32,000 nt of DNA from Caldivirga maquilingensis IC-167 (GTDB taxonomy: Archaea; Thermoproteota; Thermoprotei; Thermoproteales; Thermocladiaceae), in assembly GCF_000018305.1 (NCBI RefSeq), contig NC_009954.1:1920001-1952000 (forward strand), read 5' to 3'. The position numbers were made by a program, and so were the translations under genes. Under the pieces are notes generated by a model. The model searched no databases and was not told the DNA's origin. It saw nothing but the letters and a program-made list of their open reading frames with translations. Position 1 is the stretch's first letter. Every line of letters begins with the position of its first letter. Positions 1-32,000 of this stretch are shown here, piece after piece.

Positions 1-116
1 GAGTCTGGGTGGGTCCACCCCACCTATGGCCGGGTTATGGGGCAGTTACCTCAGTTGCATAGGGGCTTTTAAGCATTACTAATCATTACTCCTTAACTGG
101 TTAAGGTGCAGAAATG

Positions 117-124
117 CTTTTATA
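117..124 (+). promoter_or_regulatory. TATA-box-like element upstream of uS14
   Basis: CTTTTATA is centred about 26 nt upstream of GTG147. This spacing fits an archaeal leaderless transcript. Confidence 0.45.
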
Positions 125-146
125 GCGTCTTCAACACCAGTTTTCC

Positions 147-311
147 GTGGGTAAGATTAAGCCTAGTAGGACTAGGGAGTTTGGTAAGGGTTCCCTTAGG
201 TGCGTTAGGTGTGGTACTCATGAGGCTGTAATAAGGAGGTATGGATTAATGCTGTGTAGAAGATGCTTTAGGGAAGTGGCGCCTCAGCTTGGATTCAAGA
301 AATACTATTGA
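147..311 (+). CDS. rps14: 30S ribosomal protein uS14 (short zinc-knuckle archaeal type)
   Basis: Absent from the supplied ORF track because it has only 54 codons. My translation from GTG147 is [54 protein letters not shown]. It has the CxxC...CxxC knuckle and the length typical of archaeal S14. Confidence 0.85.
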
Positions 312-319
312 GACTGTTA

Positions 320-1189
320 TTAAATCGTTAATACTAATGGAACAATTATGGGAACCAGTATTGTAAGCAGTAGGCCGTTTGATATTGAGGCCACGGAATA
401 CTCATTACCTAGGACTGACACGTAGACTGGTAACGTATCATCCATTGATGTCGCCCCACCAATGCTTATCAAGGCCTGTGGACTACCTGGTATGAAGGGA
501 ACTAGGATGAAGGTTAATTGCTCCCTAAGGAAGTTGGATAGGAAGGCTAGTAAACCGTAATACGGTCCCGCGTATAACGCAACCATGGGTCCAGTGAACG
601 TGTACCAACCCATGCCTAGGGCTATTGCTAAGGATACGTTTAACCTAATGTTGAAGACATAAGATAATATTAAACCTGAGGCTAAGCCACCTAGGAGGGC
701 ACTCACCCCAGCCTGCATCCCAATCCTTCCCCCAGCCATGAGTGATTTAACATTCATTACTCTACTTGAGGATAAGCCAATGACCCCAGCTAAGGCTATT
801 AACTCAGCTTCAATAATGTTACCTATGCCTGTAACATGGAGGAGTAAGCCCGTTAACCAACCAATCACTAGGGTAATTATGAATATTAACGGTGTCCTAT
901 TCATGAGTCTTAATGAACCATTACGCCGCCTCTCCCCTATCATAATCCCTACGGCGTATGATAATGCCACTGTTAATAGTGAGTAGATTAACGAGTATGC
1001 TACCAGGGAACCAGCCTTACTAATACTTGTTAATTGCTCACCGCCCCATAGGCTTATCGTGAATATTAATGCCACAACAATGGGTATTACCGCTTTATCC
1101 GAGGCCTCACTAATGGATACTGGGGTTAACTTACCAATCGCAATTGATACTGCAAACACTACTATGAATATGAACCCGGCAACATACAT
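320..1189 (-). CDS. LysO/YbjE-family (DUF340) membrane exporter
   Basis: 289-aa polytopic membrane protein. The C-terminal half carries GWYxFTG, FLxNFLREQL, GGATSMDDTLPV and LLTILVPI, which parallel the E. coli LysO motifs as I recall them. Confidence 0.75.
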   Translation of the reverse strand: MYVAGFIFIVVFAVSIAIGKLTPVSISEASDKAVIPIVVALIFTISLWGGEQLTSISKAGSLVAYSLIYSLLTVALSYAVGIMIGERRRNGSLRLMNRTPLIFIITLVIGWLTGLLLHVTGIGNIIEAELIALAGVIGLSSSRVMNVKSLMAGGRIGMQAGVSALLGGLASGLILSYVFNIRLNVSLAIALGMGWYTFTGPMVALYAGPYYGLLAFLSNFLREQLTFILVPFIPGSPQALISIGGATSMDDTLPVYVSVLGNEYSVASISNGLLLTILVPIIVPLVLTI

Positions 1190-1375
1190 TGAAGCCTAGT
1201 TAGGTAAGTCCCTTTATAAACTGTACCTAACATAAGCTTGGTCACTTAAGTAAGGGTTTAATGATCCATTAACAAAAATTAATCTAAATTCACAATCCCT
1301 GTGGGCAGTATGTGAAACAAGCCTTAAAGCTCACTCATAATGAGTAATGAGGGTGTCTTAAGCTTAAAACGATAC

Positions 1376-1384
1376 TTATATTTA
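1376..1384 (+). promoter_or_regulatory. TATA-box-like element upstream of the membrane AAA ATPase gene
   Basis: TTATATTTA is centred about 26 nt upstream of GTG1406. This supports the GTG start and a leaderless mRNA. Confidence 0.4.
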
Positions 1385-1405
1385 CTATCCCCATGATTAA
1401 CCCAG

Positions 1406-3109
1406 GTGGCGATACAGGATACTAAGCCAAGTAGCCTTAGTAGGGTGATAGCTGCACTAGGTGGCTTACTCGTCTCCCTGATTGCATTAGCTCCATTCGC
1501 ATCATTCACCATGCTAACAATCACTAATCACGGCTTCATGCTGCTAATGCTAGTAATACTGGGTGGCCTTATTGCAATCAGCGCCGTGGGTAGGCTTAAC
1601 CAAGCCTCAATCCTAGGTCTACTGGCGTACGTAATGGCGTTACTGTTGGCCTCATGGTCATGGTTCTACAGGGACCCCGTTGGCTCAATGCTTAGGTTAA
1701 CCCCCCTACTCATAATACCAGTGGTGATAATAGGTGTCCAGGTTAAGTTATTTAACTCATCGTCAAGCCAGGGGGTAAGCCCATTATTCTCAATAGGTTC
1801 ACTGCTACTTATGTATCAGCCATGGCCAGGTCCATTAATTGGGGCTGCATGGGGTTTAGCAGGAGGGATTACGTCGGCTTATGAGGCCTTCTCAATGCCA
1901 ACCCTACCAGCCTTAACGTATATTGTAACCTACTTGATCGGCAGTATGATGCAGGGTACATTACCGTGGAACCCAATATCACTAACCCCCCTAAGCTTTT
2001 ACAGGGTTTTCGTTAATAATATTGCAGTGTACAGTAATCCAGCAGTGTTATCCTTAGTTATTGTGATGGCTGTGGTTTACGTTGCTTCACCATCAATAGC
2101 CAGGTTAATTAAGGGGCATGCATCACCAATATTAGCCTCACTACTGGCTTCGGTTGCATCAATAATACCCATGCTGACGTATGATCAATCACCAATCCTC
2201 CTAATCACGCAAACAGTAGCTATACTACTCATCGCCGCGCTACCAGCATCCTATGCCGGTGTCTGGTACGTGAATAGTACTGACGTATTACCAATGCTGT
2301 ACGGTAGCATAGCGGATATACCCGATAGGTATAATTTAATGAAGTACTACCATGAGGATTGGGAGGCTTTAATAGGCTTGGATTCAGCTAAGAGGGAGTT
2401 AATTATTGCCGCTGAGAGTTTTAGGAGTAATGGTGTCAGGCCTATTCACGGTATCCTACTCTATGGCCCAGCGGGCACGGGTAAGACTGCTCTTGGTCTT
2501 GGTTACGCCGCCTGGCTTGGCTTATACAGGGGTTTTAGGGTTATTTTAGTTAAGTCCGGTCGCCTAATGAGGGGTGGTTCATGGGAGGCTGCCTGGAGGC
2601 TTGAGAGGGTTTTCGCACTGGCTAGGGCTCTTCAACCAAGCGTAATCTACATTGATGAGGTTGACTCAATAGGTAGGGCTAGGGAGGAGGCTGGTACTGG
2701 TGGGTATAGGTTGGTTAGCGTACTCCTCCAGAATATTGATGGAGTGGCCTCAAGGTACGATAAGGTGCTTGTAGTGGCTACGACGAATAACGTTAATGCA
2801 CTTGATGAAGCCTTAATCAGGCCGGGGAGGCTGGGGGACTTGAAGATATACGTGGCTAAGCCACCGCCTGAGTTGGTTAAGGCAATAATAATGGGTGTAG
2901 CCAGGCAGAGGGGGGTTATTATGCCTAATTGGCTCCTCGAGAAGGCAGGCAGCCTAATTGAAACAGGGGCCGAGGCGGAGGCGCTTGTGAACTGTATTGC
3001 AGTTAAGCAACTAGCCGGTGTTAATGATGCAACGCAGCTTGAAGCCTGCCTGGCAGGGATAACGAAGGGAATAGAGGCTTATGACCAATTCCCCACTGGG
3101 AGTGGGTAA
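1406..3109 (+). CDS. Polytopic membrane domain fused to a classic-clade AAA+ ATPase
   Basis: Residues 1 to ~290 contain about 9-10 hydrophobic helices. The C-terminal part has Walker A GPAGTGKT, Walker B VIYIDEVD, sensor-1 ATTN and an SRH-like ALDEALIRPGRLGD. Confidence 0.85.
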   Translation: MAIQDTKPSSLSRVIAALGGLLVSLIALAPFASFTMLTITNHGFMLLMLVILGGLIAISAVGRLNQASILGLLAYVMALLLASWSWFYRDPVGSMLRLTPLLIIPVVIIGVQVKLFNSSSSQGVSPLFSIGSLLLMYQPWPGPLIGAAWGLAGGITSAYEAFSMPTLPALTYIVTYLIGSMMQGTLPWNPISLTPLSFYRVFVNNIAVYSNPAVLSLVIVMAVVYVASPSIARLIKGHASPILASLLASVASIIPMLTYDQSPILLITQTVAILLIAALPASYAGVWYVNSTDVLPMLYGSIADIPDRYNLMKYYHEDWEALIGLDSAKRELIIAAESFRSNGVRPIHGILLYGPAGTGKTALGLGYAAWLGLYRGFRVILVKSGRLMRGGSWEAAWRLERVFALARALQPSVIYIDEVDSIGRAREEAGTGGYRLVSVLLQNIDGVASRYDKVLVVATTNNVNALDEALIRPGRLGDLKIYVAKPPPELVKAIIMGVARQRGVIMPNWLLEKAGSLIETGAEAEALVNCIAVKQLAGVNDATQLEACLAGITKGIEAYDQFPTGSG

Positions 3110-3168
3110 TGAGTGGTGATTATGCTTAAATTTATCTTTGTATTAAAGTATTTAAGCCATAGGGGTGC

Positions 3169-3789
3169 ATGGGTGTTGTGGTTAGTAGGAGGTTGATGTT
3201 TAAGGTTAGGAGTACTGATGAGGCTGTTAGATTCATTAATACTTACTTAAGTGAGGTTAAGGCTAAGGAGGTTTACGTTAAGTATAGGGGTAGTAGGCTT
3301 GAGGTTAAGGTTAGGGGGAACCCGGTTCTTGCTAAGGTTTTATCAACGGAGGCTCATAAGGTTTACGGAACCTTGAGGCAAGGTAGGTTGATTAATGTAT
3401 TTGACTTAACAGTAATTATTCGTGAGGCTAAGCCTAAATCACCCATACCGCCTGAGACCATTGAGTTAACCCTTAGATTAATGGGGTATTACGCTGAGTT
3501 GAATGAGTCAAGGCTACGCACTGGTGCAAGCCTCAGTAAGGTTATTGAAACTGTGAGGAGGCTTTCAGAGGCTTACGCAGCAATGGTGGACTTAGACATT
3601 AGTAGTAGCGCTAAGAGGATTATAGCGTCCCTAGCCGTTGCCAAGGGGGTAAGTATCTATGATGCAATTGATGAGTTAGTGAACATGGATGTGCTTAATA
3701 AAGGGAAGGTGAATGGGAGGGAGTACATTACCCTTAAGGCTAATCTTAATGATATAGTTAACATGTTAACATCAATGAAGAAGCATTAA
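3169..3789 (+). CDS. Hypothetical protein (206 aa)
   Basis: Clean ORF with typical codon usage and no competing frame. I recognise no motif. The start could also be M10 at 3196. Confidence 0.6.
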   Translation: MGVVVSRRLMFKVRSTDEAVRFINTYLSEVKAKEVYVKYRGSRLEVKVRGNPVLAKVLSTEAHKVYGTLRQGRLINVFDLTVIIREAKPKSPIPPETIELTLRLMGYYAELNESRLRTGASLSKVIETVRRLSEAYAAMVDLDISSSAKRIIASLAVAKGVSIYDAIDELVNMDVLNKGKVNGREYITLKANLNDIVNMLTSMKKH

Positions 3790-3820
3790 GTGAGCTTAAG
3801 GGTTTCATTAACTGTGAAAG

Positions 3821-3828
3821 TTTTTAAA
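3821..3828 (+). promoter_or_regulatory. TATA box upstream of L7Ae
   Basis: TTTTTAAA is centred about 27 nt upstream of ATG3852. It argues for ATG3852 over the track's GTG3831. Confidence 0.5.
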
Positions 3829-3851
3829 GGGTGCAGCACCGCATATGGTGT

Positions 3852-4346
3852 ATGAGTACAATAGACCCGAGGGTCTTTTACGCCAATCCACCTCAGGGGA
3901 AGCCAATATACGTTAGGTTTGCTGTCCCCCAGGAGTTAGCTGAAATGACGTATAATGTGGTGAGCATGGCTAAGCAGACTGGGGTAGTTAAGAGGGGTTC
4001 CAATGAGACAACCAAGATGATTGAGAGGGGTTTAGCTAAACTAGTGGTTATCGCTGAGGATGTTGATCCACCGGAAATAGTAATGCACCTACCATTACTA
4101 TGCGAGGAAAAGGGCATACCGTACATTTACGTACCCAGTAAGGAGAGGTTAGGTAAGGCAGTTGGCTTATCATCATACGCCTCAGCAGTCACCATAGTTG
4201 ACCCAGGTCAAGCAACCAAGGACCTTGAGGACCTGGTGACTAAGCTAAATGACGTTAGGGTTAGCGCTGGCTTAAACCCAATACAATTACCGAGGACTCA
4301 ACCACAGGCTAAGCCGCAGCAAAGGGAGAGGAGGGAGAGGGAGTGA
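3852..4346 (+). CDS. rpl7ae: 50S ribosomal protein L7Ae (K-turn binding; C/D and H/ACA sRNP component)
   Basis: VRFAVPQELAE...VKRGSNETTKMIERGLAKLVVIAEDVDPPEIVMHLPLLCEEKGIPYIYVPSKERLG is near-identical to the conserved archaeal L7Ae core. It carries a ~23-aa Q/R/E-rich C-terminal tail. I moved the start to ATG3852 on promoter spacing. Confidence 0.93.
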   Translation: MSTIDPRVFYANPPQGKPIYVRFAVPQELAEMTYNVVSMAKQTGVVKRGSNETTKMIERGLAKLVVIAEDVDPPEIVMHLPLLCEEKGIPYIYVPSKERLGKAVGLSSYASAVTIVDPGQATKDLEDLVTKLNDVRVSAGLNPIQLPRTQPQAKPQQRERRERE

Positions 4347-4351
4347 TTTAA

Positions 4352-4594
4352 ATGGCCGGTGAGGGTGGTGAAATTAAGTTAAGCCCATACGATGACGCCA
4401 CAGCTGCAGTGGTGGTTCAGATACTGGGTAGGACTGGGGTGGCTGGTGAGGTTAATATTGTTAGGGTTAGGATACTTGAAGGTAGGGATAAGGGGAGGAT
4501 AATAACAAGGAACATTAAGGGCCCCGTGAGGGTCGGGGACATATTAATGCTTAGGGAGACTGAACGTGAAGCAAGAAAGATAACAGTGAAGTAA
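4352..4594 (+). CDS. rps28e: 30S ribosomal protein S28e
   Basis: [57 protein letters not shown] matches the conserved S28e sequence. The gene starts 5 nt after L7Ae, the conserved archaeal L7Ae-S28e pairing. Confidence 0.93.
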
Positions 4595-4732
4595 AAATAT
4601 AATCAAATCAATCCCTAATAAAAGCCAGTTTCCTCCAAAATTAACCCAATAATATAGCAAGGTAACCTCAACGTTGAACCATCTAACCTGTTAGAATAAG
4701 ACTTATTACTATCCATAGCATAATCGGAGCTG

Positions 4733-7198
4733 ATGAGTAACTATATACTTAAGGAGAAAGGTTATGTAACAGTAATACTACTGGTAACAGTAGTAATCTT
4801 AACTCTGAGCGCCTTAAAAGTAGCCTACGCTCAACAATCCTACCCAACTTATAATATGTATATGGCTGCTCCATGGTACTATGTCCTGCTTCCTCCTTGG
4901 CCTGCTCCTTGGTGGAATCCCTTTGCCTCAGGTAATGTGATATTCCAAACTGGTACATGGATGCCTCTTGCCGATTATAATGATCCCACTGGTCAGTGGT
5001 GGCCTGTTTTGGCTGAGAATTGGACTGTGTTTCCTCAGAATCAGACCTTGATAATCTACCTTAGGCATAACTTGTATTGGTTTAATGGTTCAGCGGTAAT
5101 ACCCTTCACCGCATGGGATGTTTACGCATGGTTCTACATTAGTGATAAGGCCTTTGGTGAATGGGAGCCTTGGTTAATGCCTCAGAATGCTGATAAGGAC
5201 TTCATAATCATAAACAACTACACAATATCCATACACTTCGACTACTGGTCAACCACAGGGTATTACTGGTTACTAATGAGCTGGATACCTAATACACCAT
5301 GGCCAGTTTGGGAGAGCGTAGTAAACGAGTTGAAGACAATGAATGTAACAGAGGCGCAGAAATTTGGGTCAGTTAACATAACAAAGATGGCTATACCATA
5401 CTGGGGTTTAAGCCCATACTACGTAACCAAGGCTACACCAAACTATATCACTGTTCAGCTTGAGCCTGATTACTTCCAGGGTAAGCCATTGTTGGCTGAG
5501 TGGGATAAGATACTACCATTCCACACATGGCAATACTATCCGCAGATAACAATAAACATAGCCGTATCAGGTGGATTAACTCAATTAGTATCATATGCGT
5601 TAAGTGGCCAACCATACTTCATACATACCGTTGAGGCTATGCCCTATTCATTCCAGAGTAAGTTGAAGAGTGCAGGCTACTACATACTTCAGCTACCTGA
5701 CTTATCCATTGAGGGAATAGCATTACCAACATATTACCCGTTTAATATTCCTCAGGTTAGGCAAGCATTCCTATACATCATTAATAGAACTGCTGCAGCT
5801 GCACCATGGTCATGGCCTAATGTACCAGTCTTCATTAATGTTCCAGCCCCAGCACCTAATACCGTGCCTGGCTTTTGGTTGACGTTCCCAGCGGATATTA
5901 GGAGTATGGTTGTTAACTTCACTGAACCAAACTTAACCAAGGCAATGCAACTCCTAGAGTCAGCTGGCTTAATTTATAAGAGTGGTCAATGGTACCTACC
6001 CAATGGAACACCACTAACACTAACAATATACGCTAGCTCCACAGCTCACCCAGCATGGATTGAAGCTGCGTCAATTGATGCTGAGGCTTTAACAGGATTC
6101 GGTATAAAGACCACTGTAGTCACCATAGAGGGTAGTACTTATAGTTCTGAGCTTGATAGTTGCCAATTACCAGATACTGGCACTGACTGGTTCTTCGCCG
6201 GTTCTAATAAGGGTGGTGTTAATGAATTATGGATATACTATGATGACGCACTTTACACGGCACCAGGCCTTTTCCCATCCTACTGTGTCCCTGGCCACAC
6301 TACGCCTTTCGCCTACCCGATTGTTCAGAGTAATCAGATTACCGGCTGGTATTGTAAACCATTAACCACCAACCTGCCTATACCGAATAACACCATTGTA
6401 ACATGCGTAAACTCAACATACGGATACATTAACTTGAGTAATTGGTTAGCTGCAATAGCCGCAGCTGCACCAGGCACATCAACATACTATGAGTTAGTTA
6501 AGGCATTCTACGCATGGTTCCAATACTGGGTACCTGGAGTGGAGCAGTTCCAGTCTCTAATAGCTTACGCATTCCCGGAGAAGATGGTTGATCCAGAGTG
6601 GGTTGTGACATGTATTAATTATAGTAATCCTGAGTACACTGAGGCAGCATATTCGCTGCTTCATGATTGGGCTATGGGTTGGGGTTGGGATGGATTCTAC
6701 CCAGGCTTCAACACATGGCTATTCATGGGTGGATTCGCACCTCAAGGCGTGATGCCTCCTTTGGCTGAGGCTATTATTAATGGTAGTCTTTGGACTAATC
6801 CGTATCTGCATCAGTGGGCTGTCTTAATAGGCTTACCTAATCCTGATCCTCAGTTGCAGGCTTGTGTTGCATCATACTTCCACACAACATACACACCGGT
6901 AACAACCACTACTTCAACCACAACCACTACTACAACAACCACTACACCGGTGACTACTTCAACTACTACTTCAACAACAACTAGTACCGTCACCTCAACA
7001 ACCACTGCCGTTGCTACTGTTACAAGCACAGTAACCAGTACAGCCGTAAGCACTGTAACATCAACAGCAACCACAACAGCAGTATCAACCGTAACCGTGA
7101 CTAAACCAGTAGTATCAACAGCATTAATAGCAGGAATAGTAATAATAGTAATCGTAATAGCAGCAGTAGCAGCAATAATAACATTAAGAAGAAGATAA
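4733..7198 (+). CDS. Extracellular solute-binding protein (family 5, oligo/dipeptide-type) with Thr-rich stalk and C-terminal membrane anchor
   Basis: Sec-type signal peptide ending VAYA|QQ. LRHNLYWFNGSAVIPFTAWDV resembles the family-5 SBP signature (LRxxVxWxDGxPxTAxDV). Many N-x-S/T sequons are present. A ~70-residue T/S/V linker is followed by a TM helix and RRR. Confidence 0.65.
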   Translation: MSNYILKEKGYVTVILLVTVVILTLSALKVAYAQQSYPTYNMYMAAPWYYVLLPPWPAPWWNPFASGNVIFQTGTWMPLADYNDPTGQWWPVLAENWTVFPQNQTLIIYLRHNLYWFNGSAVIPFTAWDVYAWFYISDKAFGEWEPWLMPQNADKDFIIINNYTISIHFDYWSTTGYYWLLMSWIPNTPWPVWESVVNELKTMNVTEAQKFGSVNITKMAIPYWGLSPYYVTKATPNYITVQLEPDYFQGKPLLAEWDKILPFHTWQYYPQITINIAVSGGLTQLVSYALSGQPYFIHTVEAMPYSFQSKLKSAGYYILQLPDLSIEGIALPTYYPFNIPQVRQAFLYIINRTAAAAPWSWPNVPVFINVPAPAPNTVPGFWLTFPADIRSMVVNFTEPNLTKAMQLLESAGLIYKSGQWYLPNGTPLTLTIYASSTAHPAWIEAASIDAEALTGFGIKTTVVTIEGSTYSSELDSCQLPDTGTDWFFAGSNKGGVNELWIYYDDALYTAPGLFPSYCVPGHTTPFAYPIVQSNQITGWYCKPLTTNLPIPNNTIVTCVNSTYGYINLSNWLAAIAAAAPGTSTYYELVKAFYAWFQYWVPGVEQFQSLIAYAFPEKMVDPEWVVTCINYSNPEYTEAAYSLLHDWAMGWGWDGFYPGFNTWLFMGGFAPQGVMPPLAEAIINGSLWTNPYLHQWAVLIGLPNPDPQLQACVASYFHTTYTPVTTTTSTTTTTTTTTTPVTTSTTTSTTTSTVTSTTTAVATVTSTVTSTAVSTVTSTATTTAVSTVTVTKPVVSTALIAGIVIIVIVIAAVAAIITLRRR
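6884..7104 (+). repeat. Low-complexity Thr/Ser/Val codon tract (stalk linker inside the SBP gene)
   Basis: Runs of ACA/ACC/ACT/TCA/GTA codons encode TTYTPVTTTTSTTTTTTTTTTPVTTSTTTSTTTSTVTSTTTAVATV... The tract creates the spurious antisense ORF 6850..7227. Confidence 0.9.
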
Positions 7199-7226
7199 GG
7201 CAAATAAAAATCTAAAATCAATTTCA

Positions 7227-7250
7227 ATTTTATTTTTATTAAAAATAATA
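7227..7250. terminator. Bidirectional T-tract terminator region
   Basis: The plus strand reads ATTTTATTTTTATT just after the SBP stop. The minus strand reads TTATTTTTAA about 20 nt downstream of the candidate sRNA D box. Archaeal termination uses oligo-T tracts. Confidence 0.4.
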
Positions 7251-7266
7251 ACGTAGATTATTAGTT

Positions 7267-7317
7267 TCAGCCTGGTTTAGACTAATCACTGTGTTCATTC
7301 CTACCACGCCTCATCAT
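7267..7317 (-). ncRNA. Candidate C/D-box sRNA (2'-O-methylation guide)
   Basis: Minus strand reads AUGAUGA(C)-GGCGUGGUAGGA-AUGA(D')-ACACA-GUGAUUA(C')-GUCUAAACCAGG-CUGA(D). Both spacers are exactly 12 nt. C and D are perfect; C' and D' each have one mismatch. The element is intergenic, has a TATA-like TTTTTAT (plus 7340-7346) about 24 nt upstream, and a T-tract downstream. Confidence 0.55.
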
Positions 7318-7556
7318 TAGTTTCACTGTTTGTATAGGGATAAAAAGGTTATTCCTTAGGTTGGGACTTAGTATGTTCAGTTACAGTTAATCTGTATTCC
7401 TTCCTGCTATGGGGTGAAGAGGATCCGATGGGTGAATCCTCATACTGAGAGTCATAAAATTGCATATAAGGAATGGTAACCTGATTTAGATTAAGTGTGT
7501 TATTGGAAAACACTTAAATAATCTGATTGAGTAACCCTAGTGAGTAGGGGGTTGGC

Positions 7557-7880
7557 GTGAAGATTACTGTTTCAGGAACCCCGACTGTAAAGGTTCAGTA
7601 TTGTATTGGGGCGAGTTGTCAATACTTTATTTGTGTTAAGAAGGCTTTAAAGTTCATTAAGGGTAAGGCAATCTGTGGCTTAACTAATGATCCTTGTATT
7701 GGCTATAAGTGTCAGTATGCATCATGTGGTGCGCATGCTATGGCGCCGAATGGTGAATGCACGTTAAATCAGAGGGATAGGAATGTTAGGGAGTTGACTG
7801 ATGAGGCTAAGAGAATGGAGAAGGATGTGTCTAAGATTAAGAGTCACTTAAAGAAGCTTGGTCTTGATGATTACCTGTGA
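7557..7880 (+). CDS. Small Cys-rich protein with C-terminal helical tail (function unknown)
   Basis: 107 aa from a GTG start preceded by AGGGGGT. Nine Cys lie in the first ~70 residues (CIGASCQYFIC...CGLTNDPCIGYKCQYASCGAH...C). A charged helical tail follows (ELTDEAKRMEKDVSKIKSHLKKL). Confidence 0.6.
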   Translation: MKITVSGTPTVKVQYCIGASCQYFICVKKALKFIKGKAICGLTNDPCIGYKCQYASCGAHAMAPNGECTLNQRDRNVRELTDEAKRMEKDVSKIKSHLKKLGLDDYL

Positions 7881-7974
7881 TTAAGCTTATGTACTAAAAT
7901 TAAATTAAAGGCTTCATGCAGTATTCAATTCCTATGAAATACATTTAATAATTCAGTGTCTAGCTGCCTATTGA

Positions 7975-9219
7975 ATGATTGTTAGGATTAATAAGTCGGT
8001 GGCGTTTGGCTCAGTGAAGGCTCCTAGATCAAAGAGCTGGGCTATTAGGCTAATATTATTATCAGCGATTAGTGATGAGGAGACCACAATCTGCAGTATA
8101 CCGGATTCTGATGATACTGAAGCCGCCTTAAGGATGATTGAGGTCTTAGGATCAAAGGTGATTAGGCAGGGTAACTGCATTAGGGTAATTCCTAATTTAA
8201 GGCAATGCGGCGGCTACGTCAATGTCGGTGGCTCCGGAACGGTGATGAGGCTTGGAGTAGCCTTGGCGTCATCATGTAGAAACCCAGTGATTATTGATGG
8301 TGATGAAACCCTTAAGAGGAGGCCGATACGGGAATTACTGGAATCATTAAGGAGCCTGGGGGTTAATGTGAATGGTGATTCATTACCAGTGGCCATTAAT
8401 GGACCAGTTAAGGGTAATTATGTTGAGATTAGGGGTGATTTAACAAGCCAGTATATTTCAGGGTTAATAATGCTTGGCCTGGTATCAGGTATTACTATAC
8501 GTGTAATTGGTGACTTAGTGTCTAGGCAGTACGTGGATTTGACTAGGAGGATTATTGAGGAATCAGGGTGTAGTGTGGGGGTAAGTAATGATGTAATTAC
8601 TGTTAATGAATGCATACCGAGGATTAGTTTAAGTAATGTGCCTGGTGATTACGCATTGTCAGGATTCTACACGGCCTTAGCCTTAGCCACGGGTGGATTA
8701 GTGACTGTAACTGGGTTACCGAAACCACTTGGTTACGGTGATGATTCACTAGTGAATATATTTAGCAATGCAGGTGCACGCAGCGTCTTCAGTAACGGTG
8801 ATTGGAGTGTTGAGGGTGGAGGTGAATTAAGGGGTATTGTGGTTGATTTAAAGGATTCCCCTGACCTAGCCCCAGTGGTAGCATCAATCGCACCCTTTGC
8901 CTCGGGTGAAACGGTGATAACTGGGGTGAGGCATCTTGCCTTTAAGGAGAGTAATAGATTGGAGACAATATCAGATTCCTTAAGGGCGTTTGGTGTTAAT
9001 GTTAACCATGGTGATGACTCCTTGAGGATAAGTGGGTCAATAACCCATGGTGCATTAATCAAGTGTCCAAACGACCACAGGATAGCAATGATGAGTGGTG
9101 TAGTTGCCGCAGGTTCTAACGGTGAGTCAATTATTCATAATGCTGAGTGTGTTAATAAAAGTAATAGATTATTCTGGAGGGACTTGGTGAAGCTTGGAGT
9201 TAAATTAACCATTAATTAA
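7975..9219 (+). CDS. aroA: 3-phosphoshikimate 1-carboxyvinyltransferase (EPSP synthase)
   Basis: Motifs KSWAIRLILLSAI, GGSGTVMRL, LKRRPIRELLESLRSLGV, DLTSQYISGLIMLG and NDHRIAMM are the characteristic EPSP synthase motifs. Length is 414 aa. Confidence 0.92.
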   Translation: MIVRINKSVAFGSVKAPRSKSWAIRLILLSAISDEETTICSIPDSDDTEAALRMIEVLGSKVIRQGNCIRVIPNLRQCGGYVNVGGSGTVMRLGVALASSCRNPVIIDGDETLKRRPIRELLESLRSLGVNVNGDSLPVAINGPVKGNYVEIRGDLTSQYISGLIMLGLVSGITIRVIGDLVSRQYVDLTRRIIEESGCSVGVSNDVITVNECIPRISLSNVPGDYALSGFYTALALATGGLVTVTGLPKPLGYGDDSLVNIFSNAGARSVFSNGDWSVEGGGELRGIVVDLKDSPDLAPVVASIAPFASGETVITGVRHLAFKESNRLETISDSLRAFGVNVNHGDDSLRISGSITHGALIKCPNDHRIAMMSGVVAAGSNGESIIHNAECVNKSNRLFWRDLVKLGVKLTIN

Positions 9220-9227
9220 ACATAGGG

Positions 9228-9274
9228 TCAGTTGCGAGAAGAATCCTCACCCATCAGTACTGCAGACTCATCAC
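9228..9274 (-). ncRNA. Candidate C/D-box sRNA
   Basis: Minus strand reads GUGAUGA(C)-GUCUGCAGUA(10 nt)-CUGA(D')-UGG-GUGAGGA(C', 1 mismatch)-UUCUUCUCGCAA(12 nt)-CUGA(D). It lies between aroA and usp. A TATA-like TTTAAATT (plus 9298-9305) sits about 25 nt upstream. Confidence 0.45.
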
Positions 9275-9327
9275 TATTACCCAGTTGCGTGAAGATTAAT
9301 TTAAAGACACCCTCTTTAAGTGAGGGT

Positions 9328-9756
9328 TCACTTAACTATTAATACGGGTTTACTTGAATGCCTTGCAACCTTCTCTGATACTGAACCCAATAGGAACCTT
9401 GCTAATCCCCTTAATCCTCTTGAGCCGACTACTATTAAGTCCACGTTCAATTTATCCGCGTTTTCAAGTATCTTATCGGCGGCATTACCCCTAGCTAATA
9501 TGATGTCAGCATTAACACCTGCTTCAGATGCCTTAGCCTTCGCCTTATTTAATATTTCATTACCGATTTTAACCATGTCATCAATCACATTAACCATAAT
9601 CGGCATTGTTGATGCAGCCATAGCCACCTTATCCTCCTCAACCACGTGAATTATGTATAGGTTTGAGTTAAACGCCTTAGCCAACCCTATAGCCACCTCA
9701 AGGGCCTTATCCGAGTACTGGGAGCCATCCGTGGCGACCAATATTTTACTAAACAT
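9328..9756 (-). CDS. Universal stress protein (UspA family)
   Basis: KILVATDGSQYSDKALEVA...LYIIHVV...DLIVVGSRGLRGLARFLLGSVSEKVARHSSKPVLIVK is the canonical Usp fold signature. Confidence 0.9.
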   Translation of the reverse strand: MFSKILVATDGSQYSDKALEVAIGLAKAFNSNLYIIHVVEEDKVAMAASTMPIMVNVIDDMVKIGNEILNKAKAKASEAGVNADIILARGNAADKILENADKLNVDLIVVGSRGLRGLARFLLGSVSEKVARHSSKPVLIVK

Positions 9757-9826
9757 AATTCTGTAGACTACTCTACTCTTTAAAAGGATAGGCTCTATGC
9801 AGTTTTAATTAAGTGAAGTCTTAAGT

Positions 9827-10312
9827 ATGTTTATAAACCACCACCCCCTTAATAAGTACTGGCTCATGTGCCTAATAGACAGGATAGATGTGGAGACCCA
9901 TGCGCATGCCACGGAGGATTACGATAAGGTTATTACTGCTTTAACTAACTTACTTGGGTTAACAGTGATTAAGCTTATTGAGACTAATTCACTTAGAGGT
10001 CATTATAATAATCCAATTAAGGTTTTCAAACTTACCTTAAGGTTAAGGAACTGTAGTAATGATAACTTGGTTAAGAGTATTGCAGCAAAGTTATCTGATG
10101 ATGATAAGAGGATTCTCAGGATTTCACTGGATTCAAGGATTAACGGTAATAAGCTTTACCTACGCTTCGATAAGCAGAGGCTTTATTTAAATACTGTGGC
10201 ATTAAGTGATAGTGATGATGTTGTTAAGGTTATTATACATGTTAACCCAATTAAATTAAGGGATAGTAATATGTTTAATATATTAAGGGAATTGGGCTTA
10301 TTAATCGATTAA
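9827..10312 (+). CDS. Archaeal RNA-binding protein of the DUF54/COG1325 type (predicted exosome-associated)
   Basis: The N-terminal IDVETHAHATEDYDKVITALTNLLG resembles the xTFVHPTEDxEKVxxAL motif I recall for this family. The true start may be M14 at 9866. Confidence 0.5.
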   Translation: MFINHHPLNKYWLMCLIDRIDVETHAHATEDYDKVITALTNLLGLTVIKLIETNSLRGHYNNPIKVFKLTLRLRNCSNDNLVKSIAAKLSDDDKRILRISLDSRINGNKLYLRFDKQRLYLNTVALSDSDDVVKVIIHVNPIKLRDSNMFNILRELGLLID

Positions 10313-11955
10313 GAATCCTCATTAATGTTAATTGACATTGGGCGTTTACTTAAGTCCCATGCAGCCGAGGCTAATTTACGAATGAATTCCTCACTGTACT
10401 CACCTATTTGCCCGAGCTTAGCCTTATACCTACTTAACACCATGTTGAAGGCGAATAAGCTTATGCGCCTCACAATGAACTTAGCTATTATGTTCTCCAT
10501 ACTACCCACTATTAACTCCACGGACCTTATGGCCTCCTCCATTGATTTAATTAATGCCTTAAGTATGAATTCCCTTCTAAGTGGATCATCAATCATCTTA
10601 TCCAGTATGGTGAAGTCTCTTCTTCTGAGGGCACCCATTGGTATGAATGGTAGCGGGAATGTAAGTATCCTGTACTTCTTCAGCCTATCAAGGAGCTCAA
10701 TACTGGCTGCAACATCCTCATCCCTCTCCCCCGGTAAATTAAGTATCATAGTACCCACCACAACCCACCTATTGTCATTAAGTATACCAACTGCCTGCTC
10801 CACAATGTCAGGGTACTGCCTTGGCGTGAATGGTTTAGCCTTACCAACCATAAGCATGTTAAGTAACCTCGGTGACCCAGTCTCAATACCCATTTCAATA
10901 AAACTCCATTCACCACCCTCATTCATGTACTCCCCCACGAACTTAACCAAGTCAGGTGCCTGAACAACCACTGCAGCTGTTGTGAAGTCGGTGTGCAACC
11001 TGTATTCATCCCCATAGCGTTTAATCAACTTATACGCCTTAACCACTAGATCCTTAACCTTATCTGGATTAGGGTCAATGGACTTAGCCCCATATCTAAA
11101 GAATTCCTCACTATGAAGTGTAATACTCTTATGACCCCCCTTCTCAATGTTAATAATAATCTCCTTATCAATGTGGCCTTCAAATGGGAATGATGAAATC
11201 ATTCCATTTAAAGTAGGGGTACAGAATTCACAACCCCTACCGCAACCCCTAGTGACCTCAACTAAGCCACCTATTGATGGTGTGACTATGGTTGGTACAT
11301 CCTCAATGCTTGATGGCCTACTGTTAACTACCCTACCCCTAATATCCTCACCCTTAAGTATCCTCTCAAATAGCATTGGGCCATAGTTCTCGAAGCTACC
11401 CTCATACACTATATCAATACCCAACTTCTGCCAAGCCCCAGTATCCACCAGTTGCCAAGCCGCTGGTCCACCAACCAGAAGCTTAATATGATCCCTATGC
11501 GCCTTTATGGCAGGATGCTCAATAACCTCAAGGAACGACCTAGCTATATACGGCATACCTCTGTATGGTAAGTCAGCCAGCTTAAGGATCCAGTACAATA
11601 TGCCTGAACCGTAGCTAAGGCCTAGGGCATCCATGGTGTAGATGCCGACTATCCTCGTCCTTGGGCCAATAACCTTATGAAGCTTATATGGGCTAGCTAT
11701 TATTACGTCATCACGGTTAAAGCCGTAGTTCAGTAATGATGCCTCAACCTTAGCTAAACCATACGGTGCCCTCTTAACCCTACCCTCCCTATCACTGCTT
11801 ACATTAAAGAACCAGTGCGCTATCCTCTTCCTAAAGTAGTCATCAGGTATTGCGCTGGCAAAACCCACTACTGATGAACCATATGTATCACTTGCAGTAG
11901 CTATCTCACTCGTTAGAACTATTGGGTAACCATAATTGCTTGACCCAGATTTCAT
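10309..11955 (-). CDS. B12-binding-domain radical SAM protein (substrate unknown)
   Basis: A CX3CX2C cluster motif occurs in VEVTRGCGRGCEFCTP. The N-terminal region is Rossmann-like (IVGIYTMDALGLSYGSG, LLVGGPAAWQ), typical of class-B/B12-binding radical SAM enzymes. Confidence 0.75.
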   Translation of the reverse strand: MKSGSSNYGYPIVLTSEIATASDTYGSSVVGFASAIPDDYFRKRIAHWFFNVSSDREGRVKRAPYGLAKVEASLLNYGFNRDDVIIASPYKLHKVIGPRTRIVGIYTMDALGLSYGSGILYWILKLADLPYRGMPYIARSFLEVIEHPAIKAHRDHIKLLVGGPAAWQLVDTGAWQKLGIDIVYEGSFENYGPMLFERILKGEDIRGRVVNSRPSSIEDVPTIVTPSIGGLVEVTRGCGRGCEFCTPTLNGMISSFPFEGHIDKEIIINIEKGGHKSITLHSEEFFRYGAKSIDPNPDKVKDLVVKAYKLIKRYGDEYRLHTDFTTAAVVVQAPDLVKFVGEYMNEGGEWSFIEMGIETGSPRLLNMLMVGKAKPFTPRQYPDIVEQAVGILNDNRWVVVGTMILNLPGERDEDVAASIELLDRLKKYRILTFPLPFIPMGALRRRDFTILDKMIDDPLRREFILKALIKSMEEAIRSVELIVGSMENIIAKFIVRRISLFAFNMVLSRYKAKLGQIGEYSEEFIRKLASAAWDLSKRPMSININEDS

Positions 11956-12074
11956 TACCCCGACTATATTGACCTATATATTTAAGCCTTTCCATGATGC
12001 TCAAATCCACTTATTACGATTACTGACGAATACATTAACGTTAATCAACTAATGCCATGGAGGGATCAAAAGAT

Positions 12075-12083
12075 TTATAAAAT
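12075..12083 (+). promoter_or_regulatory. TATA box upstream of the zinc-ribbon gene
   Basis: TTTATAAAA is centred about 25 nt upstream of ATG12104. Confidence 0.45.
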
Positions 12084-12103
12084 AGGGAGGTATGGCTTAA
12101 CCC

Positions 12104-12346
12104 ATGTCTGAGGAAGGATGGCAACTACCAGAGGACTGGGAGTACTCTGGTGGCGTACCTGAGAGAATACTGAAGCTTAGAGCTAAGTGCCCATACTGTG
12201 GCCATGTGTTTGAACTTGAATTAGCTGAATCATGGTACAACATAGGTATGTCTGTGGCATGCCCGAAGTGTGGTAAGGAATTCTCAGTAAGCCAATACAG
12301 TGAGGTGTTAGGTGAAGTTAAGCCTAAGAAGCAGCAGGCTAAATGA
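12104..12346 (+). CDS. Small zinc-ribbon protein
   Basis: 80 aa with two CxxC pairs (CPYCGHVF ... CPKCGKEF). A good TATA box sits at leaderless spacing. Confidence 0.6.
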   Translation: MSEEGWQLPEDWEYSGGVPERILKLRAKCPYCGHVFELELAESWYNIGMSVACPKCGKEFSVSQYSEVLGEVKPKKQQAK

Positions 12347-12385
12347 GATACTTAACACATTGTGTTTAAGTTAAAAATAGCGTGT

Positions 12386-12673
12386 TTAACCCGGGACAAC
12401 GAACCTGTAAACCTCAATTTCACCGGCGGTGGGGGATTTCCTAATTATCCTAATTATATCCCCTGGCTTGGCACCCAGGCTTCTAACCAATGGATCAGTA
12501 CTCCTAATCCAGGGTAGTTGCCATGGCGCTGCATTAAGTCTCCTAAGTAGCGCCTTTACATTATCCTTAGGCACCACCTCGGCCTTAGGCATTAATTCAT
12601 GATTAAGTACCTTCTCTAAAACCTCCTCAGCCTTAGTCTTACGCTTCCTCTCTGTTGTACTCTTCCTAGGCAT
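12386..12673 (-). CDS. rpoH: DNA-directed RNA polymerase subunit H (Rpo5/RpoH)
   Basis: [10 protein letters not shown]...[43 protein letters not shown] closely matches the conserved crenarchaeal RpoH sequence. A basic ~25-aa N-terminal extension is present. Confidence 0.93.
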
Positions 12674-12675
12674 GC

Positions 12676-13206
12676 CTACTCAACCTTAATCTTAGTACCC
12701 CTACTACCCTTATTCTTCTTCGGTAATTCTATTGTTAAGACCCCATTCTTGTATGTTGCCTTAGCCTTACTTGCATCAACCTCAGTGGGTAATTGAAGCT
12801 CCTTCCTATAACTCCTATCACTCCCCTTAGCCTCAACGATGAGCGTCCTCCCATCTGGTTCAATGCTGATATTTATGTCATCCTTATCAACACCCGGCAT
12901 ATCCATTATTACCTTAACTGTATCCTCCTCCTCATAAACATCAGTTAATGGTTCAGATTCCTCACTAACCAGTGGCCTGCCCCATGGCCTAACATTACCG
13001 AACTCCTTAATCTTAGGCTTACCATCAGGACCCATTGTGATTTCGAAGCCGTAGTAGTAGACGTTACTCTTCCCCTTCTTTGAACCCTGCTTCTCACTTA
13101 GGGGTCTTAAAGTATCCTCAATCTCCTTCTCAACCTCCCTTTCAAATTCCTCAACAAACTTCCTCCATTTTCTAAACCATTCATCAAAGTCCTCAAACCA
13201 AGACAT
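12676..13206 (-). CDS. Small heat-shock protein (Hsp20/alpha-crystallin family)
   Basis: The alpha-crystallin domain reads [40 protein letters not shown]...[17 protein letters not shown]. The stop lies 2 nt before the rpoH ATG. Confidence 0.9.
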
Positions 13207-13265
13207 ATTAATCTCAATTGAGTTGGTCTTTAAAAACCTATGCCCTTAATCAGAACTAAGTAGTG

Positions 13266-14072
13266 TTAATTAATTAACGCTGGAATAGGCTTAGTGAGTA
13301 TTAAGTAACCCCAATGCTCATTAACGTAATCAACGTAAGGCCCCTCCTCACCGGTTTTAAAAACCGCGTAGATTGATGGACCATTACCACTCACACCAGC
13401 AGCCAAGGCCCCCTTACCTAAGGCTTCACCGATTGCGCTTAATTGCTTAATGTAGCCAAGTACCTTAGCCACCATAATACCATTAATTGTCGCAGCCTCC
13501 CATAACCTACCCTCCAACACCCAATGCACTAAATCATGGTAAATACTGCTTAAACTCTTTAAGGCATCAACATTAATGGCCTTCTTACCCTCCTTAAACC
13601 CAGTCACAACTACCACTACATCATTAGGTGGGTTAATATGCTTAATCACCTTCATAAGCCTATTATCAGTCAACACTACTCCCCCTAGCAGTGATGCTGA
13701 TGCATCATCAAATGCCCCTGTTATTGATGAACCATGAGCCTTAGTTGCCTCAGCGGCAATTCTAATTACATTAATTTTACTTAACCCAACCTTACTTACC
13801 TCTGCTAACGCGTAGGTTACCCCAACCGCCACCGCACTATTACTCTTTAAACCACTAGCCATTGGTACATTACTATTAACCCTAATACAGTACTCCTCCC
13901 TAACACCTAATTTCGCTGAGGCGTACTTAACTATGAATGATGTGAATTCATCCATCGAGCACCCACCCCTACTTACATTAACCCTAACAGGTAGGTCAAT
14001 AGCCATAGTGCCTCCTCTCAATGACGGTATTGCATTAATTATTGAGACACCCCCGTAGGTCGTGTACTCCAC
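13266..14072 (-). CDS. aroK: Archaeal GHMP-type shikimate kinase
   Basis: GGVSIINAIP, the GHMP motif PMASGLKSNSAVAVGV, ITGAFDDASASLLGG and AAGVSGNGPSIYAVF parallel M. jannaschii shikimate kinase as I recall it. GTG start. Confidence 0.88.
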   Translation of the reverse strand: MEYTTYGGVSIINAIPSLRGGTMAIDLPVRVNVSRGGCSMDEFTSFIVKYASAKLGVREEYCIRVNSNVPMASGLKSNSAVAVGVTYALAEVSKVGLSKINVIRIAAEATKAHGSSITGAFDDASASLLGGVVLTDNRLMKVIKHINPPNDVVVVVTGFKEGKKAINVDALKSLSSIYHDLVHWVLEGRLWEAATINGIMVAKVLGYIKQLSAIGEALGKGALAAGVSGNGPSIYAVFKTGEEGPYVDYVNEHWGYLILTKPIPALIN

Positions 14073-14118
14073 TGTGAAGTTTCTGCGGGTTAGTTTAAAA
14101 GGTTGCTAAAGGGCGTTA

Positions 14119-15135
14119 ATGTTAATGAAGATTAATGAGGGTAAGAATTACGTTGAGTTAACGGTGGAGAGGGTTGAGGACCTATTCATACTTTACCTCA
14201 TACTTAAGCCAGGTGACCTAGTTTACTCCTGGACTGTTAGGGAGGTTAGGGGTAGGAGTGGGGAGAGGTTTGGTAGGGAGAAGGTTTACCTAGGTGTTAG
14301 GGTTAGGGATCTTGAATTCCATGAGCCCAGGGGTGTTTTGAGAATTAGGGGGATTATTGAGGATTACCCTGAGTGGCTTGAGGGGGCTGGTGGAAGTTAC
14401 CATAGTCTTGAGGTGGGGATTGGTTCAACGTTAAAGATCATGAGGAGCATCAATAGGGATTACCTTGAGCAGTTAATCAACACTCTCAGCTCCGGTATCA
14501 AGGTCCTCATTGTATCAGTATCCATTGAGGAGACAACGGTGGCGTTGGCCACTAGGCTTGGTGTAAGTATTATAGCAACAATCAGTAATAATTATATTCA
14601 AGGTAAGGAGAGCGGTGGGTCGTTAATTAACCAGAGGTACATTGATGATGTCTCTAAGGTTGTTAGGCAGTTGACTGAAGTACATAAACCCAATGCCCTA
14701 ATAATAGCCACCCAGGGAATGCTAATGAGCAGTATCCCTGATATTGAGGTTAAGGGAGTACCCGTTGAGAGAGTCATAGTATCTGAGGGTGGTTTAAGCG
14801 GCATCTACGAGGTTGAGAGGAGGGGTTACTTGGATAAGGTTGGCCTTAAGTTAGGTTATGATACTGTTAATAGGATTATGGAGGAGTTAAGCAAGGGCAG
14901 TGGCTTAGTGGCCCTGGGTGATGAGATTTATGAGGCTTTAAGTATGGGTGCCGTTGACTCATTAGTCATGCTTGATAAACTCCTAATAGAGAAGGCTGAG
15001 GAATCCAGACGCATCATAGATGATTGCATTAGGACTAGGGCTAAATTAATAATAGTACCTGATGGTAGTGAGGCAGGTAAGCTGCTTAATGGGTTAGGGG
15101 GGTTGGCTGCATTACTTAGGTTCAGGATTAAGTAG
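14119..15135 (+). CDS. pelA: Pelota/Dom34 (mRNA surveillance, ribosome rescue)
   Basis: MKINEGKNYVELTVERVEDLFILYLILKPGDLVYSWTVREV... is the typical Pelota N-terminus. The length (~336 aa) and eRF1-like C-terminal part also fit. The start may be ATG14125. Confidence 0.88.
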   Translation: MLMKINEGKNYVELTVERVEDLFILYLILKPGDLVYSWTVREVRGRSGERFGREKVYLGVRVRDLEFHEPRGVLRIRGIIEDYPEWLEGAGGSYHSLEVGIGSTLKIMRSINRDYLEQLINTLSSGIKVLIVSVSIEETTVALATRLGVSIIATISNNYIQGKESGGSLINQRYIDDVSKVVRQLTEVHKPNALIIATQGMLMSSIPDIEVKGVPVERVIVSEGGLSGIYEVERRGYLDKVGLKLGYDTVNRIMEELSKGSGLVALGDEIYEALSMGAVDSLVMLDKLLIEKAEESRRIIDDCIRTRAKLIIVPDGSEAGKLLNGLGGLAALLRFRIK

Positions 15136-15186
15136 TGTACTGGATAAGTGATTTAAACGCGTAATTAAGGCTAGTGGCGACCCAGT

Positions 15187-15483
15187 ATGGTGAATGTGAG
15201 TTATGGTAAGCTTAAGAGAATTGCCACTAAGCACCCGGCCTACAGGATGATTGAGAATGGGGATAACATTGAGGTATTATTCTACCCCCCAACGGAGGAG
15301 TCTGCATCCTCAACATCAGAGTTCGAGAGCAGCTACGGTGAAACAGTCATTAGGGTGATAGGGTTAAGGAGGGGTGATGTTGTTGAAATAACTGATGCCT
15401 TCGTTGAATCTGGGGGCACTAGGAGGAGGTTAAGCCTAGATGAGTTAAGTTTCTGGGTTAATGAAATTGAATGGCTTGCTTAA
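15187..15483 (+). CDS. Hypothetical protein (98 aa, acidic)
   Basis: Isolated ORF with normal codon usage. No motif recognised. Confidence 0.45.
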   Translation: MVNVSYGKLKRIATKHPAYRMIENGDNIEVLFYPPTEESASSTSEFESSYGETVIRVIGLRRGDVVEITDAFVESGGTRRRLSLDELSFWVNEIEWLA

Positions 15484-15524
15484 ATGAGGGGTAATTAATC
15501 ATTAATAAGTTAAGGGCATTGTTT

Positions 15525-16493
15525 TTAACCAAAGGCCTTAAGCAGCCTTGTTAAGTAATCCCAGTAACTATCTATTTCAGCCTCCATGGCCTTAATCTCA
15601 TCCTCCTTCAAATGGGCGAACCTACCCTGCGGCTTAATGTAATTTATGAGAGGCTTCCTCTTCGACTTATCAATATGCGCATTACTGGGTGGATTAAGCC
15701 TAAACTTACCGTGATCCCACTCGTAAAGTGGGAACACCCCAGTATCCACGGCTAGCCTAGCTATCTCAACAGTCTTACTCTCATCAATCCTCCAACCTGG
15801 TGGGCATGGGGCAAATACGTGCAGGAACGCTGGCCCTTCATCTAATGCGTCAAGAGCCTTCTTAACCTTACTCATGAAGTCAATTGGATACGCTATACTT
15901 GCTGTGGCGGCATAGGGTACACGGTGAGCTATTACAATACTCATTATGTCCTTCTTACTCTGAACCTTACCCCTAATCTTACTGCCCACCGGTGACGTAG
16001 TAGTCCACGCGAAGCGTGGTGTACCGCCTGAACGCTGTATACCGGTGTTCATGTATGCCTCATTATCGTAAAGCACGTATAATACACCATGCCCCCTCTC
16101 CAACATTCCACTTAATGCTTGAATACCAATATCGTAGGTCCCACCATCACCAGCTAGGGCAATTACCTTAGCCTTAGTGTTAGCTATACCCTTCCTATTA
16201 AGCGCCTTAATAGCCGCCTCAATCCCTGATGCAACAGCGGCAGCATTCTCAAAGGCCACGTGAATATACGGTACAGCCCAGGCTGTGTATGGGTATTGAG
16301 TCGAGGTTACTTCAATGCAACCAGTGGCGTTGGCTATTATTGTGTTTGGTCCAGCTGCCTTAAGCATAAGCCTAACTGCCAGCGATGGGCCGCAGCCGGC
16401 GCATGTTAATTGGCCCGGCCCAAAATACTCCTCCTTAGGTACATCCCATATGGTTCTTATACCAACCTTAACTTGCTTAGCCATCCCCATCAC
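15525..16493 (-). CDS. 2-oxoacid:ferredoxin oxidoreductase, beta (TPP-binding) subunit (POR/VOR type)
   Basis: N-terminal CAGCG cluster-ligand motif and TPP motif GDGGTYDIG...NEAYMNTG. The start overlaps the stop of the alpha subunit gene. Substrate (pyruvate or 2-ketoisovalerate) cannot be decided from sequence by eye. Confidence 0.88.
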   Translation of the reverse strand: MMGMAKQVKVGIRTIWDVPKEEYFGPGQLTCAGCGPSLAVRLMLKAAGPNTIIANATGCIEVTSTQYPYTAWAVPYIHVAFENAAAVASGIEAAIKALNRKGIANTKAKVIALAGDGGTYDIGIQALSGMLERGHGVLYVLYDNEAYMNTGIQRSGGTPRFAWTTTSPVGSKIRGKVQSKKDIMSIVIAHRVPYAATASIAYPIDFMSKVKKALDALDEGPAFLHVFAPCPPGWRIDESKTVEIARLAVDTGVFPLYEWDHGKFRLNPPSNAHIDKSKRKPLINYIKPQGRFAHLKEDEIKAMEAEIDSYWDYLTRLLKAFG

Positions 16494-17713
16494 CTCAACC
16501 CCATGAATAATGACTCCTGCGGTGACTTACCGTTTTTAGCAATATCCTTAAGCCTATAGTATAATTCATAGAAGTCCCTTATGTACATTGTACGCTGTGA
16601 GAGACCATGTATTACTGAGAGCATCGGCTTATCGACTCCAGCCATGTGTAGAGATATGTAGACGTCCTTAAAGACCGGTCCCTCTATGGGTGAACCCGGT
16701 GCCACAGCCCTATCAATAACGGCTATTGCCTTAGCGTTGGAGAGAACCTTAACCAGGTCGTTTGCTGGGAAGGGCCTGAAGAGCCTAATCCTAAGTACAC
16801 CAGCCTTAAGCCCCCTATCCCTAGCCTCCTTAGCAGCCTCAAGGGCGTTCCAGGTTGCTGCACCACCGTATGTGACTAGGACGTAGTCAGCGTCATCAAT
16901 CATAAAGCCCTCCACAGGCTTATATGATCTACCGAACTTCTCATTGAATTCAGAATCCACTTCATCAATTACACCCCTAGATGACTTAAGCGCATTAATA
17001 GTCTGGTACTTTATCTCATAATACCAGTCAGGGGTTGCTAAGGCCCCTATTGTTACTGGGTTCTCAGGGTTAAGAATAGGCCTAGTGTTGCGTCTCCTTG
17101 GCGTGAACTCACGCACAACCTTAGGGTCATATACATCAACAGGCTCTGTGGTATGGCTCATTAGGAACCCATCGTAGGATACTATAACCGGTAATTGAAC
17201 CCTGGGATCCTCAGCAACCCTGAAGGCCTCAATAACAGTATCGTAAGCCTCCTGGGCAGTGGACGCTATGTAGATGATCCACCCAGTGTCCCTAATATTC
17301 ATTAAGTCCTGGTAATCACCATGTATGCTTATTGGGGCTGATAAGGCCCTACCGGGCACCGCCATAACTATGGGTAATCTTAGGCCTGAGGCTATGTGAA
17401 GTATCTCATGCATTAACTCAAGACCTTGAGCAGACGTTGCTGTGAAAACCCTGGCGCCGGCTGCTGATGCACCCACTGCTGCTGATAAGGCACTGTGCTC
17501 TGACTCAACGGGTATGAATTCAGCGTCAAGTTCCCCATTAGCCACGTATTCGGCTAATTTCTCAATTATAGTTGTTTGAGGTGTTATTGGGTATGCTGCA
17601 ACAACATCAACGTCAACATCCTTAACTGCCTGAGCAACAGCGTAGTTTGTCGTTAAACCCTTCTTCTCAACAACAATACCCCTCTCCCTCGGCCTCTCAA
17701 GTACCTGTGTCAT
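16490..17713 (-). CDS. 2-oxoacid:ferredoxin oxidoreductase, alpha subunit
   Basis: VAAYPITPQTTIIEKLAEYV...ESEHSALSAAVGASAAGARVFTATSAQGL is typical of the POR/VOR alpha subunit. It has 4-nt overlaps with both neighbouring genes. Confidence 0.9.
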   Translation of the reverse strand: MTQVLERPRERGIVVEKKGLTTNYAVAQAVKDVDVDVVAAYPITPQTTIIEKLAEYVANGELDAEFIPVESEHSALSAAVGASAAGARVFTATSAQGLELMHEILHIASGLRLPIVMAVPGRALSAPISIHGDYQDLMNIRDTGWIIYIASTAQEAYDTVIEAFRVAEDPRVQLPVIVSYDGFLMSHTTEPVDVYDPKVVREFTPRRRNTRPILNPENPVTIGALATPDWYYEIKYQTINALKSSRGVIDEVDSEFNEKFGRSYKPVEGFMIDDADYVLVTYGGAATWNALEAAKEARDRGLKAGVLRIRLFRPFPANDLVKVLSNAKAIAVIDRAVAPGSPIEGPVFKDVYISLHMAGVDKPMLSVIHGLSQRTMYIRDFYELYYRLKDIAKNGKSPQESLFMGLR

Positions 17714-18033
17714 TGCTGAACCACCTCAGGCACCATCTTTATTGCCTTAACTGGGCATTCGTTTGCACATATTCCACAGCCCTTGCAGTAATCGTAATTA
17801 ACCTCAAACGTGATGCTGTACTTCCTCCCATTCTTAGCCACATAGGGCTTATCAAGCTCAAGTATTGCTGGTTCAGGGCAGTAGAGCCAGCATATGCGGC
17901 ATCTAGTGCATGCATCCTGGTCTATTACTGGTCTCTGGGTTCTCCATGAACCAGTTTTATTGTTCATGGAGTTCTTTGGTTCAGTTATGTAACCCCCTAT
18001 GGGTATTTGAGTCCAGGACTTGAGTTCACTCAT
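17710..18033 (-). CDS. 2-oxoacid:ferredoxin oxidoreductase, delta subunit (2x[4Fe-4S] ferredoxin-like)
   Basis: Two ferredoxin cluster motifs are present: CTRCRICWLYCPE and CKGCGICANECP. Confidence 0.9.
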   Translation of the reverse strand: MSELKSWTQIPIGGYITEPKNSMNNKTGSWRTQRPVIDQDACTRCRICWLYCPEPAILELDKPYVAKNGRKYSITFEVNYDYCKGCGICANECPVKAIKMVPEVVQQ

Positions 18034-18593
18034 GGTATCACCCTAGCCAACTTATACGCCTCATCAATTGCCTCAGCGTTTAATTGACCAATCCTCCCCC
18101 TGAAAGTGTTTCTAATTAACTCCTTAACCACCTCAATATTAATCATCCCTATCACCCTCAATAATGCGCCGAGCATTGGTGTGTTTACTATGGCCTTACC
18201 AAGGTACTTCATGGATATGCCGTATGCATCCACGTAAACCACCTTACCGTTAAATTGGCTAAGCATCTGTTTAGCGTAATCCTCACTGGAATTTATCACT
18301 ATTGTACCATTTGGTTTAGTTATCTTAGTTATGTTAAATACATCAATAAGCCTCGTATCGAAAACCACTGATACATCAGGCTTCTCTATGGGTTCCCTAA
18401 TACCAAGGTACTGGTTAGCAACCCTCACGTAAGCCCTAACTGGGGCACCCCTACGTTCAGCCCCATACTCAGGGAACGCTGATGCAAATAAGCCACTGTG
18501 TATTGCAGCCTCAGCTAAAACCTGCGCCGCAGTGACTGCACCTTGTCCTCCTCTACCGTAGAACGTTATGTCTATGCGGCTTAAACCCTCCAT
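18030..18593 (-). CDS. 2-oxoacid:ferredoxin oxidoreductase, gamma subunit
   Basis: FYGRGGQGAVTAAQVLAEAA...AFPEYGAERRGAPV is the gamma-subunit signature. It is the first gene of the gamma-delta-alpha-beta order. Confidence 0.9.
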   Translation of the reverse strand: MEGLSRIDITFYGRGGQGAVTAAQVLAEAAIHSGLFASAFPEYGAERRGAPVRAYVRVANQYLGIREPIEKPDVSVVFDTRLIDVFNITKITKPNGTIVINSSEDYAKQMLSQFNGKVVYVDAYGISMKYLGKAIVNTPMLGALLRVIGMINIEVVKELIRNTFRGRIGQLNAEAIDEAYKLARVIP

Positions 18594-18928
18594 AGGGTTA
18601 CCTTTTCAAGAATGCCTTATTAATCTTTCCTAGGTTAAAAAACATGAGGGAGTTTCATTGACTATACCTCTATGAATTATCATATTGCTTTAAATGAATT
18701 CAGTCACAGATTCACTAATGTTTTAACAATAATAACTTAGCATTAGTTATAATATAGGTTCATGTTATCACATTATCTATAATTATAAACTAGGTATAAG
18801 GCACAAAATCATAGCGGTTTAAGCGGAGTCAATTTAAGTACTCATGCAGATAAGCCAATAGTGCTTAAGTTAAGCTCAGGGGTAAAAAGATTTAAAACCA
18901 CTGAACTATGGATTATTGAATTGATAAT

Positions 18929-20383
18929 ATGGTTCCACCTTTAAGAAAAATAGATAGGCTCATTTGGGAAATACCTAAGACGTATAAACCATGCATGAAG
19001 GTTCCAGCTAGGATATTTGCTGATGAGTCATTAATAGAGAAAATGAAGACTGATTCAACACTTGAGCAGGCAGCTAACGTGGCTTGCTTACCTGGGGTAT
19101 ATAAGTATAGTATAGCATTACCCGACGCGCACCAGGGCTACGGCTTCCCAGTGGGTGGTGTGGCTGCTGTGGATTCGAATCAAGGTACAATAAGCCCAGG
19201 GGGAATAGGTTATGATATTAATTGCGGTGTTAGGGTGCTTAGGACTGATTTAACTGAGAATGAGGTGAGGCCTAGGTTGAGGGAACTTGTGAACACAATC
19301 TTTGAACTGGCACCGGCTGGTGTTGGTGAGACCGGTAAACTGCACTTACCTGTATCTGAGCTTAATAAGGTGCTTGATGAGGGTGTGGACTGGGCTATTA
19401 GGAATGGTTACGGTTGGACTGATGATAAGGAGTACATTGAGCAGAACGGTAGTTGGGACTTCGCGGATTCAAGTAAGGTTAGCCAGAGGGCTAAGGAGAG
19501 GGGGAAGGACGAGATTGGAACCATTGGGTCAGGTAACCACTTCATTGAGATTCAGGTGGTTGATAAGATATTTAACCCTGATGTGGCCAAGGTCTTCGGC
19601 ATAGAGAAGGAGGGGCAGGTACTAGTCATGATTCACTCAGGTTCAAGGGGATTAGGACACCAGGTGGCTACGGATTACATTAAGGTTGCTGAAAGCAAAA
19701 TGAGACAATGGGGCCTCTACCTACCTGATAGGGAATTAGCAGCCTTACCGTTAACGGCAAGGGAGGCGCAGGACTACTTACACGCAATGGCTGCCGCAGC
19801 CAACTACGCATGGACTAATAGACATTTATTAATGCATTGGGTTAGGGAGTCCTTTAAGAGGGTTTTCGGAAGGGACCCTGATAAATTAGGCATGAGGATA
19901 ATCTATGATGTTGCTCATAATATAGCTAAGTTTGAGGAGCATGTAGTGGATGATGAGGGTCATAGGGCTAAGGTTTGGGTGCATAGGAAGGGGGCTACTA
20001 GAGCCTTCCCAGCGGGTAGGGAGGAGATACCTAAGGTGTATAGGGGGATCGGGCAACCAGTCCTAATACCTGGAAGCATGGGTACGGGCTCATATATTCT
20101 CGTCGGCTTTGAGAAATCAATGCAGTTAACCTTCGGTACAGCCCCACATGGGGCTGGTAGACAGATGAGCAGATCAGCGGCCGTTAGAAGTCTACCACCA
20201 AGTAAGGTTAAGGCGGCTTTGGAGTCAAGGGGAATTATTATTAGGAGCGCTGAATCAGAGATAATAAGTGAGGAGGCCCCCGAGGCCTATAAGAATGTCG
20301 ATGTTGTGGCTGAGGTTTCTGATGCATTAGGCTTAGCTAAGAAGGTTGTTAGAATGAGGCCAATAGGGGTTGTTAAGGGTTGA
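18929..20383 (+). CDS. rtcB: RNA-splicing ligase RtcB (tRNA ligase)
   Basis: PDAHQGYGFPVGGV, GGIGYDINCGVR, GSGNHFIEIQ, HSGSRGLGHQ and PHGAGR are the metal and GMP-His site motifs of RtcB. At 484 aa there is no intein. Confidence 0.93.
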   Translation: MVPPLRKIDRLIWEIPKTYKPCMKVPARIFADESLIEKMKTDSTLEQAANVACLPGVYKYSIALPDAHQGYGFPVGGVAAVDSNQGTISPGGIGYDINCGVRVLRTDLTENEVRPRLRELVNTIFELAPAGVGETGKLHLPVSELNKVLDEGVDWAIRNGYGWTDDKEYIEQNGSWDFADSSKVSQRAKERGKDEIGTIGSGNHFIEIQVVDKIFNPDVAKVFGIEKEGQVLVMIHSGSRGLGHQVATDYIKVAESKMRQWGLYLPDRELAALPLTAREAQDYLHAMAAAANYAWTNRHLLMHWVRESFKRVFGRDPDKLGMRIIYDVAHNIAKFEEHVVDDEGHRAKVWVHRKGATRAFPAGREEIPKVYRGIGQPVLIPGSMGTGSYILVGFEKSMQLTFGTAPHGAGRQMSRSAAVRSLPPSKVKAALESRGIIIRSAESEIISEEAPEAYKNVDVVAEVSDALGLAKKVVRMRPIGVVKG

Positions 20384-20448
20384 AATTTAATCATAGGCAC
20401 CAGTATCTTGATCGGGACTAAAATAAACCTTATTAATACGCTATATTA

Positions 20449-20877
20449 ATGAGGCAGGTGCGTGCGCTTAAGGGTAATACCGTCCACGGTAATGGTGTTG
20501 TATCAGGGGAGTTAATTGCCATTAATACACCAATATCATTCCTAGGTGATGTTGATGGTGCCAGGGGTATTGTTAAGGTTAAGGGGATGGAAATCAATAT
20601 AGCTGGTAAGATCCTTGCATTACCATACTCCACCGGTTCAACGGTGGGTCCATACGTAATGTATAAGTTAGCTAAGTACGGTAAGGCGCCATTAGCCATA
20701 CTCACCATTAAGCCTGACACATTAGTACTGGTTGGGTCAATTATGGCTAACATACCCTTAGTAATTAATATTCCTGAGGAAATACTTAACTACAGTGGAT
20801 GCGTAATTGAGGTGAACCTAAATGAGTCAACAGTACTCATCCCAGATGAGTGCAAGGTTAGCAATGCTACTGCTTAG
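20449..20877 (+). CDS. Aconitase-X swivel-domain protein (DUF126; AcnX small subunit, possible phosphomevalonate dehydratase small subunit)
   Basis: PISFLGDVDGARGIV...IAGKILALPYSTGSTVGPYVMYKLAKYGKAPLAIL...GSIMANIPLV follows the DUF126 pattern (SFxGGvD...GkiLv.P..kGSt.g). No DUF521 large subunit is adjacent. Confidence 0.75.
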   Translation: MRQVRALKGNTVHGNGVVSGELIAINTPISFLGDVDGARGIVKVKGMEINIAGKILALPYSTGSTVGPYVMYKLAKYGKAPLAILTIKPDTLVLVGSIMANIPLVINIPEEILNYSGCVIEVNLNESTVLIPDECKVSNATA

Positions 20878-21106
20878 GGAATTAGCCTACAGGGGTGGTA
20901 AAGCCAGGTTAAAGTACCTGAAGGTTTATAGGACAATACTTGAGTGGGGTGGGGGGGATTACGCAGCGTATATACTTAATAGGCTTAAGGATGGTTCATT
21001 AATTAAAATTGACGGCAACTACATAATACTCACTGCAACTATCCAACCCAGTAGCCCCACTAGGCTTGAGAGAGAGGCTAGGGAAATGCTGATTAGGGGG
21101 ATATGA
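20864..21106 (+). CDS. Small winged-helix-like protein (function unknown)
   Basis: The track ORF 20822..21106 overlaps the preceding gene by 56 nt. An internal ATG at 20864 reduces the overlap to 14 nt. The sequence (LRELAYRGGKARLKYLKVYRTILEW...YILNRLKDGSLIKIDGNYIILT) looks like a wHTH, which is a weak call. Confidence 0.45.
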   Translation: MLLLRELAYRGGKARLKYLKVYRTILEWGGGDYAAYILNRLKDGSLIKIDGNYIILTATIQPSSPTRLEREAREMLIRGI

Positions 21107-21145
21107 GAGATACGTTTATTTCACTGCGTTAATTCGCTTTTATTA

Positions 21146-21859
21146 ATGATTAGTAGTGATAGGTATATTAGGCAGTTACCCTTACTGGGCATTGAGGGTC
21201 AAAGGAGACTCAGTAATAGTAGTGCATTAGTGGTGGGGTTAGGTGGATTAGGTTCATTAGCATCAATGTACCTGGCTGGTGCAGGGGTTGGTAGGCTTAT
21301 TCTCGTTGATTTCGACACAGTCAGTATAAGTGACCTACATAGGCAACTCCTATACACTACTAGGGATATTGGTAAGAGCAAGGTTGAGGTGGCTGAGAGG
21401 AGGCTGAGGGAAATTAACCCAGAGGTTAAAATTGAGGCTCATCAAACGGTGTTAACGAAGAATGAGGAGGCTGAGGAATTAGTAGCCTCAGTGGACGTTA
21501 TAGTATTGGCTGTTGATAATATGAAGACTAGGGTTGATGTTGATGAATTAGCCGCTAAGTACAGTAAACCAATAGTTAATGGTGGTGTTGATGGGTGGTT
21601 TGGATTAGTAACCACGGTGGTGCCCGGTAAGACACCGCGGCTAGCTGAAATACTGAACATAAGAGGCCTAAACCCAGTATCATGTGTAGAAGGCTTATGT
21701 AACGCAGTAATAGGCCCAACAGTAGGTGTAGTTGCATCCTGGCAGGCATTGGATGCGTTAAGAATACTTGCTGGATTAGAGCCAACGCTGGCCGGTAAGC
21801 TACTTGTAATAGATTCAAGTAAGGGAATGATTGAAATCATACCCATCTCCAGTCCTTAG
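21146..21859 (+). CDS. ThiF/MoeB/HesA-family E1-like adenylyltransferase
   Basis: YIRQLPLLGIEGQRRLSNSSALVVGLGGLGSLASMYLAGAGVGRLILVDFDTVSISDLHRQLLY is the nucleotide-binding and adenylation signature. At 237 aa it has no rhodanese domain. Confidence 0.88.
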   Translation: MISSDRYIRQLPLLGIEGQRRLSNSSALVVGLGGLGSLASMYLAGAGVGRLILVDFDTVSISDLHRQLLYTTRDIGKSKVEVAERRLREINPEVKIEAHQTVLTKNEEAEELVASVDVIVLAVDNMKTRVDVDELAAKYSKPIVNGGVDGWFGLVTTVVPGKTPRLAEILNIRGLNPVSCVEGLCNAVIGPTVGVVASWQALDALRILAGLEPTLAGKLLVIDSSKGMIEIIPISSP

Positions 21860-21910
21860 GGGTTCAGATTCAAATAGTGTTCTAAATAATAAGGTAAATA
21901 AATCCCTCGA

Positions 21911-22876
21911 TTGATAAAGGAATTAATGAAAGCTAGTGGTAATCAAGTGAGGCAGGGGCCGCCTTTATCATCAGTGTTAAGTAAAATAGTTAAGAGCTGG
22001 ATTCCAATAATAATAGCAGGCATTGTGGTTTACATAATCTATCACTTAACCATCTACACGTTTAATGTTTCCCCGCGGTTAGCCTACTTAAGGAATTATG
22101 AGTACTTGATTAGGCTTTCACTGGTGTTAATAATAGGTTCAGTGTTAATACTCACGACCGGTAGGGAGATAACTAAGGCTCTTTACCCGTATGATCCACA
22201 TACAGCCACTGTCCTTAAGTTCACGCTTCAATTCCTAATAGCGCTAGCCGTTATAGTATTCGTAACCGCAAGCATAGTTCAATATAGCCCAGCCGCCGCA
22301 GCCCTAAGCGGTACAGTAATAGGCCTAGTGCTTGGTCTAGCCTTCCAACAAACCCTTAACGACATAATATCAGGCTTCGTACTGCTTGTATCTAAACCCT
22401 TTAAACCAGGGGAGAGGATAACTTTCTTAACTTGGCGTTACGGATTACTTAGAGCCATGTACCCCACAGAGGGTACTCCAAATGGTTTTACCGGAACCAT
22501 AATTGACATGGGGTTAATGTACACGACTATTGTACTTGATAACGGTGAAGTGGCTAAGGTACCTAATTCTGTTCTTAAGGACTCAATGATAATTAGTAAA
22601 AGTGATGCCAAGTACCATGCAGTTAGGGTTAGGCTTGATTTACCTGTTAAAATATCTGTAAGTGAATTCGAGAACGCCTTGAGGGAATTACTGATTGATG
22701 ATGGTGTTAAGGACGTTAAGGTGTTGGCTGAGGAGACTTGGCAGCAGCTTGAAACATATCAAGTAGCCGTAGTGGCTTATGGTGATTCCAGGATGAGTAT
22801 GGAGGAGTTGAAGAGCCTAGTGTTAAAGAGGGCTATTGAGGTTAGGAGTAAATTAAGCCAACAACGATCAAACTAA
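21911..22876 (+). CDS. Mechanosensitive ion channel (MscS family)
   Basis: N-terminal TM helices are followed by [33 protein letters not shown], the MscS TM3/beta-domain signature. The track start is TTG21911; ATG21926 is an alternative. Confidence 0.85.
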
Positions 22877-24630
22877 TACTTCCTCTCCTCAGGTTTCCAA
22901 CGAGTTATCTTAACCGGTGAGTAACTTATTCTAGGCTTATCTCCTGCCGTGTAGAAGAGTAGAGTGTGCTTAAGCCAATTGGCATCATCCCTCTTGGGGT
23001 AATCTAACCTATAGTGTGCACCCCTTGACTCAGTCCTATTTAATGCAGCTATCGTTATTAACTCGGCTTGCTCAAGTAGGAAGTCTAATTCCAGGATGTC
23101 TTTAAGGTTCTGGTTATATATCCTGCCGTCATCCTCAAGCCTAACCTTAGTAAACCTCTCCCTAAGCCTCTTAATGCTTGTGTAAGCCTCCTCAAGGGTG
23201 CTTTTATCTCTAAACACGTAAACGTTATTATCCATTGTTGAATTCATCTCAGCCTTAATTTCATATGGATTCTCACCCCCAACCTCCTTATGAATTAACT
23301 TATCGAATATCCTACTCTCCTCCCTAGATGCCAGGTCCTTGATTGATCCATCGAACTCCGGTTCAGATGCATTAAGGGCATACTGTGCTGCTAATGCTCC
23401 AGTTATCCTACCCCAGACTAAGCATTCTGATAGTGAGTTACTGCCTAGCCTATTAGCACCATGAACACTTATAGATGCTGCCTCACCTGCTGTCCAAAGG
23501 TTAGGTACCCTTGTTGTTGTTTCATCAAGCATTACTTGCCCATTAATATCAGCGTGTATTCCACCCATCATGTAGTGCATTGCTGGTCTAACTGGAATAG
23601 GTTCATTTACTGGATCGATTCCAAGAGTCTTCATGGCTATTTCCCTAATCATAGGTAACCTACTTTCAATTCTCTCCTCACCCAAGTGCCTTAAATCAAG
23701 CAACACGTAGCATAGGCCTGTTTCCTCATCAATGAAACCCCTACCCTCCATGCACTCCGTCACTATGGCCCTACTAACTATGTCCCTTGGAGCCAACTCC
23801 ATCCTACTTGGTGCATACCTCTTCATAAACCTCTCCCCCTCCTTATTAATCAAGTAACCACCCTCACCCCTAGCCCCCTCAGTTATCAGTATACCGTTCG
23901 GGACTAGGGCAGTTGGGTGGAATTGAGGGAATTCAAAGTCCTTAAGCGGTATCCCAGCCCTATAGGCTAGTGAATACCCATCCCCCGTGGATGAGTGAGC
24001 CATTGTGGTGAAGCCGTACACCCTACCATTACCACCCGTGGCTATTATACCTACCTTAGCGAGGAACACCTTAAATTCCCCAGTCTTAAGGTCAATTACC
24101 GTGAACCCCTTGAAGACCCCATTCTGCATAATCATTGATGTGGCAAAGTGCTCATGAAACATCTCAACGTTCTTAAACCTAAGCGTATTATCATATAGAG
24201 TACTTAATAGGAAGAAACCACTCTTATCCTGGGCGAAGGTTGTCCTCGGTATAGTCATTCCACCGAAGGGTCTTTGAAGAATCCTACCCTGAGCATCCCT
24301 AGACCATGGGACGCCTAAATGATCCATGAAGATTATTTCCTTAGGAGCCTCCCTAACTAAAACCTCAACCGCATCTTGATCAGCCAGGAAGTCACTGCCC
24401 TTAACGGTATCGTAGGCATGTAGGTCTATATTATCCCCATTATCCTTAGGATACAGGACCGCACTCGCACCACCCTCCGCGGAGACTGAGTGGCTTCTCA
24501 TGGCTTGAACCTTAGATATGACGGCTATCCTAAGCTTACCATTACTAACCCTAGCGGCCTCGAAGGCTGCCCTTAAGCCAGCTAACCCAGAGCCAAGAAT
24601 CACTATGTCGTACTTCAATACTTCAACCAT
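22873..24630 (-). CDS. sdhA: Succinate dehydrogenase/fumarate reductase flavoprotein subunit (SdhA/FrdA-like)
   Basis: FAD motif [15 protein letters not shown], covalent-FAD histidine context [17 protein letters not shown] and C-terminal [15 protein letters not shown] moved the start to ATG24630 because of the TATA box at 24653-24660. Confidence 0.85.
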
Positions 24631-24652
24631 GCATTCAGTAATTAGCTTGGAT

Positions 24653-24660
24653 TTTATAAA
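24653..24660 (-). promoter_or_regulatory. TATA box upstream of the sdhA-like gene
   Basis: The palindromic TTTATAAA is centred about 26 nt upstream of ATG24630 on the minus strand. Confidence 0.5.
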
Positions 24661-24750
24661 TCTTATCATTTCACAATTGTTGAATTTGCCTGCTTAACCT
24701 TAGTTTTAATGACTTAAATTTTATTAACTGAGGTGTGTAGACTGCATAAT

Positions 24751-25200
24751 ATGGAGTCTCAAGCTGATAACACTGGTGGTGACTTAGAGGTAATGTACTT
24801 TGCATCGCTGAACGATTTCATGAATTACATAGATAACCAGATTAACTCCCTTGAGGAGACCATTAACTTAATTGAGAAGAACATTGCACAAATTGAACCA
24901 AGGTTAGTAGGCTTCCAGTCGCTTCTAAATATTATTAAGAAGCTTGTGGGTAATGAGAACATAATGCTAACTCCAGCAATAGAGGTTACTGGGCTTAAGA
25001 TAATAGTTGATCCTAAGCCCATTGATGAGTACGACGTACTTAAGGAGTCCGTTGACTCCATGAAGGATAAGTTAACAGTGTTGAAGAAGGTTAGGGAATT
25101 AATAAGAACAATAATAGCCTCCACTAAACTAGACGTACCAATATTAGTACAGACTAGGGCTGGGGTCCCAATTAAGATGCTAATAGGTGTAAGTAAATGA
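24751..25200 (+). CDS. Hypothetical helical/coiled-coil protein
   Basis: The track ORF starts at GTG24733. ATG24751 sits about 28 nt downstream of TTTTATTA (24719-24726). The heptad-like N-terminal half reads NDFMNYIDNQINSLEETINLIEKNIAQIE. The stop overlaps the next start (ATGA). Confidence 0.55.
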   Translation: MESQADNTGGDLEVMYFASLNDFMNYIDNQINSLEETINLIEKNIAQIEPRLVGFQSLLNIIKKLVGNENIMLTPAIEVTGLKIIVDPKPIDEYDVLKESVDSMKDKLTVLKKVRELIRTIIASTKLDVPILVQTRAGVPIKMLIGVSK

Positions 25201-25850
25201 AACTACAGGTGGCATTGGATTTAACAAACCTAGATGCTGCCGTTGACTTGGCTAGGAGACTTCATAGGGGTGGGTTGATTGATGTTATTGAGGTTGGTAC
25301 ACCATTAATAAAGGCCTACGGCATGTATGCTGTATCAAGAATGAGGGTCTGCTGCCCCTCGGCGCTAATATTCGCCGACTTAAAGACAATGGACGCTGGT
25401 AGAATTGAGGTGAGGTTAGCCTCAGAGAATGGTGCAAACATGGCCAGTGTATTGGCCGCTGCCCCAGTGGATACTATAAGGGAATTCAGTGATGAGGCCA
25501 GGAAACTGGGCTTAAGCACCGTGGTTGACTTCATAGGGGTGGTTAACGTTGAGGAGAGGGTTAAGGAGGTTCTTAATGCAGCTAAGGTTGATTACATAGG
25601 CCTCCACGTGGGTATTGACGTACAGGACTCTAGGAAAGTTAACGCTGAGGTACTTATCGATGAAGCCGAGTCAATAAAGAGGAAGTATAATGTTGGGGTT
25701 ACCCTGGCAGGTGGTGTTGACGCTGGAACAGCCCTTAAATTAAGGGGAAGGGACATTGATATAGTTGTAGTTGGTAGAGCCATAACCTCAGCTGAGAAGC
25801 CGGAGGGTGTGGCTAGGGAAATTAGAAGAAACCTAGGACTAATGCAGTGA
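25197..25850 (+). CDS. 3-hexulose-6-phosphate synthase-like aldolase (OMP-decarboxylase superfamily)
   Basis: MKLQVALDL...VIEVGTPLIKAYGMYAV...ADLKTMDAG...YIGLHVGIDVQ...LAGGV...VVVGRAIT aligns motif for motif with B. subtilis HxlA as I recall it. Confidence 0.82.
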   Translation: MKLQVALDLTNLDAAVDLARRLHRGGLIDVIEVGTPLIKAYGMYAVSRMRVCCPSALIFADLKTMDAGRIEVRLASENGANMASVLAAAPVDTIREFSDEARKLGLSTVVDFIGVVNVEERVKEVLNAAKVDYIGLHVGIDVQDSRKVNAEVLIDEAESIKRKYNVGVTLAGGVDAGTALKLRGRDIDIVVVGRAITSAEKPEGVAREIRRNLGLMQ

Positions 25851-25991
25851 ACATAGTCTTATGATTTGATCTTAAAATAATATACACATTATGGTATCAT
25901 AATATTTAATTAACAAATTGATTACTTAGCCGTGTTTAATTCCGTGAACCTTAACCACTGAGTTAAGTATCCATCACCTCATTTTATTGAA

Positions 25992-26026
25992 GAGTAATAA
26001 TTATTCCTAATACTTAATTATTACTC
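25992..26026. repeat. Perfect 12-bp inverted repeat (hairpin) followed by a T-tract
   Basis: GAGTAATAATTA (25992-26003) and TAATTATTACTC (26015-26026) are separated by an 11-nt loop. The tract TAATTTTTTC (26031-26040) follows on the plus strand. Confidence 0.8.
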
Positions 26027-26056
26027 ATGGTAATTTTTTCTTCGGGATAGAGGAAG

Positions 26057-26130
26057 TGGGCCCGCCGGGATTTGAACCCGGGACCTTCCGGTTATGAGCC
26101 GGACGCTCCACCATGCTGAGCTACGGGCCC
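26057..26130 (-). tRNA. tRNA with CAU anticodon (elongator tRNA-Met, or tRNA-Ile2 if C34 is agmatidinylated)
   Basis: Minus strand reads GGGCCCG-TA-GCTC-AGCATGGTG-GAGC-G-TCCGG-CTCATAA-CCGGA-AGGTC-CCGGG-TTCAAAT-CCCGG-CGGGCCC-A. This folds into a perfect cloverleaf with no intron and no encoded CCA. G1-C72 argues against an initiator tRNA. A TATA-like TAAAAAG (plus 26154-26160) lies about 27 nt upstream. Confidence 0.93.
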
Positions 26131-26208
26131 TATTAACCTATGGTTGCCTAAGACTTTTTAACTTTTACCTCAGTGGCTTTTTAAACCATTCCCTTAATTA
26201 AGCATGAT

Positions 26209-26706
26209 TCACCACTCAAGGCCCATGACTCCCACAATACCCTTATCATAGTAATGCTTAACAGGCTTAAACTCAGTTACTAGGTCGGCTAACTCAAGGA
26301 ATTCACTTGGTGCATTACGGCCTGTTAAAACGACGTTAACCTCATTGGGTAGCTTCCTTAAGCCATCAATAACTTCACGACTAGTCATTAACCCACCGTT
26401 AACTGCATTGTTAACCTCATCCAATACTAGTAGGAAGGGTTTAATCATAATGCTCCTTTCAATAGCCTTGTTGAAAACATCCCTAGGGGTCCTTAAGGCT
26501 TCCTCACTCATGTAATACACCTCAACCAGATCACTCATCTTAAGTAATGCCGAGTATTCACCAACCCACTGTCCTCTGTAAATTAGGGTCTTCATAACGT
26601 GTGCAACTATTGACCTTAATCCATGGCCGTAAGCCCTCAGCACCAGGCCTAATGCTGCAGTGGTCTTACCCTTACCATCACCAGTGTAGACTAGTATTAA
26701 ACCCAT
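26209..26706 (-). CDS. cobA: Cob(I)yrinic acid a,c-diamide / cob(I)alamin adenosyltransferase (CobA/BtuR family)
   Basis: GLILVYTGDGKGKTTAALGLVLRAYGHG...LLVLDEV...VVLTGRNAP...LADLVTEFKPVKHYYDKG matches the CobA P-loop family. I moved the start to ATG26706 (M24 of the track ORF) because CTTATATA (minus; plus 26730-26737) lies about 27 nt upstream. Confidence 0.85.
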   Translation of the reverse strand: MGLILVYTGDGKGKTTAALGLVLRAYGHGLRSIVAHVMKTLIYRGQWVGEYSALLKMSDLVEVYYMSEEALRTPRDVFNKAIERSIMIKPFLLVLDEVNNAVNGGLMTSREVIDGLRKLPNEVNVVLTGRNAPSEFLELADLVTEFKPVKHYYDKGIVGVMGLEW

Positions 26707-26869
26707 AGACTGGGTATAATAATCAGTGGTATATAAGGCATAAGCTTTAATGAAGCGGTAGCTACTATTTCTCATAATTAATAATCCTCTACTTAAGTAA
26801 TTTATTTAGCTATAATGTAATGGGAAGGCAAACCCATGGTGATGAATTAAAAAGCGTAAGGGCAATGAT

Positions 26870-27409
26870 TTATTGCTTATTACTCTCAGCCTTAGTGCTC
26901 ATGCTTTGTCCCTTCCTCCATGCCTCATGCTCACTAGGTTCAATACTGGCCCAAATCTCCTCAAGGGTAACGTACTTTAAACCAGGCCTAAGCCTGAGCA
27001 TTGAGCCTGGAATCACGTAAGCCGCCTTACCGCTGTATTCACTTGGTACACCCATGAATATTCTAATCCTCTTCAAGGCTGACTTACCCTTACTCCTCTT
27101 ATACGGAAGCATACCCCTAATAATTCTCCTAAGGATCCTATCCGGCCTCCTAGGCCACTTTGGCCCAACCTTCTCTGGGTTATAATGAGTCCTTATCTCA
27201 CTCATTCTCCTCTTAAACCAATCAATAACCATGTTCCTATCCCCTGTTACCACAGCCTTCTCAGCGTTAATTATTATAACCCTCTTACCCTGTAGTGCTA
27301 ATTTAGCAACCACGGTTGCTAACCTTCCTGCAACGTGGTTTGATGCATCAATCACTACCTCATTTTCCTTGGGTAATTCACCCTTATTAAGCACCTTAAC
27401 CTCACTCAT
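26870..27409 (-). CDS. rpl13: 50S ribosomal protein uL13
   Basis: VIDASNHVAGRLATVVAKLALQGKRVIIINAEKAVVTG...RRPDRILRRIIRGMLPYKRSKGKSALKRIRIFMGVP is the conserved archaeal L13 core. It has a ~35-aa C-terminal extension. Confidence 0.92.
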   Translation of the reverse strand: MSEVKVLNKGELPKENEVVIDASNHVAGRLATVVAKLALQGKRVIIINAEKAVVTGDRNMVIDWFKRRMSEIRTHYNPEKVGPKWPRRPDRILRRIIRGMLPYKRSKGKSALKRIRIFMGVPSEYSGKAAYVIPGSMLRLRPGLKYVTLEEIWASIEPSEHEAWRKGQSMSTKAESNKQ

Positions 27410-27569
27410 AACTTAACCGAGGCACACTGGTGGGGGGCCTTTTAAATAATTTGCACCATGATTAATGCTAAGCCCAGGGATTCATCATAATTTTCCATTA
27501 TTCAGCGTCAGTGAAGTTGAATTAAATGTTAAAAGCTTAAATAACCCTATAGGGGAATATAAGCGTATT

Positions 27570-28982
27570 ATGTTTAACTTAAGGAAAGGGCAGATGAGCG
27601 CCATTGAGGCCATAGTTATTGTAGTTGTTATTGTATTAATGGTAATAGTATTCATTAGACTAATCCCCAGTTACCTACCCACGGCAGGCAGTGAGGTTAA
27701 TACACTTCAATTAAACGCCCTGGCTCAAAGCCTACTAAACTACATTATCACTAATCCAGGTAATCCAGTTTACTGGGGTCAGAATGCAAGCCTAATGAAT
27801 GCCTTTGGCCTAGCCTCATTTAACTCACCCTACTCCCTTGATCCATTTAAGGTACTTCAATTAGTATTCTGGGACTATGCGAATAATGCCAGTGTAGCCG
27901 TATCGCCAGGCAATATTAGGGGTTACTGCAGTATTAATCAAATAAATGGTGTGGGTTTCCAACAATTCCTAAGCCAGTACGGTATTAGCTACGTAACCTT
28001 GAATTACCTCTGGTTATTCACTGTTGGTTACCCAACGAACTGGGTGATTAGTTATAATCAGGTTAAGCAACTTCTTGGTTTAGGTAATAGTTATGACTTC
28101 GTTATTGTAATTCACCCACTCTACATGATTAGGGTAATTAACTTAACCTCAAACATAGCCTACATTAAGGTTACCGACTACTCCACCGGTGTAGCAATAC
28201 CTAATGCGACGGTTACCGTGCAGTACTTTATAACATCACTGGCATCTAATAATGCTGTCTTTTACCAGGGTTACTCATCAGGAATAACCAACTCTAATGG
28301 GGTGGCTTCAATCAGCTTACCCGTAGCCTTTAACCCAAGTAATTACTACTACATGGTTATTACAGCGCAGACAGCTGGGTTGAAGGACTACGCCTACTAC
28401 CAATACCCTGCTATTCAAATACCATTACTAACCGTTGGCATAGTACCCTTAATTAACAGTAATGGGTATAGCGTAGTATTCGCTGACCCACACATATTCA
28501 CTAACTGCCTACTGGGGGTGAGTTTAAGTAATCCAAGTCAGTCTGCATTAGGTTTAAGGGTAGTTGCGGTATATAAGTCAATATATAATTTCACAACAAT
28601 GAGCATTAACTTCACCTTTAACCCATCTAGGGGTAGTAATAGTTACCCAGTTTCATGCACGATCTTAAGTAGTAGTAATCCTCCTAATTACTCAGCCTGC
28701 TACTGGAACCTACCCAGCACACCCATGCTTCTACTGGTTTGGATTCAGAGGAATAGCCAAGGCCAAAGTGGCTCAGTACCCTTAAGTCAATTACTGGTAA
28801 TACCCTTAGGCTATAACCCGGACTTATACTTAGTGAATAGGACAATAATCTTCGGTTACCCAGTTAAGTACGCACCCACTGGTGTGTCTAGGGCTTTAGT
28901 CTACATTGGTGATGCAGCCTACGTGATTAAGCTTTACCTATACTATAGGGGTAACGCCTTCAGCGGATTAGGGGTGAGTTAA
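27570..28982 (+). CDS. Large secreted protein with class III (type IV prepilin-like) signal peptide; contains a CarboxypepD_reg-like beta-sandwich segment
   Basis: The N-terminus from ATG27570 is MFNLRKG|QMSAIEAIVIVVVIVLMVIVFI: a basic leader, G-Q, then an unbroken hydrophobic helix. I count 8 N-x-S/T sequons. YIKVTDYSTGVAIPNATVTV...ITNSNGVASISLP (28161-28322) resembles the carboxypeptidase-regulatory-like fold motif. The track start at 27465 would add 35 non-signal-like residues. Confidence 0.6.
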   Translation: MFNLRKGQMSAIEAIVIVVVIVLMVIVFIRLIPSYLPTAGSEVNTLQLNALAQSLLNYIITNPGNPVYWGQNASLMNAFGLASFNSPYSLDPFKVLQLVFWDYANNASVAVSPGNIRGYCSINQINGVGFQQFLSQYGISYVTLNYLWLFTVGYPTNWVISYNQVKQLLGLGNSYDFVIVIHPLYMIRVINLTSNIAYIKVTDYSTGVAIPNATVTVQYFITSLASNNAVFYQGYSSGITNSNGVASISLPVAFNPSNYYYMVITAQTAGLKDYAYYQYPAIQIPLLTVGIVPLINSNGYSVVFADPHIFTNCLLGVSLSNPSQSALGLRVVAVYKSIYNFTTMSINFTFNPSRGSNSYPVSCTILSSSNPPNYSACYWNLPSTPMLLLVWIQRNSQGQSGSVPLSQLLVIPLGYNPDLYLVNRTIIFGYPVKYAPTGVSRALVYIGDAAYVIKLYLYYRGNAFSGLGVS

Positions 28983-28983
28983 A

Positions 28984-31080
28984 TTGAGGGGGCAGGCAGT
29001 AGTGCTCATAGCGTTAGTAATAGTCCTAGCTGCACTAGCCCTAGCCGTAGTGTTCAGGGTATTTGCAATGGCCCCAGCCTATGTTTACCAGAGGAGCATA
29101 TACTACGTCTTCAAGTATAACCCACTCCTAGTGACTCAAGGCTTAGCATTAAGCATGAATACTGCGGTTTACTCATTTGCAGTGAACTTTAGTAGGTATA
29201 TGGTTAACTACGGTGTAACAATGTACCTTCACGTACTGGCTGGGTGGACACCATTACCAACATCATTACTCAGCATGCTTCAGCAGGAGTTCAACCTAAT
29301 AATTAACACGGCCTACGCCCCCACAGGCTTAGCTGTGCCCGTGGGTCAACCAGTGTTTAACGTATCCGTATTCACTGATTTCTACGGTGCATTAGGGGTA
29401 CCTAATGTTAATATGATTTACAGTGGTGGTTCAGGGGCAGGTATTAGCATTGGTGTTTCACAGAAATTCAACATGCCCACCCTTGGAATTTACAACTTAA
29501 CCTTAAGTGATGCATTCAATTACACGGCGATATTCGTGCATCCAGGTAATTCAACATGCAACGTACCTACTAGGGCAATAACCTACACCGCAGTGTACTC
29601 ATGTACATTCAACTTCACATCACCCCAATACTACCGCTGCATTAACCCAGGCGTTAATGAAACAGGTTTAACATACTCAATCTGGGCTGGAATCCAATCC
29701 CCCCAAGGAATCCAAGAGGGGGCATTACTACTCTACCCCATTGATGAACTTGACTCATCAGGTGGCTTTAGGGTGAGCGCATTATTCAAGGTGACTAACA
29801 TAAATGACTTAAGCATAGGCTTAAGTATACTTGACCCATACCCATCAACCCCGCAGGGTTACGCTGGTTACACAATCATTGTGCAGTCCAGTTCCAATAA
29901 CCTAATGTACACAATCTATGCTGGCACTAATCAAGTAAGTCAAGGTACTGCGCCATTATCGGTATTATCTGGTAATGTAATTAACGTCACTATTCAGGTT
30001 ACTGGGATTACTGGTGGCCCATTCTCAAGTAACCCCACGGCCACAGCCACCTTCTACATTAATGGTTCAAGTGCTGCGTCATTCAGTGTTAGTTTGCCTA
30101 AGTGGAATTACATCTACTCGCAGGAATTCTCAAGTTATATGTATGAGTTGGCTGGTGTTGATAATGCCCAAGGTACTTATGCACCCATTGGATCATGGGT
30201 TACTATACTTAACTCAAGCGGTGCTAATATATTCATGGTTCAGGTTAGGCTTAAGCAAAACTACAGGCTGGTGGTTAATCCATTAATCCTAGTCAGCCTG
30301 AATAATGCACCAGCATTAGGCACTACACTTAACTTAGCGTACGTTAAGCCAACCGTGGGTTTAAGGTATCTTAACATTAGTTACGTTATATGCAATATAA
30401 CATCAAGTGGAGTAATCTATGAGGTTAATTTAAGCAGTATTAACCCGCAATTAATAGGCTACCCTTATAATCAATTACTAATCCTAACTAATTATTCAGG
30501 TATAGTGCTTGCCCTCAATCCATGGAGCCCAGGTGCCTTAGCCACGTATGGGGTTGATTACAGTGATTATATTCCATATTCGAAATATTCATCAACATCA
30601 ATGGTGGGTTACTATATTCAAGTCTACAATACGGCATCCAACTCATTAATCAACCTAGTTTACCTATGGAATGGTGGGGTGCCAACAGCATTAACAATAT
30701 ACCAGGGTGAATCCATACTAGTCTACTATGGCAGCCTTACTACAATATACCTGGTTAATGTGAAGGCATCCAGTGTTAACATTTACCCAGGCTTAGTGGG
30801 TTCACTTAAATTATACACCTTCAAAGAGACTATACTCAATATACCTCCCGGTTACATGGTGCTCAATGAAACAGCCCCATCCGCCTCACTTAACCCAGGT
30901 ATGGTTATAGCTTTTCAGTATCTACCCAGTGAAACACTACCCATAACTTACGTTAACTCAACAATAACTAACTGCTACTCGTTTGAGTATAATCAATTAG
31001 TTAATTATGCATTACTGCTTAATTATGTTCCCGGCCAGGGTTATGTTTACTATGGTTATGGGGGTGGTTCCGAATGTTGA
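28984..31080 (+). CDS. Very large secreted protein with class III-like signal peptide (MRG|Q...)
   Basis: The TTG start lies 1 nt after the previous stop. The N-terminus is MRG|QAVVLIALVIVLAALALAVVF. The protein is 698 aa with 16 N-x-S/T sequons by my count. It is rich in N/Y/S/T/V and poor in charged residues. I recognise no enzymatic motif. Confidence 0.6.
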   Translation: MRGQAVVLIALVIVLAALALAVVFRVFAMAPAYVYQRSIYYVFKYNPLLVTQGLALSMNTAVYSFAVNFSRYMVNYGVTMYLHVLAGWTPLPTSLLSMLQQEFNLIINTAYAPTGLAVPVGQPVFNVSVFTDFYGALGVPNVNMIYSGGSGAGISIGVSQKFNMPTLGIYNLTLSDAFNYTAIFVHPGNSTCNVPTRAITYTAVYSCTFNFTSPQYYRCINPGVNETGLTYSIWAGIQSPQGIQEGALLLYPIDELDSSGGFRVSALFKVTNINDLSIGLSILDPYPSTPQGYAGYTIIVQSSSNNLMYTIYAGTNQVSQGTAPLSVLSGNVINVTIQVTGITGGPFSSNPTATATFYINGSSAASFSVSLPKWNYIYSQEFSSYMYELAGVDNAQGTYAPIGSWVTILNSSGANIFMVQVRLKQNYRLVVNPLILVSLNNAPALGTTLNLAYVKPTVGLRYLNISYVICNITSSGVIYEVNLSSINPQLIGYPYNQLLILTNYSGIVLALNPWSPGALATYGVDYSDYIPYSKYSSTSMVGYYIQVYNTASNSLINLVYLWNGGVPTALTIYQGESILVYYGSLTTIYLVNVKASSVNIYPGLVGSLKLYTFKETILNIPPGYMVLNETAPSASLNPGMVIAFQYLPSETLPITYVNSTITNCYSFEYNQLVNYALLLNYVPGQGYVYYGYGGGSEC

Positions 31081-32000
31081 GGCTGGGTCAAGCTAGGTTG
31101 ATTGAGGCTGTGGCCGCGGTCTTAATAATAATTATATTATTCTCAATGCTTCCGCTTCTCTTTAAATCACCCCTTACACCACTTAGGAGTCAGATTCAGG
31201 TTGGTGTTAGTCAATACGCCTATAATTCATTATACACCCTGGTTACTAACCCATTATTCATAAATGCCTTAAGTAAGGGTAACTGGAGTACTATACATTC
31301 ATTGGCATCCGCCATAATTGGTCCTCAGTATAATTGGTTCATTGGCCTTGAACCCCTTTACAAGGCCTTAACCATAAGCTCATATAGTGTCATGCCTAAT
31401 TACGTTGCCTTAAACATAACCCTAGTACCAAGCCCAAGCACATACGGTGGCTATGCGTTAATTGATTTACCAATCCTCTTAATTAACCAGGGCTTACCCC
31501 TCAGTTATAGGATAAACACCAGTGTACCCATGGCTAACGTATTCATATTGAATAGTAATGGTAATCCTGTTAACTGGTGGTTAATGAGTTATAATTACGT
31601 CACTGGGGATGCCTTAATTTGGGTTAAGACTAGTTCAAGTAGGTTAACAATCATTGTTTCCAGGAATGGTTCCGTACCCTATAATCCAATCACCGGTGAA
31701 TACTGCAGTAACCCCTACTGCCCACCCTACGGTGGCTTAAGCTCATTCATGGCTACTTCACTGAATTTACCAATAGCTAATTATAATAATGGGTTAAGCG
31801 TGCTTAGTCAATTGAATGGTTTAAACCAGTACTGGTGGTTTAACCAATCTACTGCATTATGCTCCGGCGCTTACTCATTATCAGGTAACGTGCTTACTTT
31901 TAATGTTCCTCAATCATCATCAGCATCATGCACCTTACTTAACCCATCAATAATAGGTACGTACACAACATTAATTGGGCAGTTAATGAGCATAATACCT
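31074..32000 (+). CDS. Third class III-signal-like protein (partial, continues beyond the window); DUF2341/LamG-like segment
   Basis: Absent from the ORF track because it has no stop in the window. ATG31074 overlaps the previous stop (ATGTTGA). My translation is MLRLG|QARLIEAVAAVLIIIILFSMLPLLF... and stays open for 309 codons to the window edge. NVFILNSNGNPVNWWLMSYNYVTGDALIWVKTSSSRLTIIVSRNG resembles the DUF2341 pattern (F.d.dG..l.yw.e.w....a.vWVK......i.iyyGN). Confidence 0.6.
   Translation, partial: MLRLGQARLIEAVAAVLIIIILFSMLPLLFKSPLTPLRSQIQVGVSQYAYNSLYTLVTNPLFINALSKGNWSTIHSLASAIIGPQYNWFIGLEPLYKALTISSYSVMPNYVALNITLVPSPSTYGGYALIDLPILLINQGLPLSYRINTSVPMANVFILNSNGNPVNWWLMSYNYVTGDALIWVKTSSSRLTIIVSRNGSVPYNPITGEYCSNPYCPPYGGLSSFMATSLNLPIANYNNGLSVLSQLNGLNQYWWFNQSTALCSGAYSLSGNVLTFNVPQSSSASCTLLNPSIIGTYTTLIGQLMSIIP

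Follow-up and report, generated by a model that had tools for sequence, protein, structure and literature searches.

The right end of the analysed window, a stretch of 32,000 nucleotides from the hot-spring archaeon Caldivirga maquilingensis IC-167 (NC_009954 1920001-1952000; offset to window positions 1,920,000), carries the first genes of a five-gene cassette, A to E. Judged from their sequences, the products are probably minor pilins or adhesins that would be processed by a prepilin peptidase and assembled in trans. The same genes were included as predicted pilins in the census of Makarova, Koonin & Albers 2016 (Front Microbiol 7:667, PMC4858521). There the locus was defined by arCOG05475 and arCOG10501-10504 and classified as a subclade-4E-like pilin-only locus of Vulcanisaeta and Caldivirga, arCOG05475 was named the signature minor pilin, and a subclade-4A ATPase encoded elsewhere was proposed as partner in trans. 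The locus is already known as a prediction, and the set, a candidate uncharacterised apparatus in our preliminary description, is not an undescribed family; the prepilin-like reading of that description agrees with the independent analysis of 2016. Since locus and interpretation were published in 2016, the value of the present work lies in confirmation and refinement and not in discovery. Added here are a corrected start of A, the invariance of the motif, the domain folds and the cassette boundaries.

The following features were assigned.

27537 to 27544, plus strand: TATA-like box TTAAATAA, with the A-rich stretch AAAAGC before the box; read from the sequence
27570 to 28982, plus strand: gene A, 470 aa; arCOG05475 'predicted pilin family protein'; RefSeq 'Ig-like domain-containing protein'
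27570 to 27659, plus strand: class III-type signal region of A; leader codons 1-7 at 27570-27590, Q+1 and hydrophobic codons 8-30 at 27591-27659
28971 to 28978, plus strand: Shine-Dalgarno-like GGGGTGAG, 6 nt before the TTG start of B
28984 to 31080, plus strand: gene B, 698 aa; TTG start
31060 to 31067, plus strand: Shine-Dalgarno-like GGGGGTGG, 6 nt before the ATG of C
31074 to 32000, plus strand: 5' part of gene C, ATG at 31074; arCOG10502; UniRef 'DUF2341 domain-containing protein'
NC_009954 1947594 to 1948982, 1948984 to 1951080, 1951074 to 1952672, 1952669 to 1953439 and 1953444 to 1954001: genes of the locus in Table S4 of PMC4858521

The open reading frames and junctions of the three tightly packed same-strand genes were reproduced. 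A single base separates the stop codon TAA of A (28980-28982) from the TTG with which B begins at 28984, and the ATG of C at 31074 sits within a 7-nt ATGTTGA overlap with B. Full-length C comprises 532 aa and ends past the window edge at genome position 1952672 (window equivalent 32672). The operon does run past the right edge as previously suggested, and the at least three genes counted before are the first of five, with D and E just outside the window. The part of the cassette beyond the edge was read from orthologous loci and from Table S4 of Makarova 2016. The cassette has the order A-B-C-D-E in Caldivirga, where an Lhr helicase gene follows on the opposite strand, and consists of six genes in Vulcanisaeta. 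The junctions contain a 1-nt gap, overlaps of 4-7 nt and internal Shine-Dalgarno-like motifs, and this tight translational coupling suggests joint synthesis of the subunits, perhaps in matching amounts.

The coordinates of B and C in Table S4 match the window genes exactly after correction for the offset of 1,920,000, and A is listed there from 27594. The 2016 start is the Met after the Gln; a start at 27570 restores the leader and the G|Q. A protein found to match A in the search was 100% identical. A longer reading of A (505 aa, from 27465) was discarded, since its additional N-terminal part lacks conservation in the orthologues and would contain the TATA-like box at 27537-27544.

The centre of the TTAAATAA box lies about 29 nt upstream of the ATG at 27570. 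By the spacing rule for archaeal TATA boxes, this box is likely the cassette promoter, and the transcript is likely nearly leaderless, with a predicted start at about 27567-27570. For the divergent rpL13 gene on the minus strand (start 27409), another box, TTTTAAATAA at 27440-27449, would be suitably placed. The motifs GGGGTGAG and GGGGGTGG are regarded as putative Shine-Dalgarno sites of B and C on the basis of complementarity to the 3' end of crenarchaeal 16S rRNA (GGTGA core). The unusual TTG start of B is backed by the former motif and by the orthologue of Caldivirga sp. UBA161, which has an ATG at the equivalent site (MRGQAVLL).

The N-termini read MFNLRKG|QMSAIEAIVIVVV in A, MRG|QAVVLIALVIV in B and MLRLG|QARLIEAVAAV in C, with a predicted cut at G|Q in each. 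The short basic leader, the G-Q and the subsequent stretch of about 20 hydrophobic residues were reproduced in all three proteins, and the arrangement of [KR]G|Q plus hydrophobic domain is kept in the A, B, C and D orthologues of Caldivirga and Vulcanisaeta, as expected for a prepilin-like (class III) layout. G7, Q8 and E13 are invariant in A orthologues (24/24; 44-87% identity), and orthologues carry K or R 1-3 residues ahead of the invariant Gly. The shared Glu noted before is present; its position is +6 from the predicted cut, not +5. A strict ad hoc motif, more stringent than FlaFind, was defined as a basic residue at most 5 aa before G, followed by Q and 22 residues of which at most 2 are polar and at least 15 strongly hydrophobic. 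Among 263 stop-to-stop open reading frames of at least 100 codons from the window and eight related loci, this motif occurred 19 times, always in cassette genes, and the G-Q motif is therefore more than a chance feature.

Kyte-Doolittle scans (window 19, threshold 1.9) gave one hydrophobic region, at the N-terminus, in all A, B, C, D, D' and E orthologues scanned, with two sequences showing that region as two overlapping peaks; in A it covers residues 14-32 (score 3.47). Protein D (arCOG10503) is labelled 'membrane protein' with 4 TM segments in PMC4858521, whereas our scan found one. Its single strongly hydrophobic segment and its G|Q leader mark D as pilin-like. In the tables of PMC4858521, arCOG05475, 10502 and 10503 carry a 'yes' flag, which may be the FlaFind status. 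Protein E had no conserved G|Q leader in the orthologue comparison.

As judged by hhalign, similarity between the cassette families is limited to the N-terminal approximately 30 residues, A and C giving a weak alignment over about 170 residues and D and D' being paralogues. Paralogy among A, B and C was rejected because the similarity is confined to the N-terminal segment. Families that are alike only N-terminally are the pattern expected of pilin-like proteins. No pilin or archaellin family scored above the gathering threshold (Pfam Pilin_N PF07790, Class_IIIsignal PF04021, Flp1_like PF16982, Arch_flagellin PF01917), nor did any pilin model of NCBIfam exceed its threshold. The best Flp1_like score was 16.6 bits (cutoff 33.5), in one of the 24 A orthologues. 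Further sub-threshold scores were those of Pilin_N in D (E 0.3) and of DUF7288 (E 0.08), and the cassette proteins gave no PF04021 match at E<=1 and no PF01917 match.

Pfam and NCBIfam searches found no catalytic domains in A, B and C, as previously noted. The fold check of the mature parts with AF2 and Foldseek, which had been proposed earlier and here covered A and B, predicts all-beta, beta-sandwich, adhesin-like modules. In A, the hydrophobic domain (residues 8-30) is followed by a helical region and at least two Ig/FN3-like beta-sandwiches, and C120, C313, C363 and C377 are invariant. In the AF2 model of A (pLDDT 72.9), an N-terminal helix precedes high-confidence Ig/FN3-like sandwiches, for which Foldseek returned tandem FN3/Ig matches. 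Behind the helix lies a Pro-containing linker modelled with low confidence (residues 30-41), in place of the extended, unbroken alpha-1 helix of a pilin. The model of B has a low overall quality (pLDDT 49.8) and is poor outside residues 180-520; apart from an N-terminal hydrophobic helix, it has a central all-beta region at about these residues, predicted to form a galectin/LamG-like jelly roll, which matches galectins, neurexin LNS and pentraxin with a TM-score of at most 0.62 on the target. The B family is lineage-confined, with about 10 clusters at 50% identity among 1.84 billion representatives. Protein C has six invariant Cys and a weak DUF2341-like segment at residues 158-190; the match to DUF2341 (PF10102) reaches 17-19 bits (E 0.002-0.1), below the gathering threshold of 23.4 bits, and eight of nine C orthologues show such a sub-threshold match at the equivalent site. 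According to Makarova et al. (PMC4858521), DUF2341 is found both in PilY-type adhesins and among large archaeal proteins associated with T4P. Sequence searches of the PDB with the A profile and full-length C returned noise only (E 0.4).

The sequon counts given before (8 in A, 16 in B, 5 in C up to the window edge) and the content of about 6% charged residues were reproduced. Compared with the numbers expected from composition, sequons are enriched in B (16 versus 9.0+-2.6, p about 0.01), whereas the counts in A (8 versus 6.0+-2.2) and in full-length C (10 versus 8.3+-2.5) are no higher than the N/S/T-rich composition predicts. The heavy N-glycosylation considered likely earlier is only weakly backed by these sequon statistics. 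Some sequons are positionally conserved among orthologues, at N72, N212 and N347 in A, at N334, N471 and N503 in B, and at N148 and N516 in C; together with the conserved Cys pairs they fit extracellular proteins.

The cassette is specific to the Caldivirga/Vulcanisaeta lineage. Loci from Caldivirga (L001, L002), Vulcanisaeta (L003, L004) and metagenomes (L005-L008) were compared. The order of the genes is unchanged across at least five distinct genomic surroundings (L001-L007, Caldivirga and Vulcanisaeta-type); on L008, a sixth contig, A precedes two more genes in a different order. Single-sequence and profile searches with A, the sensitivity of which is limited by a word-index prefilter, recovered one and the same set of 45 proteins of Caldivirga/Vulcanisaeta type, without relatives from Pyrobaculum or Thermofilum. 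A sequence link of arCOG05475 to the ATPase-bearing Pyrobaculum/Thermoproteus loci was not reproduced by these prefilter-limited searches.

No T2SSE or T2SSF family gene was found within about 10 kb of the cassette in L001-L008, and no peptidase gene adjoins it in the contexts examined; likewise, ABC transporter genes adjoin it in none of the Caldivirga, Vulcanisaeta-type or metagenomic loci examined. Extension beyond the window, proposed earlier as a search for a linked ATPase, platform protein or peptidase, yielded none in the operon, which ends after two more pilin-like genes. With no such gene linked, the connection to T4P machinery is by analogy only. A nearby DUF87 ATPase was rejected as part of the system; it is present only next to Vulcanisaeta-type cassettes and absent in Caldivirga, and was therefore treated as local synteny. 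Elsewhere in the genome, Table S4 of PMC4858521 lists one prepilin peptidase (GI 159042330, arCOG02298 FlaK/PulO, NC_009954 1843156..1843869, outside the window), as the prepilin-like reading demands, and three FlaI-type ATPases (GI 159041007, 159041458 and 159041769) as well as TadC proteins. According to the same paper, the genome encodes several small PilA-family pilins (arCOG03871), and Caldivirga has no clade-1 ATPase and only the short PibD/FlaK-type peptidase (arCOG02298).

From these observations we infer cleavage, a partner ATPase, a position in a filament and an adhesive function as follows. Each product would be a secreted, N-terminally anchored glycoprotein with a type IV prepilin N-terminus, inserted by the Sec pathway with its short basic leader remaining in the cytoplasm. 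The single PibD-type peptidase encoded elsewhere would cut after the invariant Gly and expose Gln(+1), which may cyclise to pyroglutamate; in Methanococcus pilins, the N-terminal Gln is converted to pyroglutamate. The hydrophobic N-terminal helices of the five subunits would pack into a short pilus-like stem, assembled in trans by one of the three FlaI/TadC motors. This stem would most likely be a minor-pilin or tip (priming) complex on a filament of small stand-alone PilA-family pilins, with the beta-sandwich parts (A Ig/FN3-like, B galectin/LamG-like, C DUF2341-like) facing outward as adhesins or glycan binders. The lack of a conserved G|Q leader in E, the poor model of B and the missing pilin match above threshold speak against this reading, as do the unlinked ATPase, TadC and peptidase genes, the linker behind the helix of A and the unreproduced link to the Pyrobaculum/Thermoproteus loci. 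A further point against it is size: mature cassette proteins of 460-690 aa are several times larger than structurally characterised archaeal pilins. It is doubtful that all five, including those of 470-700 aa, are PibD substrates with Gln or pyroGlu at the N-terminus whose N-terminal helices join them in a pseudopilus or pilus-tip complex that bears lectin domains and is restricted to Caldivirga and Vulcanisaeta. If this were true, the complex would contain the largest subunits known in a type IV filament, would be the crenarchaeal equivalent, processed by PibD, of the 'G|Q' pilins cut by EppA in euryarchaea, and would correspond among archaea to the minor-pilin/PilY1 priming complex of bacteria.

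The N-termini could also act as uncleaved signal anchors. A to E would then be type II membrane glycoproteins of an envelope complex with lectin/Ig domains in the pseudo-periplasm or S-layer; a filament would be absent and a T4P ATPase unnecessary. The separation of the cassette from ATPase, TadC and peptidase genes in every context examined fits this arrangement, as do the very large size of the subunits, the Pro-containing low-confidence linker behind the helix of A, the lack of a G|Q leader in E and the lack of a pilin family model above threshold. It leaves unexplained, however, why Gly-Gln is invariant at the boundary of leader and hydrophobic stretch in 24 orthologues and in four non-homologous families, and why an invariant Glu lies inside that stretch; a charged Glu early in the hydrophobic stretch is a hallmark of the pilin helix (PMC4371748). 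Moreover, the genome has a prepilin peptidase and ATPases, some of them with few obvious substrates nearby (PMC4858521). Signal anchoring is considered unlikely.

Quite improbable is a bindosome-like arrangement, in which the PibD-processed proteins would form a surface layer for substrate or glycan capture via a Bas-like system and not a pilus tip or shaft. Large proteins with class III signals and lectin-like folds would suit it, Sulfolobus solute-binding proteins with class III signals provide a precedent (PMC4371748), and the window itself encodes an SBP_bac_5 protein with KG|Y and a hydrophobic N-terminus (4733-7198). A, B and C, however, have no solute-binding-protein domain, no ABC transporter genes adjoin the cassette in the loci examined, and five different subunits that are co-translated suggest a structural hetero-complex rather than independent binders. 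That a thick, heavily glycosylated filament has at least one of the large proteins as its major subunit is very improbable: class III N-termini and archaeal T4P operons with 'relatively large pilins', e.g. H. volcanii PilB4/C4 (PMC4371748), are in its favour, but the coupled operon encodes five different single-copy proteins of which only the smaller D is duplicated, the small PilA-family pilins (arCOG03871) are the expected major pilins, and a T4P helical lattice would hardly accommodate multi-domain bodies of 460-690 aa.

Under the minor pilin or adhesin reading, the cassette would comprise five different co-translated pilin-like proteins with lectin/Ig-type ectodomains, separate from any motor. 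To our knowledge, what minor pilins and tip adhesins do in archaea has hardly been studied, and the cassette offers a compact test case for archaeal pilus priming and tipping, for pilin-ATPase pairing in trans and for the adhesion targets of hyperthermoacidophiles. The T4P systems of Thermoproteales have been described as the most diverse known (PMC4858521).

Among known systems, the subclade-4E-like T4P pilin locus of Thermoproteales (PMC4858521) is the same locus, and nothing of substance differs. The Sulfolobus bindosome (BasEF/BasABC) comprises non-pilin, PibD-processed class III proteins of more than 400 aa that are displayed on the surface without a long filament (PMC4371748). In contrast, A to C have neither a solute-binding fold nor a Pfam match, and no ABC transporter or Bas-like ATPase/TadC pair is adjacent. 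The Epd pili of Methanococcus maripaludis, made of EppA-processed EpdA-E (DUF361/PF04021), resemble the cassette proteins in [KR]G|Q, in Gln at +1 and in an acidic residue early in the hydrophobic domain; KG|Q cleavage with Gln +1 is experimentally established for them, and several different minor pilins are required per pilus (PMC4371748). The cassette proteins differ from Epd pilins by Glu at +6 instead of +5 and by the lack of a PF04021 match at E<=1, and EppA is a long clade-1 peptidase, whereas the listed Caldivirga peptidase is the short arCOG02298. Epd pilins are small, and the cassette proteins have 180-700 aa. The cassette proteins thus share Gln +1 with EppA-dependent (DUF361) pilins and deviate from them in the other characters.

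The bacterial FimU-PilVWXE plus PilY1 and T2SS GspH-I-J-K tips may be viewed as analogous, in that they combine four or five different pilin-like proteins with a large adhesin at the tip of the filament and are encoded apart from the assembly ATPase. The likeness to the minor-pilin/PilY1 complex is one of function only, with no detectable sequence homology. PilY1 has an ordinary signal peptide and docks onto minor pilins, whereas in the cassette the adhesin-like domains are fused directly to pilin-type N-termini.

The three open reading frames claimed in the preliminary description were present as described, including the 1-nt gap and the ATGTTGA overlap. They are the first genes of a five-gene cassette (A-E) and are listed here with the candidate promoter elements.

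27570-28982, plus strand: gene A, ORF of 470 aa
28984-31080, plus strand: gene B, ORF of 698 aa, TTG start 1 base past the A stop
from 31074, plus strand: gene C, start within the 7-nt ATGTTGA overlap, continuing past the window edge
27537-27544, plus strand: TATA-like TTAAATAA, about 29 nt 5' of the ATG at 27570, fitting gene A
27440-27449: TTTTAAATAA, candidate promoter box fitting minus-strand rpL13 (start 27409)

The N-termini are MFNLRKG/QMSAIEAIVIVVV (A), MRG/QAVVLIALVIV (B) and MLRLG/QARLIEAVAAV (C), the slash marking the predicted prepilin peptidase cut between the leader Gly and Gln(+1). A GGTG(A)-type Shine-Dalgarno-like motif is located 6 nt 5' of the B start and likewise of the C start, and the TTG start of B was corroborated by an ATG at the equivalent position in the orthologue of Caldivirga sp. 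UBA161 (MRGQAVLL). Together with the TATA-like box, these features independently support the gene starts; we infer the TATA-like and Shine-Dalgarno-like assignments from known crenarchaeal signals. The spacing of the TATA-like box suggests a nearly leaderless gene A transcript, and its position argues against a longer A ORF from 27465. Positions 27410-27569 form a divergent promoter region between rpL13 and gene A, both of which would be nearly leaderless. The 2016/GenBank start of A is placed at 27594, at a Met after the Gln (region concerned, 27570-27593), and P0046, the 692-aa annotated version of B, begins six residues inside B (region concerned, 28984-29001). Both clipped starts drop the leader and the G/Q motif, so that the class III (type IV prepilin-like) signal would be hidden from automated predictors.

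Conservation of the G-Q motif was confirmed: across 24 aligned A orthologues (44-87% identity), G7, Q8 and E13 are invariant. The window and eight related loci contributed 263 ORFs (stop to stop, 100 codons or longer) to a scan with a strict motif. It called for a short leader with a basic residue close to its end, followed by G, Q and 22 residues of which no more than 2 could be polar and 15 or more had to be strongly hydrophobic. All 19 matches (19/19) were in cassette genes. The conserved Arg and Glu in QARLIEA are all that keeps the C orthologues from passing this filter; their layout is the same.

Orthologous loci were compared from Caldivirga sp. UBA161 and MU80 (L001, L002), Vulcanisaeta thermophila (L003), Vulcanisaeta sp. 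JCM 16161 (L004) and metagenomes (L005-L008). In the UBA161 record, N runs (approx. 9650-9740, 10900-10960 and approx. 12000-12110) artificially break the ORFs of A, B and C. Two further genes follow A-B-C in the orthologous loci: D (approx. 255 aa, N-terminus MVRVG/QSNVIGVVILI) and E (approx. 185 aa), which has a hydrophobic N-terminus and no conserved G/Q leader. The identical five-gene set is listed for C. maquilingensis, the last gene ending at 1954001 and followed by an Lhr helicase gene on the opposite strand (PMC4858521, Table S4). Features of the orthologous loci are as follows.

L003 15326-16805, L004 15478-17065: tandem D duplicates (hhalign probability 99.8), giving six cassette genes
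L001 14389-14955, L002 14512-15063, L003 16810-17355, L004 17065-17622: gene E (arCOG10504)
L003 20312-21509, L004 18449-19921, L005 10230-11075: DUF87/HerA-like ATPase gene, convergent to the cassette end

One D copy in L003 and L004 carries KG/L or RG/L in place of G/Q. In E, unlike A-D, the hydrophobic stretch begins almost at the Met, with neither conserved Gly-Gln nor basic leader; E may remain unprocessed and act as an anchor or base subunit. The cassette is an autonomous unit: the order A-B-C-D-E is maintained in L001-L007, and the flanks vary by lineage, with rpL13 in Caldivirga, rpL6 in Vulcanisaeta and a MoxR-type AAA gene or a GH57 gene on metagenomic contigs. On the shorter and most divergent contig, L008 (5287-9232), A is followed by a gene of just 523 aa and then by a B-like gene (leader ...RRG/QMLILIV), so gene order or content may vary. 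The DUF87/HerA-like ATPase, with weak TrwB_AAD_bind or AAA_10 matches, occurs at three Vulcanisaeta-type loci and is absent at the Caldivirga loci, where Lhr helicase, Trm112-like and SMC/Rad50-like genes come next; its position probably reflects local synteny.

Assembly machinery, which the preliminary description had suggested looking for past 32000, is not there, D, E and the Lhr helicase gene occupying this place. None of the orthologous loci examined has a PilB/FlaI, TadC/FlaJ or peptidase gene next to the cassette. This lack of linked machinery favours the main rival explanation, an envelope complex anchored by uncleaved N-termini, and so does the break in the helix of the A model; the invariant G-Q-x4-E is left unexplained by such anchors.

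In every cassette protein a single segment is strongly hydrophobic, and it lies at the N-terminus. The families are not paralogues of one another: apart from a weak A-C match over approx. 170 residues, profile-profile similarity among the five is confined to the N-terminal approx. 30 residues, the pattern expected of pilin-like proteins. No Pfam or NCBIfam model scored above threshold. The sole recurrent weak signal was DUF2341 in C, at the same position in 8/9 orthologues and also the UniRef name of this protein. As modelled by AlphaFold2 (pLDDT 72.9, pTM 0.70), A consists of a helix at the N-terminus, a helical region and beta-sandwiches predicted with high confidence; its Foldseek matches in the PDB were tandem FN3/Ig modules. 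Overall, B was modelled poorly (pLDDT 49.8), and the central region of its model (pLDDT 70-85) resembles galectins, neurexin LNS/LamG domains and pentraxins (TM-score on target at most 0.62). B has almost no relatives: HMMER, run in full against 1.84 billion representatives, yielded 10 clusters.

The N/Y/S/T/V-rich, charge-poor composition was reproduced (charged residues approx. 6% in A-C, 18-39% in cytoplasmic proteins of the window), as were the sequon counts of 8, 16 and 5 for A, B and C within the window. Heavy N-glycosylation, as proposed earlier, is weakly supported by the sequon statistics: B is sequon-enriched and some sequons are positionally conserved (A N72, N212, N347; B N334, N471, N503; C N148, N516), whereas totals in A and C do not exceed the composition expectation. 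The conserved sequons and the cysteines invariant in A and in C fit extracellular glycoproteins.

Elsewhere in the window (4733-7198, plus strand) lies a solute-binding protein of 821 aa (SBP_bac_5, Pfam E 1.5e-21) whose N-terminus, MSNYILKEKG/YVTVILLVTVVILTL, resembles a class III signal or an N-terminal anchor. Rich in sequons (1.8 per 100 aa) and with few charged residues, this protein could be a bindosome-type substrate-binding protein.

The five cassette genes were already catalogued by Makarova, Koonin and Albers 2016 (PMC4858521), whose Table S4 coordinates match the window after adding 1,920,000 (RplM 1946870..1947409 = 26870..27409). The window thus corresponds to NC_009954 1920001-1952000, and protein A shows 100% identity to a C. 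maquilingensis protein (P0001). There, arCOG05475, the signature of the subclade-4E system, and arCOG10504 are each a 'predicted pilin family protein', and a pilin-only locus is described for Vulcanisaeta and Caldivirga, with a subclade-4A ATPase as proposed trans partner. Elsewhere, the C. maquilingensis genome encodes three FlaI-type ATPases, several TadC proteins, four small PilA-family pilins and one short PibD/FlaK-type peptidase, and neither an archaellum nor a clade-1 (EppA) system (PMC4858521). The preliminary interpretation is reasonable, yet it had already been published for precisely this locus; as a computational prediction, the cassette was known before. No mention of arCOG05475 was found in the set of later papers searched, so the system appears experimentally untouched, and the locus is still a good experimental target.

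On the best-supported reading, A-E are prepilin-like proteins, translated together, that would form a complex of minor pilins or tip adhesins. Cleavage would follow the invariant Gly, and a FlaI/TadC motor encoded in trans would join the subunits through their N-terminal helices; the product would be located on a filament, where Ig-, lectin- and DUF2341-like ectodomains would mediate adhesion. A point not stressed in the 2016 census is the cleavage motif: [KR]G/Q with Gln at +1 has been verified experimentally as the signature of EppA substrates in Methanococcus (PMC4371748), but the cassette host is a crenarchaeon with a PibD-type enzyme only, and the cassette Glu is at +6, not +5. Functionally, the proposed complex would be analogous to the bacterial minor-pilin/PilY1 complex or to the GspHIJK tip.
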